A DNA stretch of 64,000 nt from an uncultured Acidobacteriaceae bacterium (GTDB taxonomy: Bacteria > Acidobacteriota > Terriglobia > Terriglobales > Acidobacteriaceae): positions 601,975 through 665,974 of the forward strand of contig CAVSBF010000002.1 of NCBI GenBank assembly GCA_963726155.1. The letters run 5' to 3'. The position numbers and the translations under genes are program-made. This document shows positions 1 to 64,000 of the stretch, piece after piece. Each line of letters starts with the position of its first letter. Positions within the stretch are counted from its first letter, which is position 1. A model generated the notes under the pieces. The model saw only the letters and a list, made by a program, of their open reading frames with translations. It was not told where the DNA came from and did no database searches.

Positions 1-89
1 GCGTCCGTGGTAGCGGTGCAATATCATCCGGGCTCGACGATTGTGGCGGCTCGCTTTCGCAACGAAGTTCCGAACTGGATCGTGAAATC

Positions 90-1265
90 ATGACAGCATC
101 CTCTACGCAGCCAGAATCGTCCGCTCCAGATCTTGCGGCGCTGTGGTCGAGTGCGCGCCGCCTCCATCCTATCTATGTTGAACTGGCGCGTGAATTTGTG
201 ATTGAGGCGCCGGCTTTCGCGGCGCTGGATGAGCCGGTGGATGCGCCGGATCGCGAGACAGTAGAGCAAGCCCAGCAGTGGCTGCACAATATGGATGACC
301 GCATCCAGGTACACCAACTGCGCCAATTCCTCCAGACAAGTTCTCTGGTGGACAACCAAGGGCTGATCGCTCTGTCAAAGCATTTCATAGAAAAGACGGC
401 GCACACGGATTCCTCCCGCGACAAAATCGATTTTCTGCTGGTGCAATATTTCAGCCACATTGCTCCAACCGAACTGGGCGATGATGGAGCCGACCTGGCT
501 TTCGTAGCCAAAGGATTGGAACCGGTGCTAGGCGAGGTGGAACTGAAGGCTCCGGTATGGTTGAACAGCCTGGATCGCGTCTTGGACTCCGCGCGGCGCT
601 GCCATTCACTGGACGAACTGTTACATGGCGGCGTGCTGGAGCAAGGACGCAAAGCCAAAGCGCAGGCAGGCGAGTTATTTTACCTGCCCGTCGCACTTGC
701 GGCGTTCACACGTTTTGGATATCTGATGCGGCGAGCCTTCTTCCGCCTGATGCTTACCGATCTCAATAACATTCTCGACGGGTTAACGGAGCTGGAAGAA
801 AAAGGCGTGGAGACGATCGATTGCCGGAGGGCGCAGTTCTCGGCCCAGGAGCCGATCATAAGGCTGCGCATGATTTGCCAATCCTGGAAAGTGATGTTTC
901 AGGCAGAGTACTCCTCGGGACAACCGCTGCGGATGCTGGTGGATCTGCGGGCCTCCGTAGATGGCGCGCTGGGACGAGGCGCGGACGCGGGGAATAGCGA
1001 GAAGGCGGCGGAAGCGACTGCCGCTGCAAAGCTCGCACCGGCGAAAGCCGCGACCCCAAAGATAGCGACAGCGAAGACAGCGCCGAAGGCTGCGGCGGCT
1101 GGCGCGAGCGCAACATCGGCCGCGGCCAAGCCTGGCCGCGTAGGGTCTGAGAATCCGGCGGCCAAGTTCGCTGCCTCAAACGACGATGTTCCTGAATTTG
1201 AAATTTCCCCGGCTGCCCCGGAGTGGAATCCGGATGAAGATTCACCAGCGGGGCAGAAGAAATAA
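90..1265 (+). CDS. hypothetical protein with Ala/Lys/Pro-rich low-complexity C-terminal tail
   Basis: 391-aa ORF with ATG at 90. No motif recognised. The C-terminal third is AAKxAP-type low complexity. First of three same-strand genes (90-3196). Confidence 0.5.
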   Translation: MTASSTQPESSAPDLAALWSSARRLHPIYVELAREFVIEAPAFAALDEPVDAPDRETVEQAQQWLHNMDDRIQVHQLRQFLQTSSLVDNQGLIALSKHFIEKTAHTDSSRDKIDFLLVQYFSHIAPTELGDDGADLAFVAKGLEPVLGEVELKAPVWLNSLDRVLDSARRCHSLDELLHGGVLEQGRKAKAQAGELFYLPVALAAFTRFGYLMRRAFFRLMLTDLNNILDGLTELEEKGVETIDCRRAQFSAQEPIIRLRMICQSWKVMFQAEYSSGQPLRMLVDLRASVDGALGRGADAGNSEKAAEATAAAKLAPAKAATPKIATAKTAPKAAAAGASATSAAAKPGRVGSENPAAKFAASNDDVPEFEISPAAPEWNPDEDSPAGQKK

Positions 1266-1326
1266 TCGAAAACGAAAACTAGTGATTCCCGCGAAGGTGG
1301 CGTGAATCCAGGCAAAGGAAACTTGA

Positions 1327-2007
1327 GTGGATCGTCCGACCGTACTGGTTATCTCCGACGATGTAGGATTTTCGCGAAGGCTGACGGCGCGCTGGCAGGC
1401 AGAGCGCCACGTGCCGACGTTCACCATCCTGAGCGGAGATCTTTGGCCACGTACTGTCGAGAATTTTGAAGTTGCAATCGTAGGTCCGCTGCGCCGCGAG
1501 TTGCTCTCCGTAATTATTGAGCCGTTGCACTCGAGTGCGCAGCCGTTGTTTTGCGTCTGCGAGGATGGCACTACTGCCAAACTGGTGCGCGACCGCTGGC
1601 CGCGAACGTCTGTGCTGCGGCTGGATGAGAATTGGTTGGACGCTTTGATTCTAGCGGCGGCCGAAGCCTTGCACCGCACCGCGGCAGAAGCTCGTGCCCG
1701 GACAGCCGAACAGCATTGTGCCGCGCTGGAACCGCAGGCCATGCTAGGCCGCTATATGATCGAAATGCGCCATGGCTTAAACAATGCTTTGACCTCGTTG
1801 CTGGGAAATTCGGATCTGCTTCTGCTGGAGCCGGGTACTTTATCGGCTCAAGCGCGCGGACAGATTGAAACCATTCGCAACATGACTTTGCGCATCCACG
1901 AGGTGATGCAGCGTTTTTCGTCGCTGGAAAAAGAGATGGCGGTGGTGGCTCAGCAAACAGAACGGGAGTCAGGCAAGAGCCGGGCTGCGGTCGCAGCAGG
2001 CCATTAA
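1327..2007 (+). CDS. pseudo-receiver plus HisKA-like (DHp) domain protein without an ATPase domain
   Basis: GTG start. The N-terminus is REC-like (VLVISDD...) but the expected phospho-acceptor position reads FEVAIVGP (no Asp). An H-box-like EMRHGLNNALTSLLGNSDLL follows. The ORF ends about 60 aa later with no N/G1/G2 boxes. Confidence 0.5.
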   Translation: MDRPTVLVISDDVGFSRRLTARWQAERHVPTFTILSGDLWPRTVENFEVAIVGPLRRELLSVIIEPLHSSAQPLFCVCEDGTTAKLVRDRWPRTSVLRLDENWLDALILAAAEALHRTAAEARARTAEQHCAALEPQAMLGRYMIEMRHGLNNALTSLLGNSDLLLLEPGTLSAQARGQIETIRNMTLRIHEVMQRFSSLEKEMAVVAQQTERESGKSRAAVAAGH

Positions 2008-2131
2008 GCGACGGTTTGCCGGGATGACCGCAGCCGACGCAGCGTGTGGTAAGAAAAGTTATTCTCTCTTTGGATTGTGGTGATGCTTAGTTGTTAGCGT
2101 GTTAGTTCGCCCCGCTTGGGGAAAGGCTTTT

Positions 2132-3196
2132 ATGCATAGGTCACTTGCGACCAGCACTATTCTGGAGCATGAACTTTCAGAGTTTCGGCTGCTGGTCGAG
2201 CGCCAAACCGGCTTGGTCCTCGATTGTCCCAACAGCGTATTGGCGGCGCGTCTGGCCGATTTCATCGAAACGCAGGAGTTAGACTCACCCGCCACGCTGT
2301 TAGAAAGGTTGCGATCTCCAGAGCAAGATCCAGCTACGCTGCCCTCATTGCTCGATGGGCTAGTTAGCGCGAATACCGGATTTTTTCGTCATCCCGGCGC
2401 GTTGAATGCCTTAACGCGGCAAGTATTGCCGCAACTGTGGGCGCGCAAGTCAGTGGACAGCCCTGGACCGATACGCATTTGGAGTGCCGGCTGCGCGACG
2501 GGAGAAGAGACCTATTCGATCGCAATGGCGGTATGTGACGCGGTGAATCCCGCGAACGTAAGCGTGCCGAGTAATGGCCCCGCATCAGTGAACGCGACCG
2601 GCAAAGGTGCAAAGAACGGAGGCATCGCCGAAAATAATCCAGCCGGACAACCTCCCCCCAGGCTCGGTTCGGGCTGCTCAATCCACATCGTAGGCAGCGA
2701 CCTGCTGCCGCGAAACATCGAAGCGGCCGACCGCGGCGTATACCGGCAGTCGGCGTTGGAGGGTCTGCCGCCGGCCACGATTCGCAATTATTTTTCGAAA
2801 ATTGGTACACCGAGCGCCGCAGCTGCAGCAAACCTTGAGCCTGACTTGGATGGCGATGCTCCCAATGCAGCGCCGCCGCCCGCAGTCACCCCGCACCTCT
2901 TGGTGAAGCCACGTCTGCGCAGCCTGGTCACTTTCAACTGCATGAACCTAGCCCGCCCCGGCTATATCGGTCGATTCGATTGCATCTTTTGTATGGACGT
3001 GCTGCCCCACTTCTCGCGCGTGCAGCGGCTGGCTGTGCTGGAACGACTGCATCTTTACCTCGAACCCGGCGGATATCTCTTCCTGAGCCAAACGGAAAAA
3101 CTCTCAGCATCAAGTCTGAATTTTCGCTCGGAAAACTTCGACGGATATACGTTTCACCGGAAGCCGTTGGCGGCAAGCGCGGCTTACGGAAGATAA
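2132..3196 (+). CDS. CheR-type SAM-dependent protein-glutamate O-methyltransferase with low-complexity insertions
   Basis: Motifs FFRHPGALNAL and IRIWSAGCATGEETYSIAMAV (CheR SAM motif I), then IHIVGSDLLPRNIEAADRGVYR. The ATG at 2132 with upstream GGGAAAGG is preferred over the GTG at 2099. Confidence 0.8.
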   Translation: MHRSLATSTILEHELSEFRLLVERQTGLVLDCPNSVLAARLADFIETQELDSPATLLERLRSPEQDPATLPSLLDGLVSANTGFFRHPGALNALTRQVLPQLWARKSVDSPGPIRIWSAGCATGEETYSIAMAVCDAVNPANVSVPSNGPASVNATGKGAKNGGIAENNPAGQPPPRLGSGCSIHIVGSDLLPRNIEAADRGVYRQSALEGLPPATIRNYFSKIGTPSAAAAANLEPDLDGDAPNAAPPPAVTPHLLVKPRLRSLVTFNCMNLARPGYIGRFDCIFCMDVLPHFSRVQRLAVLERLHLYLEPGGYLFLSQTEKLSASSLNFRSENFDGYTFHRKPLAASAAYGR

Positions 3197-3231
3197 TTGA
3201 TCGAATTGTCTACTTTGTCTATAATGGACAA

Positions 3232-3477
3232 ATGAAGACGGTCTCCGCTACTGACGCCAAACAGCGCCTCGCAGCCCTTCTCGACGCCGCCCAACGAGAG
3301 CCGGTTCTTATCCGCCGCCAGAATCGCGACGTCGCGGTGATCATGTCTGCACAAGAATATGAGCGCATTCGCAGAATTAATATCATCGAGCTGAAGCGCA
3401 CCATGGATCGCATCGGCGCCCAAGCCGAGGCGCGAGGAATGACGAAAGAGATTCTGGCTGACATCGTGAAAGACTGA
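3232..3477 (+). CDS. type II antitoxin, Phd/YefM family
   Basis: 81 aa. MKTVSATDAKQRLAALLDAAQREPVLIRRQNRDVAVIMSAQEYERI is a typical Phd/YefM N-terminus. Its stop overlaps the PIN gene start by 1 nt. Confidence 0.8.
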   Translation: MKTVSATDAKQRLAALLDAAQREPVLIRRQNRDVAVIMSAQEYERIRRINIIELKRTMDRIGAQAEARGMTKEILADIVKD

Positions 3478-3911
3478 TGCGTGGCCTGCGCGGCAGAGAC
3501 CTCGATCGCATCGTCGTCGACACCAACGTATTCGTCAGCGCCATCGCATTGTCCCGCTCGGTTCCTCGTCAAGCCGTTAACAGAATGTTAGACAGCGGTG
3601 TCTTGCTGTTCTCCGAAGCGACGATGACTGAGCTGGTGGAAGTCCTTCGCCGTCCAAAGTTTGATCGGTATGTCAGCGCGGAAGACCGCGCAATTTTCCT
3701 CGGTCAGCTCCGTACTGTTGCTGAATTCGTGCCCATCATCCAAGTCGTCCGCGAGTGCCGCGATTCGAAGGATGACAAGTTTCTGGAAGTCGCGCTGAAC
3801 GGGAGGGCGGATGTGATTATTACGGGCGATGCGGATTTGTTGGGGATGCATCCCTGGCGGGAGGTCGCGGTTTTATCGCCCGTTCACTTCTTAGGGAATG
3901 TTAAATCGTAG
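3477..3911 (+). CDS. PIN-domain toxin (TIGR00305-like putative TA toxin)
   Basis: IVVDTNVFVSAIA near the N-terminus, RDSKDDKFLEVAL and ADVIITGDADLL near the C-terminus give the PIN acidic residues. Translationally coupled to the upstream antitoxin. Confidence 0.8.
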   Translation: MRGLRGRDLDRIVVDTNVFVSAIALSRSVPRQAVNRMLDSGVLLFSEATMTELVEVLRRPKFDRYVSAEDRAIFLGQLRTVAEFVPIIQVVRECRDSKDDKFLEVALNGRADVIITGDADLLGMHPWREVAVLSPVHFLGNVKS

Positions 3912-3981
3912 CGCTTCACGTCCATCGCGTTTAAAAGCTTAAGCAAAGCAGTTGCGAGCGTCAGTGACCGTTTGCCGTCTT

Positions 3982-4371
3982 CTACTTGAAAGTCGATCTT
4001 GCATAGTGGGCGATGTCGTTTCGCTTGTCGAAGAGCTGCTCTTGGAAGAGATCTTTAATCGAGGTGCAAGGGTTCCAACCAGTCAGCGCCGGGCCCAAGA
4101 GGCCAACTTTCAAATGTGCGAACTCGTCGAAAGGCTTACTGGTTAGGAGTCGAGACAGTTCGTCCAGTCGCTTACCAATTAACCGCATGTTCGCCCACTC
4201 GCCCTCCCACGCCTTCCTGTCTTCAGAAGTCTGGTCCGCGGGAACTTTCCCAGAATTAATCCCTTTCCACTTAGAAAACAAGTAGGCCATCTCTGCCTCA
4301 ACAGCCACAGCACTTAAAAGGGTGGAGATGGTAGCGTCGTTGTGTTGGAGTTCGTGCTTAGCGCGTGCCAT
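3982..4371 (-). CDS. HEPN-motif protein (Rx4H), putative RNase toxin
   Basis: The sequence looks helical by eye. The C-terminal FDKRNDIAHY matches the HEPN Rx4-6H signature with a polar residue after R. ATG at 4371 (the track ORF starts at TTG 4377). It may be the C-terminal part of one frameshifted gene, 3982-4522. Confidence 0.45.
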   Translation of the reverse strand: MARAKHELQHNDATISTLLSAVAVEAEMAYLFSKWKGINSGKVPADQTSEDRKAWEGEWANMRLIGKRLDELSRLLTSKPFDEFAHLKVGLLGPALTGWNPCTSIKDLFQEQLFDKRNDIAHYARSTFK

Positions 4372-4522
4372 GAGCAACGTCGTGACAAAGTTGCCCAGGG
4401 GGGATTAGGTAGGTCGTAGCGCAGCAATCGGGGCAGACCACATGATCAGGAAGCTCACTTCCAATAACCTCCAACGATATTTGTTTGCCACAAGCGCACG
4501 GAATTGTTAACGGTGATTTCAT
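4358..4522 (-). CDS. small zinc-ribbon-like protein (54 aa)
   Basis: Hand-translated as MKSPLTIPCACGKQISLEVIGSELPDHVVCPDCCATTYLIPPGQLCHDVAHGTR. It has a CxC ... CxxCC arrangement and overlaps the HEPN ORF by 14 nt. It is below the 60-aa cutoff of the ORF track. Confidence 0.4.
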   Translation of the reverse strand: MKSPLTIPCACGKQISLEVIGSELPDHVVCPDCCATTYLIPPGQLCHDVAHGTR

Positions 4523-4556
4523 CCAAGTCGATTAGGTGCAACAACCGGCGCTTTCG

Positions 4557-6548
4557 CTACGCGAACAAAAATTCTTTCGTCCGCAGTTCTTTTATAGTGT
4601 CTCTTAGCGTTGCAGCCTTTTCGAATTCGAAGCGTTTGGCGGCTTCGCGCATATCGCTTTCGAGTTTGACGATGTAGCTATCCAACTCTTCCTGTGATTT
4701 AAATTCGGGCATGCCTTCAGCTCCGCTTCCAGTCAGGTCCGTATAATCGGCGGCAACAATTCCGGCGAGTGTCATGTCCAGCGGCCGCACGATGGATTCC
4801 GGCGTAATTCCATTCTCCAAGTTGTACGCGGTCTGGATCTCGCGACGGCGCAGGGTTTCGTCGATGGCGCGCTTCATGGAATCGGTCATGCGATCGGCAT
4901 AAAGAATGGCGCGGCCGCGCAGATGCCGCGCGCAGCGGCCTATGGTTTGAATTAACGATCCCCAGGAACGCAGGAAGCCTTCTTTATCCGCGTCGAGAAT
5001 TGCTACCAGCGAAACTTCGGGAAGATCGAGACCTTCGCGTAGAAGATTGATGCCGATCAATACGTCGAACTCGCCTTTCCGCAGATCACGGAGAATCTTT
5101 ACTCGCTCGAGTGTTTCGATTTCGGAATGCATGTAGCGGCACTTCACGCCCACTTCGGCGTAATACTCCGCCAGGTCTTCGGCCATGCGTTTCGTCAGTG
5201 TGGTGACCAGCACGCGCTCACCGCGCTCCACGCGCGCGCGAATCTCATGGAGCAAGTCGTCGATCTGGCCCTTGACCGGACGGACTTCGACCTCGGGATC
5301 GATCAATCCTGTAGGCCGGATGATCTGCTCTACCACCACACCCGCCGATTTCGTTAATTCATAGGGGCCCGGCGTCGCCGAGACATAAACCAGTTGGTTG
5401 GTGCGATGCTCAAATTCTTCGAATGTAAGCGGACGGTTATCCAGGGCCGAGGGGAGACGGAATCCGTACTCCACCAGTGTTTCCTTGCGGGAGCGGTCCC
5501 CGGCATACATGCCGCGCAATTGCGGAATCGTCTGGTGCGATTCGTCGACGAACATTAAATAATCCCGCGGGAAATAATCCAGCAACGTTGGAGGCGGCTC
5601 GCCCGGCATGCGTCCGGTGAAGTGCCGGGAATAATTTTCTATGCCATGGCAGTAACCCATGACTTTGATCATTTCCAGATCGAACTTCACTCGCTGGTGA
5701 ATGCGCTGCGCTTCGACTACGCGTCCTTGTTTCTCGAGTTCTACTTCCCACCATGCCAGTTCTTTCTTGATCGACTCCACAGCCGAAGCGCGGGTTTCAT
5801 CTTTCATCACGTAATGCGTTTTGGGATAAATCGGCAGCCGCATGTACTTTTGCTTGACTGTGCCGAACAGGGGATCGATCTGTGCCAGCGATTCGACCTG
5901 ATCTCCCCATAGCTCGATGCGGTAGGCCATGTCATCGTAGGTAGGGAAGACTTCGATCACGTCGCCACGCACGCGAAATGTTCCGCGGCGGAATTCGCCG
6001 TTGGTGCGCTCGTAGAGGATGTCGACCAGTTTGCGCGTGATGTCTTCGCGCGCAATCTTCTGGCCCTTTTCCAGAAACAACATCATGCCGTAATAAGCTT
6101 CAGGCGAGCCGAGGCCGTAAATGCAGCTCACCGAAGCAACAATCAGTGCGTCCCGGCGTTCAAACAAAGATCGAGTCGCCGACAGTCGAAGTTTATCGAG
6201 TTCATCGTTGATGGTCGCTTCTTTTTCGATAAACAAATCGGCAGCGGGAACGTAAGCCTCAGGCTGGTAATAGTCGTAATACGAAACAAAATATTCCACC
6301 GCGTTGTGGGGAAAGAAATTTTTGAACTCGTGATAAAGCTGCGCCGCCAAAGTTTTGTTATGAGCCATTACCAGCGCGGGACGATTCACCGCCTCAATGA
6401 CCTTGGCCATGGTGTAGGTCTTGCCCGAGCCGGTGACTCCGAGCAGAACCTGATGCTGCTCGCGGTCGTACACACCTCGCAACAACGAATCGATGGCGCG
6501 GCCCTGATCGCCCTGCGGTTTGTAATCGGAAACTAGTTTAAAGTCCAT
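4557..6548 (-). CDS. uvrB: excinuclease ABC subunit B
   Basis: 663 aa with Walker A GVTGSGKT, helicase motifs, and the C-terminal UVR domain ([21 protein letters not shown]). Confidence 0.97.
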
Positions 6549-6588
6549 GGGAGAAGCTCTTAGCAGTTAGCCTTTAGCCACTGTCCTA

Positions 6589-6634
6589 TGTGGGGACGGC
6601 TGCCATCGGCTGTCCATGCCGAGCAAAGCTCGGC
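6589..6634. repeat. REP-like double-hairpin element, copy A
   Basis: TGTGGGGACGGCTGCCATCGGCTGTCC followed by the hairpin GCCGAGC-AAA-GCTCGGC. An inverted copy lies at 26679-26721, with 24/27 identity over the first 27 nt. Confidence 0.6.
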
Positions 6635-6712
6635 TAGGTTTCCTTGCCAATTTAGCTACTGCTGTCACAGCAGACAATTTCGCCGAGTGCGAATCCGTCT
6701 ATTATAACGTGG

Positions 6713-6732
6713 CAAAACGCGACCGGGTCGCG
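6713..6732 (-). terminator. putative intrinsic terminator of the cNMP/FAD oxidoreductase gene
   Basis: On the minus strand, CGCGAC-CCG-GTCGCG (6-bp stem) is followed by TTTTG, directly after the stop at 6734. Confidence 0.5.
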
Positions 6733-6733
6733 G

Positions 6734-8404
6734 TCACAACTCCGCTAGCGCCCGGTGCACCAGATAGATGGAGATCGATCCTTCACCCACAGCGGCGGCC
6801 ACGCGCTTTACATTCCCGGCTCGGACATCGCCGACGGCAAATACTCCCGGCAGGCTGGTTTCCAGCATTTGCGGAGCGCGCGGCAGCGGCCATTTGAAGC
6901 TCTGCGAGAAGGGGTCTAAATCCCGCCCAGTCAGAATGAAGCCTTTGCTATCCAGCAGCACGCATCCTTTCAGCCACTCGGTGCGCGGAGAAGCCCCCGC
7001 CATGATGAACACGTGGCGAATGTTGTGGATCGACTTCTCGCCGGTGTTCCTGTCTTGCCAGGTCACGCTTTCCAGTTGAGCATCGCCGTCCAGGCCAACA
7101 ATCTGCGTGCTGTAATGTATTTCGATCGCGGGATTTTCTTCAATGCGCTGGATCAGGTAGCGCGACATCGTGTCCGACAATCGACTCGACCGCACCAACA
7201 TATGGACTTTGCCGGCCGTCTGCGAGAGATAAACCGCTGCCTGCCCGGCTGAGTTGCCGCCGCCTACGACAATTGCATCGTCCGTTCCGCAGAGTTGCGC
7301 CTCGATATAGGTGGCGCCGTAGTAGACACCCTGGCCTTCAAACTTTTTCAGGTTGTCGATGTTCGGTTTGTTGTACTGCGCGCCAGTGGCGATCACCACC
7401 GTACGTGCACGAATCGTCTGGCCGCAATCCACGGTCAATTCGTAGGGGCGCTGCTCGCAATTCAATTTTGTCACGTTGTTGGCGATCAGTACTTTGGCGC
7501 CAAATTTTTGCGCTTGGGCGGCGGCCCGGCCGGCAAGTTCGTTCCCCGAAATTCCCATGGGAAATCCGAGATAGTTTTCGATCTTCGAACTGGATCCCGC
7601 CTGCCCACCGGGAGAGTCCGCCTCGATCACCAGAACATCCAAGCCCTCCGATGCGGCGTAAACCGCCGCTGCCAAGCCGGATGGTCCCGCGCCAACGATC
7701 ACTACATCGCGCAACTCCGACGGTGTGATGTGGGCGTTGAGCCCCAGGCATCTCGCCAATTCCTGAATCGAAGGACTACGCAGCACTGTGCGGTTGTTGC
7801 AGATGACGACAGGAATCTCTTTCATCGTGACGTGAAAACGATCGAGCAGTTCCTGAGCGCTGGTATCGGTATCGAGATCAACGTAGGTGTGCGGATGCCC
7901 GTTGCGGGTGAGAAACTCGCGCAGACGCAAGGTTTGAGCGGAGTGGCGGGAGCCCATCAGAATAACGTTTCCCCGACCCTGGTTGATTAGAGCAACCCGC
8001 CGCAGGATGAAGGCACGCATGAAAATTTCGCTGAGCTCCGCGTCTCGGGCGACGAGAGTCCGCAAATCATCGCTGCTCATTTCCAGAAATTCGCCGGCGT
8101 CCTTCACTCGACCCCGCACCAGGCTGCTGCGACCCGAGATCATCGTGATTTCCCCGGTGAATTCCCCCGGCTCATGCTTAACGATTAACTGCTCGCCATT
8201 CAGACTCGGCTGAACGATTTCCAGGCTTCCAGAGAGCAGCACGAAAAACGGGATGTCGCTGTCGCCCGGCTCAAACAGGATGTCGCCCACTTCCACCTTC
8301 CGAACTTTGCTGGAGGGACGAATACGGTTGATCTGGTCAGCGGTGAGCACGGGGAAAGCCTCACCACGAAGGTCAGCAGAGAAAGGTGTTAATTGCGTAG
8401 ACAT
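6734..8404 (-). CDS. cyclic-nucleotide-binding domain fused to a thioredoxin-reductase-like FAD/NAD(P) oxidoreductase
   Basis: The N-terminus is a cNMP-binding fold (FEPGDSDIPFFVLLSGSLEIV ... GEFTGEITMISGR). The C-terminus has GxGxxG motifs (VVIVGAGPSGLAAAVYA, VVGGGNSAGQAAVYL) and GDVRAGNVKRVAAAVGEGS. The ATG at 8404 is chosen because the longer ORF overlaps the upstream gene. Confidence 0.8.
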   Translation of the reverse strand: MSTQLTPFSADLRGEAFPVLTADQINRIRPSSKVRKVEVGDILFEPGDSDIPFFVLLSGSLEIVQPSLNGEQLIVKHEPGEFTGEITMISGRSSLVRGRVKDAGEFLEMSSDDLRTLVARDAELSEIFMRAFILRRVALINQGRGNVILMGSRHSAQTLRLREFLTRNGHPHTYVDLDTDTSAQELLDRFHVTMKEIPVVICNNRTVLRSPSIQELARCLGLNAHITPSELRDVVIVGAGPSGLAAAVYAASEGLDVLVIEADSPGGQAGSSSKIENYLGFPMGISGNELAGRAAAQAQKFGAKVLIANNVTKLNCEQRPYELTVDCGQTIRARTVVIATGAQYNKPNIDNLKKFEGQGVYYGATYIEAQLCGTDDAIVVGGGNSAGQAAVYLSQTAGKVHMLVRSSRLSDTMSRYLIQRIEENPAIEIHYSTQIVGLDGDAQLESVTWQDRNTGEKSIHNIRHVFIMAGASPRTEWLKGCVLLDSKGFILTGRDLDPFSQSFKWPLPRAPQMLETSLPGVFAVGDVRAGNVKRVAAAVGEGSISIYLVHRALAEL

Positions 8405-8520
8405 GTTCCCTCGGTAACGGCTGAAGAAAGCCGCGATTACTAGATGAGGCTCGATGGCTCTCCGGTTCAGAGCAGTTGACGAGGCACTGAATCTATTCAG
8501 ACCGGCGGTAACGCGACGCA

Positions 8521-9477
8521 TCATTTCTTCTGCACATCTTCCACGGGCATGATCTTTGTGGTCGCTCGAAATTTCTTGTAATCGCGGAAGCTCTGTTCCA
8601 CATCGACATTGAAGTTCTTGAGTAGCGCCAGGCGCACGTCGACCTTTGCCGTCAACTGGCGCGGCAGCCACACTTCCTGATTCACGCGCGTCTGCTCCAG
8701 CATGAAGCGTGAGCCTTTATGAAAACGGGCCAGGAACAGCCCCCAGGAGATTGTGTCCAGACATTCCACATCCATTCTGGCCAGTTGAAGATCGCTCTTA
8801 TCGATCCAGACGCGGCCGCGGAATTTCGTCAAAAACTTGGATTCTTTCATGTGCGGGACAAAATCCGGGCGCGGCTCGCCATCAATCACCCAGGCCTCAC
8901 GGCCGCCTACAAGTTCTGTTCCCACGAGTTTGAAGTTGTAGGCATCGGCGACTTCGCGGACGAACTTGCGGTCCTCTTCGCGATCTTTTTCTTCCTTCTT
9001 TTCGCGCTTGTTGCGTTCTTCTTCTGATTCGTTCTTGCGCTTGTCGATCACCTTCTGAATTTTTTCCTCTTCTTTGGCCGCGTCCTTGGCGTCGAGTGGT
9101 TTATCGTCTTTTTCAATCAGACGTTGCACCTGCTCGCCATAAAGCTCCATCACGTCGTAAGTCTTCACTTCAGTCGACTTCACCTGGCCTTTGCTGTCGA
9201 GCCTATGTTCTTCATCGCGTTCCACGTAGGTATAGTCACGCAGCCTTTTATCGTTCTCCATGTCCTTGTCGGCGACCACGCGAAAGAGGCGCTGCATCTG
9301 CTCCTGCGAGAGCGCGCCGTTGGCGTCGGGCTTCAAATCGAGCAGGGCACTGGCATCTGGCTGGGTTTTTGTGGCATCAGTGGCCGCAGCATCCGCGGCG
9401 CGCGTCGACTGGTCCTGCTGACCGTACGCCAGTGCGGAAGCAAGAAATAAAAAGAGAATGAGAACGCGAAGAGCCAC
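8521..9477 (-). CDS. secreted hypothetical protein (possibly LolA-like fold)
   Basis: GTG start, signal peptide MALRVLILFLFLASALAYGQ, a charged KE-rich middle and a beta-rich C-terminus. The fold assignment is only a guess. Confidence 0.55.
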   Translation of the reverse strand: MALRVLILFLFLASALAYGQQDQSTRAADAAATDATKTQPDASALLDLKPDANGALSQEQMQRLFRVVADKDMENDKRLRDYTYVERDEEHRLDSKGQVKSTEVKTYDVMELYGEQVQRLIEKDDKPLDAKDAAKEEEKIQKVIDKRKNESEEERNKREKKEEKDREEDRKFVREVADAYNFKLVGTELVGGREAWVIDGEPRPDFVPHMKESKFLTKFRGRVWIDKSDLQLARMDVECLDTISWGLFLARFHKGSRFMLEQTRVNQEVWLPRQLTAKVDVRLALLKNFNVDVEQSFRDYKKFRATTKIMPVEDVQKK

Positions 9478-9691
9478 GTCTCATTTTAGCTTTTCTCTGC
9501 AGCGTACGAAACAAGGCTGGCGAAAATTGAGCTTCCGCGTCCCGTTGAGACAAAAATTCTACAAACTAATGACGCACCAGTGACAAGTCCAAGGGGCGCC
9601 GCTCCTAACGTTGATCTGCGTCCAGCGAGAAAAGCTCAACTGAAGGACCGCAGATGTTCCTCGCACTTTCGATCACCAAGGAGAACTGACC

Positions 9692-10768
9692 ATGCCCCGT
9701 TTGATCAATCGAACTCTAGCGCTGACCTCTGTCCTCGGAGCGATGCTGATGATTATTTCCAGCACGGCCGCGGCGCAATATCAACTCACAAACCTTAATT
9801 CAAACCAGGTAAAAGCGGCTACACATACAGATCCGCTGCTGGTGAATGCGTGGGGAATGGTACACGCACCCGGCTCTGCGTGGTGGATCAGTGATAATGA
9901 TTCCGGATGGTCGACTCTTTACGACGGCGCCGGAAATACCGTGCAGCAACTGAAGGTAGTAATCCCAACCGCGGGAAACGGTCCTGATTCACCCACCGGT
10001 GCAAATGGTCCGGGGTCGCCAACGGGAATCGTATGGAGCGCGTCCACGACCGGTGAGTTTCAAGTGGCGGGATGGCCGTCGATTTTCCTTTTCGCCACGC
10101 TGGATGGAACCATCAGCGGGTGGACTCCCAAGTCGAACATCAACCAGGCCATTATCGCGGTCGACACATCGACCAGTAAAACTCCGGCGGTATACACCGG
10201 ATTGGCAATTACGAACAAGCCGTCGGGAAACTTCTTGTACGCCGCCGACATGGCAAACAATAAAGTGGATGTGTACGACGGAAATTTTAATCTCGTGACT
10301 TCGATCACCGATGCTGCCGTGCCTGCGGGCTTTGCACCGTTCGGCGTCCGCGACATCAATGGATTGGTCTATGTGACATTTGCCAACGTCAGCGGTGAGA
10401 ACGGTGGGTTCGTTGACGTGTTCAAAGAAGACGGTACGCCCGTGACGCCCGGCGAGCATTTGATCCAAGGGTTACCGCTCAATCAGCCCTGGGGAATTGC
10501 TCTGGCCCCGGCAAAGTTTGGACCGCTCAGCAATGCGCTTCTAGTCTCAAATAACACCAACACTGGGACCATCAACGCTTTCAACACAACTACCGGGAAG
10601 TTCGTAGGAACAATCAAGGACACGACCGGCAAGGTCATTTCTATAGACCAGCTTTGGGGAATCGATTTCGGAGACAACCTAGGCAAGAATGGAGGGAAGA
10701 ACCAATTGTTCTTTACAGCTGGTCCGAGCGGCAATCTGGCGGGAACCTTCGGCACGATCGTTTTTTAG
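9692..10768 (+). CDS. TIGR03118-like secreted beta-propeller family protein
   Basis: Signal peptide followed by QYQLTNLNSNQ ... DPLLVNAWGMV ... WWISDNDSGWSTLYDG, which I recall as the TIGR03118 N-terminal signature. SD AAGGAGA lies upstream. Confidence 0.6.
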   Translation: MPRLINRTLALTSVLGAMLMIISSTAAAQYQLTNLNSNQVKAATHTDPLLVNAWGMVHAPGSAWWISDNDSGWSTLYDGAGNTVQQLKVVIPTAGNGPDSPTGANGPGSPTGIVWSASTTGEFQVAGWPSIFLFATLDGTISGWTPKSNINQAIIAVDTSTSKTPAVYTGLAITNKPSGNFLYAADMANNKVDVYDGNFNLVTSITDAAVPAGFAPFGVRDINGLVYVTFANVSGENGGFVDVFKEDGTPVTPGEHLIQGLPLNQPWGIALAPAKFGPLSNALLVSNNTNTGTINAFNTTTGKFVGTIKDTTGKVISIDQLWGIDFGDNLGKNGGKNQLFFTAGPSGNLAGTFGTIVF

Positions 10769-10788
10769 CGTCCGTGCACTTTCGCGGT

Positions 10789-10818
10789 GTGGGACGACTT
10801 GCTAGCGAATCGTCCCAC
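10789..10818 (+). terminator. hairpin between convergent genes
   Basis: GTGGGACGA-N12-TCGTCCCAC (9-bp stem) followed by AGCATTTTA. The T-tract is weak. Confidence 0.45.
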
Positions 10819-10824
10819 AGCATT

Positions 10825-11391
10825 TTAGGCTTTGGGCTTTAGCGCCTTACCCAGACATTCCGCCTGAAACAGGCGCTCGTCCACGCGATGCAGGCGTTTC
10901 GCCATCGCTGGGGTAATCAGCGGATAGTGTTTTATTTCGAACAGGTGGTACACGATGAACCAAACAGGTTTGTCTGTGGTCATCCAGTTTTGACGATCGA
11001 ATCGTTTCAAGTTTACGGGCACGGAAAACCGCCGCAGCGTACGCTCTCTGCGCAGATTGAAGTAGATATTGAAATAGCTCAACGCCAGTTCGCGCAGCGT
11101 GCGGTAGACCGGCTCGCGCCAGCGGCATCCGGTGAAGTTGGATTTGGCCACAGCTCCCCAGCATCCATTTTCGCGAAAGATGGCGATCACGTGGTCGGTG
11201 TCGTGCTCCGCTTCAAAGTCGAGCAAAAGCGGAGGGTATCCGTTGGCGCGCAGAGCGGCGGCGGCGAAGATGGCGCCTTCGAGACAATGCGCGGTTTGTT
11301 CGGCTAAGACTCGGCGTGGAGACCAGGCAGTATCCGCGAGGTGATAAGGAGCATCGTCGAGAAATTTCTGAATGCCGTGAGGGTCTTTCAT
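10825..11391 (-). CDS. hypothetical protein, possibly transglutaminase-like cysteine peptidase fold
   Basis: 188 aa. The spacing AHCLEGAIFAAAALRANGYP ... DHVIAIF ... resembles the Cys/His core of transglutaminase-like proteins. Weak, by-eye call. Confidence 0.4.
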   Translation of the reverse strand: MKDPHGIQKFLDDAPYHLADTAWSPRRVLAEQTAHCLEGAIFAAAALRANGYPPLLLDFEAEHDTDHVIAIFRENGCWGAVAKSNFTGCRWREPVYRTLRELALSYFNIYFNLRRERTLRRFSVPVNLKRFDRQNWMTTDKPVWFIVYHLFEIKHYPLITPAMAKRLHRVDERLFQAECLGKALKPKA

Positions 11392-11497
11392 GCTGCGCAG
11401 TTTGCGCGAGTTCCGAAGGGGTGAAGCCGGTTGCGTCGCTCATCGTCCGCATGAGTTTACATGAGAGCCCGTAAGTATCGGAGAAAGAGACGCTGCT

Positions 11498-12223
11498 CTA
11501 TTGGAACACTTGCGCAAGTTCGTGCGGTGCATCCACGATCACATCCGGGGAGCTTGCCTCCAGCGTATGCGGCGCGAAGCCGTAGTTGACAGCAACGGTC
11601 CAGAGGCCTGCATTGCGTCCGGTTTCGACATCCACGTGAGAGTCGCCGACGATCGCGGCTTCCTGGGGATCGACGCCATGTTCGTCAAGCAATTTGAGCG
11701 CCCCCTCGGGCGCAGGCTTTTTCGTTGCGAAACTGTTTCCACCGTAGACTGTGGTGAAGAACGGGCCCAGGCCGAGCGCATCAACAATGGCACGTGACGG
11801 GACTACTGGCTTATTCGACAGCACCGCCATTCGACGCCCCCCCTTGAGTTGCGTGCGATTATCACCTCTCGAATTCTGCAGAGACAAGTTCTGAATCGCG
11901 CCCAGAGATTCGTGGATGCCAGGGTAAACCGTGGTGTGATCGAGTTTGTGCTCGCGGTAGTAAGACAAGAAGAACCGCAGACCTTCGCGCACGACCGCCT
12001 CGTCGACCGACTCTCCGCCGAGCGCGCGCTGAATCAGAACCGGGGCGCCGTCGCCAACGTAGCTGGCGATAACATCATCGGGCAATTCCGGCCGCCCGAT
12101 GTGGCGCAGTGCCGCATTTACCGAGTGCACCAGGTCCAAGCGCGAATCGATCAGAGTACCGTCGAGGTCGAAGATCACCAGCTTGATGGTGCGCGGATCA
12201 AAGGCGCGGCGGGTTTGAATCAT
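11498..12223 (-). CDS. HAD-superfamily hydrolase (phosphoglycolate phosphatase-like)
   Basis: Motif I FDLDGTLIDS, motif II VLSNKP and motif IV GDSHVDVETGRNAG. Confidence 0.85.
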   Translation of the reverse strand: MIQTRRAFDPRTIKLVIFDLDGTLIDSRLDLVHSVNAALRHIGRPELPDDVIASYVGDGAPVLIQRALGGESVDEAVVREGLRFFLSYYREHKLDHTTVYPGIHESLGAIQNLSLQNSRGDNRTQLKGGRRMAVLSNKPVVPSRAIVDALGLGPFFTTVYGGNSFATKKPAPEGALKLLDEHGVDPQEAAIVGDSHVDVETGRNAGLWTVAVNYGFAPHTLEASSPDVIVDAPHELAQVFQ

Positions 12224-12354
12224 CGGTTTTCAGGATAACCGATGCGACCTTGCGAAAGTCACAAGATGTTGGGCCAACGACGAGGGACGCACTCTTCTGG
12301 AAGATTTAGAAGATCTAACCTCAAGTGAGCCCCTAATTTTCCGATAAAAGAAGG

Positions 12355-12816
12355 ATGACGCACTCCGGCGATCTTATTTCCCTGGTGTATCTCAGTGAGG
12401 CCGTTGGCCATTTCTCGCATCTGGACCTGGCGGAACTTCTTGCGAAAAGCAGAGCGAATAACTCTACCCTCGGCATCACCGGTATGCTTTTATTCAAAGA
12501 AGGCAAATTCTTACAGGCTCTTGAGGGGAAGCGGGACGACGTAATGGCCCTGTACCGAAAAATCGGCAAGGACTTTCGTCATCGAAAGGTAATATCGTTG
12601 TCCAGCGAAACGATAGCCCGCCGAGACTTTCCTGATTGGACGATGGGCTTCCACGATTTGGGTGCTGCCCAAGCCTTGAATATCCCAGGCATTAATTCCT
12701 TCTTAAACAGCACTCTAACGATGACAGATTTCGCAACCGAGCCCGGACGCGCGAAAAAGCTCTTGCTGCTGTTCAAAGAAGAGAAACTGCTCGCGAAACG
12801 GGCAGCCCGCGGTTGA
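12355..12816 (+). CDS. BLUF-domain blue-light FAD photoreceptor (short, stand-alone)
   Basis: LISLVYLSEA ... ANNSTLGITGMLLFKEGKFLQALEG ... is the canonical BLUF core. 153 aa with no output domain. Confidence 0.85.
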   Translation: MTHSGDLISLVYLSEAVGHFSHLDLAELLAKSRANNSTLGITGMLLFKEGKFLQALEGKRDDVMALYRKIGKDFRHRKVISLSSETIARRDFPDWTMGFHDLGAAQALNIPGINSFLNSTLTMTDFATEPGRAKKLLLLFKEEKLLAKRAARG

Positions 12817-12901
12817 CGCTTCCGCTTCTGATTCAGATCGATCCTTCCTCGCTCTATCGTCGGTTCCGGCAACCGAACGGGTTCGTCCGTATAATTTCGC
12901 C

Positions 12902-14071
12902 ATGGCAAAGAGTTGGAAGACGCGGTTGATTCATTCTGACGTCAAAGTTCCGCAGGGATACCGGTCGCTGGCCAGCCCCGTGTTTCGCGGATCTACTACG
13001 TTGTTTACCGACGCTGCTTCCGTCAACGACAGTTGGGACCAGTATGAAGTCGGCTACACATACGGCCTCTATGGCACACCTACGACTTTAGAACTCGCGG
13101 GAAAAATTTGCGAACTGGAGAACGGTTACCGGACGATCATCACCCCGGGAGGGCAGGGTGCGATTTCGCTGATCAATCTGGCTCTGCTGAAGAGCGGCGA
13201 TCACATTCTGATTCCCGAGAATGTCTATACGCCGAACCGGCAACTTGCGAGGAATGTATTGCGGCGCTTCGGAGTGGAAGTCGGCTTTTATCCTCCAGAA
13301 ATCGGTGCTGGCATTAAGGATCTTTTGCAGGAGAATACTCGGCTGATTTGGTGCGAGAATCCGGGATCAATCACGATGGAAGTACAGGACGTGCCGGCGA
13401 TCGCCGAAGCCGCACACGCTCGCGGAGCGCTGGTGGCGCTGGATAACACATGGTCCGCGGGAGTGTATTTCGATGCATTCGCGCACGGCGCCGACATCAC
13501 GATGCAAGCGCTGACAAAGTATGTAGGCGGACACAGCGACGTGCTGCTGGGTTCGGCGACGGTGAAGGATCCGAAGCTCTACCAGCAATTAGGAGCAACG
13601 CAGCAACTGCTGGGGAGCGCGTCGTCGCCGGACGATTGCAGCCTGGCTTTGCGTGGTATGCGGACCTTGGCGGTTCGCCTGAAACACATTGAGGCCTCGG
13701 CTTTGCGGATTGCGCTCTGGCTGGCCGCGCGGCCGGAGATTGAGCGCGTGCTGCATCCGGCCCTGGAGGATTCGCCCGGGCACGAGATCTGGAAGCGGGA
13801 CTTCACCGGATCTGCAGGAGTTTTTTCCATCGTTGTCAAACCTGAAACCACAAAGGCTCAAGTGCTGCAATTCGTCGATAAGCTGGAGTTGTTCGAGATT
13901 GGCTATAGCTGGGGTGGGGTGGCAAGCCTGGCCGTGGCCTATGACTTTCAGCGAGCGAAGGGCCGTCCGGACTACGGGCACCGCATTGTGAGGCTGAACG
14001 TTGGGCTGGAAGATACCGAGGATCTGGTCGAAGATCTCGGCCGCAGCTTAGGGACGGCTTGGCGTAAATAA
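12902..14071 (+). CDS. metC: cystathionine beta-lyase-like, PLP-dependent Cys/Met metabolism enzyme
   Basis: N-terminal KTRLIH ... TLF, with LTKYVGGHSDVLLG providing the PLP-lysine motif. 389 aa. Confidence 0.8.
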   Translation: MAKSWKTRLIHSDVKVPQGYRSLASPVFRGSTTLFTDAASVNDSWDQYEVGYTYGLYGTPTTLELAGKICELENGYRTIITPGGQGAISLINLALLKSGDHILIPENVYTPNRQLARNVLRRFGVEVGFYPPEIGAGIKDLLQENTRLIWCENPGSITMEVQDVPAIAEAAHARGALVALDNTWSAGVYFDAFAHGADITMQALTKYVGGHSDVLLGSATVKDPKLYQQLGATQQLLGSASSPDDCSLALRGMRTLAVRLKHIEASALRIALWLAARPEIERVLHPALEDSPGHEIWKRDFTGSAGVFSIVVKPETTKAQVLQFVDKLELFEIGYSWGGVASLAVAYDFQRAKGRPDYGHRIVRLNVGLEDTEDLVEDLGRSLGTAWRK

Positions 14072-14220
14072 TTCTGGCCTACCCACGGAATCGGCGGTCC
14101 CGCGACCGAGGAACTTCCATGTTTTCGAAACCCCATATCCCATTTACAATGCAACCTGCCCGGTAGCGCTCCGCACCTTAGTGATGCGGCGGACATCTAA
14201 TCGAGCAACTAGAGAACCGG

Positions 14221-16443
14221 ATGGCGACCACAAAAACCGACCCTAAACTTTCTCTCCCAGGTGGCAAGAAGTCCCGTAACTATGAGGGACTTACGCGCGA
14301 ACGACTCATCGAACTCTACCGCATTATGTATACCTCCCGGCGCATCGATGACCGGGAAATCATGCTGAAGCGGCAGCAAAAGATTTTCTTCCAGATGTCG
14401 GGGGCGGGGCATGAAGCCATAGGCGCCGCTGCCGGGATGGTCCTGAAGGCAGGCTACGACTGGTTTTATCCCTACTACCGCGACCGCGCCCTATGCCTGG
14501 CTCTGGGTGCCAAACCCTTGGAAATGTTTCTGCAGGCGGTGGGAGCGGCGGACGACCCGAGTTCGGGCGGACGCCAGATGCCTTCGCACTGGGGGTATAA
14601 GCGGCTGAACATAGTTACGCAATCGTCGCCCACCGGATCGCAAATTCTGCAGGCCGTCGGATGCGCGGAAGCAGGGCGTTACTTTACGCAGCATCCGAAA
14701 GCCGCCGAGGTTCCCACTTCTCAGGGCGATGAAGAAAAAGACTATCGCCATTTTAAAGATGTGAGCTTCCAGGGTGATGAGGTCACTTATGTGTCGCTTG
14801 GCGACGGCACCACCAGCGAAGGCGAGTTCTGGGAGGCGATGAACGCCGCTGCATTAAATAAGCTCCCGGTAATCTTCTGCGTGCAGGATAACGGCTACGC
14901 GATATCGGTACCGGTGGAAGTGCAAACGGCGGGCGGCAGCATTTCGCGGCTGGTCTCGGGCTTTCCGAACTTTCATTTTGAAGAAGTCGACGGCACGGAC
15001 CCGGTGGCCAGCTACGGCGCATTTCAGCGCGCCACCCAATATTGCCGCGAGGGCCACGGGCCGGCGTTTGTGCATGCTCATGTGATTCGTCCCTACTCGC
15101 ATTCTCTTTCCGATGACGAGCGCTTGTACCGACCCGATGCGGAACGGGAACGGGATGCGGCCCGCGATCCGGTTTCGCGTACCCAGATGTTTTTGCTGCG
15201 CGAGGGAATCCTCGACGAGAAGGGCATCAACGAGCTGGAGAAGAAAGTCGAAGAAGAGTTGCAGATCGCCGTGGACCAGGCGCTTGCCGCCTTGCCACCG
15301 GCGCCCGAAAGCGTGATGCAGTTTGTGTATTCCCCAGATCTCGATCCGACCTCTGCGGTCTTCGAAACGCAGGCAATTGTGGGACCCGATACGGCTGATG
15401 GCAAAAAGCCGGCGGCCAAGACCATGGCCGATTTAATCAACGTGACATTGCGCGACGAGATGAAGCGCGATGAGCGCATCGTGATCTTCGGGGAAGACGT
15501 TGCGGATTGCAGCCGCGAAGAATATCTAAAACGCAAGCTGGTCAAAGGCAAGGGTGGAGTTTTCAAACTCACTTTTGGTTTGCAATGCGAGTTTGGAAAT
15601 GATCGCGTGTTCAACTCTCCGCTAGCGGAGGCCGCAATTGTCGGTCGTGCCACCGGCATGGCGACGCGGGGGCTGAAGCCGGTGGTCGAGATCCAGTTCT
15701 TCGATTACATCTGGCCCGCCATGATGCAGATTCGCGATGAGCTGTCGGTAATTCGCTGGCGCTCGAATAATGTGTTCTCGTGCCCAGTCGTCATTCGCGT
15801 GGCGATCGGCGGATATTTAACCGGCGGCGCGATTTATCACTCGCAGTGCGGCGAGAGCATGTTCACCCATATTCCGGGGCTGCGGGTAGTGTTTCCATCC
15901 AATGCGCTGGATGCGGCAGGGCTGTTGCGAACTGCGATCCGGTCTGATGATCCGGTATTGTTTCTCGAACACAAAAGACTCTATCGCGAGACCTTCGGCC
16001 GCGCCGCTTATCCGGGGCCGGATTACATGATTCCGTTCGGCAAGGCGAAGATCGTGAATCCGGGAACGGATTTGACGGTGATCACTTATGGCGCGGTGGT
16101 GCCGCGGGCGCTGCAGGCGGCCCAGAAGCTCGAACGGGAACACGGCGTGAAAGTCGAACTGATTGATTTGCGATGCCTAAATCCCTTTGATTGGGAGACG
16201 ATTGCGGAATCGGTCGCGAAAACGAATCGCGCCCTCGTGGCCTACGAAGATACGTTGAGCTGGGGCTACGGCGCTGAAATCGCGGCGCGCATTGCCGACC
16301 GCCTGTTCGATAAGCTGGATGCTCCGGTGCGCCGGGTGGCTGCGGCTGATACATTTGTGGCTTACCAGCCGATCCTCGAAGATGCCATTCTTCCCCAGGC
16401 GAACGATCTTTTCCGCGCGATGAAGGAACTGGCTGAATATTGA
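14221..16443 (+). CDS. fused alpha/beta E1 component of a 2-oxoacid (branched-chain type) dehydrogenase, TPP-dependent
   Basis: 740 aa. The N-terminal half is E1-alpha-like ([20 protein letters not shown] motif). The C-terminal half is E1-beta-like ([18 protein letters not shown], transketolase C-terminal region). Confidence 0.85.
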
Positions 16444-16537
16444 TTCGCGAAGGCCTGCCTTATCCCACTGGTCCCGCAGGGTAAAGTTACGAAGGCTTCC
16501 TTCGCAAGCCGCTTCTCGTTGATCGTTCCTTTCCACA

Positions 16538-18052
16538 ATGCTAGGCTCGAAGCAGGTGGGAACTCCTTACTTCAATTCTGTAAAGGCTGGCCAAGCCGCG
16601 GGCGCGTGGGCGTGGCTTAACTCGGCGACCGCGGAGGTGTGGGCCAAGTTTTTTCTGGCTCTGGTGGGACTGGCTCTAGCTTTCGGAGCGGCACTGTTTT
16701 CCACAGCGTCGGGTGAGGCGGGACATCTTTGGGCTTCGGTGATCCTCGCCTCCGTGGCTCTATTGATGGCGGCTTTTGTGGGATTGGTCACAGTACCCTA
16801 TCTGGCGCGGCGGGTGGCGTTGGAGCGGCTGCGTCAAACATTTCACTACGAGGTCACCAAGGCCGGAGTGGTCTATGTGCTGGTCACGCTGGTGATTGGC
16901 ATTGCAGCGCTGAACACGGGAAACAATCTGCTCTACATTGTGGTGGCCGCGATGCTGGCAGCGATTCTGGTTTCCGGCGTGGTGTCGGCCCTGGTGCTGC
17001 GCGGACTGCAACTGGACGTGCGACTGCCCGAGCACGTTTTTGCCGGGCGCCCGGTGGTAGGGCGGATCGCACTGCGCAACGTGGGGCGCGCGCTGCCCTC
17101 GTTTTCGATCCGCGTAGTACCAGCACGGAAGCAGACAAAAGTGCGAAAAGAGTGGCGATGGGAGCCGACAACATTCGTTTTTCCGCTCAATCGTTCTCCG
17201 CAGAATCAATGGGTGCGGCTGCGCGACTGGAGCGTGCGGCGAGTGGAGGTTGCAGCCGATCCGCCAGGAATTTTCGAAGGCATGGTTTATTTTCCATACC
17301 TGCCCCCCAAGGCTGAGCTAACCGCCGATCTGGAGTTGTGCTTCGAGCGGCGCGGGCGTTATTGCGAATCGAGCTTTGGCGTGGCTACGCGGTTTCCGTT
17401 CGCCTTCCTTACCAAAACAAAACATGTGGCCTTGCAGCGCGAGATTCTGGTCTACCCGCGAATTGATGCGCCCAGTGAGCTGTTTGAAATCCTGCCCCGG
17501 GTGCGTGGAGAGTGGGAAAGTTTTGTGCGCGGGCGCGGTTCCGATTTGTATTGCATACGAGAGTATTTGCCGGAAGATTCGGCGCGCCACGTGGACTGGA
17601 AGGCGACGGCGAAGTCCGGATCATTGAAAGTGCGCGAATTCAGCCGCGAGGACGAGCGCAAGCTTTGCATTGTGTTTGACAATCCGGGAGTTGGAGTGAT
17701 TTCCGAGGCGGCTTACGAACGCGCGGTGAATCTGGCTGCCTCGCTGGCCTGGCATTTTTCCTCGCAGGACGCGGAGGTTTCATTCCTGGTGGCGGGGCAG
17801 GAGCGCGTTGTGGAGATCGACGAATTCCTGGCGCGACTTGCGGTCGTCGAGCCCCACGATGGGCAACCGCTTCGCGCTGATGTTCTTCGGGAAATCAATT
17901 TAGGCAGCAATGGCGAGTACAACATCGTGCTCACCGCGCGGACACCTGAGAGTTTGGCCTCGGCGTGGCATAATTCCGCGTGTTTCGTTTTTCTTGGAGC
18001 AGACGTCCCTTCGCTCAAAAAGACGGAGCGCGTCGGTTCAGTGTCAAGATAG
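16538..18052 (+). CDS. DUF58-domain protein with N-terminal transmembrane segments
   Basis: Several N-terminal hydrophobic helices. YLPEDSARHVDWKATAKSGSLKVREFSREDE matches the DUF58 core. Confidence 0.75.
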   Translation: MLGSKQVGTPYFNSVKAGQAAGAWAWLNSATAEVWAKFFLALVGLALAFGAALFSTASGEAGHLWASVILASVALLMAAFVGLVTVPYLARRVALERLRQTFHYEVTKAGVVYVLVTLVIGIAALNTGNNLLYIVVAAMLAAILVSGVVSALVLRGLQLDVRLPEHVFAGRPVVGRIALRNVGRALPSFSIRVVPARKQTKVRKEWRWEPTTFVFPLNRSPQNQWVRLRDWSVRRVEVAADPPGIFEGMVYFPYLPPKAELTADLELCFERRGRYCESSFGVATRFPFAFLTKTKHVALQREILVYPRIDAPSELFEILPRVRGEWESFVRGRGSDLYCIREYLPEDSARHVDWKATAKSGSLKVREFSREDERKLCIVFDNPGVGVISEAAYERAVNLAASLAWHFSSQDAEVSFLVAGQERVVEIDEFLARLAVVEPHDGQPLRADVLREINLGSNGEYNIVLTARTPESLASAWHNSACFVFLGADVPSLKKTERVGSVSR

Positions 18053-18218
18053 TTTTACGCCTTTTGCCTTTCTTTTACTCCTCCCGGAATGACGCGAGGG
18101 GCGATCTATTCTTTTTCCTCAACTGTTTAACGCTTCCCATACATCTTATTTGGGCATATACTCGGCCCCCGGTATGGGTTTTTGGGGTGCACAAAAGAGG
18201 ACGGCCCGGGAGGATCCA

Positions 18219-18650
18219 ATGCGTATCTGCGATCTGATCAAGAACCAGGAAGTCTACGAGGGAGAGCTCGGCCAAACCGTATTAGAAACAGTACGCGCCA
18301 TGGTGGAACGAAACATCGGAGCCGTTCCGGTGCTTCACAATGGCAAACTTGTGGGAATATTCTCCGAGCGCGACTTGATGAAGCGGGTCGTGGCCGAGGG
18401 CTTGGATCCACGCTCCACTTGCCTGGCCGAGGCCATGACCGATGATCCGATGACGGTCAGCATGCACGAGGAACTGGAAAACTGCATGGCTTTGATGCGG
18501 CGGCACAATTTCCGTCATTTGCCGGTTTGCCACGAGGGACAACTGTTGGGAATAGTATCGCTACGCGACATCCTGCTGCACGACTTGAACGAGAAAGACG
18601 ATGAAGTGCGCATGATGCGCGCCTATATCCACTCGGTTCCTGACGCCTAG
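18219..18650 (+). CDS. CBS-domain pair protein
   Basis: Two CBS repeats (GAVPVLHNGKLVGIFSERDLM and RHLPVCHEGQLLGIVSLRDIL). The ATG at 18219 follows GGGAGGA. Confidence 0.8.
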   Translation: MRICDLIKNQEVYEGELGQTVLETVRAMVERNIGAVPVLHNGKLVGIFSERDLMKRVVAEGLDPRSTCLAEAMTDDPMTVSMHEELENCMALMRRHNFRHLPVCHEGQLLGIVSLRDILLHDLNEKDDEVRMMRAYIHSVPDA

Positions 18651-18967
18651 AGCGCCCAGAGCGCCAATCGAGCCAGGACATAGAGTGAACGTGTACGCGG
18701 CCTGTGGGAAGATTCTTGCCCGAAACGGATTAAGATATAATCCCTCTCGCTACGATGAGAGGGACCTGTTCTGCCTCGGTTCCATCCATCGCATCCTTTG
18801 CCCCGCTCGGCGAATGGCACAAAGGTAACGTTACTTTAGGTTACCTGAGTACATTGAACACCTGCGTTAAAGGGTTTATTTTCTTTTAATCTATTCAAAG
18901 TGCCGCTACTGCGCAGCTCGTTTCTTTTCATGCGTTTGTTGTAAAGATCTGGAGTGTTGTTGTTGCC

Positions 18968-19900
18968 ATGAGCGATCAGTTCAAAACAATCTATTACGCT
19001 CTCTGGATTGCGCAACCCGTTTTGGTAGCGGGTATCGCCGTGGCAATGTTCCGCCGGGGACAGTACCGGCATTTCAAATATTTTTTCGCCTACATCATCG
19101 CGCAGCTCGTTAGCTTCGGCATAATTTTTCCGATTCGGCACAACTACTCCGCTTTTTTCTATGCCAACTGGATCAGCACCGCGATCAGCGTAGGGCTCGG
19201 TTTCAAAGTGATTCATGAAGCCTTTCTCGATGCATTCCGGCCATTCCACACGCTGCGAGATCTGGGCACCGTGCTGTTCAAGTGGGCGGGACTGGTGATG
19301 CTGTTGGTGGCGGGGGTGGTGTCAGTCTCGACAAACTCTTCCGACACCGTTCCGTGGGTGCAGGCGATTCTGACTGCTGAGCGCTGCGTGCGTATTATTC
19401 AGGTTGGAATGGTGCTCTTTCTGTTGTTCTTTGCCCAATATTTGGGCGTCAGCCGACGCCAGCATAGCTTCGGCATCGCGCTGGGTTTTGGTTTCTTCGC
19501 CATGGTGGAACTATCTCTCGTGGCATCCTGGGTGGGGGAGCATGTGTCGCCAAGGTCCATGGAACTGATCAATATGGCGGCGTACAACTGCACGCTACTT
19601 ATTTGGCTGGGCTATGTGCTGGCGAAAGTTCCGGCGCGCGAAGCTCCGGCAACCCTGCTCAGGCCGCAGCGCTGGGAGCAAAGCCTCACGGATATCCACC
19701 ATCCGTTCCCGTCTGATTCGTTGATTCCTATGTTTGAAGGAATGGTGGATCGGGCGCTATCCCGAACTCAGGGCCCGCCCTCCACCACTACGCAGGAGGT
19801 TGCAACCAACCCAAAAGCTGCGGCCGCGCATGCCGGAGGTAGCCCGGCAAGTGGTCTCGCTTTCCCCGGGGTTCCGGGCAGCACGGCGCCAAGGAAATAG
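18968..19900 (+). CDS. hypothetical integral membrane protein (about 7 TM helices)
   Basis: Seven hydrophobic stretches by eye, with a Pro/Ala-rich soluble tail. No motif recognised. Confidence 0.6.
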   Translation: MSDQFKTIYYALWIAQPVLVAGIAVAMFRRGQYRHFKYFFAYIIAQLVSFGIIFPIRHNYSAFFYANWISTAISVGLGFKVIHEAFLDAFRPFHTLRDLGTVLFKWAGLVMLLVAGVVSVSTNSSDTVPWVQAILTAERCVRIIQVGMVLFLLFFAQYLGVSRRQHSFGIALGFGFFAMVELSLVASWVGEHVSPRSMELINMAAYNCTLLIWLGYVLAKVPAREAPATLLRPQRWEQSLTDIHHPFPSDSLIPMFEGMVDRALSRTQGPPSTTTQEVATNPKAAAAHAGGSPASGLAFPGVPGSTAPRK

Positions 19901-20227
19901 GTAGCATTGCATAGGCTCCTGCATTCATGATGGTTTTGATTTTATTGCATACCACCGCGTAATTCCGGATTTCGTAAACTACTCACCCGCCTAGTTCCTG
20001 GTCTCGAGAGGAAGTTGAGCCTTTCGACCTCCACGTTATGGTCTTTTGGTTAACCTACTGAGAAATTGTCTCTTAATTCGCTTCGGGGCAGAGCAAGCGA
20101 ATGTCTGGCGGTAACTACAGAGGTCAATCTAGGGGAATTTCCGTAGAAAGGCTTGACTTGTGCTTTATAATGCGTCACCGCGTCGAAGAAGAACTACTCG
20201 CAGGATTGACGCGGTAGGAGAAAACCC

Positions 20228-20398
20228 ATGAAACAAGCATTCAGGATCTCGATCCTGATGTGTGGAATAGTGGGCACCTATGTATCAGCTGCCGTTCCGC
20301 AGGTTCCCGCCCCGGACGGAGGCCCGATTCTAGTATGCCCACCTCAACAACAACTGCAGGGTAAATGTGCTCCTCAGTACCCACCGATGATGAGGTAG
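20228..20398 (+). CDS. small secreted Pro/Gln-rich peptide with two Cys (56 aa)
   Basis: Hand-translated as MKQAFRISILMCGIVGTYVSAAVPQVPAPDGGPILVCPPQQQLQGKCAPQYPPMMR. SD AGGAGA lies 6 nt upstream. It has a signal-peptide-like N-terminus and a strong terminator downstream. Confidence 0.5.
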   Translation: MKQAFRISILMCGIVGTYVSAAVPQVPAPDGGPILVCPPQQQLQGKCAPQYPPMMR

Positions 20399-20480
20399 TT
20401 AAACGCAGGAGAGCATTTGGCTGCAAGATCACTAAAGTAACCTCTGGTAACTTGGGCCGAACCTAGGGCTCGCAATTTTT

Positions 20481-20522
20481 GGGCTGACGGAAACTCATAC
20501 CAACCGTCAGCCCCGTTTTTTT
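20481..20522 (+). terminator. intrinsic terminator
   Basis: GGGCTGACGG-N13-CCGTCAGCCC (10-bp stem) followed by a run of 7 T. Confidence 0.8.
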
Positions 20523-20541
20523 GGTGTTCCAAACCGGTTTT

Positions 20542-22719
20542 CTAGGAAGGTTGTTGGTTAATCGCAGAATCCACCGCACGGCGCAACCCTGGTGCGTCCT
20601 GGATGGGTGGCTGGCAGGCAAATCCCGAACATACAACCGCGAAGGCCTTCGCGGACTTCAGCTCAGGAAGATGAGGGATGGTGGCGGCCAGTGCGGGAGG
20701 AAGATTTGCCGCGACAGCCTGATTCGCGGTCAGCCTGATAACGGTCTTATTGAAAGCGAAAGCCGTATTGGCAGCTGCGGCCAGAGCGTTCCCCGCACCG
20801 TCTGCTTTATTTTCGGAAATGACGATCACCTGCACTGGATTTTCCAGGAAACGCGCGACTGCGATGCCGTAGGTCGCAGCAAAAATTCCAAATTGGCCAA
20901 CGATTCCAGCGAAAGTCTCGAGCGTCTGCTCCGCCTTATCGCGATACGCGGCGTCGCCGGTGTAATCGTGCATTCGCAGCAAGGCGATGGCAGCCATGGG
21001 ATTGCCCGCGGGAGTCGGGGAATCCTGCAGCGGCTTGCGGCGCGTCGACAGGACTCCGTGGCCGTCGCTGGCTGGTTCGGAGTCAAAGAACCCTCCCGTA
21101 GTGGTGTCATAGAACTTGGTAATCATAGCGTCGACGACGGCGTGCCCGAATTTGAAGTAGCTCAGGTCGGCCGTTGCTTCATAGGCGTCGAGGCAGGCCA
21201 GCGCCGTTGCAGCGTAGTCCTCGAGCAGGCCTGCCACTTCGCGATGCGGAGCGTCCGGATCAGAGTATGCGACTACGTGCAAGAGGCGCGAGTCCGCGGG
21301 TGCACTGTCGACACCTTGGCGTGCTGGATGCTGCCAAGCTTTGGCTAGAATCCGGTCCAGGGATCGCAGGGCAAAACGGCGGGCGTCAGATAGATCGAGC
21401 ACCTTTGCCGCTTCCAGATAAGCCGATACGCACATGCTGTTCCATCCCACATAAACCGTCTTGTCCACATAAGGCGTTGGCCGCTGCAGGCGCGCGGCAT
21501 ACATTTTTTTCTTCGCAGAATCCAGCAGCTCCTGCACGCGCTCGCTGCTAAGGTTCATGCGCCGCGCAATCTCGTCGATCGGCGCGCGAACATAGAGCAC
21601 GTTCTTCGCTGGATTGTGATGCATCTCGCCGACTTCGTTGATGTCATAGTGCAGCGCTGCAACCTGGGCTTCTTCTTCGGTCAGGACGGCGCGGGTTTCT
21701 TCCAGCGTCCAGGTGAAGTAGTCGCCGTCGTCGTCCATGGAAATGTCGGCATCCTGCGAGGCATAGAAACCGCCGCGCTCACGATCGCTCAACCATTCGT
21801 CCATCCAGCGGATGATGTCTTTCGCTACGCTGGCAAAGAATTCCGAGCCGGTGGCTTGATAGGCGTGCACGTAGTTCTTCAGCAGTTCAGAATTGTCGTA
21901 GCACATCTTTTCAAAGTGCGGCACCACCCAGCGCTCGTCGACTGAGTAACGATGGAAGCCTCCGGCTAGCTGGTCATAAACGCCACCGTTGGCCATGTGT
22001 TCAAGAGTGGTGACAATTAAATTGCGGAGGTTCTCGTCTGCATGCCGCGCATAACGCTCGATCACCAAATCCAGCGCCGAAGGATGCGGAAACTTCGGCG
22101 CCTGCCCGAATCCACCGTGCTGCGGATCAAACATTTTGAACGCTGATTCCTGAATTGTGGCAATGATGCTTGCTGAAATGCGGCCGCTGCGGCCGGCAAA
22201 AGATTCGGCCTGCGCGATGGTGCTCTCGACCATCTTTGCCTGTTCCATGACATCGCCATTTTTTTCTTTGTATGCGTTGGCGATGCTGAGGAGCACGCGC
22301 CGGAAACTCGGACGCCCGTACCCATCGTTCGGGGGAAAATAAGTTCCGCCATAAAACGGCTTGCCATCGGGCGTGAGAAACGCAGTAAGCGGCCATCCAC
22401 CCTGCCCGCTGACCGCGCTGATCGCGGCCTGGTAGCGGCTGTCGATATCCGGACGCTCGTCACGATCCACCTTCACCGCGACGAAATGCCCGTTCACAAT
22501 AGCCGCTATTTCGGGATCGTCGTAAGACTCGCGATCCATCACATGGCACCAGTGGCACCACACTGCGCCAATGTCGAGCAGCATCGGCTTGTTCTCGCGT
22601 TTCGCGGCGGCGAATGCTTCATCTCCCCACTCGTGCCATTGGATTGGTTGATGCATCGCGGAGCGCAGATATGCGGAGGAGGCGCGGGCGAGGGAGTTGA
22701 GGGTGGTGGTGGTGGTCAT
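20542..22719 (-). CDS. thioredoxin-domain (DUF255) protein with six-hairpin glycosidase-like C-terminal domain (YyaL/SSP411-like)
   Basis: 725 aa. The N-terminus WHEWGDEAFAAAKRENKPMLLDIGAVWCHWCHVM is the DUF255 thioredoxin-like motif. Confidence 0.85.
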   Translation of the reverse strand: MTTTTTLNSLARASSAYLRSAMHQPIQWHEWGDEAFAAAKRENKPMLLDIGAVWCHWCHVMDRESYDDPEIAAIVNGHFVAVKVDRDERPDIDSRYQAAISAVSGQGGWPLTAFLTPDGKPFYGGTYFPPNDGYGRPSFRRVLLSIANAYKEKNGDVMEQAKMVESTIAQAESFAGRSGRISASIIATIQESAFKMFDPQHGGFGQAPKFPHPSALDLVIERYARHADENLRNLIVTTLEHMANGGVYDQLAGGFHRYSVDERWVVPHFEKMCYDNSELLKNYVHAYQATGSEFFASVAKDIIRWMDEWLSDRERGGFYASQDADISMDDDGDYFTWTLEETRAVLTEEEAQVAALHYDINEVGEMHHNPAKNVLYVRAPIDEIARRMNLSSERVQELLDSAKKKMYAARLQRPTPYVDKTVYVGWNSMCVSAYLEAAKVLDLSDARRFALRSLDRILAKAWQHPARQGVDSAPADSRLLHVVAYSDPDAPHREVAGLLEDYAATALACLDAYEATADLSYFKFGHAVVDAMITKFYDTTTGGFFDSEPASDGHGVLSTRRKPLQDSPTPAGNPMAAIALLRMHDYTGDAAYRDKAEQTLETFAGIVGQFGIFAATYGIAVARFLENPVQVIVISENKADGAGNALAAAANTAFAFNKTVIRLTANQAVAANLPPALAATIPHLPELKSAKAFAVVCSGFACQPPIQDAPGLRRAVDSAINQQPS

Positions 22720-22792
22720 GATGCAAGTCTAAATGTTTGCCGAATGTGCCGCACAAGAGAGAAGCCATACCGACGGCTGTGCGCCTCAATGC

Positions 22793-23116
22793 TTACCGTG
22801 CGCCAAGTGTATCCAGTCGCGTGATCGTATCCGGATATTTGCGAACCAGAAGGACGAGCGCGGCGGCCTGAGGGTTAGGTCTTGCACGCCCTTGCTCCCA
22901 TTTTTCGAGGGTTCTTTCGTTGATCCGCAGTTTACGGGCGAATACGGCTCGCGAGCAGCGCAGCTTTTTTCTCGTATCTCGAAGCATCTTCGAATCCACT
23001 TTGGGTAGAGGCATTACATCGATCTTGCAGCTGCGCAGGGTAAGCTTGCCTTCCCGGTGGTTCTTCATCGCCGCGACACCATCCATGAGTTCGCCGAAAA
23101 TATTTCTCTTCGCCAT
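22793..23116 (-). CDS. HTH (XRE-type) antitoxin, HigA/NadS-like
   Basis: LRCSRAVFARKLRINERTLEKWEQGRARPNPQAAALVLLV is a typical HTH_3-type antitoxin. It is encoded downstream of the toxin with a 1-nt overlap (TAATG). Confidence 0.7.
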   Translation of the reverse strand: MAKRNIFGELMDGVAAMKNHREGKLTLRSCKIDVMPLPKVDSKMLRDTRKKLRCSRAVFARKLRINERTLEKWEQGRARPNPQAAALVLLVRKYPDTITRLDTLGAR

Positions 23117-23505
23117 TATCGTAGCCTTTCCCGTATTCTAGCGTTGGCGTTCCGACGGACCGCGCGAGCCCCCAACTCATTCTCAATCGCGGCCATAAGC
23201 GCCTTCTTTTGCTTGCCAGTCAGGTCCGAAGCTTCGTCTTTATCGTAGAGCGTCATCAACCATATTTGACTATCGGAACTGAAATGGTAATAAATAACGC
23301 GGAGCCCACCTCTACGCCCCTTACCGCGCCGCGCATCCGGCCAGCGCAGTTTGCGAAAACCGCCCGTGCCGGGCATCAAATCCCCAAGTTCAGGTTTTGC
23401 TCCCAGCTTGGTCTGGAGTTCCTTGTAACCGTCGTCATTCAGATAGCTAGCCAGATAACGTGTGAATGTCGGCGCCTCAATAAACTCCATGTCAAAGTAC
23501 TCCAT
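23116..23505 (-). CDS. RelE/HigB-superfamily toxin
   Basis: GGFRKLRWPDARRGKGRRGGLRVIYYHFSSDSQIWLMTLYDKDEASDL is a recognisable HigB-2/RelE-like core. The ATG at 23505 follows GGAAGG. The longer ORF would start at 23550. Confidence 0.65.
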   Translation of the reverse strand: MEYFDMEFIEAPTFTRYLASYLNDDGYKELQTKLGAKPELGDLMPGTGGFRKLRWPDARRGKGRRGGLRVIYYHFSSDSQIWLMTLYDKDEASDLTGKQKKALMAAIENELGARAVRRNANARIRERLR

Positions 23506-23558
23506 TGGAGTACCTTCCAAGATCATACGCCGATAGCGTATAGCAGTCAAAGCGAAAT

Positions 23559-24572
23559 CTAAGGCCGGAGCAGCCGTTTCGCGATAGTGCAGTACAAATC
23601 GATCGCTTCCGCGAGTTGCTGCTTATCGATGAACTCGCCATCAGTATGCGCAACGTGAATCGATCCCGGACCGATCAGCAGGGGTTGGCCCCAATTCGTT
23701 AGTGCAGGAATATCTGTGGTGAATGCGGCAATCATCGTTGGCAGATTGTCGACGGTCCGCAAGCGCAGGAAAGGGATTTCGAGGGGAAAGTCAACTTTCA
23801 CCTGATCGCCGGCAGTCGCGAGAATTTGGCGCCGCAACTCCTGCGAGGGGCCGATGAGACGATAAAGCAAATCGGCATGCGCGTGATCTGGAATCACGTT
23901 GGGCGCGCGTCCGCCGTCGATCAATCCGATGTTTAGCGTACAAGGGCCGACCTGCGCGTCGGTCGGCAGCGGCATGGCCTGCAAGCGCGTCAGAGCTGCA
24001 ATCAGCTTGTCGATCGCGGATTCGCCAAGTTCGGGATAAGCGGAATGAGCCATGCGTCCGGAAGCCGTGACCTCCGCGCGCAGCGTTCCTTTCGAAGCCA
24101 GTGCGATGCGATTCTCGGTGGGCTCACCGTTGATCAGATACTTGCAGGCGTGCTCTGGCTGGCTTGCTGCATAGGCATTGGCGACCTTCGCTCCCAGGCT
24201 GTCTCGCTCTTCGCCTACCAGGAACAACAGGCCGACGTTAATTCCTTCTCTTCTTAAGCGCTCTGAAGCGGCGATCTGCGTCGCGATGATGCCTTTCGCA
24301 TCACACGAACCCCGGCCATAAATTCGGGCCGCATCTTCCGAAGACGGTATGAAGGGAGGAACCGTATCCATGTGCGTGGAGAAAACGATCTCGGGATTCG
24401 GCTGCTCCGGCGACGTGGCGTAGACATCAAAGCGGTCGCCTTCCACCGGAATTTTTCGTGTCTGGTAACCGATGCGGCAAAGTTCTCCGTAAAGATAATT
24501 TCCGACCGCGGCTTCATTGCCGGAGATGGATTCGATGTCGACGAGTTGGCGCGTGAGAGTGATTGCGTCCAT
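23559..24572 (-). CDS. M20-family metallopeptidase (ArgE/DapE-like deacylase)
   Basis: FSTHMDTVPP ... GRGSCDAKG ... LFLVGEE are the M20 metal-binding motifs. Confidence 0.8.
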   Translation of the reverse strand: MDAITLTRQLVDIESISGNEAAVGNYLYGELCRIGYQTRKIPVEGDRFDVYATSPEQPNPEIVFSTHMDTVPPFIPSSEDAARIYGRGSCDAKGIIATQIAASERLRREGINVGLLFLVGEERDSLGAKVANAYAASQPEHACKYLINGEPTENRIALASKGTLRAEVTASGRMAHSAYPELGESAIDKLIAALTRLQAMPLPTDAQVGPCTLNIGLIDGGRAPNVIPDHAHADLLYRLIGPSQELRRQILATAGDQVKVDFPLEIPFLRLRTVDNLPTMIAAFTTDIPALTNWGQPLLIGPGSIHVAHTDGEFIDKQQLAEAIDLYCTIAKRLLRP

Positions 24573-24639
24573 GCAAGAAAGAATAAACTAAGGGCCTCGC
24601 AGCGGCGGCTAGAAGCACGAATCATGTAATCTGAACTTT

Positions 24640-25327
24640 GTGATTGGACAGAATTCAACCATACGATCGCTCTTTCTCGACGGCCCCGCGGGACGGCTGG
24701 AGGCGCTGCTGAATGCAGGCGCCGAGAACGCGACGCACGCTGGCCGTGGTTTGTCATCCGCATCCGCTGTTTGGCGGCACGCTGCACAACAAAGTTGTAT
24801 TTCACACCATGAAGGCGCTGAATAGTTTTGGCTTTCCCGTGCTGCGCTTTAACTTTCGCGGCACTGGACTCAGCCATGGCGAGCACGACGAAGGCAAGGG
24901 GGAAGTGGAAGATGTGCGCACCGCTCTCGACTGGCTTGGTGCTGAGTATCATCTGCCTTTGATCTTTGCAGGATTCTCTTTCGGTGCCGCTGTTGGGCTG
25001 CGGGCGGCGTCGTCGGACGCTCGGGTGAAAGTATTGATTGGTGTGGGCGTTCCAGCGGCTCCGGTAGCTGGCGGCGCCGAACAGCCACGCGTGTATTCTT
25101 TTGATTTTCTGCGCGATTGCGTAAAGCCGAAATTGTTTGTGAGCGGGGCGCGGGATCAGTTCGGTCCGCGTGCGAAGTTGGAGGAATTAGTTGCATCGGT
25201 GCCAGAACCGAAGAAATTGGTTGTAATCGAAGGCGCAGATCATTTTTTTGAAGGAAGACTCCGCGAACTGCGCGAGGCAATTGAGGGCTGGGTGCAGGAA
25301 ACGATCGTGGAAGGGACGTCGACATAG
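24640..25327 (+). pseudogene. COG2945-type alpha/beta hydrolase interrupted by an apparent +1 frameshift
   Basis: The family N-terminus (FLDGPAGRLEALLNAGAENATHA) is in the frame starting at GTG 24640. The rest (AVVCHPHPLFGGTLHNKVV ... FAGFSFGA ...) is in the next frame. The span is 688 nt (3n+1). Confidence 0.6.
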
Positions 25328-25336
25328 TTCTTGCCC

Positions 25337-26674
25337 ATGTCCGATGCAATCAATCCAAGCCGGGATTCGGTGTTTCGAGAGATGCACGAGAGCGCGCGCC
25401 AGATTTTTCTCAAAGCGCTGGCCGAGGCTTCGATCGCCAAGGGATTTGCCCGGCACGTTCACTGCGAACGCGGGGTATTGCGCGTCCGAGAAGACCTTTA
25501 TGATCTGCACTCCTATTCGCGCGTAGCAGTGATTTCCATTGGCAAGGCCGGACACACGATGGTGGAAGCGCTGGCACAGCAAGTAGGTGAGTCCGCGCTG
25601 GAAGGGATTGTGGCGAGTTCGATCCAACCATCGGCGCAGGTACGCGGCTTTCGTTACTTTCGCGGCGCACATCCGATGCCGAATGCAGAATCGGTGCATG
25701 CTGCGAAGGCCATTCTAAAATTGCTGCAGGCCCAAACTGCGGCCTCACTGGTTATTTTTCTGCTGAGTGGTGGCGGATCGTCGCTGGTCGAGAGACCTAT
25801 CGATGACGAAATTTCGCTGGACGATTTGATCGCGACCTACCGGGTGCTGGTCCATTCTGGCGCACCCATTGCCGAGATGAACGCGATTCGTAAGCATCTT
25901 TCCGCGGTGAAAGGCGGACGCCTCGCGCAGGCGGCGTTTCCGGCGCAACAGGTTTCGCTGCTGGTTTCTGACGTTCCCGATAGCGCCCTCGATGCCCTGG
26001 CGTCTGGTCCAACAATGCCGGACTCAACCAGCGTGGAGGATTGCTACCGACTCGCAGAGAAGCACAGCTTCGTCGCGAAGCTTCCTCTATCCACTCGCGA
26101 GCTGTTTGAGCGCCGGGCGCTCGAAGAAACGCCAAAGTCCGACGATCCGGCATTTCACCATTCGCGTTGGTGGGCGCTGCTTTCGAACCAGACGGCTGTG
26201 GAGCAGGCGAGTGCGGCGGCCGAGCGCGCAGGTTTTACGGTCCATGTGGACAATTCATGTGACGACTGGGACTACACGCGTGCCGCCGAATATTTGTTAA
26301 AGCGGCTTCGCGAACTGAAAAGAGATTCGGAGCGCGTTTGCCTGATTTCCGGTGGAGAAGTAACGGTGAAGCTTACAAACGGCGGCGTTGGCGGACGTAA
26401 TCAGCAATTCGCGCTGGAATGTGCCGCGAAGATCGCCGGAGAGAGCATCACCGTGCTCAGCGCGGGAACGGATGGAATCGATGGGAACAGTCCAGCGGCT
26501 GGCGCAGTAGCGGATGGAAGCACGATAGAGCGCGCGAAGGCTAGAGGTCTGGATGCTACGGCAGCGCTGGAAAAATTCGACGCATATCCATTCTTTATAG
26601 CTCTGGGAGATGCGATTCAGACCGGGCCAACGGGGAATAACCTGCGGGATTTACGGATTCTGTTGTCGTATTAA
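25337..26674 (+). CDS. glycerate 2-kinase / hydroxypyruvate reductase family (DUF4147 + MOFRL)
   Basis: IGKAGHTMVEAL, LLSGGGSSLVE, ISGGEVTV ... GGVGGRNQQFAL and LSAGTDGIDG are typical of the TtuD/GckA family. Confidence 0.8.
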   Translation: MSDAINPSRDSVFREMHESARQIFLKALAEASIAKGFARHVHCERGVLRVREDLYDLHSYSRVAVISIGKAGHTMVEALAQQVGESALEGIVASSIQPSAQVRGFRYFRGAHPMPNAESVHAAKAILKLLQAQTAASLVIFLLSGGGSSLVERPIDDEISLDDLIATYRVLVHSGAPIAEMNAIRKHLSAVKGGRLAQAAFPAQQVSLLVSDVPDSALDALASGPTMPDSTSVEDCYRLAEKHSFVAKLPLSTRELFERRALEETPKSDDPAFHHSRWWALLSNQTAVEQASAAAERAGFTVHVDNSCDDWDYTRAAEYLLKRLRELKRDSERVCLISGGEVTVKLTNGGVGGRNQQFALECAAKIAGESITVLSAGTDGIDGNSPAAGAVADGSTIERAKARGLDATAALEKFDAYPFFIALGDAIQTGPTGNNLRDLRILLSY

Positions 26675-26678
26675 GAGA

Positions 26679-26721
26679 TCGGGCTTCGCCCGACGGACAG
26701 CCGAGGGCGGCTGTCCCCACA
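26679..26721. repeat. REP-like double-hairpin element, copy B (inverted relative to copy A)
   Basis: TCGGGC-TTC-GCCCGA, then GGACAGCC-GAGGGC-GGCTGTCC, then CCACA. The reverse complement aligns with 6589-6634. It sits between convergent genes. Confidence 0.6.
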
Positions 26722-26739
26722 CGATCGATTTTTTTGACT

Positions 26740-27621
26740 CTAGGCAGCTTCGCTTTTCACTTGCACTCCGGCCCACTTTTCCAACAAAGTGAGCGTCGCG
26801 GCGTAGTCGAGGTCTTGGTGACCATCTTCCGTGGCCATTTCGTATATCTCTTCCACAGTTTCGAGAGCGGGCAACTTTACGCGAGCTTCTTTGGCGGCTT
26901 CCAGAGTAAGAAGAATGTCCTTGTGCATAAGCCGCAGAGGAAAATTGGGAGTGAAGTCGCGCTGCAAGATAAACGGTCCCTTGTAATCGACAACGCCGGA
27001 GCGAACCATCGTGGCTTCAATCAAAGAGAGCAACTGCTTAGGATCGACGCCTAATTTGGTAGCAAGGGTGAGAGCCTCCGCGAAGCCCTCGAAGATCAAA
27101 GCGATTTGCAGGTTCATGGCCAGCTTGGTGGCTTGGCCTTTGCCAGTCTCACCCATGCGGAAAATTTTCTTGCCCATGGCGGCGAATAGAGGGCTAAGGC
27201 GATCGATGACGGCTGAGTCGCCACCGACCATGAAAATCAAAGTACCGTTGGCCGCTCCGATTTTCGATCCCGTCATCGGAGCGTCAACGTAGGCCACGCC
27301 CTTTTCCCGAACCTGTTCGGCAAACTTGACCGTGGCCGACGGAGAGATAGTGCTGGAGTCGACAATGATCATACCGTCCGCGAGCGACTGCTCCACTCCA
27401 TCTGTGCCGAACAACGTTTGTTTGACGGCGGTGGTATCGGAAACACAGAGCCACACAACTTCCGCACCCTGTGCGGCCGCTGCCGGCGTGGGGGCAATGC
27501 CAGCGCCTTCCACCAGTTTGCCGGGAGTGCGATTCCAAACGGTAACTTCATGGCCGGCCTTGACCAGATTCGTAGCCATGGCTTGCCCCATAATTCCCAG
27601 ACCCAAGAAGGCGACGCGCAT
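26740..27621 (-). CDS. NAD(P)-dependent 3-hydroxyisobutyrate / tartronate-semialdehyde reductase family oxidoreductase
   Basis: MRVAFLGLGIMGQAMATNLVKAGHEVTVWNRT is a Rossmann motif. 293 aa, typical of the GarR/MmsB family. Confidence 0.85.
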   Translation of the reverse strand: MRVAFLGLGIMGQAMATNLVKAGHEVTVWNRTPGKLVEGAGIAPTPAAAAQGAEVVWLCVSDTTAVKQTLFGTDGVEQSLADGMIIVDSSTISPSATVKFAEQVREKGVAYVDAPMTGSKIGAANGTLIFMVGGDSAVIDRLSPLFAAMGKKIFRMGETGKGQATKLAMNLQIALIFEGFAEALTLATKLGVDPKQLLSLIEATMVRSGVVDYKGPFILQRDFTPNFPLRLMHKDILLTLEAAKEARVKLPALETVEEIYEMATEDGHQDLDYAATLTLLEKWAGVQVKSEAA

Positions 27622-27691
27622 CTTTGAACTTCTCCTGATCGAATGAGAAACGCTAAGTGCTTTTGGATTAACGCTTCCAAATTAGAGCTTT

Positions 27692-27699
27692 CAAATTAG
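27692..27699. repeat. target-site duplication, left (CAAATTAG)
   Basis: Identical 8-mer at 32797-32804, immediately outside the two inverted repeats. Confidence 0.8.
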
Positions 27700-27725
27700 G
27701 GCAAATATATCCTTGACTCACATGT
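27700..27725. repeat. left terminal inverted repeat of the IS1595-family element
   Basis: GGCAAATATATCCTTGACTCACATGT compared with the reverse complement of 32771-32796, GGCAATTATATCCTTGCGACACATGT. Confidence 0.8.
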
Positions 27726-27741
27726 GACTTTAGGGTATATT
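27713..27741 (+). promoter_or_regulatory. sigma70-like promoter inside the left IR, predicting a leaderless transposase mRNA
   Basis: TTGACT (27713-27718), a 17-nt spacer, then TATATT (27736-27741). The transposase ATG at 27749 lies 8 nt after the -10 element and no SD is visible. Confidence 0.5.
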
Positions 27742-27748
27742 TTCATAC

Positions 27749-28735
27749 ATGGACGCCCCAAACTCTCTCCAAGAAGCCATTGTTTACTTCTCCGATCCTG
27801 ACCGCGCTTTCGAGTACGCAAAGAAACTCCGCTGGCCAGATGGAAAGGTAGTTTGCCCACGTTGCGGCAAGGCGAAGCACTCGTTCATTAAGACTCGCCG
27901 CGTGTGGTTCTGCTACGAGTGCAAGAAGCAATTCAGCTTGAAGCTTGGAACCGTTTTCGAGGATTCGGCGCTCGGTCTCGATAAGTGGATGACCGGATTT
28001 TGGCTCTTGGTCAATTGCAAGAACGGCGTGTCCAGTATGGAGATTCACCGCGCCCTTGGCATCACGCAGAAGGCGGCATGGTTTATGCTGCAACGTCTTC
28101 GGCTCGCTATCCAAGACGATTTCTTTGGTTCCAAACTCGGCGGCGGTAGCGGCGAAGTCGAAGTAGACGAATCTTTCATAGGCGGCAAGGCACGGAACAT
28201 GCACCTGAGCGAGCGCAAGCGCCGAATCACCGGAACGGGCACGAAAGACAAAACCGCAGTTATGGGCATCCTTGAACGTGGTGGAAAGATTCGCACCACA
28301 GTCGTACCGAATCGCAAGAAGCACGCATTGCAGGGCGAAGTCCGCAAGCATGTCGAAGCTGGCGCGGCACTCTACTCCGATGCGCTCATGTCGTATGAAG
28401 GACTCGCTACTGATTACGCGCACAAGGTTGTTGACCGTGCCGTGCAATATGTAGATGGTCGCGTACACACCAACGGCCTTGAAAACTTCTGGTCGCTCCT
28501 CAAGCGTGGTATCTCTGGCACGTATGTTTCGGTGGAACCGTTTCATCTTTTCCGTTACCTTGATGAGCAAACTTTCCGCTTCAACAACCGCAAACACATG
28601 AACGACGGCCAGCGCTTCGCATTGGCCATGTCCCAGATCGGCGGGAAGCGCCTCACCTATACCGAACTGACAGGCAAAGATCAATCGCCGCGCCACGAAG
28701 CGACAGGGACGCGGGAAACGCAAGTCCCGTTCTAG
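27749..28735 (+). CDS. IS1595-family DDE transposase
   Basis: N-terminal zinc ribbon (CPRCG ... CYECKKQFS), then VEVDESFIGG, TAVMGILERGGKI, LYSDALMSYEGL and HTNGLENFWSLLKRG ... typical of DDE_Tnp_IS1595. Confidence 0.92.
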   Translation: MDAPNSLQEAIVYFSDPDRAFEYAKKLRWPDGKVVCPRCGKAKHSFIKTRRVWFCYECKKQFSLKLGTVFEDSALGLDKWMTGFWLLVNCKNGVSSMEIHRALGITQKAAWFMLQRLRLAIQDDFFGSKLGGGSGEVEVDESFIGGKARNMHLSERKRRITGTGTKDKTAVMGILERGGKIRTTVVPNRKKHALQGEVRKHVEAGAALYSDALMSYEGLATDYAHKVVDRAVQYVDGRVHTNGLENFWSLLKRGISGTYVSVEPFHLFRYLDEQTFRFNNRKHMNDGQRFALAMSQIGGKRLTYTELTGKDQSPRHEATGTRETQVPF

Positions 28736-28887
28736 TCCTTGCCGCGTTTCTTCTTGGGGGCAGTGAGCTTCCTCCCCTTCTTTCTTGCTTTCCCAATTGC
28801 CGTTTTAGGCACTTTGAAAAGCGCGGCCATGCCGCGCTCAAAACGTTCTCTAGCTTCTGGGCCTTCGATATATTCAGGTTCTTTCAT
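28732..28887 (-). CDS. small Lys/Arg-rich protein (51 aa), passenger gene
   Basis: Hand-translated as MKEPEYIEGPEARERFERGMAALFKVPKTAIGKARKKGRKLTAPKKKRGKD. It lies 17 nt downstream of the membrane-protein gene and below the track cutoff. Confidence 0.45.
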   Translation of the reverse strand: MKEPEYIEGPEARERFERGMAALFKVPKTAIGKARKKGRKLTAPKKKRGKD

Positions 28888-28904
28888 CAATCAATTTACC
28901 CTTT

Positions 28905-29942
28905 TTACTGAACCCGCGTTTTTTCTGCCATGGTCACTATTAATTCAGTACATTGAACGGTCTTGCAGTGGACCTCCGTAACCATATCGCTTTCTTCAAC
29001 ATCCAACGGAGGATAAGGCTCGTCTGGATCAAGGCGAGTTGGGGCTGGACCACCTGCTACATGCTGGGCTATTAGTGCTTTCATCTCTTGCATGAGTTCG
29101 GGAAAGTGTGGGTTAGCGTCCGACAACGGCCGTGAGGTTGCGGAAATAGAAGTAACTTTCACAAGGCATTTATACGCCGACGCAGACACTTGTCTATCCA
29201 AGTCGAGATCAACGGTCGAGATTCTGTTCTCCCCAAAATGAGATTTTATAGGCTTACGAATCGTAATTGTCGCAGGCTCGCTAAGGGTAGGGAATGTGAC
29301 CGTTCGTACATAAAAATCTGGTACATGAGTTGGTTCCTCAAAACCGGAAACCCATCCCGGTTTTGGTTCTGAAACGACAACGTTTTGTGGAGGCGTTACT
29401 CTTATCTTATCCAACGGCTCTCTCGCGTCGTTTATTGAGATGACGATCTGTGCCGCATCCCCACTTGGCGTGACATTAATCACCCATTCGTGGAATAAGT
29501 CTTGGAAAAGAGGTTTGTAAACATCTGTAGTGCGTCCGTGGTTTTTCCACTTCGCGCGCGAGTGAACAACCGCCATGATGTTAGAACTCACATCAATGGA
29601 AATTTCGCACTTCTTCGGAAAACACCAAGCATTGTCCCCTCGCTTGATATTGGTGGCTGTTATTAGCAGCGTACACACTATAATCGCAGCAATTATCGCT
29701 GCAAAACGAAGAAATCTTGATGTAGTTTGCCATTCGCATATTTTTGCGACGGCGATTATTCCAACGGCGACCCACGCCGCAACTGCGATGCAGTAAATTT
29801 CGAGGTCTAGCATGAGGCCACCAAATCCGAGCAGGCCCGTGACCTCGAAGCCAACGACCACTTTGGACGAAAAACCACTCCTCCGGACAATCCGATTGTT
29901 GAAATCCTTGAAAGCGTTCGCAAGCGAACGGAACATAGCCAT
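28905..29942 (-). CDS. orphan membrane-anchored protein (passenger gene)
   Basis: The ATG at 29942 is preceded by AGGAAG. About three N-terminal TM helices are followed by a soluble domain of roughly 230 aa with no motif recognised. The gene is visibly more AT-rich than the flanking chromosome. The track ORF extends to 30425 only as antisense read-through of the IS110 gene. Confidence 0.6.
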   Translation of the reverse strand: MAMFRSLANAFKDFNNRIVRRSGFSSKVVVGFEVTGLLGFGGLMLDLEIYCIAVAAWVAVGIIAVAKICEWQTTSRFLRFAAIIAAIIVCTLLITATNIKRGDNAWCFPKKCEISIDVSSNIMAVVHSRAKWKNHGRTTDVYKPLFQDLFHEWVINVTPSGDAAQIVISINDAREPLDKIRVTPPQNVVVSEPKPGWVSGFEEPTHVPDFYVRTVTFPTLSEPATITIRKPIKSHFGENRISTVDLDLDRQVSASAYKCLVKVTSISATSRPLSDANPHFPELMQEMKALIAQHVAGGPAPTRLDPDEPYPPLDVEESDMVTEVHCKTVQCTELIVTMAEKTRVQ

Positions 29943-29960
29943 AGGATTGTCTTCCTGCAG

Positions 29961-31377
29961 AAAGATGGGATGAGAAGGCGCCAGCGTGCGTGGTAGAACG
30001 CTGGCTAGGAGGATTCCCAAATGGCAAAGAATGGAACGTTGGCTAAGAGCCAGGAGCTGCAACCAAGTTTTCAAACAACAACAGAGCAGATTACGATTGG
30101 CATCGATCTCGGAGATCGCTTCAGCCACTGCTGTGTCCTTGGACCCGATGGAAGAGTACTGACCGAGGGTCGTCTGCGATCTATACCTGAGACGATGGCC
30201 CGTCATTTTCAAGATATTCCACCTTCGCGTATCGCCATCGAGGTGGGCACGCACTCCCGGTGGGTGAGTCAACTGTTGGGGCAGTGGGGCCACGAGGTGA
30301 TCGTGGCCAACCCGCGAAATCTTCGAATGATTGCAGACAGCATTCGCAAGTCGGACCAGGTTGACGCGCACATGCTTGCCAGGCTCGCTCGTGTCGATCC
30401 GAAACTGCTCTCGCCGATCGTGCATCGCAAACAGGAAAGCTACCCTGACCTCATCCAGTTGAAGGCCCGCGATCTCTTGGTCAAGAACAGAACACGACTC
30501 ATGAATGCCGTGCGCGGCGTTTTGAAGTCCACCGGATTGCGTGTTCCTCCCTCGGGGACATCTTGCTTTCCGAGCAAGGCAGCGATGTGCATTCCTGATG
30601 AGCTGAAGCTGAGCTTGACTCCGCTGCTGGAGACGATTTCACATCTGAACAAGCAAATTTATTCTTTGGACAAGGCAATTGAAAGCACCGCACAAAATCG
30701 CTATCCAGAAACTAATCGGCTCCGCCAGATAAGCGGAGTGGGATCGATCACAGCCCTTCAGTACGTCCTTACTATAGGAGATCCCGGCCGCTTCGTTCAT
30801 TCGAGAGATGTCCCTGCATATCTTGGGCTGACACCACGTCGCCACCAATCCGGCTCGGTCGAGCAACAACTCAGGATCAGCAAGGCCGGCAACAAACAGC
30901 TCCGCTCCCTGCTGGTTCAGTGCGCGCAATATCTATTGGGACGTTTTGGACCGGATAGTGACCTCAAACGCTGGGGCACTCGAATGTTCGAACGGGGCGG
31001 AAAAAACAGCAAGAAACGAGCCATTGTGGCAGTAGCCCGGAAACTAGCGGTTCTTCTTCACCGACTGTGGGTTACCGGGGATACCTACCATCCTCTTTAT
31101 AACGTCGCAACCAGTTCCGTCACCCCCTGATGCTCTTGAGGTGTCTCAACGTTGCCAATGTGATTGACCGTTCCGATGATGTTGCAACCCCGGAGGAATT
31201 TGTAGAGATACCGTGTTCACGGTGACTGCGTGTTTTTTCCCGGGCCTTCGAGGCCGACAGAAAGATTGCAGCACCAATCTGATACTGAGAACCCCAATGT
31301 GCACCCGGCCTCCACAAGAGCCGAATAAGTGCGAATGGAAGCGCGGCGATCAGTTCAACACGGAATCGACCGTTCGC
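29961..31377 (+). mobile_element. IS110-family insertion sequence nested in the IS1595-family element (boundaries approximate)
   Basis: A complete DEDD transposase gene lies between the two minus-strand passenger genes. The boundaries are only bracketed by the neighbouring gene start/RBS (29942-29956) and stop (31378). Confidence 0.55.
30021..31130 (+). CDS. IS110-family (DEDD) transposase/recombinase
   Basis: ITIGIDLGDRFSH, RIAIEVGTHS and KSDQVDAHMLARLA form the DEDD N-terminal domain. ISGVGSITALQYVLTIGDPGRF ... YLGLTPRRHQSG ... ISKAGNKQLR is the Transposase_20 C-terminal domain. SD AGGAGG lies upstream. Confidence 0.92.
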   Translation: MAKNGTLAKSQELQPSFQTTTEQITIGIDLGDRFSHCCVLGPDGRVLTEGRLRSIPETMARHFQDIPPSRIAIEVGTHSRWVSQLLGQWGHEVIVANPRNLRMIADSIRKSDQVDAHMLARLARVDPKLLSPIVHRKQESYPDLIQLKARDLLVKNRTRLMNAVRGVLKSTGLRVPPSGTSCFPSKAAMCIPDELKLSLTPLLETISHLNKQIYSLDKAIESTAQNRYPETNRLRQISGVGSITALQYVLTIGDPGRFVHSRDVPAYLGLTPRRHQSGSVEQQLRISKAGNKQLRSLLVQCAQYLLGRFGPDSDLKRWGTRMFERGGKNSKKRAIVAVARKLAVLLHRLWVTGDTYHPLYNVATSSVTP

Positions 31378-32376
31378 TTAGGGTAGCGAAGTCGTTGGAT
31401 GCGTCGGCTCTTTGACAAGTGCAAGCCACTTGGTTGCAAGTTGATGCGACGGCAGCCAGCCAGACGCAATCATGTCTGCCGGAGCGGCACGTCCGACCTG
31501 CTGAATGCTTGCGCCACACGCATCCCAAGTCAGTGTGCCCCAGTCGTCGTGTACCTCCGACGGGCACGTGCGAATGTATCCCACCCAGCCGCGGCTATCG
31601 TCGATCTTGCGTAACGGCTTCGTTGGGGACGGCTGGCGCAGTTTGATGATCTGGTCGAGCCACGCGAGTATCAGAGATTTTGCATTGATGATGCAGCAGT
31701 GTGGCGTCTTATTCTGGACGAGGAATGCCCAAGGAGCACCACGATCTCGATACTGATGAAAGTAGTTGTAAGGGCGTTGGGTACCGGAGATCTTGTCTGC
31801 GCCCCCCGCCAAAATGAGTTCAGGAACGGAGATGGCGTCGAGGGAAAGGTGCACGTTGTCGATTCCGACCGGATCGTAGTGACCGGGATCGGTGGGAATG
31901 GATGCCACGACGCGATCAGGCGCGTAACCGACAAAGTGAGCAAACAGAGCACCCGTACCGGAAAAACCGAGCAGAATCAGCTTCGCGGAAGACAGTTCGG
32001 CATGGCCTGACTGATGGGCGAACTGGTCCAGAGCTGTAAAGAGGGCGCGGCCAACACCATGCGTCGGATCCATGTCCATCTCTTTCGGTCCGCCAGGAGC
32101 ATTCTTTGCGGGGCACTGGTGCGGCATCATCAGTGCGAGATCATTTCGCCGCGCAAAAGCGACGACATCGGGATCGGAATAAAACTTCATAATGTCCTCC
32201 CCCCGGTCGAAGGTCACCCAAATAGCTCGAACTGCGCGCCGCCCAGCAGGCAAAGTAAGGTCATAGTGACAGGGATCAGCGAACGTCTCGCTCGCCAGCG
32301 GGGCAACGATGGTTTCGAACGACTGCCCATGGGCAAGCGAGGCTAGGGCCATCAATGCGATCAAAATCCAGCGCAC
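31378..32376 (-). CDS. secreted alpha/beta-fold hydrolase (passenger gene)
   Basis: The GTG at 32376 is preceded by AGGAGA and gives the signal peptide (M)RWILIALMALASLAHGQ. GFSGTG is a G-x-S-x-G nucleophile elbow. The track ORF extends upstream to 32592. Confidence 0.6.
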   Translation of the reverse strand: MRWILIALMALASLAHGQSFETIVAPLASETFADPCHYDLTLPAGRRAVRAIWVTFDRGEDIMKFYSDPDVVAFARRNDLALMMPHQCPAKNAPGGPKEMDMDPTHGVGRALFTALDQFAHQSGHAELSSAKLILLGFSGTGALFAHFVGYAPDRVVASIPTDPGHYDPVGIDNVHLSLDAISVPELILAGGADKISGTQRPYNYFHQYRDRGAPWAFLVQNKTPHCCIINAKSLILAWLDQIIKLRQPSPTKPLRKIDDSRGWVGYIRTCPSEVHDDWGTLTWDACGASIQQVGRAAPADMIASGWLPSHQLATKWLALVKEPTHPTTSLP

Positions 32377-32770
32377 CAGTCTCTCTCCTGTCAAAGCCGA
32401 AGATCTGATTGTAAAGACTTTCCCTCGGATCGGTTCGTTCGTCTTTTTTTTCAAGTCCCGAAAGGGAATGGCCTCCGCCCATGTCTTCCTGCCTTCGTTT
32501 TGCTCCGAATCATGCAGACGGGCAAGGAACCCGTCAAGGTTGCCCTTCGGCTCGCTCCGCTCGACCTTGACTGAACCCTTGCCCGTCTGCACTCACCCTC
32601 TCCGCTAGAAAACGAAGGCACACAATCGAAGCCCAAAACCAAAAACTTCGGTTGACATCACAGCGCCTTCTCATGGAAGGGAAAGACAATGCCAATAATT
32701 GCGAAAATGGAAGAGCCAATAACGGCGTACTCGTTGTCAGACATGGGCTACCCCATATTGACAGAATCCT

Positions 32771-32796
32771 ACATGTGTCGCAAGGATATAATTGCC
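32771..32796. repeat. right terminal inverted repeat of the IS1595-family element
   Basis: See the left IR entry; 22/26 matches. Confidence 0.8.
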
Positions 32797-32804
32797 CAAA
32801 TTAG
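32797..32804. repeat. target-site duplication, right (CAAATTAG)
   Basis: Identical to 27692-27699. Confidence 0.8.
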
Positions 32805-32982
32805 ATATGAGTGGCGGGATTAAGGTCAAGCTAAGTCGCGCGGTTTGGTTGGCGGAGAACCGCAAATCGCTCAGCTTTTATTAAGAGGAATCCCAGAAAA
32901 TACGCCCCTTTCCTCGCCGCCTGGACTAAAATGGAGCGAGCCGCTCCCTGCTTTCATCCAATAGGCAGGCCAGCCCCCCGGG

Positions 32983-33879
32983 ATGATTAAGGCAACGCTT
33001 CGAAATCCGGCCCTCCGCAAGCGCGCGTCACAGTTCGGGCGATTGGTGCGTAATTCCGCCGTAACCCCCTTATGCGGCGAAACTCACAAGCCTCGACTTG
33101 TTGCGAATGGGGAACTGGGGATCACTTTCATCGGGCATTCGAGCTTTTTCCTGCAGATGGGCGGTCAAAATATAACCATCGATCCCAACTTCGCGCGCTG
33201 GTTGTTTGTGCTGAAGCGCCTGCGGCGTCCCGGGGTTCGGGTGCGCGATTTACCGGCGATCGATCTGGTGCTGGTGACGCACGCCCATTTTGATCATCTG
33301 CACCGGCCATCATTGCGAGCGATTGTGCACAACAACCTGCGAGTGCGGGGAACTGCTCCAGCCATCATTATTCCGAGCCACGTCACCGACCTGGTTTCCG
33401 ATCTGGGATTCTCCGAGATCATAGAACTCGACTGGTGGGACACTACGCGGCACGGCAATTTGTCGGTGACCCACGTCCCTTCCCGGCATTGGGGAGCGCG
33501 GATTCTGAAGGATTCGCATCGCGGTTACGGCGGCTATGTTCTGAAGGCGGGGAAGCACTCGGTTTATCACGCCGGCGATACTGCTTATTTTGCGGGCTTC
33601 CGCGAGATCGGACGACGTCTGGCGCCTGAGTTGGCGCTGCTTCCGATTGGCGCCTACAATCCCGCGACGTTTCGCAATGTGCATACCAACCCGGCCGATG
33701 CGACGCATGCCTTCCTCGACTTAAAATCGCGCTGGATGGTGCCGATGCACTACGGAACCTTCCGCCTATCGCACGAGCCGGTCGAGGAGCCGCTGCAATT
33801 GCTGGAAAAGGAAGCGCGTGCGGCCGGGATTCAAGACCGGGTGGTGGTTCTGGAAGAGGGCGTCACGAGGTTCTTCTGA
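32983..33879 (+). CDS. MBL-fold metallo-hydrolase
   Basis: LVLVTHAHFDHL is the HxHxDH motif. YHAGDTAYF and PIGAY ... also fit the family. Confidence 0.8.
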   Translation: MIKATLRNPALRKRASQFGRLVRNSAVTPLCGETHKPRLVANGELGITFIGHSSFFLQMGGQNITIDPNFARWLFVLKRLRRPGVRVRDLPAIDLVLVTHAHFDHLHRPSLRAIVHNNLRVRGTAPAIIIPSHVTDLVSDLGFSEIIELDWWDTTRHGNLSVTHVPSRHWGARILKDSHRGYGGYVLKAGKHSVYHAGDTAYFAGFREIGRRLAPELALLPIGAYNPATFRNVHTNPADATHAFLDLKSRWMVPMHYGTFRLSHEPVEEPLQLLEKEARAAGIQDRVVVLEEGVTRFF

Positions 33880-34085
33880 TTTCATCTCGCCTGAGGCCCA
33901 GGAAGAGTTTGTGAAGCAGTGATTGGTTCAGAGCGCGGCTCTCGCCGCGCCCTTCTTGGTTCCTGCTACTTTGGTAATCTCGCAGACCCCGCTATTACAC
34001 AAGTATTACAGTGGATGGCCCGAAGCCTTGATAAGTTAGATATGTACGTTAGCGAACTTAGGACAAACGGGGACCCTCCTTGGAC

Positions 34086-35000
<915 letters not shown>

Positions 35001-35034
35001 ATTCGAGCCAACTGCGCCTTACGACTGGAATATC

Positions 35035-35060
35035 AACCCGCCTTTTCGGCGGGTTTTTCA
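35035..35060 (+). terminator. intrinsic terminator after the desaturase gene
   Basis: AACCCGCC-TTTTC-GGCGGGTT followed by TTTCATTTG. Confidence 0.7.
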
Positions 35061-35122
35061 TTTGTCGTCCTGCAATTCCTGAGATTGACAGCCCCCTGCG
35101 AGCCGAGCAGGATAAATGAATC

Positions 35123-35311
35123 ATGGACCCGGTGTTGCTTGCTCTGCTTGTCGCGCTACTTGCGATGATCGGCTGGTGCGTGTACAGAGTTTCGCGGCGC
35201 AGCATTTCCGTTGCTGCCGTCCGAGACTGGTCGATCTACGCTGTCGTCGGGCTTCTGATTGTAGTGGGGATCTGTCTATCGGTGGTGCTCACATTGATAC
35301 ACCCACGCTGA
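35123..35311 (+). CDS. small two-TM membrane protein (62 aa)
   Basis: MDPVLLALLVALLAMIGWCVY ... WSIYAVVGLLIVVGICLSVVLTLI gives clean hydrophobic helices. The alternative overlapping frame (35116) is Cys/Arg-rich and looks non-coding. Confidence 0.45.
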   Translation: MDPVLLALLVALLAMIGWCVYRVSRRSISVAAVRDWSIYAVVGLLIVVGICLSVVLTLIHPR

Positions 35312-35574
35312 TGGAGTGGGTTACGCCCATCGTGACGGCTGGGTTCGTATTTGGATTTCCAGCAAGGACTTACTGGCCATACGCTCGCCGTCCAGCATTC
35401 TGCGCTACGCTATTCCCTCTGATTCTGCTCCATTTCCTGTTCTTTCTTGTCGTCCTACCTTTCGTTTGGCGCGGGAACCCATTGCTTGTTGCGATCCTAG
35501 GTTTGCCGGAGATGTTCATAACATATATCGCGTTGATCCTCGTGCTGCGGAAGCCCCCACGGCCTCCGGGGTGA
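35311..35574 (+). CDS. small membrane protein (87 aa), translationally coupled (TGATG)
   Basis: MEWVTPIVTAGFVFGF ... FCATLFPLILLHFLFFLVVLPFVW ... LVAILGLPEMFITYIALILVL. The start overlaps the previous stop. Confidence 0.45.
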   Translation: MEWVTPIVTAGFVFGFPARTYWPYARRPAFCATLFPLILLHFLFFLVVLPFVWRGNPLLVAILGLPEMFITYIALILVLRKPPRPPG

Positions 35575-35698
35575 TGCGAGAATCTTGTCTTATCTCAAGT
35601 CCGACACGTCGGCATCACATCAACGATGATAGACCCTCCAGAGTAACGTCCTCTTTAGTAACCCTCCTCGTCGAACGCGCTAGAATCACCCTAGTCCC

Positions 35699-36607
35699 AT
35701 GCGCATCACGAGCCGCCGCGGAACCATCGTATTCTTTCTCTGCCTGGGCATCGGCCTGGTCGCACTCGCGGTCGCGCTGAATGTTGGATGGATCATCCTT
35801 AACTGGCGCGAGGGAGTGCTGCTGTTCTTCGGCATCATCTTTTTTGCTCTGATCATCGCGGGCATGATCGTGAATACAACCTTCCTTCTGCGCGAAATTC
35901 GCCGCAGCGAACAGCACGACAGCTTTATCAACGCAGTGACGCACGAATTGAAGACCCCGGTGGCTTCCATCCGTCTCCATTTGGAAACTCTGCAGCGCCG
36001 CGAATTGCCAGAGGCGCAGAAGCAGGAGTTTTACCGCCTGATGCTCAGCGATACCGACCGCCTCACCGAGACTGTGGAACAGGTGCTCCGCGCCGGACGA
36101 GCGGGAGATAAGAAAGCGGGCCGGAAAAAATCCCCGGTCGACTTCCGCCAGGTTGTGCGCGAATGCATGGAAGCTGCCCGCGCTCGACATCATCTGCCGC
36201 CGGAGGTGTTGCATTACGAAGAGGCGTCCAGCAACGGCGCAGGGATACGCGTGCTAGGAAGCGCGGAAGACTTGCATACCGCGGTTTTCAACGTTCTCGA
36301 CAATGCCATCAAATATTCCGGAGAGACCGTCGAGGTTCGAGTGCGTCTCGATACGCCTGACGAAAAGCGTGTAGTCCTGAGTGTTCAGGATCAGGGCGTG
36401 GGGATTCCTCCTGACGACTTGAAGAGTATTTTCAAACGTTTCTATCGCGTCAGCCATCGCTCGTTGGCCAATGTGAAAGGAACCGGACTGGGCTTGTTCA
36501 TAGTGAAGGCGATTGCACGGAAGCATGGCGGCAAAGTTTTTGCCGAGAGCGGTGGGGAAGGCGAGGGCACTACCGTGACCATCGAACTGCCGAGGGCGAA
36601 CGCATGA
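35699..36607 (+). CDS. sensor histidine kinase (HisKA + HATPase_c), two N-terminal TM helices
   Basis: H-box FINAVTHELKTPVASI, N box FNVLDNAIKYS, G1 DQGVGIP and G2 GTGLGLFIVKAI. Confidence 0.9.
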   Translation: MRITSRRGTIVFFLCLGIGLVALAVALNVGWIILNWREGVLLFFGIIFFALIIAGMIVNTTFLLREIRRSEQHDSFINAVTHELKTPVASIRLHLETLQRRELPEAQKQEFYRLMLSDTDRLTETVEQVLRAGRAGDKKAGRKKSPVDFRQVVRECMEAARARHHLPPEVLHYEEASSNGAGIRVLGSAEDLHTAVFNVLDNAIKYSGETVEVRVRLDTPDEKRVVLSVQDQGVGIPPDDLKSIFKRFYRVSHRSLANVKGTGLGLFIVKAIARKHGGKVFAESGGEGEGTTVTIELPRANA

Positions 36608-37365
36608 GCCGTGTGCTGGTCGTGGAAGACGAGGGCCACCTGGCGCAGGGGCTGTGCTTTAACCTGCAAGCTGAAGGATATTCAGCCGAGGTTGTGGGAG
36701 ATGGCGAGGCGGCCACGGATCGGTTGCTCGACAAGAAAGAGAACTTTGATGCTGTGGTTCTCGACATCATGTTGCCGGGCAAGGATGGTTTCAGCGTGGT
36801 TGCGGAACTGCGCGCCGCGCGGAATTATGTGCCCGTCCTCATGCTGACGGCACGCAGCCGTCCCGAAGATGTGTTGAAGGGATTTGCCGCGGGAGCTGAC
36901 GATTATCTTCCCAAACCTTTTGATCTGTCGATTCTGCTGGCGCGGCTACAGGGGTTGCTGCGTCGCAGTCAGTGGGTGAGCGGAGGCCAACCGGGGAGTG
37001 GCGCTCCGGGGAATCAGATCGCTTCTGACCGGGAGAGCAACGGCGACTTTGGAACTTTTTCGTTCTGCGGCAAAACCATCGACTTCGGCACGCTCGAATT
37101 GCGTACTGCCGACAATGTGATTCATTTGACATTGATGGAATCGGAATTGCTGCGGCATCTGGTGCGCAACGACGGGCGCGTAGTTTCGCGGAAGCAGATT
37201 CTGGAAGAAGTGTGGGGACTGCACGAAGATACTGACACTCGCGCCATCGACAACTTCATGGTGCGCTTGCGGCGCTATATTGAGGACGATCCCGGGCAGC
37301 CTCGGCACCTACTGACAGTGCGCGGGGTGGGATACCGCTTCCTGGCGAATCCGGAAAAGAAGTGA
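36604..37365 (+). CDS. OmpR/PhoB-family response regulator
   Basis: REC domain (VLVVEDE ... VVLDIMLPGKDGF ... LTAR ... KPF) and winged-helix C-terminus (TVRGVGYRF). An ATGA overlap joins it to the kinase gene. The linker is unusually long. Confidence 0.9.
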   Translation: MSRVLVVEDEGHLAQGLCFNLQAEGYSAEVVGDGEAATDRLLDKKENFDAVVLDIMLPGKDGFSVVAELRAARNYVPVLMLTARSRPEDVLKGFAAGADDYLPKPFDLSILLARLQGLLRRSQWVSGGQPGSGAPGNQIASDRESNGDFGTFSFCGKTIDFGTLELRTADNVIHLTLMESELLRHLVRNDGRVVSRKQILEEVWGLHEDTDTRAIDNFMVRLRRYIEDDPGQPRHLLTVRGVGYRFLANPEKK

Positions 37366-37519
37366 ATTTGGCTATCGGGAGGCGCCGCGCGGAAACTCAT
37401 CTCTGCCTCGTTTTCAGGGTCGTCCCCGTTAGTAGAATGAGTTTCACACAGAACTAATTTGCCTGCGCCGGGTTCTTACAGGGCATTGGCGATTCACACC
37501 TGGATTCGGCGGAATTAAC

Positions 37520-37768
37520 ATGAGCAAAATCATCAGCATCTGGAAAACGGGCGTAGGGTGGGCCAGGAATCTGCATCGAGACGCTGCCATCGATTCCTTG
37601 CGCAATGTGTTGGCCGTGGTGGGCGGCGCGACGATTCTGGCGGACTTCGGCACTATCAAGGCGTGGTTCATTCCGCCAATGCTTGGCCTGGCTTTTCTCA
37701 TCTGGTTCCTCGATTATGAGCGCCACTTTCGCGGACAGACGGTCGAAGAATCAAAGGTTGCGCGCTGA
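37520..37768 (+). CDS. possible small membrane protein (82 aa)
   Basis: Two hydrophobic segments (VLAVVGGATILADFG and FIPPMLGLAFLIWFL). The RBS is weak and no motif was recognised. Confidence 0.3.
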   Translation: MSKIISIWKTGVGWARNLHRDAAIDSLRNVLAVVGGATILADFGTIKAWFIPPMLGLAFLIWFLDYERHFRGQTVEESKVAR

Positions 37769-37797
37769 CGCAGTTCGGTTGTGTTGTGGTGGAAGGG

Positions 37798-39447
37798 TTA
37801 GGCTCGACAGAGTTCGGCGATCAGCGTCTCTCTTCGCTCCTGGGCAAAGCGATCCAAACGGTTAAGAACCACCGAGTAAATCGTCAGCGAAACTGCCGCC
37901 AGCAGCAGCAGGAGCAGCGCGGCGACCCAGGAGTTTCCCAGATAGCGAGCTGTCCAGAAAACACTCACTCCCACACCGACGACCACAATCTGCAATGCGA
38001 GGCTGATGAGTACGGTCATCTGGGAGGCGCGTTGGCGGCCGAATTTGGAGTAATCCAGCTTCTTTGGCGAGTACAGCGACAACATATTACCTACGGCAAA
38101 ATTCACGGGAGCGGCGAACAGCAACCCAGCCAGCGTGGCGACCCTGATGTCGAGCGCGGGTCTGCCATAGAGGAGAGTTACGGCAATCAAGGCGATGACG
38201 ATTTCGAAGCACAGAATGCTTGCATGCGTAAGATTTTTGCCCAGCACGATTTGGCGGAAACTTACCGGCGAGGCATAGAAGAATTGGATACCACCGGCAT
38301 CGCCGCCAAAGGTGTTGTAAACCAGATTCGTAAGCATGAGAAGCGTGTACGCGGCCGCAAGCGGGAATGCCAGATTTGGAGTACCAGCAACAAAATAGCC
38401 AGTGTGCCGGGCCGTATTCATCCCTCCAAAGCGGAAAACGAGCAGTGCAAAAATCGGCATAACCAGATTGAGCAACATGGGACCGCTGCGGAATAAATAG
38501 CGAACTTCTTTTTCGAAGACGGCAGCGACCGGACCCGGGAATCCAGGAAGCCTCCAACCCAGACGGAGTTGTCGATCGTGCGGCAGAGCGAACGCGGCGA
38601 TCGTCTCGTTGAGATTTTCGCCGTGATACTGGGCTAGCAGCCTAAGATGCAGGCCATAACCAATCAGGATTACGAAGCCACATAGCAGTGCGAGCGAACT
38701 GAGGGCAACCGGCCACTGCGGATAGATCGCTTGCACGATGGCATCGGCAGCGAGGCCCGGGGGAAGAATGGCCTGCACCGGAGCCAGAACGGCGACAACT
38801 CGCTGCACCTCCGGCCGGGCACGCGTGCCATAGCGTGTTAGCGGGCCGATCAGCTGAAAACTCAACATCAGTAGAACAAACAGAATGCCCATGATCTCGC
38901 GGGTGCGGCGCTGCGCCAGGAAGCGCTCCACCCAGGCGAAGACCATTTGCATCAAGAGGAGATTGAATGCGGCGAATGCCAGCAATACCAGAAGCGTCCA
39001 TGGCAGCAATGCGGCTTTCGCAAAGCTGACGCCGACCAGAACTCCACCCGTCCATAACGCCCCGATAGCGCTGGCTGGATCAAACGCACCGTAGGCGAGC
39101 CGCACTACGTAATACGAGGAGTAACGCAGCGGGAAACGCAGCAAGTCGGAGGAGTCCGGATTGTTGGTGAAGGCTGTCGACAGAATAGGGAAAAATTGCC
39201 AGAAGAAAAAAATGACCCACAACGGCACAGCCAGCAGTTGGGGCTTGCCTCGCATAAGGAAGAAATAGGCGAATGCGCCCATACCGAAAGCGCCGCCCAG
39301 TCCGAGGATGGTAAATGCGAACGAGACGAGAATGCGCGAGAGTAGTTCCCATTGACCACGAGCCGTGCGCAGAGTATTCACGAAGAGCCGCCAGCGGAGC
39401 CATGCGATGGCGGTGAGTTGACCGGAGTTTTGATTCGAGAACATCAT
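37798..39447 (-). CDS. polytopic membrane protein, putative ABC exporter permease
   Basis: 549 aa with about 12 hydrophobic helices. It lies downstream of an ABC ATPase gene on the same strand. Confidence 0.6.
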   Translation of the reverse strand: MMFSNQNSGQLTAIAWLRWRLFVNTLRTARGQWELLSRILVSFAFTILGLGGAFGMGAFAYFFLMRGKPQLLAVPLWVIFFFWQFFPILSTAFTNNPDSSDLLRFPLRYSSYYVVRLAYGAFDPASAIGALWTGGVLVGVSFAKAALLPWTLLVLLAFAAFNLLLMQMVFAWVERFLAQRRTREIMGILFVLLMLSFQLIGPLTRYGTRARPEVQRVVAVLAPVQAILPPGLAADAIVQAIYPQWPVALSSLALLCGFVILIGYGLHLRLLAQYHGENLNETIAAFALPHDRQLRLGWRLPGFPGPVAAVFEKEVRYLFRSGPMLLNLVMPIFALLVFRFGGMNTARHTGYFVAGTPNLAFPLAAAYTLLMLTNLVYNTFGGDAGGIQFFYASPVSFRQIVLGKNLTHASILCFEIVIALIAVTLLYGRPALDIRVATLAGLLFAAPVNFAVGNMLSLYSPKKLDYSKFGRQRASQMTVLISLALQIVVVGVGVSVFWTARYLGNSWVAALLLLLLAAVSLTIYSVVLNRLDRFAQERRETLIAELCRA

Positions 39448-39625
39448 TCCTAATTCTTAACCCTCGTCCCTATTCGGGCGCCGGCCGGTGATGAAGCGGA
39501 GATGCCAGCCTCGGATGGCGGGGGATCGTGACCTCGGTCATGAATGGACGTGAAGTCCCCCGCTGCTTCAACCGATATATCCTCAATAGACGATCGAAAT
39601 GCGATTCGACACAAGGTGAACGGAA

Positions 39626-39868
39626 ATGTCTGTAAGTGAAGAACTGCTCCTCTGGGATAGGCTCGTGCATCCCGTAATAAAGGTTCTGGATTTTGCATTC
39701 GGATGTCGTCATGCGAACTTGAGTCGGGTTTTCACCATTGCAGGCCGAAGCTATCAAGTCTGCTGTGATTGCGGAGCGAAGTTTGATTATTCGCTGCAAA
39801 ATATGTCGATCGTGCCTCGGCGCGTCTCCGCTCACGGATTGCGGCACTGGCGTATACGGCATATCTGA
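39626..39868 (+). CDS. small Cys/His-containing protein (80 aa), putative zinc-binding
   Basis: FGCRHANLSRVFTIAGRSYQVCCDCGAKFDYSL gives a CxH ... CxxC pattern. AAGGTGA lies upstream of the ATG. It is on the opposite strand from the flanking ABC genes. Confidence 0.45.
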   Translation: MSVSEELLLWDRLVHPVIKVLDFAFGCRHANLSRVFTIAGRSYQVCCDCGAKFDYSLQNMSIVPRRVSAHGLRHWRIRHI

Positions 39869-39917
39869 GATGTTTCCACAATTCTGTGGTCCAAGGCGCC
39901 ACGTTTATCCCAGACTT

Positions 39918-40736
39918 TTATCCCAGCCATGAGAGTTCCTGTTCCGCGTGGCGCGCTCCGCCCACGGTGCGCAGGAAAATCTGTTCCAGAGTTAGCTTCT
40001 GGCCGGCTGGTGTTGCGGGGCTATCGCTGCCCGTAGGCGAAGTCTGCGCTTCGACGCCGGCACGAAGTTCTTCGAGGGATCCCTGTGCGACCAGCCTGCC
40101 CTGATGAATGATGGCGACATGGCTGCACAGGCGCTCGACGATTTCGAGTACATGCGAGGTGAGAAAAACGGTGGCTCCGCGCGCGATCATGCCTTGCAGC
40201 ATCGCTTTCAGAGTTCCGGCGGCGATGGCGTCAATGCCCTCGAAGGGCTCGTCGAGAAATAAAACTTTCGGGCCGTGAATTACCGCGGCGGCCATTGCGA
40301 GTTTTTTCTGCATGCCGTGCGAATAATCCGTGATCAGTTTCTTGGGCTGATCTGCGAGTTGCATGAAGTCGAGCAGTTCGGTGGTGCGCTTTGCCGCGGT
40401 TTCACGATCCAGTCCATACATGCGACCGGCGAAATTCAGGAACTCGGCGCCCGTGAGGCGTCCAAAGAGCGCCATGCCTTCGGGAACGACGCCGATTTGC
40501 CTCTTCACTTCGACGGGATGTGCGATCAGATCGAGCCCAAGGATTTCGATTCTTCCCGCGCTAGGTGCGAGCAAACCCGTGAGCATTTTGATCGTAGTTG
40601 ATTTGCCTGCACCATTAGGGCCGAGGAAGCCGAAGAACTGCCCTGGAGAAACGCGCAGCTCGACGCCGTCCACGGCGACGAGATCTCCGAAGCGGCGAGT
40701 CAGTCCCTGGGTGATGATGGTGGCAGCAGCATCCAT
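39918..40736 (-). CDS. ABC transporter ATP-binding protein
   Basis: Walker A GPNGAGKST, signature YSHGMQKKLAMAAA, Walker B VLFLDEPFEGID and H-loop LTSHVL. The ATG at 40736 gives the typical N-terminus. Confidence 0.9.
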   Translation of the reverse strand: MDAAATIITQGLTRRFGDLVAVDGVELRVSPGQFFGFLGPNGAGKSTTIKMLTGLLAPSAGRIEILGLDLIAHPVEVKRQIGVVPEGMALFGRLTGAEFLNFAGRMYGLDRETAAKRTTELLDFMQLADQPKKLITDYSHGMQKKLAMAAAVIHGPKVLFLDEPFEGIDAIAAGTLKAMLQGMIARGATVFLTSHVLEIVERLCSHVAIIHQGRLVAQGSLEELRAGVEAQTSPTGSDSPATPAGQKLTLEQIFLRTVGGARHAEQELSWLG

Positions 40737-40845
40737 GAAGAATTCGAGCCTAGCATAGGGCGCTTTCAATGCGGAATGCCTTCTTCGTAACACAACAACG
40801 CCCTGGCTTTGGGACCAGGGCGTTGTTGGGCGGAACAGCAGCAAT

Positions 40846-42276
40846 CTAAAACAGGTTCCACAGGAACTGGTTGTAGACGTCGTGGTGATACTGCACCTCC
40901 GGCGCTTTCACGAAGGTTCCCAGCAGACGCGGACAACGATCTGCGGCAGCCTGTTTAAGGTCGGCGTAACGCCCCTTCACATCTTCGCCGAGAATTTCCG
41001 TCGTCCACTTCGAGTTGCGGAAATTCTCGAGCGCGGTATAGATGTTGTCGGGAAGATAGCGTTCGGCTTGGCGCAGGTTCTTGATCTTCGAAGTGTCGCC
41101 ATCGAGTCCGGTCTTGAAGATGGAATAGAGAACCAGATAAGGATTCGCATCCGGAGCTACGGAGCGCACTTCTACTCGCATACTTTTCTCGTTTCCGATT
41201 GGAACACGGATCATCGATCCGCGGTCCACAGCCGATGCTTTGATCTGATTCGGTGCCTCGAAGTGGGGGTCGAGACGGCGATAAGCATTTACGCTGGCGT
41301 TCAGCAACAAACAGATGTCGTTGCCGTGGGTGAGGATGCGATCGATAAAGGCCCACCCAGTCTTGCTAAGTTTCTCTTCGCCCTTCGCGTCCCAGAATAA
41401 GTTCTTGCCGTCATCGCTGACGGAGACGTTGGTGTGCATGCCGCTGCCGTTCACTCCGACTACGGGCTTTGGCAGGAATGACGCGGTGAATCCCAGGTTG
41501 GTCGCCACCTGTCGGCAGATCAGCTTGTAGAGCTGAATCTGATCCGCTGCCGCCACGACTTCGCCATAACCGTAATTAATTTCGAACTGTGACGGTGCAA
41601 CTTCGGGATGGTCTTTTTCGTTCTGAAAGCCCATAGCACGCTGCACTTCGGCCGTTGTGTCGATGAATGTGCGCAGCGGATCACCAGGAAGGGAGTGATA
41701 ATATCCGCCAGTGTTCACGTATTCGAACTTGCCGGTTTCGTGGTAGTTTCGCTCCGCGTCCGCGCCTTTGAACAGAAAGCCTTCGATCTCATTAGCGGCG
41801 TTAAGCGTGTAGCCTTTCTTCTTGTGCAGATCGCCGGCAAAGCTTTTTAATACGCCGCGAATATCGGCGCTGTAGGGTGTACCGCCTTTGTCGATGACTT
41901 CGCCGAACACCAGCACTTTTCCGGAGCCGAACACATCCGCCGGAGCCCAATAGAACGCGCTCCAATCGATGCCGAGGCGAAGATCGCTTTCGCGCTGCGC
42001 GGTGAAGCCGCGTATCGATGATCCATCGAAAGTGAGGTTGTCCCAGCTCTTGATGAGAAATTTCTTGTCGTAGTCCAGCATGTGCAGCCGGCCTTCGAGA
42101 TCGCTGAAGAGTACGGTGACGGCTTTGATCCGCTTCTCGTCGGTTAAATACTTCAGCCGATGCTCCTGGATCTTGTCGACTGCGACGCGATTCTTGCGTT
42201 GCTCCTTGGCTTCGAGGTTCAGTTCTTCCAGTTCGTCATAGGTAAGGGCCAGAAAATTGCGAAGTTCATTAGGCAT
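40846..42276 (-). CDS. glnA: glutamine synthetase family protein
   Basis: VLFSDLEGRLH (beta-grasp), FLPKPVVGVNGSGMHTNVS, NAYRRL and ASAVDRGSMIRVP are GS catalytic-domain motifs. 476 aa. Confidence 0.85.
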   Translation of the reverse strand: MPNELRNFLALTYDELEELNLEAKEQRKNRVAVDKIQEHRLKYLTDEKRIKAVTVLFSDLEGRLHMLDYDKKFLIKSWDNLTFDGSSIRGFTAQRESDLRLGIDWSAFYWAPADVFGSGKVLVFGEVIDKGGTPYSADIRGVLKSFAGDLHKKKGYTLNAANEIEGFLFKGADAERNYHETGKFEYVNTGGYYHSLPGDPLRTFIDTTAEVQRAMGFQNEKDHPEVAPSQFEINYGYGEVVAAADQIQLYKLICRQVATNLGFTASFLPKPVVGVNGSGMHTNVSVSDDGKNLFWDAKGEEKLSKTGWAFIDRILTHGNDICLLLNASVNAYRRLDPHFEAPNQIKASAVDRGSMIRVPIGNEKSMRVEVRSVAPDANPYLVLYSIFKTGLDGDTSKIKNLRQAERYLPDNIYTALENFRNSKWTTEILGEDVKGRYADLKQAAADRCPRLLGTFVKAPEVQYHHDVYNQFLWNLF

Positions 42277-42449
42277 GGATGGTCTTCAGTCTCCTTCGTG
42301 ATCGCAAATAATGATTTCAGCAAGTAACGCCAGCGAAACATGGAGTTGAAATGGCTGGGGAGTACCGGAAAGAATATCGCGAGTCTGGACCGCCGACAAT
42401 CGAAAAAGCAGATGCGAGGCAGAAGCAAATCTGTTCGGCAAAACCCAGA

Positions 42450-43460
42450 CTACCGTACGCCTAGCCCCGTTCCGGGCATCATGCGGATGATTACGCCCAG
42501 CGCGGTTAGCACCGCGATGTAATAAACGGTGATGCCGCGGCTGGAATGGGTCGGCAGGTCTTTGGCGAAGAAGACTTGATAGGCTGCGCCCAGGGCCACC
42601 AGAAGAAACATGTTTTCGCCCAGCACCAGCCACAGACCCAGACACGCCGCCAGCAGGACTGCGCGCTCCAGCTTGTTTAAGGCGAGCACGGCCTGGCCGC
42701 CATCCAGAATCCAGAGAGGAACCAGATTCAGCAGATTCAATACAGCACCCACCCGCGCCAGTGCTGCCCAGAGGGGACTGCCCGTCTGCCACCACAAAGC
42801 GGCGCATGCTACTGCCACAAAGAATCCTGCCAGCGGTCCGGCCAGGCTGATCGCCGCTCGCGTCTCCAAGGGCACGCCCAAAGCTTGCCAGCGGACGTAG
42901 GCTCCCAGGCCGGGCAAAAATACCGGCATTTCCGCAGGCAAGCCGCGGCGCTTGATGTCGATGAAGTGTCCCATCTCGTGAAGCAGAATCAGCATCGCGA
43001 AGCCGATGCCGAATTTCATTCCCCATGCGGCCCAATAAATTCCGATGAAAGCGGCAAAGCTTAGCAGGAATTTCAACTTGGTAAGCGCGAGCAGAACCGT
43101 CTTGGCTTTGGCCAGTAAGATCGCGATCGGACCGACCGGTCCCAGGCGCTTGGCCCATTTGTTTTGCGACGGCTCAGGAATCTGCGCCCGATTGGCTGCA
43201 ACCTCAAGCGCGTGAGCGTGATCTCTGATCCACTGATATTGCTTCGAAGAACTCGGCAAAAGATTCAAGCTGGCAAGCCATCGCTCCCGTGCCTGTTGCA
43301 AGTCTCCTTTAGCTTCGAGGTCTTTAGCCTCGCTCGCCAGGCGAACCAGTTCCTGGGAATGGACGATCGCATGGCATTTGTCGCACACAAGTGTGTCTGG
43401 CGCTAGATTGCTTCCGCAGTTGGTGCAGTTTCGGATGAGCTCAGGAGTGAGGGAAGGCAC
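42450..43460 (-). CDS. M50-family (site-2 protease-like) membrane metalloprotease with N-terminal zinc ribbon
   Basis: CTNCGSNL ... CDKCHAIVH, then the HExxH motif LLHEMGHFI and multiple TM helices. GTG start. Confidence 0.75.
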   Translation of the reverse strand: MPSLTPELIRNCTNCGSNLAPDTLVCDKCHAIVHSQELVRLASEAKDLEAKGDLQQARERWLASLNLLPSSSKQYQWIRDHAHALEVAANRAQIPEPSQNKWAKRLGPVGPIAILLAKAKTVLLALTKLKFLLSFAAFIGIYWAAWGMKFGIGFAMLILLHEMGHFIDIKRRGLPAEMPVFLPGLGAYVRWQALGVPLETRAAISLAGPLAGFFVAVACAALWWQTGSPLWAALARVGAVLNLLNLVPLWILDGGQAVLALNKLERAVLLAACLGLWLVLGENMFLLVALGAAYQVFFAKDLPTHSSRGITVYYIAVLTALGVIIRMMPGTGLGVR

Positions 43461-43517
43461 GATTCGTCATCTTAAAACGTTTACGCTTCTCAGCCGCTGC
43501 TATCGCTGCGATGCGAG

Positions 43518-44609
43518 TCAAGGTTGAGCGTAATACCCAGTGCGGGTGCGCGCTTTTGTTCCTGGCTTGTCCACTTTTACTTCGATCGCATGGTACTCGT
43601 TGGCATGGTCTGCGTGCGCGGCTTCGAAGGAGAGAACGTAAAAAGCCTCAGCGTCGGCGGTGCACTTCGCGATTTCCCCGGTGATGTCATTGCTGGCATT
43701 GAGGACGCGTCCGCCACTTTGAACTGCCAGCACCTGCAGGCTAAGATCAGCAGCCTGCGACCTGCTGGCAAACGGCACACCCTTTAAGAATTCTTGATAA
43801 TAGGAAATACGTACGCCTCCAGCGTCTGCCAGGCCGAGTGGATCGATGCTATACAGGGTTACGTTGGCCGCTCGCAGTTGGTCGGAGAGAGCCACAATCG
43901 AGTTGAAGAATCCCTCTTCATCTTTGCGGGTGTATTCAATACTCGGTCCCGTGAGCAAAGGCCATCCGGGACTGAACCAGATCATCAGCTTCCTGCCGGG
44001 CTGTTTTGCTTCGTACGCTGCAAGAGAGGTGAGCGTGCGAAGCGACAATGTGAAACGATCGGCCGCACCGTAGAAGCCTTGGGACCGATTAATAATCCGC
44101 AGTCCAGTTTCATATTGGTCGTATAACGCTGCCAGGGCGTTGCCATCGCGAGAAGAACCCTGTTGTATGCGCGTCCCAGTATCGGCAAAGACGACGAGAG
44201 ACACTGGCTGGGCGAGTTTGCCGCCATTCTGCAGCAGAAATTTCTTCAACTCATTTCGCTCGTAAGTGACGGCCTGGAAAGAGGCGTTGACCGCATCCAC
44301 GACCAGAACGATCTCCACCGGCGGAGCTGCCGCCGGTTCATCTACCGCTTTGAACGAGAGAATGTTCTCCGGGCGCTTGTCGTCCAGAACTGTGAAGTCT
44401 CCCTTCTGCAATCCCCGAACCGGCGCATCAGATTTGTCGGTGACCTGAACCGTGAGCTCAATTTGCCTTTCTGAGCCCGGAGGAGATGGAGCTTTTTCCG
44501 GTTCGGCCGGCCGAGGTTGAAGCTGGGGCGGGGGAGTATTTTGTGCCCACGAAAGAGAGCTTAGCGAGACAGAAAGCGTTGCAAAGAAGACTAAAAGCAA
44601 TCGACACAT
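43518..44609 (-). CDS. VWA-domain protein, TIGR03436 (acidobacterial VWFA-related) type
   Basis: Signal peptide, then ELTVQVTDKSDAPVRGLQKGDFTVLDDKRPENILSF, then a VWA-like LVVDAVNAS ... Confidence 0.7.
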   Translation of the reverse strand: MCRLLLVFFATLSVSLSSLSWAQNTPPPQLQPRPAEPEKAPSPPGSERQIELTVQVTDKSDAPVRGLQKGDFTVLDDKRPENILSFKAVDEPAAAPPVEIVLVVDAVNASFQAVTYERNELKKFLLQNGGKLAQPVSLVVFADTGTRIQQGSSRDGNALAALYDQYETGLRIINRSQGFYGAADRFTLSLRTLTSLAAYEAKQPGRKLMIWFSPGWPLLTGPSIEYTRKDEEGFFNSIVALSDQLRAANVTLYSIDPLGLADAGGVRISYYQEFLKGVPFASRSQAADLSLQVLAVQSGGRVLNASNDITGEIAKCTADAEAFYVLSFEAAHADHANEYHAIEVKVDKPGTKARTRTGYYAQP

Positions 44610-44678
44610 AAGCTCACCTTGAATGGGGAGTTCTTGCTTTCACCGAACACTCTAACAGATGGGGGAACCGAGAGGCCT

Positions 44679-45338
44679 CTACTGACGGTGGGTTGAAGCT
44701 CCTGCGGCAATCTCGCGGAGCGCGCTCACGAATTCTGCCGCTACATGGGGATCAGCTAACGCTTCCAGAATCACTGTGGCGGAGAATTGCGGGGACTCCG
44801 GGCGGAAGTGCACTTGTAGAATATCCTGCCGGCGCGCCGACATCAGCGCATTCAATTCAGCCGAGGGGTCCCTCTTCCAGTGCGTTCTCGTAGTTAGGAT
44901 GACCGGCCCAGGTTCGTAAATATCCCACTCGCGGTTGTCTTGCGTCCGAGCAGATATACCTCGGTTGCGAGCGCACCAACGATGGCGCACCACTTCCAGC
45001 CGGAAGCTTGGCGAACTGTCCAAATCGGCTTCGAAGGTTAACGTTTCTTTCTGCTTGTGCCAGCAGCTGATCAACCACTGAATGGGCAGAGCGCGAGGCT
45101 GAAATTTTACGGTCACACAAGCATTCTCAAACCAACGGGAAGGGAAATGCAGCCGAGCCTGCAGGCGCGAGGTTCCCATCCAGCGCGATTCCAGGATTCG
45201 GCCCTTACCGGCGCAAGCGGTTTGGACCCAGCGCAACGCCGTCGCGCCTTTTTTTCGGTTGTAGTGAGAGAACACGACGTACCACAGCCCCAGAATGGCG
45301 ACCGAACAGACAACGTCAATCAGCAGAAGGCGCCCCAC
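44679..45338 (-). CDS. hypothetical protein with N-terminal membrane anchor
   Basis: 219 aa with a GTG start and one N-terminal TM helix. No motif recognised. Confidence 0.5.
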   Translation of the reverse strand: MGRLLLIDVVCSVAILGLWYVVFSHYNRKKGATALRWVQTACAGKGRILESRWMGTSRLQARLHFPSRWFENACVTVKFQPRALPIQWLISCWHKQKETLTFEADLDSSPSFRLEVVRHRWCARNRGISARTQDNREWDIYEPGPVILTTRTHWKRDPSAELNALMSARRQDILQVHFRPESPQFSATVILEALADPHVAAEFVSALREIAAGASTHRQ

Positions 45339-45511
45339 AACGCTCCTCTAGATGCTCATGGTACGTCCGGGGTTGCGGACGAAGCAAGGGGCAATCGCCT
45401 GAATTTTCGTCCCGTGAAAGTCAGGATGATGAACCTGTGGAAATCCCGGAGCAAAATGCTCTACGGGAGCGGAATTGGTTTCGGGCATGCTGCTCGCGGC
45501 TACAATGGCTC

Positions 45512-46036
45512 GTGCCTTTCATCATTCGCGAGTTCCTGCCTTCCGACTTCGACACTCTTTGGAAAATTGACCAAACTTGTTTTGCTGCAGGCATTTCCTA
45601 TACGCGAACGGAACTAAGACTTTACATGCGGCGCCGGGCGGCCTTCACGCTAGTAGCGGCCAGCCAGGAATCTGCGAAGTCGGACGATTCGCCTTCGGCC
45701 ACGAAAACGTGTCAGAATTTGCCGGCGTCCGGCCCGTCGGACGGCGCCATCGCGGGCTTCATTATCGCGGAAGCCGGTGCGCGCGCCCGCGGCCATATCA
45801 TTACGATCGACGTGATTGCTTCCGTTCGCCGGGCTGGGGTTGGATCTCTGCTGCTCCGCGCCGCGGAAGACCGCTTAATCTCGGTCGAATGCCGTTCGGT
45901 AGAGCTGGAGACTGCCGTCGATAATCTGTCCGCAATATCTTTTTACAAGCGGCACGGTTTCAGCGTGATAAAAACCTTCCCTCGCTACTATTCAAACGGG
46001 ATGGACGCACTCGTTCTGGAAAAGACTCTGGTTTAG
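45512..46036 (+). CDS. GNAT-family N-acetyltransferase (RimI-like)
   Basis: IIREFLPSDFDTLWKID ..., acetyl-CoA motif VRRAGVGSLLL, and NLSAISFYKRHGF. The GTG at 45512 is preferred; the GTG at 45437 is also possible. Confidence 0.7.
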   Translation: MPFIIREFLPSDFDTLWKIDQTCFAAGISYTRTELRLYMRRRAAFTLVAASQESAKSDDSPSATKTCQNLPASGPSDGAIAGFIIAEAGARARGHIITIDVIASVRRAGVGSLLLRAAEDRLISVECRSVELETAVDNLSAISFYKRHGFSVIKTFPRYYSNGMDALVLEKTLV

Positions 46037-46092
46037 CGGAAGTCTTGCCGAATCGATTTGCCTTCCGCGCTCTCTCCAGCTACCTTGCCTTG

Positions 46093-46980
46093 ATGAAACT
46101 TGCGGGCGTAAAAGTCGCGATCCAGGGCGAACTCGGGTCCTTCAGCCATGAAGCGGCAGAGCGGATGCTACCCGGCTGCAGGGTGGTTCCCTGTGCGCGC
46201 TCTGTGGAGGCGTTTGATCGTCTTGAAAATGGTTCGGTAGCCGCCGCCGTGATTCCCATCGAAAACTCGCTAGCTGGAACCGTAGCCGAGCACGCCGACC
46301 TGCTGGTGGCTCGGGATGTATTCATTCAAGCCGAGTTTCCCTTGCGCATCGTTCACAACGTAATTGCGGCGCCAGGCGTGAAACTAAGCGGGGTGCGCAG
46401 AATTCTCTCTCATCCCGTGGCGCTCGATCAATGTCGCGATTTCTTTCGCCACCATTCCAAAATTGAGCCGGTCCCTTTCTACGATACGGCTGGCAGTGTG
46501 AAACATGTGGTTATGAACCATTTGAAGGATGCCGCGGGAATTGCGGGACACCGCGCCGCTCGGGAATACTCGGGCAAAATTCTGCAGGCCGGCATCGAAG
46601 ACGATAAGCGCAACTTCACGCGCTTTTTCTTGATTCGCAAAGCGAGGGCAAAATCGGGCAGTAGGGCGCCAAGCGCAAAAGGACGGTCCACAGCCGATCC
46701 TGGCTATCAGCGATTGATTCCGTCTGGTGCGAATAAAACGTCCATTGCATATAAGGTGAAAAACCAACCCGGCGTGTTATTCAAATCGCTCAGCGTATTC
46801 GCGTTGCGCGATATCAGCCTGAGTAAGATTGAGTCGCGTCCACTGCGCGGCCGGCCTTGGGAATACGTGTTCTACGTAGATTTTCTCCGCGGGGACGACG
46901 AACCGGCCCGTAATGCGCTCCGCCATCTGGGCGAAGTGGCAGAGTTCGTCAAAGTGCTGGGAATTTACCGCGCGGCGTGA
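46093..46980 (+). CDS. pheA: prephenate dehydratase
   Basis: VAIQGELGSFSHEAA, IPIENSLAGTV, and the ACT domain with ESRPLRGRPWEYVFYVDF. Confidence 0.85.
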   Translation: MKLAGVKVAIQGELGSFSHEAAERMLPGCRVVPCARSVEAFDRLENGSVAAAVIPIENSLAGTVAEHADLLVARDVFIQAEFPLRIVHNVIAAPGVKLSGVRRILSHPVALDQCRDFFRHHSKIEPVPFYDTAGSVKHVVMNHLKDAAGIAGHRAAREYSGKILQAGIEDDKRNFTRFFLIRKARAKSGSRAPSAKGRSTADPGYQRLIPSGANKTSIAYKVKNQPGVLFKSLSVFALRDISLSKIESRPLRGRPWEYVFYVDFLRGDDEPARNALRHLGEVAEFVKVLGIYRAA

Positions 46981-47135
46981 ACGATCGGTTACGGCGTCGA
47001 AGCCGGTCGATTTTGCCTCCGCATTAGCCCCGGTACCTTGGGCATCATGTACTGCCACGAAGATTGCCGATAGAATCTAAAAACCTTCCGAACTCTGGGA
47101 TGGTATGAAACCTTTCTGCCGGAGTATCATCTAAG

Positions 47136-47159
47136 CTTGAGTGAGTTACACTCAAGGAG
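47136..47159 (+). promoter_or_regulatory. hairpin overlapping the lon Shine-Dalgarno sequence
   Basis: CTTGAGTG-AGTTA-CACTCAAG is a perfect 8-bp stem. Its 3' arm includes the first three bases of AAGGAG (47154-47159), 5 nt before the lon ATG. Confidence 0.5.
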
Positions 47160-47164
47160 AGCCA

Positions 47165-49603
47165 ATGAGCCAACAACCGCTTTCCGAGCCACTCGTTAAG
47201 CATCGAGAATCCAATGACGTACGGGCTTTGCCCGTGCTCCCAGTGCGGGATACCGTTCTCTTCCCGCATGCCGTTCTGCCTCTCACGGTAGGGCGTGAAA
47301 GTTCCGTCCAGCTTATCAATTCGCTCGGAGAGGATAAGACTATCGTCGTCGTAGCCCAGCGCGAAGCGCGCGTCGACAACCCCCAACCCAGCGACCTTTA
47401 TACCGTCGGCACTTCTGCAGTCGTTCATAAAGTCGTAAAAATGCCCAACCAGAGCTTGTTCGTGTTTGCAGAGGGCTTAGAGAGGGTGCGTTTAGGTGAG
47501 TTCACGCAGCTAGCGCCGTTCATGCGCGCCCGCGTGTCGCCGATACCCGAATCTGCTTCGCCGGACAGCTCCGAAATTGAAGCGTTGCAGCGCAATGTCC
47601 TGACGCTGTTTCAGCAGATCGTCGCCGGTTCCCCGACCCTTTCCGACGAGCTTTCTACCGTAGCCTTGAATATCGACGAACCCGGCCGCCTGGTGGATTT
47701 TATCGCCTCGTCTTTGCCGTCGCTTTCAACGCCCGACAAGCAGGATACGCTGGAAACCCTGGACATCCGCATCCGCCTGGAGAAGATCAACCAGCATCTC
47801 GCCAAAGAGCTCGAAGTGCAGCAATTGCGCAACAAGATCCAAAGTGAAGTGCAGGACCGCGTGCAGCAGACCCAGCGCGAGTATTACTTGCGTGAGCAGA
47901 TGAAGGCCATCCAGAAAGAACTGGGTGAGCAGGATGAAGGCCAGCGCGACGTCGAAGACCTGAAGAAGAAAATCGACGAAGCCGGTATGCCTGACGAAGT
48001 AAAGAAAGAAGCGCTCAAGGAATTGGGCCGTCTGGCGCGCATGTCGCCCATGGCCGCCGACTATTCACTCACGCGTAATTACGTCGAGTGGCTGGCCGTG
48101 TTGCCGTGGAATAAAACCTCCGGCCAGGAGATTGAGATTCCGAAGGCAAAGGAAATCCTGGACACGGATCACTACGATCTGGAGAAGGTTAAGGATCGCA
48201 TCCTTGATTATCTTTCGGTTCGCCGCCTGAAGCCGAATATGAAAGGTCCGATCTTGTGCTTCGTTGGACCTCCTGGCGTGGGCAAGACTTCGCTGGGCAA
48301 ATCGATTGCGCGAGCATTGGGGAGAAAATTTGTTCGTCTGTCGCTCGGTGGGGTGCACGATGAGGCGGAAATCCGTGGTCATCGCCGCACTTACATCGGA
48401 GCACTGCCAGGACAAATCATCCAGGGCATTCGCCGCGCGGAAACCAAAGATCCGGTTTTCATGCTCGACGAAATCGATAAGGTCGGTCGCGACTTCCGCG
48501 GTGATCCCGCTTCGGCATTGCTGGAAGCGCTGGATCCGGAGCAGAACTCGACCTTCCGCGATAATTATCTCGACGTCACGTTCGACTTGTCGAAGGTGCT
48601 CTTTATTACGACCGCGAACATGCTCGACCCCATCGCCGAGCCGCTGCGCGATCGTATGGAGATCATCGAACTGCAAGGCTACAGCGAAGAAGAAAAGCTG
48701 CACATCGCGCGACGCTATCTGGTTCCGCGGCAAGTGGAAGAAAACGGAATCACTGCAGACCAGATTGAATTTCCCGATGAAGCTTTGCGCTACGTGATTC
48801 GTCACTACACGCGAGAGGCTGGTGTTCGCAGCCTGGAGCGCACCATCGGTACGATCTGCCGCAAGCAGGCGCGGCGACTGGCGGAAGGCAAGACGGAAAA
48901 ACTTGTGGTCACGCAGGAAATCATTCAGGAATTCCTGGGCGGCATCAAGATCCGCACCGAAGGTGAAATCGAAGAACGCACCGAGCGTCCGGGAGTGGCT
49001 GTGGGTTTGGCGTGGACTCCATCAGGCGGCGACGTCCTCTTCGTCGAAGCCAACGCGATGAAAGGCAAAGGCGGATTTACCATGACCGGCCAGATCGGCC
49101 AGGTGATGCAGGAATCCATGCAGGCGGCTCTGACGTGGGTGCGCTCGAACGCCGCGCAGCTAGGCATCGCGGAAAACTTCTTCGCCGATCACGACATTCA
49201 CATGCACGTGCCGGCGGGAGCGATTCCGAAAGACGGTCCGTCTGCGGGCGTTACGATGGCAACTACGCTGGTGTCGTTATTGACGGGACATCGTATTCGT
49301 CCCTTGCTGGCGATGACAGGCGAGATCACCCTCAGCGGCAATGTGCTTCCGGTGGGTGGCATTAAAGAAAAAGTGCTGGCCGCAAAACGCGCAGGAGTAA
49401 CGGACGTGATTCTGCCGGCAGAAAATAAAATGAACGTGGATGAGGATCTAACGCCTGAACAAATCGAGAACCTCACCGTTCACTATGTGAAGACGATTGA
49501 TGAGGCGTTGCGTGTTTCGCTACCGGCGGTAGCAGAATCCACCGCGGCGAAGATGCTGACGCCGCAGCCCGAGGTTCACGACAAAGCCTTCGCGCAAGCA
49601 TAA
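47165..49603 (+). CDS. lon: ATP-dependent Lon protease
   Basis: LON N-terminal domain, Walker A GPPGVGKTS, and the protease motif PKDGPSAGVTMATTL with catalytic Ser. The ATG at 47165 follows AAGGAG. Confidence 0.97.
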   Translation: MSQQPLSEPLVKHRESNDVRALPVLPVRDTVLFPHAVLPLTVGRESSVQLINSLGEDKTIVVVAQREARVDNPQPSDLYTVGTSAVVHKVVKMPNQSLFVFAEGLERVRLGEFTQLAPFMRARVSPIPESASPDSSEIEALQRNVLTLFQQIVAGSPTLSDELSTVALNIDEPGRLVDFIASSLPSLSTPDKQDTLETLDIRIRLEKINQHLAKELEVQQLRNKIQSEVQDRVQQTQREYYLREQMKAIQKELGEQDEGQRDVEDLKKKIDEAGMPDEVKKEALKELGRLARMSPMAADYSLTRNYVEWLAVLPWNKTSGQEIEIPKAKEILDTDHYDLEKVKDRILDYLSVRRLKPNMKGPILCFVGPPGVGKTSLGKSIARALGRKFVRLSLGGVHDEAEIRGHRRTYIGALPGQIIQGIRRAETKDPVFMLDEIDKVGRDFRGDPASALLEALDPEQNSTFRDNYLDVTFDLSKVLFITTANMLDPIAEPLRDRMEIIELQGYSEEEKLHIARRYLVPRQVEENGITADQIEFPDEALRYVIRHYTREAGVRSLERTIGTICRKQARRLAEGKTEKLVVTQEIIQEFLGGIKIRTEGEIEERTERPGVAVGLAWTPSGGDVLFVEANAMKGKGGFTMTGQIGQVMQESMQAALTWVRSNAAQLGIAENFFADHDIHMHVPAGAIPKDGPSAGVTMATTLVSLLTGHRIRPLLAMTGEITLSGNVLPVGGIKEKVLAAKRAGVTDVILPAENKMNVDEDLTPEQIENLTVHYVKTIDEALRVSLPAVAESTAAKMLTPQPEVHDKAFAQA

Positions 49604-49629
49604 CGCGAAAACAATTGACGATGTTGCTG

Positions 49630-49662
49630 CTGCCAGTTCCGCAAGGGGCTGGCAGTTTTTTT
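49630..49662 (+). terminator. intrinsic terminator after lon
   Basis: CTGCCAG-N12-CTGGCAG followed by 7 T. Confidence 0.8.
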
Positions 49663-49711
49663 GCTCCGAACTGTAGACTTGAAGCATCTTCGCAGCGGAG
49701 CTTGACCCTTC

Positions 49712-50413
49712 ATGCGCGTGCGCGTTCTTTTTTTCGGGATATTGAAGGACTTGGTAGGGCGGTCGAGCGACACGCCGGAGTTACCCGAAGGCTCGACGGT
49801 TAACGATCTTCTGAAGCACTATGAAGCGAGAATTCCGAAGCTGAAAGATTCGCTGTCCTCTATGGCCGTGGCTGTGAATCAAGAATATGCGGCGGGAGCG
49901 ACCCAATTGAAATCGGACGATGAGGTGGCGCTGCTGCCGCCGGTCAGTGGCGGCACGGGGGAAAGCGAGACTGAATCTCATGCTTCAATCGTTCGCACTC
50001 CGATTGAGACCTCGCGAATACTTGCCAACATTAAGCAAGGCGAAGATGGAGCGGCTGTTGTTTTTGAAGGCATTGTTCGCAACCAGACGCGCGGCCGCAA
50101 GACGCTCTACCTCGACTACGAGGCTTATGAGGAGATGGCACTACAGCAGATGGAGAGTTTGGCCGAGCGGGCAATACAGCAATTCCAGATTCGCGATGTC
50201 GCGCTGGTCCACCGATTAGGGCGGCTGGAGATTGGCGAAACCAGCGTGCTGATCGTGGTTGCCTCGGCTCACCGGGCGGCGGCGTTCGACGCGTGCCGCT
50301 GGCTCATCGATAACCTAAAGCAGACCGTTCCCATCTGGAAGAAGGAGTACTTTGAAGATGGAGCGGTATGGGCCGATGGCGAACCTTTCCCCGCCGAAAT
50401 CCGGCGCGTCTAA
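49712..50413 (+). CDS. fused molybdopterin synthase MoaD-MoaE
   Basis: The N-terminal 81 aa are MoaD/ThiS-like and end in LLPPVSGG. After an acidic linker comes MoaE (VVFEGIVRN ... ASAHRAAAFDACRWLIDNLKQTVPIWKKE). Confidence 0.8.
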   Translation: MRVRVLFFGILKDLVGRSSDTPELPEGSTVNDLLKHYEARIPKLKDSLSSMAVAVNQEYAAGATQLKSDDEVALLPPVSGGTGESETESHASIVRTPIETSRILANIKQGEDGAAVVFEGIVRNQTRGRKTLYLDYEAYEEMALQQMESLAERAIQQFQIRDVALVHRLGRLEIGETSVLIVVASAHRAAAFDACRWLIDNLKQTVPIWKKEYFEDGAVWADGEPFPAEIRRV

Positions 50414-50538
50414 ATTGCCGGGACCGGGCAGCCCGGTTGCCGACGGCGCATCTAAGTGAACGGCACGATTCGGCTAGCTAAGAAACCGATTGCTGACGCG
50501 AATATAACGATAAATTCGCGAAGTACTTTCTTTTTCGA

Positions 50539-51480
50539 ATGAGAAAATTTGCCCCGCTGATGCTTCTCCTCCTGGCCTGCTCCGCACCCCAGGCGCAACA
50601 AGCCTCCGCCCCTCATCAGTCGGCTAACAGCTCTTCCTCCACCCTTAAGGTCGATGTGAAGCTGGTGAATGTCTACGTGACGGTGACCAACGCCCAGGGA
50701 GGTCCGGTCGCCGGTCTTAAGAAAGACAACTTTACATTGCAGGAGGACGGTCGCAATCAAACGATTTCCGTCTTCGACAAGGAATCAGCAGTCCCGCTCT
50801 CCATCGCCTTGGCGATTGATACAAGCTTGAGCACGCGTCACGATCTCCCGCTGGAGCAGGCTTCCGCCAAGCGATTTGCGCGCACGATCATGCGGCCGGT
50901 GGATGCTTTATCCGTATTTGGATTTAACGAAACCGTTCTGCAGTCGACCTCTTACACCGCCGACTTGAAACGGATTGACGATGGCATCGACCACATCCGG
51001 CTAGGCGCCGCCACGGCGCTTTTTGACGCCATCTATCTGGCCTCGCGCTCTCTCGGACACCGCCAGGGACGAAAAGTCCTGGTGCTGATCACCGATGGCG
51101 GCGACACCGTCAGCAAGATCGATTACCAGCAGGCCCTGCGTGCGGCCGAAGAGGCCGAATGCATCGTTTACAGCATCATCGTGGTGCCCATCGAGAACAG
51201 TGCCGGACGCGAAACCGGTGGCGAGCACGCTCTCATTCAGCTCTCTGAAGATACTGGCGGTAAACATTATTACGCCACTTCCATGTCCCAACTCGACGAA
51301 GCCTTCCACCAGATCAGCGACGAACTTCGCACCCAATATCTCCTGGCCTACTATCCCTCGCAGCGCACGTCGTACTCCCAATTCCGCAGCATCCAGGTCA
51401 CCGTTTCCGGCCCAGCCGACGCGACCAGTTACCGCGTCAGCCACCGTGCTGGATATTACACGTCGAAATCTGACTTCTAA
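50539..51480 (+). CDS. VWA-domain protein, TIGR03436 type (paralogue of 43518-44609)
   Basis: Signal peptide, LKVDVKLVNVYVTVTNAQGGPVAGLKKDNFTLQEDGRNQTISVF, and the VWA MIDAS-like IALAIDTSLS. Confidence 0.75.
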   Translation: MRKFAPLMLLLLACSAPQAQQASAPHQSANSSSSTLKVDVKLVNVYVTVTNAQGGPVAGLKKDNFTLQEDGRNQTISVFDKESAVPLSIALAIDTSLSTRHDLPLEQASAKRFARTIMRPVDALSVFGFNETVLQSTSYTADLKRIDDGIDHIRLGAATALFDAIYLASRSLGHRQGRKVLVLITDGGDTVSKIDYQQALRAAEEAECIVYSIIVVPIENSAGRETGGEHALIQLSEDTGGKHYYATSMSQLDEAFHQISDELRTQYLLAYYPSQRTSYSQFRSIQVTVSGPADATSYRVSHRAGYYTSKSDF

Positions 51481-51864
51481 TTCCGCCGCCCCGAACCATA
51501 ATCGCCCCCAATCGCGTTCTCAATCGATAACGGAACCACAGGTTTGTTTACCTGTAAGTTAACGGAACAGAATTTTCTTTTACAGATTGAATATACGGTT
51601 TTTAGGATTTTCTGCAGTTGCAATGGCGCGACGTGTCCCCCCCCTTAGAGAACAAGTGGCCGTAACCAATTGAAAAATAAGGATTATCTGTTGAATACAC
51701 AAAGTACAGTAAGCTGGCGGGAAAATTGCTTTAGACCAACAAGACATCGTAGTAAACCCATTTTGTAGCAGTGTTTTTGTTGGCATTTTGGTCTGTGGTG
51801 AATTGAGAAAGACGTCCCGCAGAGAAGAATTCTGAAGAGAACGACCCCAAAAGGAAGGTTTAAT

Positions 51865-54800
51865 ATGTTGAAGCTCAACTCCTCCCGCCTCAATCTCGTG
51901 CTGGTTCTGGTGGCCCTGTTTGCCCTGTGTTGCTCGTCTTTGATGTTTGCGCAGACGTCGATTGCGACCGGAAGTATTCAGGGCAACGTGACGGATGCCA
52001 CTGGCGCGGTCTTGCCTAACGCTAAGGTTACCGCCACGGGTCCTACCGGGCAGACTCTTCACGCCACCAGCAATTCGGCAGGGGAATACACTTTCGGTGC
52101 ATTGAACCCTGGTATTTATCAAGTGCGGGTCGAGGCAAAGGGCTTCAAGACATCGCAGCTGACCTTGAATGTCAAAGTGGATAACGCCGCCAACGGCAGC
52201 ATCAAGCTCGAGATCGGCCAGGAAAGCACAGTGGTTGAAGTGCAGGCCAGCGAAGTGCAGGTCAACACCGAACAGGCAACGGTGCAGGGTGTTTTGACCG
52301 CCAGCCAGATCGAAAACTTGCCGGTGAATGGTCGCAACTTCCTTGACCTCGCGCAACTCGAACCCGGCGTACAAATTCAGGATGGCCAGAACTTCGATCC
52401 CACCAAGGCAGGTTACTCCTCCATCTCGTTCGGCGGCCGTTACGGCCGCACGGCACGTATCGAAGTAGATGGTGTTGACGTCTCGGACGAAACCGTCGGC
52501 ACCACTACCACCGACATTCCCGCCAGCGCTATCCAGGAATTTCAGATCGGACAGGCGAGCTTGGATATGTCGACCGAACTTACCTCTTCGGGTTCGGTCA
52601 ACGTGACCACGAAATCCGGAACGAACGGAATTCACGGCGAAGCGTTCGGCCAATTCCGCGATTATCGTGCTGGTTGGGCAGCACTACCGGGAGGAGCGAA
52701 TCCTTACTCTCAGCGGAGCCAGTACGGTGCCGATTTAGGTGGACCGATCATCAAGAACAAGCTGTTTTTCTTCGGGGATGGCGAGCGGACGGTTCAGAAT
52801 ACGCAAACCCCGGTCCCTATCTCCGCTCCGTTCCAAGCCTACACGGGGAATTTCAGCGATCCCTTCCGCGAGGATAATCTTCTCGGCCGGTTGGACTACC
52901 AACTTACGAAGAGCGCACGTCTCTTTGCCCGCTACTCTTATTTCAAGAACTTGCTGGGTGCAACTTTCGGATTCGGCTATTCGCTATACGACAACAAAAA
53001 CATCACTCGCAACGAAGTGGTGGGGGTAGATTTCAATACCGGCCCGTTCACCCACTCCATTCGTTTCTCCTATTTGAAGTTCCAGAATCAGATCGTGGAT
53101 GCAACTACAGGGAATGCTTCTTTGCCCTTCGACGATCTGGGCGCGGAAATCTTCATGGGTGCCACCGGCTTGGTGGCCGGTCCAAATCTACTGGCCCCGC
53201 AGAGCACTCCGCAAAGCGATCACGAGTTCAAGTATGACGGCAGCCGGATTTTGGGTTCGCACATCATTCGCTACGGAGCGACGTTTAATCATCTTCAGGG
53301 CGGCGGCTTCGCCTCATTTTTCAGAAATGGACCACAGGTTATCTCTCAGGTCACCACCGCTGAGTCGATGCCAGGAGGCACGGCAGACAATTCTTGGCTT
53401 CCAATCGGACCTACGAACCTGACCGGATGTCCTTTGCCGGGGCCAACGGGCCCCTGTTTCCCCGGCGGCGCTGCGAATCCGCTGAATTATCCGGCGGATG
53501 GCGGCTATACCCTCGGCAATGGCTTGGGCTACTCGACCTCCAAGGCGGCACTCGGGTTCCCTGCTGGCGGATTGGGGCCTGACAACCGTGTGCTCTTGTA
53601 CCTCGGCGATTCCTGGAAGATCAAATCGAACTTCACGCTGACTTACGGATTGCGTTACGAGCGCGATACAGGCCGTACGGACAGCCAATACGCTGCGATT
53701 CCTCAGCTAAGTGCTCTCCTTCCTGGGCTCGGAAACGCAGTGAACCAGCCCAACAAGAACTTTGGCCCAGACTTAGGTTTTGCGTGGGATCCGGCGAAAA
53801 ACGGTAAGACTGCCATCCGAGGCGGAATCGGCTTGTTCTGGGAAAATGCCATCTGGAACAACGTACTATTTGACGGCCCGTACCGGGAGCCTACGGGTGC
53901 CTTCGCGCAGTTCCCCGGACCCTGTGCCGCTGCAGGACAACCGTCTCCTTTGCAAACTCCGACCGGTGCCATCAACCCGAGCGAGGCCGTTTGCGGTACT
54001 GCGTCAGGAGGATTCCCATTAATTGGGAACGCCGTGCCGGCGGTCATCGCTCTTTCAAAGGCATATCAGGCAGCTTCACCCCTGAACGTGCAGGAGCCGA
54101 ATCCAGGATATGCCGGACAGTACCTCACAGGCTGCTCGGACGGCTCAAACTGTTTCTTCCAGTCCGGCACCAACCTGTTCAATCCTAACTACAAATCACC
54201 GCGCTCGGTGGTCATGAATCTCGGCATCCAACGCGAGCTTCACCCCGGCATGGTCTTGAGCGTTGACTTCATTCGCAACGTCCAAACCCACTTCCTGCTG
54301 GGAGTGGACGAGAATCACACAGGCGACATCCGGTACTTCAACGCCGGCGGCGCTAACGCTGCTGTTGCCACCACGATTGCGAATTGCTTAGGCGCACCGG
54401 GCACGGTCGCACAAACGTACTCAGGTAATTGTCCAGATGATCCCGCGACCGGAACCACGGATAGCGGAAATTGGACACCGCGCCCTGCCACGATTGCGGA
54501 CTACGCAGGGAACGGCTTAGGCTCAACCGCCGACTTCGGCGGTACCAGTTGTCTCGCGGCCGTGGGTCACCCCTGCGCATTCGGCGGTATCAACCCGATT
54601 GCACCACCCCTGAATTTCCTCTCTCCGGTTGGTCGTTCGGTCTACAACGGCTTGCAGATGAAGTGGATTGACAACGTGAAGGCTCCCTTCCGGGGCTCCA
54701 AGGATATGAATTTCCAAGTCTCATATGCCTTGTCGCGTTTCGATAACTCCGGCGGCGGCGTCGGGCCAGGGTCAACAGTGACGGCTGCGGCGGCGGATCA

Positions 54801-55545
54801 GGACTTCATCGTCCCAGCTCTGGACAACCAGAATGTGAATCGTTATTTTGGACCTTCCACCCTGGATCGCACCCACCAGTTATCCTTTGGTGGTTTCGTT
54901 GACTTGCGATACGGTTTGCAACTTGGGGTGATGTCCCACTTCTACAGTCCCCTTGCAATCACTCCTACAGTTCCGAACACGGGCCTTGGCGCCGGAGAGA
55001 TCTTCCGCACCGACTTCACTGGCAGCGGCGTGACCCAGGATCCGCTTCCGGGAACCAAGGTCGGCAGCTTTGACCGCGGCGTCAACGCCAAGACCCTGAA
55101 TGGAGCTATTTCTAACTACAACTCCCTCGTCTCCGCAGGTACGCTAACGCCTGCGGGCAACGTGCTCGTTCAGCGGGGCGTGATGACGCAGGCGGATCTG
55201 ATCGCACTGGGTGGCATCTACAACGGTGGGTCGCCACTCCCGTTGGCACCTTCCGACCAAGTCAACTACCCATGGCTGAAGACCTTTGACGCCACCATCG
55301 GCTGGACCTATACGTTCAAAGAGCGATTCACGATTAAACCTGGCGTGGGCTTCTTCAATCTGTTTAACTTCGCCAATTTCGATCTTCCGACGAGCATGAT
55401 GTCAGGGCTGCTGACCGGTTCCACCGGTAGCATCAACGGCACCAACTACGCCGGGCAGCTCGTGAACCGGGTCGGCGTCGGGACCGGCGTATACACGCTG
55501 GGCTCGCCGCGTGAAACTGAGTTCAGCTTGAAGGTAGTGTTCTAG
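51865..55545 (+). CDS. TonB-dependent receptor with N-terminal carboxypeptidase-regulatory-like domain
   Basis: 1226 aa. Signal peptide, CarboxypepD_reg (GSIQGNVTDATGAVLPNAKVT ... GEYTFGALNPGIYQVRVEAKGF), plug motifs and a C-terminal aromatic residue (VVF). Confidence 0.9.
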   Translation: MLKLNSSRLNLVLVLVALFALCCSSLMFAQTSIATGSIQGNVTDATGAVLPNAKVTATGPTGQTLHATSNSAGEYTFGALNPGIYQVRVEAKGFKTSQLTLNVKVDNAANGSIKLEIGQESTVVEVQASEVQVNTEQATVQGVLTASQIENLPVNGRNFLDLAQLEPGVQIQDGQNFDPTKAGYSSISFGGRYGRTARIEVDGVDVSDETVGTTTTDIPASAIQEFQIGQASLDMSTELTSSGSVNVTTKSGTNGIHGEAFGQFRDYRAGWAALPGGANPYSQRSQYGADLGGPIIKNKLFFFGDGERTVQNTQTPVPISAPFQAYTGNFSDPFREDNLLGRLDYQLTKSARLFARYSYFKNLLGATFGFGYSLYDNKNITRNEVVGVDFNTGPFTHSIRFSYLKFQNQIVDATTGNASLPFDDLGAEIFMGATGLVAGPNLLAPQSTPQSDHEFKYDGSRILGSHIIRYGATFNHLQGGGFASFFRNGPQVISQVTTAESMPGGTADNSWLPIGPTNLTGCPLPGPTGPCFPGGAANPLNYPADGGYTLGNGLGYSTSKAALGFPAGGLGPDNRVLLYLGDSWKIKSNFTLTYGLRYERDTGRTDSQYAAIPQLSALLPGLGNAVNQPNKNFGPDLGFAWDPAKNGKTAIRGGIGLFWENAIWNNVLFDGPYREPTGAFAQFPGPCAAAGQPSPLQTPTGAINPSEAVCGTASGGFPLIGNAVPAVIALSKAYQAASPLNVQEPNPGYAGQYLTGCSDGSNCFFQSGTNLFNPNYKSPRSVVMNLGIQRELHPGMVLSVDFIRNVQTHFLLGVDENHTGDIRYFNAGGANAAVATTIANCLGAPGTVAQTYSGNCPDDPATGTTDSGNWTPRPATIADYAGNGLGSTADFGGTSCLAAVGHPCAFGGINPIAPPLNFLSPVGRSVYNGLQMKWIDNVKAPFRGSKDMNFQVSYALSRFDNSGGGVGPGSTVTAAAADQDFIVPALDNQNVNRYFGPSTLDRTHQLSFGGFVDLRYGLQLGVMSHFYSPLAITPTVPNTGLGAGEIFRTDFTGSGVTQDPLPGTKVGSFDRGVNAKTLNGAISNYNSLVSAGTLTPAGNVLVQRGVMTQADLIALGGIYNGGSPLPLAPSDQVNYPWLKTFDATIGWTYTFKERFTIKPGVGFFNLFNFANFDLPTSMMSGLLTGSTGSINGTNYAGQLVNRVGVGTGVYTLGSPRETEFSLKVVF

Positions 55546-55567
55546 TCCCACTGAATTGGAAAATTAG

Positions 55568-55597
55568 ACACCAGCCCCAAGGGCTGGTGTTTTTTTT
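55568..55597 (+). terminator. intrinsic terminator after the TonB-dependent receptor gene
   Basis: ACACCAGCCC-CAA-GGGCTGGTGT (10-bp stem) followed by 7 T. Confidence 0.85.
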
Positions 55598-55657
55598 GTC
55601 TTTCAGTCAACTCAGTTTGCACTGCGCGCCTGTGGGCGTCTAGGTGAGACCGCGGAA

Positions 55658-55981
55658 TTATGGCGTGATTTCGCTGCGCAGACGTTTCGAGAGTTTCTCG
55701 ATTTGCTTCAGTTTCCCGCTAGTGTCTTTGGGAAGCAGGCCCTGCTGGATGCTGTAGACGTCAGCAGGTATGGTTTGCGCCAGACGCGCCAGTTCATCGG
55801 CCTCCTGCCGGAGCTTGGCCGGATCGACGCGCGCTTGCTGCGAGGTTGGGGGTGGTATGTTCTTGTCCGCCTGTTGGGTAGCTTGGTCAGCCTGCTGCAG
55901 ACCCGGCGGTCGTGGCCTTTGCGCTTGCGCCGATGACGCAGCGAACAGGGCAACTAGGAGAGTGTAAGCAAGAAGCTTCAC
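55658..55981 (-). CDS. small secreted Gln/Pro-rich protein
   Basis: GTG start and signal peptide MKLLAYTLLVALFAASSAQAQ. 107 aa. No motif recognised. Confidence 0.55.
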   Translation of the reverse strand: MKLLAYTLLVALFAASSAQAQRPRPPGLQQADQATQQADKNIPPPTSQQARVDPAKLRQEADELARLAQTIPADVYSIQQGLLPKDTSGKLKQIEKLSKRLRSEITP

Positions 55982-56097
55982 GGCGGACCTCCTACGGAAA
56001 CGAGGATTCGGGATATTGTACGTCTACGATTTGCACCTGTCTTTCCCTCATCCCATCGATTCAATATCCACTGCCGGACGTTGTGTACAATGCCAGC

Positions 56098-56373
56098 ATG
56101 CCTTTTCGTGGGCAGGGAAATCCGAATGGCGCCAAGCGCGGGCGCACTCCTCCTCCGGAGGAGACTTTCGAAGAAGCCACTTTTCTCAAAGCTCTGGGCG
56201 ACAGGCAGAAACCAGTGAACGTCAAGCTGATGGATGGCCAGACCGTGCGTGGGTGGATTGAATACTACGACAAGCACATGGTGCGGCTGACGCGCGAAGG
56301 TGAGCCCAATCTGTTTATTTTTAAGCACGAAATCATGTACATCGCGGAAGAATCCGGCACCACAAAGAAATAA
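56098..56373 (+). CDS. hfq: Hfq-like Sm-fold RNA-binding protein with basic N-terminal extension
   Basis: FLKALGDRQKPVNVKLMDGQTVRGWIEYYDKHMVRL ... LFIFKHEIMYI parallels Hfq Sm1/Sm2 (FL..L....V.I.L.NG..L.G.I..FD ... YKHAI). The N-terminal 30 aa are atypical. Confidence 0.6.
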   Translation: MPFRGQGNPNGAKRGRTPPPEETFEEATFLKALGDRQKPVNVKLMDGQTVRGWIEYYDKHMVRLTREGEPNLFIFKHEIMYIAEESGTTKK

Positions 56374-56454
56374 GTGCGGCTTCTGGAAGACGGCTTCCGC
56401 AGGCTGAGCGTCCCCCAAGTGCCACAGCAGTTTTGACCCGGCAGCCAAGTTTGA

Positions 56455-57358
56455 ATGTCCTCGAAGCCACCCAATCACGAGAGTTTCATCCCCGCCATGT
56501 CAGCGATCGCCCAGGAAGCGGGCGCGTTGCTGATGCACTATTTCCACCAGCATCTGAAGATTGAATACAAAGGGGACGCTGACCTTGTCACTGCGGCGGA
56601 TCGCGCCTCCGAGAAGCTGATTCGCGAGCGCATCCTTGCGCAGTGGCCGGGACACGATGTTCTAGGCGAAGAGCAGGGACTCAGCGATCAGGGCAGCGAC
56701 TACCGTTGGTATGTCGATCCGCTCGATGGCACTACGAACTTCGCGCACGGATACCCTGTGTTCTGCGTATCCCTGGGTTTGGAATACAGGGGATTGGAAT
56801 ACAGGGGATTGGAATATCAGGCGCCGGCGCAGCGATCGGCGGGGCGAGAGCGCCAGCCGTGTTGCGGCGGTAATCTACGATCCTACGCGCGATGAGTTGT
56901 TTACGGCGGAGCAGGGAAGAGGCGCGCGGCTGAACGGCGAATCAATCCACGTTTCGAAAACCGCTACGCTGAAAGAAAGTCTGCTGGCCACCGGGTTTCC
57001 CAGCCACAAGCGGCACAAAAATCCGAATATTTATTTTTACCACCAGATCACGCTGCACACCCATGGCGTGCGCCGGGCGGGATCTGCTGCGCTCGATTTG
57101 TGCAACGTGGCTTCTGGACGCTACGACGGCTTCTGGGAGTTCAACCTGAATCCGTGGGACACTGCAGCGGGCGTGCTGATTGTAGAAGAGGCGGGCGGGA
57201 AAGTAACGCGGTTCGACGGATCGCCTTTTGAACTCAATAGCCGCGAGACCCTGGCCTCCAACGGCCTGCTGCATGAAGCTCTGCTCGCGGAGTTCAAAGA
57301 AATCTTTGCCGGTCGCGGCATGGAGCCGCTGCCGGACCCGCGCGAGTACCAGCGGTAG
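56455..57358 (+). pseudogene. inositol monophosphatase family (SuhB-like) gene with an in-frame 15-bp tandem duplication and an apparent +1 frameshift
   Basis: Frame 1 carries ... DLVTAADRASE ... WYVDPLDGTTNFAHGYPVFCVSLGLEY. Frame 2 carries VAAVIYDPTRDELFTAEQGRGARLNG ... WDTAAGVLIVEEAGG. The span is 904 nt (3n+1). Confidence 0.65.
56779..56820 (+). repeat. 15-bp tandem repeat (about 2.8 copies) inside the IMPase coding sequence
   Basis: TTGGAATACAGGGGA occurs twice, followed by TTGGAATATCAG. It encodes LEYRG-LEYRG-LEYQ. Confidence 0.9.
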
Positions 57359-57485
57359 ATTTTCCCTCTCTGCGACCGATCCGTGGGCTTCCGGCTAAAC
57401 CTGCTGGGGGCGGCGGCGTTACAATAGTCAGGGACTGGGTAGCCGCTTCCGCCTGTCCTAATCCTTCGCTCCTACAGGCTGAAAC

Positions 57486-59514
57486 GTGATCAACTCTCTT
57501 CTCGAACGCAAGATCGAAAAACGGCCGGACCAAGTCCGGCTGCAAGGACGCATTCTTTTTCTCACCGAAGATCCTGATCTGATCAAACGGCAACTCGCCG
57601 GGGAAGACCTGCCTTGGGATACGAAGAATCCAGCGAATAATCCCAAGCTTCGCGATGACATCTCGACTGACGAAATTACGCCCGCGCATTATTGCTTTTA
57701 TTTCGATGAGACGCTGGGCGAGATTCCTTATCTTGGATTAAAGTGCGGGAGCGTTACGCCGATTGGACGCGGGGATGTGAAGCGCGGCGGCTTTGTGTGC
57801 GCGGTCAGCGGCAAGCGGCGCGGCAAAGGATCGAGCCGCGAACAGTCTCCTTATGCGGAAATGTGCGCTGGAATTCAAGTGGTGATAGCCGAAAACATCG
57901 AACGCATCTACAAACAGAATTGCCAGAATCTCGGAGTGCTGACCTCGACTAACTTTTCTCTGATCAATCGCATTCGCGGCGGAGAAGAGATTCCGCTCAG
58001 CGAGTTCACCGCTGGCGAGGATGAGATTACTCGTCAGGTGATCGAATACGGCGGTCTGTTTCCCTTTAATGTCGCGCGCATGCAAAAGAAAGTGTTCTTG
58101 CCACCGATCAAAACCGAAAAGCGTCCGATGACCGTGGCGGAGAAGATCTTTGCCCGACACATGGTGAATGAAGATGGCGGCATTGGGCGTGAGCAGCGTA
58201 AAGCCCGGCGATACCGGTTTTGCCCAGGCCGATCTCCGATTCAGCCACGAGTACGTCACGCCCATGGCGGCTATTTTCTTCGAGCGCTACGTGGGGAAAG
58301 ATGCAAAGGTCAACGATGCTTCCAGTATTATTTTCTTCCGTGACCATCTGACGTTTCTCGACGAAGTAATTTCCGAGGAAAAAAAGAAACTCGGCTTGCT
58401 CGACCTGGCGACGCAACTCAAGCTGAAGCAGCAGGACTTCGCCGCCAAGCAAGGAATCAAGCTGCACGGCGAGTTGAAAGATCGCAAAGGATCGGAAGGC
58501 ATCTGCCATTCGATCGTCCTCGAGAGTTATGCGCTGCCGGGCCAACTCAACATCGGCTCGGATTCACATACTCCGCACGTGGGCGCGATTGGCTGCGTCG
58601 CTTTTGGGATTGGCACGACCGACGTGTTCAATGGCTGGATTACGAAAGACGTCCGCGTGAAAGTGCCGGAATCAGTGAAGATTTTGATTCGCGGCAAGCG
58701 GCGCGCGAATGTTACAGCGAAAGATTTTATCCTGAAGATTCTCAGCCTCGACTACGTGCGCAGCGGCAAGGCGCTGGCTAAGGTGATGGAGTACGCGGGC
58801 GAGGCCATCGAGGAGCTCAGCGTCGACGAGCGTGCCACTATGACCAACATGGCGGCTGAAATTGGCGGATTTACCGGCATCGTGGCGCCGGATAAGAAAG
58901 CGGTTGATTTTCTGGTGGAGCGGCGGGGTACGAATCGAGCCAAAGCTCAGTCGATGATTGAGGGATTATCGAGTGATCAGGATGCTCAGTATGCGCATGT
59001 GATCGAACTCGACGCGGCTGAGATTGGACCGATGGTTGCGACTCCGGGTGATCCCGGCAATGGGAAGTACATCCGAGACCTGCACACGCCCGTGCCGGTC
59101 GAGATCGCCTACGGGGGCACCTGCACCGCTGGTAAGAACGAAGATATGGATATGTATGCCGCCGTGCTGGCCGATGCTCTGAAGCAGGGGAAACGCGTTG
59201 CCGACTCGGTGAAGTTCTACATCCAGTTCGGCTCGCAGGAGACGCGCGAATATTGCATTCGTAAAGGCTACCTGGGTGTGTTTCAAAAAGCCGGCGCACT
59301 CGTGATCGAGCCCAGCTGCGGCGCCTGCATCAATGCCGGGCCGGGAGTTTCGACGCGACCCGACCAGGTGGTGATCAGCGCACAGAATCGGAACTTCCCG
59401 GGCCGTAGCGGTCCGGGACAAATGTATCTCGCCTCGCCCTTAACGGTCGCTGCCAGCGCCGTGGCGGGATACATTGTGGAGTATGAACCCAGTGCGGCTT
59501 TAGTGAGCGCCTAA
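57486..59514 (+). pseudogene. aconitase-family dehydratase with LeuD-like swivel domain N-terminal to the LeuC-like catalytic domains; apparent +1 frameshift
   Basis: Frame 1 carries DDISTDEITPA ... GKGSSREQSPYAE ... then MTVAEKIFARHM. Frame 2 continues VKPGD ... GSDSHTPHVGAIG ... GGTCTAG ... EPSCGACINAG ... NRNFPGRSG. The span is 2029 nt (3n+1). Confidence 0.65.
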
Positions 59515-59700
59515 CCTATCCTCCTTGTAAGTGGTTGAATCCACGCCTAGTGGCTGAAATCAGCCAGTCTCAGGATTGCAACTTTTCTTTGTCATCCGAG
59601 TTCAAATAGATAGGTGCTTCCGGATTGAAAAAAGATCGGAAGACCTGCAGATCCGCAGTGGGGCTGGAACGACGGATCTGGGAAAAGGGGATTCACCATC

Positions 59701-60225
59701 ATGAAATACATAAAATATTTGGCTCTGGTAAGCGTTCTGATGCTGCCGTTGGCCTACTCCCAGGCGCAGGTTAGCGTGGGAGTTGGGTTTGGGCCGGGTT
59801 ATGTAGGCGTGGCGCCAACCTGCGCTTACGGCTACTACGGATACTACCCTTACGCATGCGCGCCTTACGGCTACTACGGGCCTGACTGGTTTGTGGGCGG
59901 CGTGTTCATTGGCGCCGGTCCTTGGTACGGCTGGGGACACGGCTGGGGCGGCGGTTGGGGTCACGGCTACTACGGACGCGGAGGCTGGGCTTATGGCCAC
60001 GGCGCATGGGCTGGTGGTCGTGGCTACTACGGAGGCGCCGGATATGGTGCACGAGGCTACGCCGGACGCGGTTATGCCGGACGCGGTTACGCAGGTGGTG
60101 GGTTCCACGGTAACGAGTTCCACGGCGGCGGAGGCTTCCACGGTGGAGGAGCTGGCGGGTTCCACGGTGGTGGTGGCGGATTTCACGGTGGCGGCGGTGG
60201 CCACGGCGGCGGCGGGCATCGGTAA
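59701..60225 (+). CDS. secreted Gly/Tyr/Trp/His-rich low-complexity protein
   Basis: Signal peptide MKYIKYLALVSVLMLPLAYSQAQ, then YGYYGYYPY, GWGHGWGGGWGHGYYGRGGW, three GRGYA repeats and four GGFHGGG repeats, ending in HGGGGHR. Confidence 0.65.
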   Translation: MKYIKYLALVSVLMLPLAYSQAQVSVGVGFGPGYVGVAPTCAYGYYGYYPYACAPYGYYGPDWFVGGVFIGAGPWYGWGHGWGGGWGHGYYGRGGWAYGHGAWAGGRGYYGGAGYGARGYAGRGYAGRGYAGGGFHGNEFHGGGGFHGGGAGGFHGGGGGFHGGGGGHGGGGHR

Positions 60226-60386
60226 TCGAGCCTGACGCAGGCTTAAACCACAGGGCAAAATGGCTGGCAGCAACCACTGCCGGCTGTTTTGTTTTTGCGG
60301 AGCATCTCTATTTCTTGCTAGAATGTGCGTTCTCGCGGGACTACCGTAGTAAAATACCAGCATCCAGTTCAGGAGACCGCACCGTT

Positions 60387-60647
60387 ATGACTTATGTAAT
60401 TGCAGAACCCTGCATCAACACGAAAGACACCGCCTGCGTGGATGCGTGTCCCGTGGATTGCATTCATCCCAAGAAAGATGATCCCAAGTACGCGACCGAG
60501 CAACTGCTTTATATCGATCCCGTGGAGTGTATCGATTGCGGCGCGTGCGTGCCCGTGTGTCCGGTGTCGGCGATCTTCGCGCTTGACGATCTGCCGGAAA
60601 AGTGGAATTCGTTTACCGAGCTCAACGCCAAGTATTTCGGACGATAA
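60387..60647 (+). CDS. fdxA: 7Fe-type ferredoxin (FdxA-like)
   Basis: MTYVIAEPCINTKDTACVDACPVDCI ... CIDCGACVPVCPVSAI gives the cluster-binding cysteine patterns. SD AGGAGA lies upstream. Confidence 0.88.
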   Translation: MTYVIAEPCINTKDTACVDACPVDCIHPKKDDPKYATEQLLYIDPVECIDCGACVPVCPVSAIFALDDLPEKWNSFTELNAKYFGR

Positions 60648-60674
60648 ACTGGTTGCAATCAGGCGGACATTATG

Positions 60675-60708
60675 GCGCGCATCCTCGAGGGATGCGCGCT
60701 TTGCTTTT
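60675..60708 (+). terminator. intrinsic terminator after the ferredoxin gene
   Basis: GCGCGCATCC-TCGAG-GGATGCGCGC (10-bp stem) followed by TTTGCTTTT. Confidence 0.75.
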
Positions 60709-60710
60709 CC

Positions 60711-60748
60711 CGCTCACACTTTTCCTGCTCACACTTTTCCCGCTCACA
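60711..60748. repeat. intergenic 15-bp tandem repeat (about 2.5 copies)
   Basis: CGCTCACACTTTTCC, TGCTCACACTTTTCC, then CGCTCACA, between convergent genes. Confidence 0.85.
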
Positions 60749-60758
60749 ACCAATCGCC

Positions 60759-61211
60759 CTAATTTTTATTTATGGTGAAGGTCCCGTTTCCGCTGCACCC
60801 AGCCACGCCAGTGAGAGTCCATGTGCCGGTGATCGTGCTTCCGCTGACCGCGCCATTCAAAGCTAACTGATTGTTCGTACCACTGGAAAACGTAGTTGAA
60901 ATATTCATCCCGAATGTGCCTGCAACGTTCCCGTTGAAGTTGCCGCTCAGCCCGAAAGAACCGGTTTCCGTGGTGTCGCCGGAAAAACAAGGGCTGGTGG
61001 TTGTGAACTTAAAGTTGGTGACGCTTATCGAGCCGCCGCTTTCCTGAGTAAAGTTCGTGGTGAAGCCAAACGCCGGAGAATTGTCCGTATTGGTGAGATT
61101 GGCGGTCCAGGCGCCATTGATGTTCCCTGAATTCGAGTTATTGCTACTCCCGCATCCTATCGTTACCAATCCCAGCGACAAAAGAATAATCATTCCGAAT
61201 GATCTGTACAT
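60759..61211 (-). CDS. lipoprotein, Gly/Ser/Thr/Asn-rich
   Basis: Lipobox LVTIGC after a hydrophobic signal. 150 aa with beta-rich composition. Confidence 0.65.
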   Translation of the reverse strand: MYRSFGMIILLSLGLVTIGCGSSNNSNSGNINGAWTANLTNTDNSPAFGFTTNFTQESGGSISVTNFKFTTTSPCFSGDTTETGSFGLSGNFNGNVAGTFGMNISTTFSSGTNNQLALNGAVSGSTITGTWTLTGVAGCSGNGTFTINKN

Positions 61212-61591
61212 ATGCCCTCCACTCTAGAAAGTTGCAGATCATATGGAGGACAAAAATGTCTTGGCTGTTGCTCGGGATGAAACTGTAGAGGCCGCAGCTA
61301 AGAACAGCACCGTCTGGATTTGGCTGGTTGGGGCATGCCAAACACTCTGGACTACCGCCGCAAGCTCATTCTTCACGCACCGAGGCGGATCTCCAGGTCC
61401 GCTAAAGTGATGGCGGGATCTCCCCGATAAAGAATGCAGCCCCTCTCGCGGGCAAGGTTTCGGGTGATTCTCGTCACAGGCTCGCGTGATGCCTATCATT
61501 TTCAAAGAATAGAGTGAGCCGTAGCATGGTTTTCGGAAGCACCTTCGCGAGCTGGCCAAGGCCGGACAACGTGAAAAAGGACGGTACCGCG

Positions 61592-61864
61592 ATGTCAGAA
61601 AGCATCCCGACGTTTCAGTACCACAGCAATCGCTACCATGCGGCGGCGGCGTGCGAACATTGCGAGGGGATCATCCGGCACGAGAACTGGTGCATCACAC
61701 GCGACCCGATTGTTTACTACGCCTACCAGATTGTTGCTGACCCATCTGAGTTGACGATCGGCGACGCTCTCATTCTCCACTCGCTTGGAGTAACGTGGGA
61801 ACGCAATAAGAGTCAGGTCGGCTGCCAGGGAAATTGCTCGGCCGGTTCACGCATCCAAGCCTAA
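61592..61864 (+). CDS. hypothetical small Cys/His-containing protein
   Basis: The ATG at 61592 follows AAGGA. The CEHCEGIIRHENWC motif is present. 90 aa; the longer ORF would start at 61514. Confidence 0.45.
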   Translation: MSESIPTFQYHSNRYHAAAACEHCEGIIRHENWCITRDPIVYYAYQIVADPSELTIGDALILHSLGVTWERNKSQVGCQGNCSAGSRIQA

Positions 61865-61955
61865 GTCTGGGCAAAATTAGACTACGCCTTGGGCACAAGC
61901 TGAATTTCGAAGATTTTAGGGAAAGCGGCTCCCAGTCACGGACAAGCTTTGGCCA

Positions 61956-62378
61956 TCAATCGCTATTGGCGATCCCGCGAGCCTGCGCAGATCCCACGAC
62001 ACTTTCGATGCTCGGCAGCAAGTCCGTCGCAAGCCGGCTCTTATCGACACAGCCGTTCGCACCGGCTTGAATCGCACTGGGTAGCAGCGAGGCGGGGTCA
62101 TGTTGACTCATGATCAAAATCTTCGCGTCAGCGAGTTCATGACGAATCGCACGCGCCACCTCCAAGCCATTCATGCCCGGCATGCTGATGTCCAACAGGA
62201 TGACATCGGGACGGGATTCTTGGACTTTCTGAATTGCTTCCTCGCCGTCTTGCGCCTCGGCGCAGACTTCCCAATTTTTCCTGGAAGCCAGAATATCAAT
62301 CACACCACGCCGGACCAGAACGTTATCATCGACCACAAGAATTCGCATGGAGATTGCCGATACTCTTGGTTTCTTCAT
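61956..62378 (-). CDS. stand-alone receiver-domain response regulator
   Basis: ILVVDDN ... VILLDISMPGMNG ... IMSQ ... gives the REC motifs. There is no output domain. An ATGA overlap joins it to the upstream kinase gene. Confidence 0.85.
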   Translation of the reverse strand: MKKPRVSAISMRILVVDDNVLVRRGVIDILASRKNWEVCAEAQDGEEAIQKVQESRPDVILLDISMPGMNGLEVARAIRHELADAKILIMSQHDPASLLPSAIQAGANGCVDKSRLATDLLPSIESVVGSAQARGIANSD

Positions 62379-64000
62379 CCAACTGATACGGGCTGGACAA
62401 CCGGTGCGTGTTTCGGAGGATCATTTTTCGCAACTGGAAGGCTGAAAGAGATGGTGGTCCCCTGACTGTTGGACTCAATGGTCATGTTGCCGCCGAACTG
62501 GCGGACCCGCTCACGCATTCCGGTCATTCCAACTCCTGAGCCTTTGGCCTGAATCTCAGCTAGCCTTTCCGGCGATATTCCTTTGCCCTGATCCTGCACT
62601 TTAAGTGAAACCTCGTCGGTGTGGCGTGTCATATGAATGACTGCGCTCTTGCTGCCGCTGTGGCGATGAATGTTTGTCAGGCATTCCTGCACCAGGCGGA
62701 ACATAACCAGTTCCATCTCGCGCGAGAGTCTGCCGAAGTTCTCGGTCACGTTGAGTTTAATTTCCAAACCGTTTCGTTCCGACAGCCCCTGGATATACCA
62801 GCGAACGGCTTCTGCCAAGCCAGTCTCATCCAACAGCGGCGGATGCAAGAGGTAGGACATCGTCCTTATTTCCTGATTCAGCTGCTGCACTAACTGCTGG
62901 CTGTCTTCCGCCTCCTTGACCAGGCTGAAGCCATCCTGACGCGCGTGTTGCGCCACCCGGGATAGATTCATTCCCAGAGCGGTTAGAATCTGGCCGGCGC
63001 TGTCATGGAGTTCGCGCGCAATGCGGCGGCGTTCTTCGTCTTGTACCTGCAACAATCGTACGGATAGATCGCGCAATTGTTGGGACTGCCGTATGACATC
63101 GGCGTTGCGGAATTCCAATTCCCGGGTGCGCTCGCGCACTTCCGCGTCCAGTGTTTCTGCCAGGTTTTTATAATTTTCCTCGGCACGCTTAAGCTCGGTG
63201 ATATCCACTCCCGTGGGGTGCAGAAAAAGTATCCGCCCTTCGTGGTCTCGAATTGGATAAAGCGCAAAATCCGCGATGTGCTCACTGCCATCTGCCCAGG
63301 AATAGCGGAGCGTCTCCCTGTAAGGAACGCCTTTTGCGACTTGCGGCGTCGCGGTCCGGATTTTTTCCCGTGATTCTGGGATGACCTTCCACCATGCGCA
63401 GTCCCAGAGGGGGCGACCCAGAATCTCTTCCGCGCGGTAACCGCATGCATCCAGGCACAACCGGTTCGCGTCAATCACCGTTCCGTCGAGGGTCATGATT
63501 CCAGCAAACACGGTTGTTTGTTCGAATACAGCCCGGAATTTTGCATTGGCGGCGACCGCTTCGGCGGTCATTTGCCGCTCCCGTTCCTCGATCCGTTTTC
63601 GCTCAGTAATATCGAGCGTAAGGCCGTCGAAGCGCGTCGGCTGACCCGATACATCGTAAAACGTTCGGCCAATCGCCCGGATCCATTTCTGCCGCCCGTC
63701 GGGCGCAACCGTGCGGTACTCGATGTTATAAGGAATATCGTTCGCGTTGCTATCTTCGATTGTCTGCCTTGTGCGTTCGCGATCATCTGGATGCAAGCGC
63801 TCGTAGAATGTATCGATGGTTACCTCGGCATCCGAAGGCAGCCAGAAATGTTCTTTGACTTTGTGATCCCAGATTAGCTTGTCAAAGGGAAGATCGCAGA
63901 ACCAGAAGCCCACCTGCGATGCTTCCGCAACCAGATCAAAACGCTCGCGCTGCTTGCGCTCCAACTCTTCAGCTTGTTTTCGCGGAGTGATGTCGAGCAC
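62375..64000 (-). CDS. multi-PAS sensor histidine kinase, HisKA_3/NarX-type (5' end outside the window)
   Basis: PAS repeats, H-box RIARELHDSAGQILTAL, and HATPase_c (ECLTNIHRHSG, DQGKGI, GVGMTGMRERV). The ORF runs off the window end. Confidence 0.88.
   Translation of the reverse strand: MLDITPRKQAEELERKQRERFDLVAEASQVGFWFCDLPFDKLIWDHKVKEHFWLPSDAEVTIDTFYERLHPDDRERTRQTIEDSNANDIPYNIEYRTVAPDGRQKWIRAIGRTFYDVSGQPTRFDGLTLDITERKRIEERERQMTAEAVAANAKFRAVFEQTTVFAGIMTLDGTVIDANRLCLDACGYRAEEILGRPLWDCAWWKVIPESREKIRTATPQVAKGVPYRETLRYSWADGSEHIADFALYPIRDHEGRILFLHPTGVDITELKRAEENYKNLAETLDAEVRERTRELEFRNADVIRQSQQLRDLSVRLLQVQDEERRRIARELHDSAGQILTALGMNLSRVAQHARQDGFSLVKEAEDSQQLVQQLNQEIRTMSYLLHPPLLDETGLAEAVRWYIQGLSERNGLEIKLNVTENFGRLSREMELVMFRLVQECLTNIHRHSGSKSAVIHMTRHTDEVSLKVQDQGKGISPERLAEIQAKGSGVGMTGMRERVRQFGGNMTIESNSQGTTISFSLPVAKNDPPKHAPVVQPVSVG

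What the first reader, a model, noticed from the sequence alone, without database searches (positions are those of the whole stretch)
3982..4522. Zinc-ribbon plus HEPN-motif module immediately downstream of uvrB: two overlapping ORFs or one frameshifted fusion
A 54-aa ORF with a CxC ... CxxCC zinc-ribbon pattern overlaps a 129-aa ORF that looks helical by eye. The larger ORF carries KRNDIAHY (Rx4H, the HEPN RNase signature) near its C-terminus. The two frames co-exist only in 4358-4404, and that window contains a G6 run (4398-4403 on the plus strand). Removing one G fuses them into a single 179-aa protein (... CPDCCATTYLIPLGNFVTTLLMARAKHELQ ...), and the span is 541 nt (3n+1). Either form is a small uncharacterised candidate toxin or defence effector. 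It sits next to a PIN toxin and 35 nt after the uvrB stop, so it may be co-transcribed with a DNA-damage gene.
Basis: partly seen in the sequence, partly recalled or inferred. Interest (0 to 1): 0.65.

Follow-up and report, generated by a model that had tools for sequence, protein, structure and literature searches.

The report
Frameshifted zinc-ribbon HEPN-like gene after uvrB
The two small overlapping ORFs are the pieces of one conserved but uncharacterised 213-residue gene (a zinc ribbon joined to a probable HEPN RNase domain), broken in this window by three missing bases; it is a disrupted or mis-assembled copy, not a new two-gene module.

Summary
In detail: both ORFs, the G6 run and KRNDIAHY are where stated.

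- **One gene.** About 60 relatives are single ORFs of about 213 aa running from 4522 down to 3884 on the minus strand.
- **Two lesions.** The linker homopolymer is C6 where the intact allele has C8. One G of a GG pair is lost just after RNDIAHY, which cuts off the last helix.
- **Repair test.** Adding those three bases gives a protein 100% identical to an intact public protein (P0251).
- **Real or artefact: unresolved.** Near-identical public sequences carry every combination of C6/C7/C8 with G/GG. The lesions are therefore either recent hypermutable-site null alleles or long-read consensus errors.
- **The family.** At least 321 clusters at 50% identity, none in Pfam, NCBIfam or PADLOC. dN/dS is about 0.16. 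Four Cys and R-N-x3-H are nearly invariant, and the motif sits at the end of predicted helix 3 as in HEPN domains. Profile matches to HEPN families are sub-threshold and fold searches are equivocal.
- **Context.** It follows uvrB by 3-52 nt in close Terriglobia relatives only. There is no conserved partner gene.
- **Closest analogue.** RAZR (PD-T7-4) has the same architecture, but homology was not detected.

Moderate interest.

The parts
3884..4522 (-). Whole remnant of the zinc-ribbon/HEPN-like gene: 639 nt here, 642 nt when intact (213 codons plus stop).
   Evidence: tblastn of P0002 covers residues 1-213 in three frame-shifted pieces. Adding CC to the tract and one G at the second site gives a 642-nt ORF identical to P0251.
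4400..4522 (-). N-terminal Cys4 zinc-ribbon domain (MKSPLTIPCACGK...VCPDCCATTYLIP). This is the homologous part of the 54-aa ORF 4358..4522.
   Evidence: Cys9/11/30/33 are present in 71-74 of 75 family members. The AF2 model has four beta strands at residues 2-38. Weak Zn_ribbon_8, RPB9 and eS27 matches.
4398..4403 (-). Frameshift site 1: homopolymer in the inter-domain linker. It is C6 on the coding strand (G6 on the + strand). The intact allele has C8 (ATC CCC CCC CTG = I-P-P-L).
   Evidence: C6 is shared with L001. C7 and C8 are inferred from the near-identical proteins P0252 and P0250/P0251/P0255.
3982..4371 (-). Second ORF (129 aa from the ATG): predicted helices 1-3 of the HEPN-like domain plus the inter-helix insert. 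It ends in 6 out-of-frame codons (ARSTFK) and a stop.
   Evidence: This exact product is in the public collection as P0246.
4006..4023 (-). RNDIAH, the Rx4H motif. In the model of the intact homologue it is R168-H173, at the end of predicted helix 3.
   Evidence: R, N and H are each present in 74 of 75 members. Helix 156-174 is followed by a loop and helix 181-209. The position matches the description in PMC3710099.
4001..4003 (-). Frameshift site 2: one G of TAT-GGC-AAG is missing. The coding strand here reads TAT-GC-AAG.
   Evidence: DNA alignments with L001 and 8-9 intact homologues. Coordinates.
3884..4000 (-). Stranded C-terminal segment (KIDFQVEDGKRSLTLATALLKLLNAMDVKRYDLTFPKK*), which encodes predicted helix 4. 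It is out of frame with the second ORF but in frame with the first.
   Evidence: It matches the homologue consensus.
4557..6548 (-). uvrB (663 aa), 34 nt upstream on the same strand. No promoter-like or terminator-like site was found in the spacer.
3232..3911 (+). Phd/YefM antitoxin (3232..3477) and PIN_3 toxin (3477..3911). They are convergent, and the PIN 3' end overlaps the restored gene by 28 nt (3884..3911). This is a neighbour, not part of the gene.
   Evidence: Pfam E 1.1e-15 and 9.8e-19. The overlap is conserved in L002, L003, L009-L016.

Best explanation
The region is one gene, not two.

**Shown.** It encodes a 213-residue protein with an N-terminal four-cysteine zinc ribbon, a short linker, and a C-terminal helical domain with a nearly invariant R-N-x3-H motif. 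The gene is conserved under purifying selection. In close relatives (Candidatus Sulfotelmatobacter-like Terriglobia) it sits 3-52 nt downstream of uvrB. In this window the reading frame is broken twice. The linker homopolymer has 6 C instead of 8. One G is missing directly after the RNDIAHY motif. As written, the sequence can therefore give only a 54-aa zinc-ribbon fragment and a 129-aa helical fragment that lacks the last helix. Both lesions sit at sites that vary among near-identical public sequences, and a fully intact allele exists.

**Inferred.**
- The window carries a very recent null allele. The poly-C change is probably real, because it is shared with an independent short contig. The G loss is uncertain.
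- When intact, the protein probably acts as a stand-alone, metal-independent HEPN-type endoribonuclease. Its zinc ribbon would be the sensing or regulatory module, by analogy with RAZR.
- It is probably co-transcribed with uvrB.
For: **Single gene**
- 72 homologues were found. Most are about 213 aa and cover 100% of the fused query.
- The gene is in one frame in 24 of 25 related loci outside the window's own lineage. The exception is L003, whose uvrB is also fragmented.
- dN/dS is 0.16 overall, 0.19 for the zinc ribbon and 0.15 for the helical domain.

**Lesions**
- DNA alignments show -2 and -1 nt.
- Restoring 3 nt gives 100% identity to P0251.
- The 90% cluster holds C8+GG, C8+G, C7+G, C6+GG and C6+G alleles.

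**Points favouring real mutation**
- L001 is a 926-nt contig from another run, with 3 differences from the window in the gene and a further 8 in the adjacent PIN gene. It shares C6.
- Two NCBI MAG proteins from 10.7- and 52-kb contigs start at M51.
- No other split gene was found among about 20 genes checked.
- Twelve other homopolymers lie inside intact long ORFs: five G/C runs of 6-7 nt and seven A/T runs of 7-8 nt.
- Frameshift alleles of another lineage occur in JGI-sourced proteins beside intact ones.

**HEPN-like domain**
- R168, N169 and H173 are each present in 74/75 members. An acidic residue in helix 2 is present in 75/75.
- The model (pLDDT 88 and 94.8) places the motif at the end of helix 3, with an insert between helices 2 and 3, as described for HEPN in PMC3710099.
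- 15/75 members hit PF18735 and 3/75 hit PF05168, over the motif and the last helix.
- Weak Csx1, Cas13 and CARF-HEPN hits.
Against: **Against real mutation**
- The window's ORF2 product lies on a 2.3-Mb contig, so a long-read assembly is likely. Homopolymer length is the classic long-read error.
- The G loss recurs on two backgrounds that differ by a SNP 45 nt away, and also in L034, which is only 82% identical. That is odd for independent real mutations.
- The G loss is absent from 7/7 JGI contigs and from three NCBI MAG proteins on 5.8-52-kb contigs.
- No other decay has accumulated.

**Against HEPN**
- No match reaches a curated threshold.
- No PDB sequence hit to any HEPN was found.
- Foldseek E-values are >=0.37, and the higher-confidence domain-only model returned no HEPN in its top 50.
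- A 75-sequence profile search found no bridging protein with an HEPN Pfam annotation.

**Against a function**
- No activity, toxicity or defence data exist.
- There is no conserved partner gene.
Confidence: 0.7

Rival explanations
1. Both frameshifts are consensus errors of a long-read assembly. The organism actually carries the intact 213-aa gene (identical to P0251), and nothing biological is broken.
For: - The exact ORF2 product lies on a 2,324,511-nt contig.
- Sister assemblies from the same kind of source are visibly error-rich. uvrB is split into 2-5 pieces in L003, L005, L006 and L020.
- Site 1 is a homopolymer, and C6, C7 and C8 all occur in near-identical sequences.
- The G loss recurs on unrelated backgrounds, including L034, as a context-specific systematic error would.
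- The G loss is absent from 7/7 JGI contigs.
- Restoring 3 nt gives 100% identity to an intact allele.
Against: - L001, a short contig from a different run, has C6.
- Two errors fall in one 640-nt gene, with none detected in about 20 other genes of the 64-kb window.
- Other homopolymers up to 7-8 nt keep their frames.
- Other long-read-type loci with the same GGCAAGATC context have GG intact.
- The sequencing platform of the Logan contigs is unknown.
Confidence: 0.35
2. The C8 tract in the linker is a genuine hypermutable (phase-variation-like) ON/OFF switch for this gene. The window shows an OFF state.
For: - C6, C7 and C8 alleles occur among sequences about 98-100% identical, from different samples.
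- Only this lineage has evolved the C8 tract. Other lineages have C3-C5 with interrupting bases.
- Frameshifted alleles are common in the family: 7 of 72 cluster representatives.
Against: - The tract-length calls are confounded by sequencing technology.
- Eight bases is at the low end for contingency loci.
- The second lesion is not in a repeat, so the window copy could not be switched back by slippage alone.
- No within-sample heterogeneity data exist.
Confidence: 0.2
3. Two separate functional genes: a 54-aa zinc-ribbon protein, and a 129-aa stand-alone helical toxin translated from the internal ATG at 4371.
For: - Both ORFs are open, and the 129-aa product is called as a gene in public annotation.
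- Many homologues are annotated from the equivalent internal Met.
Against: - The short annotations are gene-caller choices. L002 has an intact full-length ORF but was called at 165 aa.
- The 129-aa product lacks the last core helix of the bundle.
- The last 13 residues of the 54-aa ORF are out-of-frame sequence.
- The linker and both domains are co-conserved as one chain in at least 75 diverse members.
Confidence: 0.03
4. Programmed ribosomal frameshifting (+1 at AUC-CCC-CCU) joins the two ORFs.
For: CCC-C contexts can support +1 slippage of tRNA-Pro (general knowledge, not tested here). The shift needed at site 1 is +1.
Against: - Homologues are in frame, so no conserved recoding site exists.
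- An intact allele of the same sequence exists.
- There is no stimulatory stop or rare codon after the site.
- A second, non-slippery frameshift downstream would still truncate the product.
Confidence: 0.02
5. The helical domain is not an HEPN RNase. It would be another four-helix-bundle protein whose conserved R/N/H residues serve a different role, such as ligand or nucleic-acid binding linked to nucleotide-excision repair.
For: - All HEPN matches are sub-threshold.
- The domain-only model finds only generic helical bundles.
- The gene is tightly syntenic with uvrB in one lineage.
Against: - The motif type (R followed by a polar residue, then x3-H), its position at the end of helix 3, the acidic residue in helix 2 and the helix 2-3 insert all fit the HEPN definition.
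- The weak hits recur to HEPN families specifically.
- uvrB linkage is absent in more distant members.
Confidence: 0.25

Closest known systems
RAZR / PD-T7-4 (ring-activated zinc-finger RNase; Nature 2026, PMC13017515)
   Same: A single-gene protein with an N-terminal Cys4 zinc ribbon, a conserved linker and a C-terminal HEPN-type domain with essential R and H. RAZR has no partner antitoxin and is non-toxic until triggered. In both families the zinc-ribbon part is somewhat more variable than the C-terminal domain (here dN 0.196 against 0.142).
   Different: - RAZR's C-terminal domain is DUF4145, with R146 and H154 (7 residues between them). Here the spacing is Rx4H.
- None of 75 members hits a PD-T7-4 model in PADLOC, and DUF4145 is not among the recurrent Pfam hits.
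- No PDB sequence or Foldseek hit to RAZR was listed.
- RAZR was found in E. coli by functional selection. This family is chromosomal in Acidobacteriota, with no phage or plasmid copies.
- Activation by phage ring proteins is untested here.
RiboL-PSP-HEPN (Pfam PF18735), the HEPN type listed for PD-T4-2, PD-T4-5, PD-T7-3 and ApeA (PMC10952713; PMC3710099)
   Same: It is the best recurring profile match: 15 of 75 members, best E 1.5e-4. The match covers profile positions about 143-186 of 191, which hold the R-x4-H motif and the last helix.
   Different: All scores (12-14 bits in the examples seen) are below the curated cut-off of 28.4. The window sequence itself has no hit at E<=1. There is no fusion to an L-PSP domain and no ParB operon.
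Canonical HEPN domain (Pfam PF05168; PDB 2q00, 2hsb, 1ufb, 1o3u, 4nqf)
   Different: - E-values are 0.37-2.4.
- The hits were not reproduced with the second model.
- Only 3/75 members give weak PF05168 hits.
- No adjacent minimal nucleotidyltransferase (MNT) gene was seen in the loci examined.

Membership tests
HEPN superfamily | Conserved Rx4-6H motif with a polar residue (N/D/H) directly after R | tested here: met
   R168, N169 and H173 are each present in 74 of 75 diverse members. The window reads RNDIAH at 4006..4023. Definition from PMC3710099.
HEPN superfamily | Motif at the end of helix 3 / start of the loop to helix 4 of a four-helix up-down bundle, with an insert between helices 2 and 3 | tested here: met
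   AF2 models (pLDDT 88 and 94.8) give helices 46-60 and 64-90, inserted helices 100-138, helix 156-174 carrying R168-H173, then helix 181-209. This is the topology of a predicted model only. No superposition was possible.
HEPN superfamily | Conserved acidic residue in helix 2 | tested here: met
   Position 76 is E in 62 and D in 13 of 75 members. The exact Ex3[KR] spacing is not present. K85 is conserved in 71/75.
HEPN superfamily | Statistically significant sequence or profile match to a recognised HEPN family | tested here: not met
   Only sub-threshold hits: PF18735 in 15/75 members (best E 1.5e-4) and PF05168 in 3/75 (best E 4.2e-4). The window sequence has none. No PDB HEPN hit by profile. 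No bridging proteins.
HEPN superfamily | Significant structural similarity to solved HEPN domains | tested here: inconclusive
   Model 1: HEPN structures lead the full-domain hits, but E is 0.37-2.4 and TM 0.53-0.58. Model 2 (domain only): no HEPN in the top 50.
HEPN superfamily | Metal-independent endoRNase activity dependent on R and H | not testable with these tools
   Needs biochemistry.
RAZR / PD-T7-4 | N-terminal Cys4 zinc ribbon joined by a linker to a C-terminal HEPN-type domain in one polypeptide | tested here: met
   compared with the description in PMC13017515.
RAZR / PD-T7-4 | C-terminal domain belongs to DUF4145 / matches PD-T7-4 models | tested here: not met
   No PD-T7-4 hit for the window protein or any of 75 members at E<=1. 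DUF4145 is not among the Pfam families hit by 3 or more members.
RAZR / PD-T7-4 | Abortive-infection defence activated by assembly on phage ring proteins | not testable with these tools
   Experimental only.
Type II toxin-antitoxin toxin (e.g. HEPN-MNT) | Conserved adjacent cognate antitoxin gene | tested here: not met
   - Neighbours differ between loci. The upstream gene is uvrB in close relatives and unrelated genes in distant ones.
- The downstream gene varies: a convergent PIN/Phd pair, another PIN pair, a TIR-like gene, a cytochrome, PilZ and others.
- The adjacent PIN has its own Phd antitoxin.
Phase-variable contingency gene | Repeat-tract length varies among otherwise near-identical genomes and switches the frame | tested here: inconclusive
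   C6, C7 and C8 are seen or inferred in one 90% cluster. The sequencing platform is unknown or likely long-read for several of these, and no read-level data exist.
Programmed ribosomal frameshift gene | Frameshift site conserved in homologues | tested here: not met
   Homologues, and an allele of the same sequence, are in one frame.

The most novel reading that the evidence does not exclude
In this Sulfotelmatobacter-like lineage, the C8 tract in the linker would be a true slippage-prone ON/OFF switch. It would control a stand-alone zinc-ribbon/HEPN RNase that works like RAZR: a trigger-sensing zinc ribbon gating an RNase. This RNase would belong to an undescribed HEPN family placed directly behind uvrB. 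The window would then show an OFF allele of a phase-variable immune or stress effector in a soil acidobacterium.
Probability: 0.15. Interest if true: 0.6.

Novelty: new variant of a known kind. Interest (0 to 1): 0.35.

Why it matters
**For annotation.**
- The two ORFs should be merged and flagged as one disrupted gene, or the assembly corrected.
- Many public gene calls for this family start at an internal Met and lose the zinc ribbon.

**For biology.**
- This is a sizeable family with no entry in Pfam, NCBIfam or PADLOC: at least 321 clusters at 50% identity.
- It has the same two-domain plan as the recently characterised defence RNase RAZR, but a different HEPN-like domain.
- If it is an RNase gated by its zinc ribbon, it would extend that design principle to Acidobacteriota.
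- Its fixed position behind uvrB in one lineage, and the frequent frameshift alleles, would then be worth explaining.

None of this is shown yet. The copy in this window is non-functional as written.

Tried and rejected
- **Family libraries.** Pfam, NCBIfam and PADLOC scans of the fused window protein gave no family at E<=1. PHROGs on 75 members gave nothing consistent.
- **PDB sequence searches.** Profiles A3 and A4 found only weak zinc-ribbon hits and no HEPN.
- **Viral and mobile copies.** A viral-contig scan with A3 and tblastn against phages and plasmids found no relatives.
- **Bridging search.** A third homology search with the 75-sequence profile found no protein carrying an HEPN Pfam annotation.
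- **Second structure.** The domain-only model was meant to sharpen the fold match. It lost the HEPN hits instead.
- **SOS link.** A LexA-box pattern recalled from memory (GTTCN7GTTC) has no match upstream of uvrB (6549-6733). Window-wide counts are at chance level.
- **Transcription signals.** The promoter/terminator scan found nothing in the uvrB-gene spacer.
- **RNA and repeats.** Rfam found nothing in 3000-7000. No meaningful repeats around the gene.
- **Other split genes.** Ten same-strand overlapping ORF pairs in the window turned out to be separate complete genes.
- **Old decaying pseudogene: rejected.** The restored sequence is identical to an intact allele.
- **DzbB.** This PADLOC hit (3/75, best E 4.3e-6) was not followed further.
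Full report
**1. The observation**

On the minus strand there is a 54-aa ORF (4358..4522) with PCACG...CPDCC. It overlaps a 131-aa ORF (3982..4377; 129 aa from the ATG at 4371) that ends ...KRNDIAHYARSTFK. The only G6 run in the 64-kb window is at 4398-4403. The span is 541 nt, and deleting one G fuses the two ORFs into 179 aa. The description is accurate.

**2. One gene, broken twice**

The fused sequence finds 72 proteins (E 1e-18 to 1e-89). Most are about 213 aa and cover the whole query as one chain.

The alignment shows that homologues continue for about 38 residues beyond the window's stop (...AHYGKIDFQEEDG.RSLSLATALLKLLHAMD..RYDLTFPKK). The window reads AHYARSTFK* at that point. Six-frame translation finds the missing tail, KIDFQVEDGKRSLTLATALLKLLNAMDVKRYDLTFPKK*, in the frame of the first ORF. 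It ends at a TGA at 3884..3886.

DNA alignment with eight intact homologues places the two lesions:
- A 2-nt shortfall at the linker (window ATC-CCCCC-TGG; relatives ATC-GCC-CCC-TTG).
- A 1-nt loss in TAT-GGC-AAG, next to window position 4002.

The real gene is therefore 3884..4522 (-). Its last 28 nt overlap the convergent PIN gene.

**3. How old and how real are the lesions?**

L001 is a 926-nt contig from a different run. It differs from the window by three positions in the gene and a further eight in the adjacent PIN gene. It shares the C6 tract but has GG intact.

The window's exact 129-aa product is in the public collection on a 2,324,511-nt contig. Its 90%-identity cluster of 12 near-identical proteins contains every combination of the two sites:

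| Protein(s) | Linker tract | Second site | Product |
|---|---|---|---|
| P0251 | C8 (YLIPPLGN = ATC CCC CCC CTG) | GG | intact, 213 aa |
| P0250, P0255 | C8 | G lost | truncated after RNDIAHY |
| P0252 | C7 | G lost | N-terminus in a third frame |
| P0008 (= L001) | C6 (read from the DNA) | GG | 162 aa from M51 |
| P0247, P0249 | not C8 (inferred from the M51 start) | GG | 162 aa from M51 |
| Window (P0246) | C6 | G lost | 54 aa + 129 aa |

The G loss also occurs on both variants of an L/F SNP 45 nt away (P0246 against P0254). It occurs again at the same dinucleotide in L034, a lineage only 82% identical.

Adding CC and G to the window sequence gives a 642-nt ORF that is 100% identical to P0251. 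This is therefore not an old decaying pseudogene. It is either a very recent null allele at mutable sites or an assembly artefact.

For real mutation:
- C6 is present in L001.
- Two NCBI MAG proteins on 10.7- and 52-kb contigs begin at M51, as expected if the frame is split.
- Both lesions fall in one 640-nt gene, while about 20 other genes checked are intact.
- Twelve other homopolymers lie inside unbroken long ORFs: five G/C runs of 6-7 nt and seven A/T runs of 7-8 nt.
- Another lineage has frameshift alleles in JGI-sourced proteins (P0029/P0061) beside intact ones (L039, L041).

For artefact:
- The long contig implies long reads, and sister assemblies are visibly frameshift-rich (L003, L005, L006, L020).
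- Site 1 is a homopolymer.
- The same G loss recurring on unrelated backgrounds is more typical of a context-specific error.
- That loss is absent from 7/7 JGI contigs.

My estimate is about 65% that the tract change is real and about 40% that the G loss is real.

**4. What the gene encodes**

A profile search finds 321 cluster representatives at 50% identity (223 at E<=1e-10). Most are 205-230 aa with the same two-part layout.

In 75 diverse members (22-62% identity), the nearly invariant positions are C9, C11, C30, C33, E58, D63, A72, K85, F165, R168, N169, H173 and G175.

AlphaFold2 on the homologue alignment gives pLDDT 88 and pTM 0.82. It shows a four-stranded N-terminal ribbon (residues 2-38) and helices at 46-60, 64-90, 100-138 (three short ones), 156-174 and 181-209. 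R168-H173 sits at the end of helix 156-174, just before the loop to the last helix. Position 76 in the second helix is acidic in 75/75 members.

This is the arrangement that PMC3710099 gives for HEPN domains:
- The motif lies at the end of helix 3.
- A polar residue follows R.
- Helix 2 carries an acidic residue.
- There is an insert between helices 2 and 3.

Sequence support is recurrent but sub-threshold:
- PF18735 (RiboL-PSP-HEPN) in 15/75 members, best E 1.5e-4, over the motif and last helix.
- PF05168 in 3/75.
- Zn_ribbon_8 in 23/75.
- Single weak Csx1, Cas13 and CARF-HEPN hits in PADLOC.

Structural support is equivocal. With the full-length model, the best full-domain Foldseek hits are HEPN structures (2q00, 2hsb, 1ufb, 5fsh, 4nqf, 1o3u, 3o10), but with E 0.37-2.4 and TM 0.53-0.58. 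With the higher-confidence domain-only model (pLDDT 94.8), no HEPN appears in the top 50. PDB profile searches give only zinc-ribbon noise. A third homology search found no bridging protein.

I rate HEPN-superfamily membership at about 0.7. In the window copy, the G loss removes helix 4, so the 129-aa fragment cannot form the complete bundle.

**5. Selection and context**

Intact homologues show dN/dS of 0.16 (zinc ribbon 0.19, helical domain 0.15), so relatives keep a functional protein.

In 16 of 18 species-representative MAG loci, and in the other close loci, uvrB (88-98% identical) lies directly upstream on the same strand. The spacer is 3-52 nt, and 34 nt here. There are two exceptions: a ParE/antitoxin pair is inserted in L006/L007, and L023 has an 830-nt gap. 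No promoter-like or terminator-like site lies in the window's spacer. Co-transcription is plausible but inferred.

The two most distant genome loci (41-43% identity) and four still more distant members have no uvrB nearby. They share no common neighbour. Some sit among toxin-antitoxin genes and others among housekeeping genes.

The downstream side is variable and rich in toxin-antitoxin genes. The adjacent PIN_3 gene has its own Phd antitoxin. No relatives were found in viral contigs, phage genomes or plasmids. The gene therefore lacks the hallmarks of a type II toxin. The uvrB link looks like lineage-specific synteny.

**6. Comparison with known systems**

The closest described system by design is RAZR (PD-T7-4). 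It has an N-terminal Cys4 zinc ribbon, a linker and a C-terminal divergent HEPN (DUF4145; R146, H154). It has no antitoxin, is harmless until phage portal or Erf-like rings assemble it into an active RNase, and its zinc ribbon sets specificity (PMC13017515).

The present family shares the plan, but homology was not detected. There is no PD-T7-4 or DUF4145 hit, and the R-H spacing differs.

I conclude that it may work like RAZR but is not a member of that family. Membership of any specific HEPN Pfam family fails the curated thresholds.

**7. Verdict**

- The module is one disrupted (or mis-assembled) copy of a widespread unannotated gene.
- The toxin or defence role is unproven.
- Interest is moderate. 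The family and its polymorphic C8 tract merit a read-level check and a simple RNase or toxicity test. Nothing here is categorically new.

Noticed in passing
window 4001-4003; L034 (about 575-585): The identical single-G loss after RNDIAHY occurs in L034, a lineage only 82% identical at the DNA level. L034 also has a CG-dinucleotide insertion further 3'. The window's 99.7%-identical relative L001 lacks the G loss. Hotspot, systematic sequencing error or coincidence: unexplained.
   Followed up: partly
window 3232-3911 (+): A Phd/YefM-PIN_3 toxin-antitoxin pair with an ATGA stop/start overlap. The PIN 3' end overlaps the restored zinc-ribbon/HEPN gene convergently by 28 nt, and this overlap is conserved in many relatives (L002, L003, L009-L016).
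   Followed up: partly
L006 4361-4906 and 5770-7790; L007; L004/L005 5889-6522: The site behind uvrB is a hot spot for small toxin-antitoxin and defence-type genes in relatives. In L006/L007 a ParE/antitoxin pair is inserted between uvrB and the gene, with a TIR-like gene and a PDDEXK_5 gene downstream. L004/L005 carry a different PIN pair.
   Followed up: no
L002 3857-4498; proteins P0043-P0058: Public gene calls often start this family at an internal Met (162-174 aa) even where the full 213-aa ORF is open, as in L002. The zinc ribbon is therefore systematically lost from protein databases.
   Followed up: partly
P0029/P0061 versus L039, L041: Another lineage of the family has a frameshift allele (LSLATACLICYAQWTRSATI*). 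P0029 has 20 member sequences on 6 contigs and P0061 is on 14 contigs, with JGI among the sources. It coexists with intact alleles in JGI contigs. Overall, 7 of 72 cluster representatives have frameshift-like ends.
   Followed up: partly
window 51637-51644: The only C8 run in the window is intergenic, about 160 nt upstream of a 1248-codon ORF (51802-55545). It could be a length-variable tract in a promoter or leader.
   Followed up: no
window 23116-24587 (-): A Peptidase_M20 ORF (23559-24587) matches only profile positions 2-143 of 206, plus the dimerisation domain. An overlapping 168-aa ORF with no family hit follows it. This may be another frame break or simply a separate small gene.
   Followed up: partly
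PADLOC scan of alignment A4: Three of 75 family members give weak hits to DzbB of the Dazbog defence system (best E 4.3e-6). The significance is unknown.
   Followed up: no

What the first reader, a model, noticed from the sequence alone, without database searches (positions are those of the whole stretch)
27692..32804. 5.1-kb IS1595-family element with perfect 8-bp target duplication, passenger genes and a nested IS110
The ends GGCAAATATATCCTTGACTCACATGT (27700-27725) and the reverse complement of 32771-32796 match at 22/26 positions. They are flanked by identical CAAATTAG octamers. The left end encodes an IS1595 DDE transposase. The other roughly 4 kb carries three minus-strand passenger ORFs and a complete IS110-family element. 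The end sequence fits the ggnnatTAT terminus and 8-bp duplication I recall for the ISNwi1 subgroup, which is known to include passenger-carrying members. The element sits in the divergent promoter region between a garR-like gene and an MBL hydrolase gene. An intact duplication implies a relatively recent, single transposition of the whole unit. The cargo was therefore mobilised together and is the best candidate in this window for an accessory system of unknown function.
Basis: partly seen in the sequence, partly recalled or inferred. Interest (0 to 1): 0.75.

Follow-up and report, generated by a model that had tools for sequence, protein, structure and literature searches.

The report
Two nested cargo-carrying insertion sequences
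The 5.1-kb insert is real, but it is two mobile elements, not one: a 2.4-kb IS1595-type element carrying unknown membrane-protein genes, split by a 2.7-kb RNA-guided IS110/IS1111-type element that brought its own esterase-like gene. Both kinds are already known.

Summary
The inverted repeats 27700-27725 and 32771-32796 match at 22/26. The flanking CAAATTAG octamers are a true 8-bp target duplication: seven 97.6-99.8% identical metagenome contigs carry the empty site with a single CAAATTAG.

The IS1595 element proper is 2,382 bp: transposase, a conserved 52-aa ORF and a 374-aa membrane-anchored passenger of unknown function. About 20 relatives keep the transposase and small ORF but carry different passengers, and 9 of 10 have perfect 8-bp duplications.

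The "404-aa passenger" is a 332-aa secreted alpha/beta hydrolase that does not belong to the IS1595 element. It is cargo of the nested IS110-family element (2,715 bp, 29965-32679), which recurs at 99.6-100% identity in at least two other contexts. That element splits the 374-aa passenger gene. Three contigs carry the IS1595 element at the same site without it.

The nested element is IS1111-type: 12-bp subterminal repeats, a noncoding region downstream of the transposase, and a candidate seekRNA whose two guide segments match its preferred target CAGAAAG^GGAAAAAAC. Relatives carry different genes between the seekRNA and a conserved 189-nt right-end module.

Both elements are new members of known kinds. 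Interest is moderate.

The parts
27692..27699 (.). Left copy of the 8-bp target-site duplication CAAATTAG made by the IS1595-type element
   Evidence: Empty sites in L033/L034/L035/L038/L040/L045/L046 hold a single copy.
27700..27725 (+). Left terminal inverted repeat (IRL) of the IS1595-family transporter IS. It is followed by an internal palindrome reaching 27742.
   Evidence: 22/26 match to the right repeat. The motif is unique in the window. The same end is exact in 21 metagenome loci.
27749..28735 (+). IS1595-family DDE transposase, 328 aa, with an N-terminal zinc ribbon
   Evidence: Pfam PF12762 (8e-40) and PF12760 (7e-15). NCBIfam NF033547, 169 bits against a cut-off of 75.
28732..28887 (-). 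Conserved small basic ORF (about 51-52 aa, MKEPEYIEGPEARERFERGMAALFKVPK...), part of the core module of this IS lineage
   Evidence: Conserved in L009 (55 aa) and similar in the second L047 element. DNA homology of about 20 relatives extends exactly to 28887. No family hit.
28905..29964 (-). 3' part (residues about 23-374) of the 374-aa membrane-anchored passenger gene of the IS1595 element, cut off from its start by the nested element
   Evidence: It is uninterrupted in L036/L037/L047. 25 homologues exist, and L009 has the same three-gene layout. The AlphaFold model has pLDDT 85.7, with 4 helices plus a beta-sandwich and no structural match.
29962..29964 (.). Left copy of the AAG core shared by the target and the nested IS110/IS1111-type element
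   Evidence: Comparison of the junctions with the uninterrupted copies.
29965..32679 (+). Nested IS110-family (IS1111-type) cargo-carrying element, 2,715 bp including one AAG core
   Evidence: 99.6-100% identical copies lie in other contexts: L002/L004/L005 and L003. It is absent from L036/L037/L047.
29970..29981 (+). Left subterminal inverted repeat ATGAGAAGGCGC
   Evidence: Perfect 12-bp reverse complement of 32663-32674.
30021..31130 (+). DEDD (IS110-family, RNA-guided) transposase, 369 aa, with the GLTPRRHQSG motif
   Evidence: Pfam PF01548 and PF02371. NCBIfam NF033542 'IS110 family RNA-guided transposase', 226 bits against a cut-off of 140.
31208..31362 (+). Candidate seekRNA / bridge-RNA core, about 155 nt and nearly invariant among 16 relatives. 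The T-guide is TGTTTTTTCCC (31231-31241). The B-guide is CAGAAAG (31258-31264). A donor-end match ATGGAAG lies at 31335-31341.
   Evidence: Alignments A3 and A4. Guide-to-target matches, reached by 2 of 5000 resamples. Guide and target change together in L020.
31378..32376 (-). Cargo of the nested element: a secreted alpha/beta hydrolase (332 aa, GTG start, signal peptide, GFSGTG nucleophile motif) with 114 bp of its upstream region (32377-32490)
   Evidence: 367 homologues, mostly 332 aa, named 'dienelactone hydrolase' by JGI. The AlphaFold model has pLDDT 89. Foldseek gives probability 1.0 for cutinase/PETase/esterase folds. Ser139, Asp194 and His226 are invariant.
32491..32679 (+). Conserved, structured 189-nt right-end module of the nested element: a long hairpin, a second hairpin, the right subterminal repeat GCGCCTTCTCAT (32663-32674) and the terminal CATGG+AAG
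   Evidence: 90-95% identical in 13 relatives with unrelated cargo. 5 covarying base pairs, with G-U pairs favouring the + strand. Folding z-score -7.3. No Rfam match.
32680..32744 (-). 5' part (start codon at 32744, residues 1 to about 22) of the interrupted 374-aa passenger gene
   Evidence: It joins in frame to 29964 in L036/L037/L047.
32771..32796 (-). Right terminal inverted repeat (IRR) of the IS1595-family element
32797..32804 (.). Right copy of the 8-bp target-site duplication CAAATTAG

Best explanation
Window 27700-32796 holds two independent mobile elements, one inside the other. The host is probably an uncultured Acidobacteriaceae or Ca. Sulfotelmatobacter-like soil bacterium.

(1) The outer element is a 2,382-bp IS1595-family transporter IS with ISNwi1-like ends. 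Its DDE transposase recognised the 26-bp terminal repeats and inserted the element into CAAATTAG, duplicating that octamer, in the intergenic region between the garR-like and MBL genes. It carries a fixed core (transposase plus a 52-aa basic ORF) and one exchangeable passenger. Here the passenger is a 374-aa protein with about four N-terminal membrane helices and a beta-sandwich domain of unknown function.

(2) The inner element is a 2,715-bp IS110-family element of the IS1111 type. Either later, or polymorphically in the population, it integrated into codons 22-24 of that passenger gene at CAGAAAG^(G/T)GAAAG, sharing an AAG core with the target. A DEDD transposase moves it. The inferred guide is a seekRNA or bridge-like RNA encoded just downstream of the transposase gene. 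One guide segment is complementary to the top strand of the preferred target (GGGAAAAAACA) and the other to the bottom strand (CAGAAAG). The window site matches the left half perfectly and the right half only in part, so it is a half-matched, off-target insertion.

The inner element carries its own cargo, a secreted alpha/beta-hydrolase gene. The cargo sits in a slot between the seekRNA and a conserved structured 189-nt right-end module. Relatives hold entirely different genes in that slot.

Shown: the boundaries, the duplication, the empty site, the nesting, whole-unit relocation, and the guide-to-target sequence matches. Inferred: that the RNA is expressed and acts as a guide, the order of the two insertions, and the activity of either transposase. 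Unknown: how cargo enters the slot, what the 189-nt module does, and what the passengers do.
For: Outer element:
- Inverted repeats and duplication.
- Seven empty-site contigs at 97.6-99.8% identity.
- L009 has the same layout (passenger, small ORF, transposase) between homologous repeats, about 2.47 kb long.
- 21 metagenome loci hold the exact end motif. Their homology covers 27692-28887 only. The elements are 1.9-2.5 kb, and 9 of 10 have perfect 8-bp duplications.
- A second related element in L047 sits in the same octamer.

Inner element:
- The identical transposase lies on 7 contigs. The 2.7-kb block is shared with different flanks.
- L036/L037/L047 lack it and read straight through the passenger gene.
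- 12-bp subterminal repeats, and T- and B-guide matches of 11 and 7 nt that overlap at the core. Only 2 of 5000 resamples do as well.
- The order, T 5' of B, is as published for IS1111 seekRNAs (PMC11187229).
- L020 has changed both guides (GTGAAAG; TGAAAAAAAC) and both flanks in step.
- CAGAAAG is the left flank at six or more distinct sites.

Cargo slot:
- Segment A (29957 to about 31365) and segment B (about 32488-32684) are conserved in 13 relatives. The variable middle ranges from 147 bp to 3.3 kb.
- The middles encode cation efflux, hydrolases, GNAT, isochorismatase, ECF sigma factor, DJ-1/AraC, AsnC, histidine kinase, phosphoesterase and MgtC proteins.

Hydrolase fold.

Precedent for cargo-bearing IS110 elements and half-match recombination: bioRxiv 10.64898/2026.08.14.744561.
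Against: - No RNA data exist, so the seekRNA rests on sequence and conservation only.
- No segment clearly complementary to the left end (AAGATGGGATGAG) was found. Donor recognition is therefore unexplained beyond ATGGAAG and the subterminal repeats.
- The transposase is 369 aa. That is longer than the 330-350 aa quoted for the IS1111 family and closer to the ISEc21-like IS110 cluster, so the subfamily assignment is not clean.
- The base next to the right junction is G in the window but T in all three uninterrupted copies. This is either a SNP or a recombination footprint that the simple AAG-core model does not predict.
- IS110-type excision is precise. The uninterrupted copies could therefore be revertants rather than ancestors, so the order of events is not proven.
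- The right flank of the L003 copy is unknown because the contig ends there.
- Only L020 provides guide-target covariation.
- Assignment to the ISNwi1 subgroup rests on a terminus consensus recalled from memory, not checked against ISfinder.
Confidence: 0.85

Rival explanations
1. One reading: a single 5.1-kb IS1595 transporter IS moved all of its content (three passenger ORFs plus a nested 1.4-kb IS110) in one recent transposition.
For: One pair of terminal repeats and one intact 8-bp duplication bracket the whole 5,097 bp, and the empty site lacks all of it.
Against: The same IS1595 element at the same site exists without the 2.7-kb block (L036, L037, L047). The block, hydrolase included, is a discrete unit found elsewhere with other flanks. 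It splits the passenger reading frame. No relative of the IS1595 element carries an IS110 or this hydrolase.
Confidence: 0.05
2. A standard IS110/IS1111 element of about 1.4 kb (29965 to about 31341, ending at the internal ATGGAAG) happens to lie next to a hydrolase gene. The hydrolase and the 189-nt module are not part of the mobile unit.
For: An ATGGAAG identical to the right terminus lies at 31335-31341, giving a canonical 1,377-bp length. ISPpu9 and the expanded IS110 loci show modular or partial circles. L048 holds a partial seekRNA region plus hydrolase without a transposase.
Against: The full block, including the hydrolase and the 189-nt module, is 99.6-100% identical in three contexts. 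Identical boundaries are seen on both sides in the window and in L002/L005, and on the left side in L003, whose contig ends at the right end of the block. Removing exactly 29965-32679 restores the passenger gene. In 13 relatives the preferred right target flank (GGAAAAAAC...) follows the 189-nt module, not the internal ATGGAAG. There is no subterminal repeat near 31341.
Confidence: 0.07
3. The conserved segments in the downstream noncoding region are not guide RNAs. Target choice is by the protein alone, and the matches to the target are coincidental low-complexity similarity (A/T runs).
For: The target is A-rich and the T-guide is a U-run, so chance matches are likelier than for random sequence. 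No Rfam family matched. No RNA evidence exists.
Against: Only 2 of 5000 first-order Markov resamples reach 11 nt on one strand plus 7 nt on the other. The two matches abut or overlap at the insertion point and lie in the published T-then-B order either side of a small hairpin. L020 changes both guides and both flanks concordantly. The 155-nt core is more conserved than the transposase gene.
Confidence: 0.1

Closest known systems
IS1595 family, ISNwi1 / 'ISNwi1+' subgroup: transporter IS (tIS) as defined by Siguier, Gagnevin and Chandler 2009 and ISfinder
   Same: DDE_Tnp_IS1595 domain with an N-terminal zinc ribbon. Terminal inverted repeats starting GGnnA(A/T)TAT. An 8-bp target duplication. 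Passenger genes inside the repeats. A size of 2.4 kb, within the recalled 1.75-4.75 kb range. tIS are stated to be restricted to the IS1595 and IS66 families (TnCentral preprint).
   Different: The transposase is at most 39% identical to any plasmid-borne IS1595 transposase. The lineage has a fixed extra 52-aa ORF. Its single passenger slot holds unrelated membrane-anchored proteins that match no family. The subgroup could not be checked against ISfinder.
IS1111-family elements with seekRNA (ISEc11, ISKpn4, ISPa11; Siddiquee et al. 2024, PMC11187229)
   Same: DEDD transposase with the GL-P----SG motif. Subterminal inverted repeats. A long noncoding region downstream of the transposase gene. 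Two short RNA segments matching the top and bottom target strands, T 5' of B, overlapping in the target. Site-specific insertion without a conventional duplication.
   Different: 2.7 kb instead of about 1.3-1.5 kb. A cargo gene and a conserved 189-nt structured module lie between the seekRNA and the right end. The transposase is 369 aa against 330-350 aa. RNA expression is untested.
IS621 / IS110 bridge-RNA recombinases (Durrant et al. 2024, PMC11208160)
   Same: RNA-guided DEDD recombinase. A short core shared by donor and target. Guide segments placed either side of a small hairpin, as in a target-binding loop.
   Different: The RNA is 3' of the gene, not 5'. The core is AAG rather than CT. 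No convincing donor-binding loop was identified.
Expanded, cargo-bearing IS110 loci (Hu, Xie, Yang and Rubin, bioRxiv 10.64898/2026.08.14.744561, Aug 2026)
   Same: DNA acquired downstream of a conserved transposase module. The identical body is relocated between contexts. Insertions occur at half-matched targets. Partial fragments occur (L048). Different cargo sits at one conserved chromosomal site.
   Different: The host is an environmental Acidobacteriota lineage and the cargo is ordinary metabolic or regulatory genes, not plasmid or resistance DNA. The cargo always lies between the same two boundaries (end of the seekRNA and start of the 189-nt module). The first cargo gene is always convergent with the transposase gene.
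ISPpu9 modular transposition (Pares-Guillen et al. 2025, PMC12288879)
   Same: An IS110-family element with an extra RNA-gene module downstream of the transposase gene, and alternative sub-element units.
   Different: No sequence relationship was tested. Here the extra modules are protein-coding cargo plus a structured right end. Circles were not observed.

Membership tests
IS1595 family | Transposase with the DDE_Tnp_IS1595 (ISXO2-like) catalytic domain and an N-terminal zinc ribbon | tested here: met
   PF12762 at 8.2e-40, full length 3-153 of 153. PF12760 at 6.9e-15. NF033547 at 169 bits against a cut-off of 75.
IS1595 family | Terminal inverted repeats bounding the element | tested here: met
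   22/26 match, unique in the window. Homologous repeats bound relatives L009, the second L047 element and L049-L069.
IS1595 family | 8-bp direct target duplication | tested here: met
   CAAATTAG on both sides, one copy in seven empty sites. 9 of 10 relatives have perfect 8-bp duplications.
ISNwi1 subgroup of IS1595 | Termini of the form ggnnatTAT (criterion recalled from ISfinder, not verifiable with these tools) | tested here: met
   The right end GGCAATTAT fits exactly. The left end GGCAAATAT differs at one lower-case position. The criterion itself rests on memory.
ISNwi1 subgroup of IS1595 | Transposase clusters with ISNwi1-group transposases (DDEK signature and conserved downstream residues) | not testable with these tools
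   No ISfinder or reference ISNwi1 sequence is available. The best annotated plasmid hits are only 'IS1595 family transposase' at 39% identity or less.
Transporter IS (tIS) | Non-transposition passenger gene(s) inside a single pair of IS ends, moving with the IS | tested here: met
   The 374-aa gene lies within the repeats. L009 has the same layout with a 51%-identical passenger. Relatives carry other passengers within repeats plus a duplication.
IS110 family | DEDD (RuvC-like) N-terminal domain plus the PF02371 C-terminal domain with a conserved SG | tested here: met
   PF01548 at 3.9e-18 and PF02371 at 1.1e-22. NF033542 at 226 bits against a cut-off of 140. GLTPRRHQSG is present in the translation.
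IS110 family | No terminal inverted repeats or classical duplication; precise site-specific insertion with a short core shared by donor and target | tested here: met
   The AAG core is present at both junctions and once in the uninterrupted copies. The left flank CAGAAAG recurs at six or more distinct sites.
IS1111 type | Subterminal inverted repeats of appreciable length | tested here: met
   ATGAGAAGGCGC at 29970-29981 against GCGCCTTCTCAT at 32663-32674, 12/12.
IS1111 type | Long noncoding region downstream of the transposase gene, encoding a seekRNA with a top-strand match 5' of a bottom-strand match | tested here: met
   The left end is only 56 bp. The conserved 155-nt core lies at 31208-31362. 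The T-guide is at 31231-31241 and the B-guide at 31258-31264. The criterion is from PMC11187229. Met by sequence only.
IS1111 type | Transposase of 330-350 aa, related over its full length to the IS1111 transposase | tested here: inconclusive
   The length is 369 aa, within the 345-385 aa range quoted for the ISEc21-like IS110 cluster. No phylogeny against reference transposases was possible.
IS110/IS1111 RNA-guided transposition | The RNA is transcribed, binds the transposase and is required for transposition; a circular intermediate forms | not testable with these tools
   This needs RNA sequencing, purification of the protein-RNA complex, or junction PCR.
Cargo-bearing (expanded) IS110 elements | An identical element body including cargo, found in distinct genomic contexts with matching empty or uninterrupted sites | tested here: met
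   The window, L002/L004/L005 and L003 share the body at 99.6-100% identity. The uninterrupted target is in L036/L037/L047.

The most novel reading that the evidence does not exclude
The IS1111-type lineage may have a dedicated cargo slot, bounded on one side by the 3' end of the seekRNA and on the other by a conserved structured 189-nt right-end module. Into this slot single genes or small operons would be captured or exchanged site-specifically by the element's own RNA-guided recombinase, for example through half-site recombination. That would be an integron-like cassette platform built on a bridge or seek recombinase, with the 189-nt module acting as the recombination or recognition site. 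Separately, the IS1595 transporter-IS lineage may spread a set of unrelated membrane-anchored proteins that serve one common, still unknown role, such as exclusion or defence.
Probability: 0.12. Interest if true: 0.8.

Novelty: new member of a known kind. Interest (0 to 1): 0.42.

Why it matters
The locus is a clean natural record of nested transposition, because all three population states are recovered: the empty site, the IS1595 element alone, and the IS1595 element with the IS110-type element inside it. Boundaries, duplication and core can therefore be read directly rather than inferred.

It extends passenger-carrying IS1595 elements to soil Acidobacteriota. It also shows a lineage in which the transposase and a 52-aa ORF are fixed while one membrane-protein passenger is swapped.

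The nested element is an environmental example of the cargo-bearing, RNA-guided IS110/IS1111 elements described only in 2024-2026. It has readable guide-target pairs, a recent insertion at a half-matched site, and a sharply bounded cargo slot holding many different genes. This gives concrete sequences with which to test how bridge or seek recombinases tolerate half-matches and acquire cargo.

For annotating this window, the practical point is that the hydrolase is mobile-element cargo, the 374-aa gene is disrupted, and neither amounts to an 'accessory system' with an identifiable function.

Tried and rejected
- **Rfam.** A search of 26500-34000 at E<=1 found no family for either noncoding module.
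- **Passenger families.** Pfam, NCBIfam and PADLOC found nothing for the 374-aa passenger, the 52-aa ORF, the hydrolase or the L047 274-aa passenger. Pfam found nothing for nine other passengers of the IS1595 lineage.
- **Structure of the 374-aa passenger.** Foldseek of the confident model against PDB and the viral BFVD library gave only generic beta-sandwich noise, with TM below 0.25.
- **Hydrolase sequence search.** A search against PDB sequences found nothing. Only the fold search worked.
- **Donor guide.** No guide complementary to the left end (AAGATGGGATGAG) was found in either noncoding module. The internal loop of the 189-nt module varies between elements that share the same ends and the same target, so I rejected it as a guide loop.
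- **Junction promoter.** By eye, I looked for a promoter formed at the circle junction from the TTGACA at 32651-32656. No acceptable -10 lies at the right spacing, so I make no claim.
- **First boundary estimate.** My first estimate of the nested unit (29958-32681, 2,724 bp, from identity with L002) was wrong by 9 bp. CAGAAAG and GG belong to the conserved target. The uninterrupted copies corrected this.
- **Conserved target site.** An empty copy of the conserved chromosomal target was searched for in the fetched loci, with no hit.
- **Native hydrolase locus.** P0026 (88% identical) was looked up as a possible native locus. It turned out to be a decayed fragment of the same element type, so the source of the cargo remains unknown.
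- **Plasmid search.** tblastn against plasmids gave no subgroup names.
- **Literature.** Papers held in the library do not contain the ISNwi1 terminus table.

Full report
**1. The observation**

The sequence is as described. The left end GGCAAATATATCCTTGACTCACATGT (27700-27725) and the reverse complement of 32771-32796 (GGCAATTATATCCTTGCGACACATGT) agree at 22 of 26 positions. The first 16 nt occur only at these two places in the 64-kb window, against 0.02 expected by chance. CAAATTAG flanks both ends (27692-27699 and 32797-32804). A third copy lies 14 bp upstream, at 27678-27685. Pfam and NCBIfam confirm an IS1595 transposase (27749-28735) and an IS110-family transposase (30021-31130). They also confirm the garR-like dehydrogenase and MBL-fold hydrolase as neighbours.

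**2. The empty site**

I looked up contigs that encode exactly the same flanking proteins. This gave seven metagenome contigs, 97.6-99.8% identical to the flanks, in which the two genes are 256 bp apart. Window homology stops at 27699 and resumes at 32797, overlapping by 8 bp. The sequence there reads ...GCTTCCAAATTAGAGCTTTCAAATTAGATATGAG.... So 27700-32796 (5,097 bp) is an insertion, and the octamer is a true 8-bp target duplication.

**3. The insert is two elements**

The identical IS110 transposase lies on seven other contigs. Comparing them with the window showed a block of about 2.7 kb shared at 99.6-100% identity but with different flanks. In L002/L004/L005 the flanks are a DUF6632 gene on one side and a methyltransferase and an AraC regulator on the other. 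In L003 the block lies next to brxA and brxB.

Three contigs (L036, L037, L047) carry the IS1595 element at the same chromosomal site without this block. They read ...CTTCCTGCAGAAAGTGAAAGACAATG... straight through. The inserted DNA is therefore 29965-32679, which is 2,715 bp counting one copy of an AAG core shared with the target. It splits a 374-aa ORF whose start codon is at 32744 and whose stop is at 28905. Without the block, the IS1595 element is 2,382 bp.

A contig from the same sample as L002 breaks exactly at the left end of the block (L001). That is what is expected of a repeat.

**4. The outer element**

The element is a transporter IS of the IS1595 family. Locus L009 has the same three genes between homologous repeats (GGGAAATATATACTTG... 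and GGCGAATATATACTTG...), about 2.47 kb apart: a 51%-identical passenger, a 55-aa ORF and a convergent IS1595 transposase.

One scan of public metagenomes with the degenerate 26-nt end found 21 loci. Their DNA homology to the window covers 27692-28887 only, at 73-87% identity. That span is the left repeat, the transposase gene and the small ORF.

- Ten of these loci contain both ends. The elements are 1.9-2.5 kb.
- Nine of the ten have perfect 8-bp duplications, all beginning with C and mostly AT-rich and near-palindromic: CCAATTAG, CAGATTAG, CTAATTAG, CTAATTTG and others.
- Their passengers differ. One is a distant homologue of the window's protein (27% identity, 2e-11). Two share a 222-aa membrane protein. 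Five share a transmembrane helix followed by a QRPW motif.
- None of nine passengers scanned matches a Pfam family above its cut-off.

In L047 a second, related element sits in the right-hand copy of the duplication and is again flanked by CAAATTAG. That suggests a target preference for this octamer.

The window's passenger models confidently (pLDDT 85.7) as about four helices followed by a beta-sandwich. It has no meaningful structural neighbour in PDB or BFVD and no PADLOC or NCBIfam hit. G+C across it is 46-49%, against 55-59% in the flanks.

The subgroup assignment to ISNwi1 rests on a terminus pattern I recall, ggnnatTAT. The ends fit it, but I could not check it. The held literature confirms only that transporter ISs are known from the IS1595 and IS66 families.

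**5. The inner element**

A scan of one genome per species with the transposase returned 23 loci. Most are from Acidobacteriaceae, Ca. Sulfotelmatobacter or Terriglobales metagenome-assembled genomes. Thirteen of them share two segments with the window:

- Segment A (29957 to about 31365) holds the left end, the transposase gene and about 235 bp downstream.
- Segment B (about 32488-32684) is the right end.

Between the two lies a variable middle of 147 bp (L020) to 3.3 kb. The middles encode unrelated ordinary genes: cation efflux, several alpha/beta hydrolases, GNAT, isochorismatase, an ECF sigma factor, DJ-1/PfpI with an AraC regulator, AsnC, a hybrid histidine kinase, a phosphoesterase and MgtC. 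In every locus with cargo ORFs, the gene next to segment A runs convergent with the transposase gene.

In the window the middle is a hydrolase gene with 114 bp of its upstream region. Homologues show the real protein is 332 aa with a GTG start and a signal peptide. Its model (pLDDT 89) is an alpha/beta hydrolase closest to cutinases, PETases, esterases and the DPP-IV catalytic domain. Ser139 (in GFSGTG), Asp194 and His226 are invariant.

**6. Type and mechanism of the inner element**

Several features point to the IS1111 type described by Siddiquee et al..

- The ends carry a perfect 12-bp subterminal inverted repeat, ATGAGAAGGCGC and GCGCCTTCTCAT.
- The left end is only 56 bp.
- The long noncoding region lies downstream of the transposase gene.

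Within segment A, a core of about 155 nt (31208-31362) is almost invariant in 16 relatives.

With the corrected boundaries, the flanks of the copies reveal the target.

- The left flank is (G)CAGAAAG at the window, L002, L013, L014, L017 and the recurrent chromosomal site.
- The right flank is GGAAAAAACATG at that recurrent site, which is occupied in L003, L011, L012 and L016. L019 and L021 show the same or a closely similar right flank.

The core contains two matching segments.

- TGTTTTTTCCC (31231-31241) is the reverse complement of GGGAAAAAACA.
- CAGAAAG (31258-31264) lies 17 nt downstream, beyond a small GGCC-TTCGA-GGCC hairpin.
- The two matches meet at the last base of the core.
- They lie in the published order, top-strand match 5' of bottom-strand match.
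- Only 2 of 5000 composition-preserving resamples do as well.

In the most diverged relative, L020, both segments differ (GTGAAAG; reverse complement TGAAAAAAAC). So do both of its flanks (GGTGAAAG and AAAAAAAC).

I therefore read the core as a seekRNA or bridge-like guide RNA. No RNA data exist to confirm it. ATGGAAG (31335-31341) repeats the right terminus plus core and may take part in donor recognition. I found no segment complementary to the left end.

The window's target (GGGAAAGACAA) and L002's (GGGGGTGAACA) match the right-hand guide only partly, while the left half is perfect. This agrees with the half-match recombination reported for natural IS110 elements.

**7. The right-end module**

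Segment B (32491-32679) starts at the same nucleotide in all 14 aligned sequences, the window and 13 relatives. It folds into a long hairpin with five covarying pairs. G-U pairs favour the transposase strand. The folding z-score is -7.3. The module has no Rfam match.

Its internal loop varies between elements that share the same ends and target, so it is unlikely to hold guides. Its role is open. It could serve in end recognition, form part of a longer guide RNA, or act as an insulator.

**8. Comparison with the known and verdict**

Passenger-carrying IS1595 elements have been known since 2009. seekRNA- and bridge-RNA-guided IS110/IS1111 elements have been known since 2024. An August 2026 preprint shows that natural IS110 elements commonly carry cargo acquired downstream of the transposase module, move as whole units when small, use half-matches, and leave partial fragments. 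L048 is such a fragment.

Both elements here are therefore new members of known kinds. Three features are new in detail:

- the Acidobacteriota host range;
- the fixed 52-aa ORF and swappable membrane-protein passenger of the IS1595 lineage;
- the sharply bounded cargo slot and conserved right-end module of the IS1111-type lineage.

One passenger is disrupted and of unknown function. The other gene is a lone esterase-like hydrolase that belongs to a different element.

**9. Open points**

- The base after the right junction is G in the window but T in all three uninterrupted copies. It may be a strain SNP, which would make the window's ancestral target a better guide match. It may instead be a footprint of strand exchange.
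- The order of the two insertions is inferred, because IS110-type excision is precise.
- The host taxon is inferred from related loci only.

Noticed in passing
window 27678-27685: A third, native CAAATTAG lies 6 bp upstream of the left duplication copy (CCAAATTAGAGCTTTCAAATTAG). It is present in the empty sites too, so the target region already held a tandem pair of the preferred octamer.
   Followed up: partly
L047:2445-4530 (ERZ25039592 contig_3207): A second, related IS1595-type transporter IS sits in the right-hand duplication copy of the first element. Its repeats are GGCAAGAATATACTTG... and GGCAATAATATACTTG.... It carries a 274-aa membrane passenger, a small basic ORF and a transposase in the opposite orientation. 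It is again flanked by CAAATTAG. This makes a tandem of two elements with three copies of the octamer, and implies target preference or attraction to an existing end.
   Followed up: partly
window 32680 versus L036:161, L037 and L047: The base immediately after the right end of the nested element is G in the window (GGAAAG) but T in all three uninterrupted copies (TGAAAG). In the passenger protein this is Pro against His at residue 22. It may be a strain SNP or a recombination footprint.
   Followed up: no
window 29948-29957 and 32482-32491; also 32460-32468: TGTCTTCCTG occurs twice: immediately left of the target half-site CAGAAAG, and immediately before the conserved right-end module at the cargo boundary. 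GAAAGGGAA, identical to the target across the insertion point, lies 22 bp upstream of that boundary. Relatives have a pyrimidine-rich ...CCTT just before the module. These may be traces of how the cargo was captured, or chance.
   Followed up: no
L003, L011, L012, L016, L021 (left flank ...GGAAGAAACAAGCCGGAAACGGCAGAAAG, right flank GGAAAAAACATGAAATTAGAAGAAG): The preferred target of the IS1111-type lineage is the ribosome-binding-site and start-codon region of a conserved gene (MKLEEVN...), just downstream of a terminator-like hairpin. In L003 it lies next to brxA and brxB. Different genomes hold elements with different cargo at this same site. L002's off-target site, and on the + strand the window's, also look like a ribosome-binding site followed by ATG.
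   Followed up: partly
L048:953-2280 (ERZ1756281 NODE_24509): A decayed fragment of the same element type: the guide-RNA region from the equivalent of window 31177, an 88%-identical hydrolase gene and only the first 14 nt of the right-end module. There is no transposase gene, and an unrelated 302-aa ORF sits in its place.
   Followed up: partly
L010-L029 cargo regions (coordinates): In every relative with cargo, the gene adjacent to the guide-RNA region is on the strand opposite to the transposase gene (convergent). This suggests selection against read-through, or a polarity in the capture process.
   Followed up: no
window 27703-27742: The left repeat of the IS1595 element overlaps a 23-nt-arm palindrome (AAATATATCCTTGACTCACATGT / ACATGTGACTTTAGGGTATATTT) just upstream of the transposase start codon. 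It may be a regulatory or transposase-binding hairpin.
   Followed up: no
L049, L050, L052, L053, L059 (passenger ORFs on the transposase strand): Five relatives of the IS1595 element carry passengers that share a transmembrane helix followed by a (D)QRPW(I/L) motif and a beta-rich domain. This is a family with no Pfam match, distinct from the window's passenger.
   Followed up: partly
window 32651-32656: A consensus -35 hexamer TTGACA lies 23 bp inside the right end of the nested element, pointing outward, and is conserved in nearly all relatives. No suitable -10 was seen at the circle junction or in the flank.
   Followed up: no
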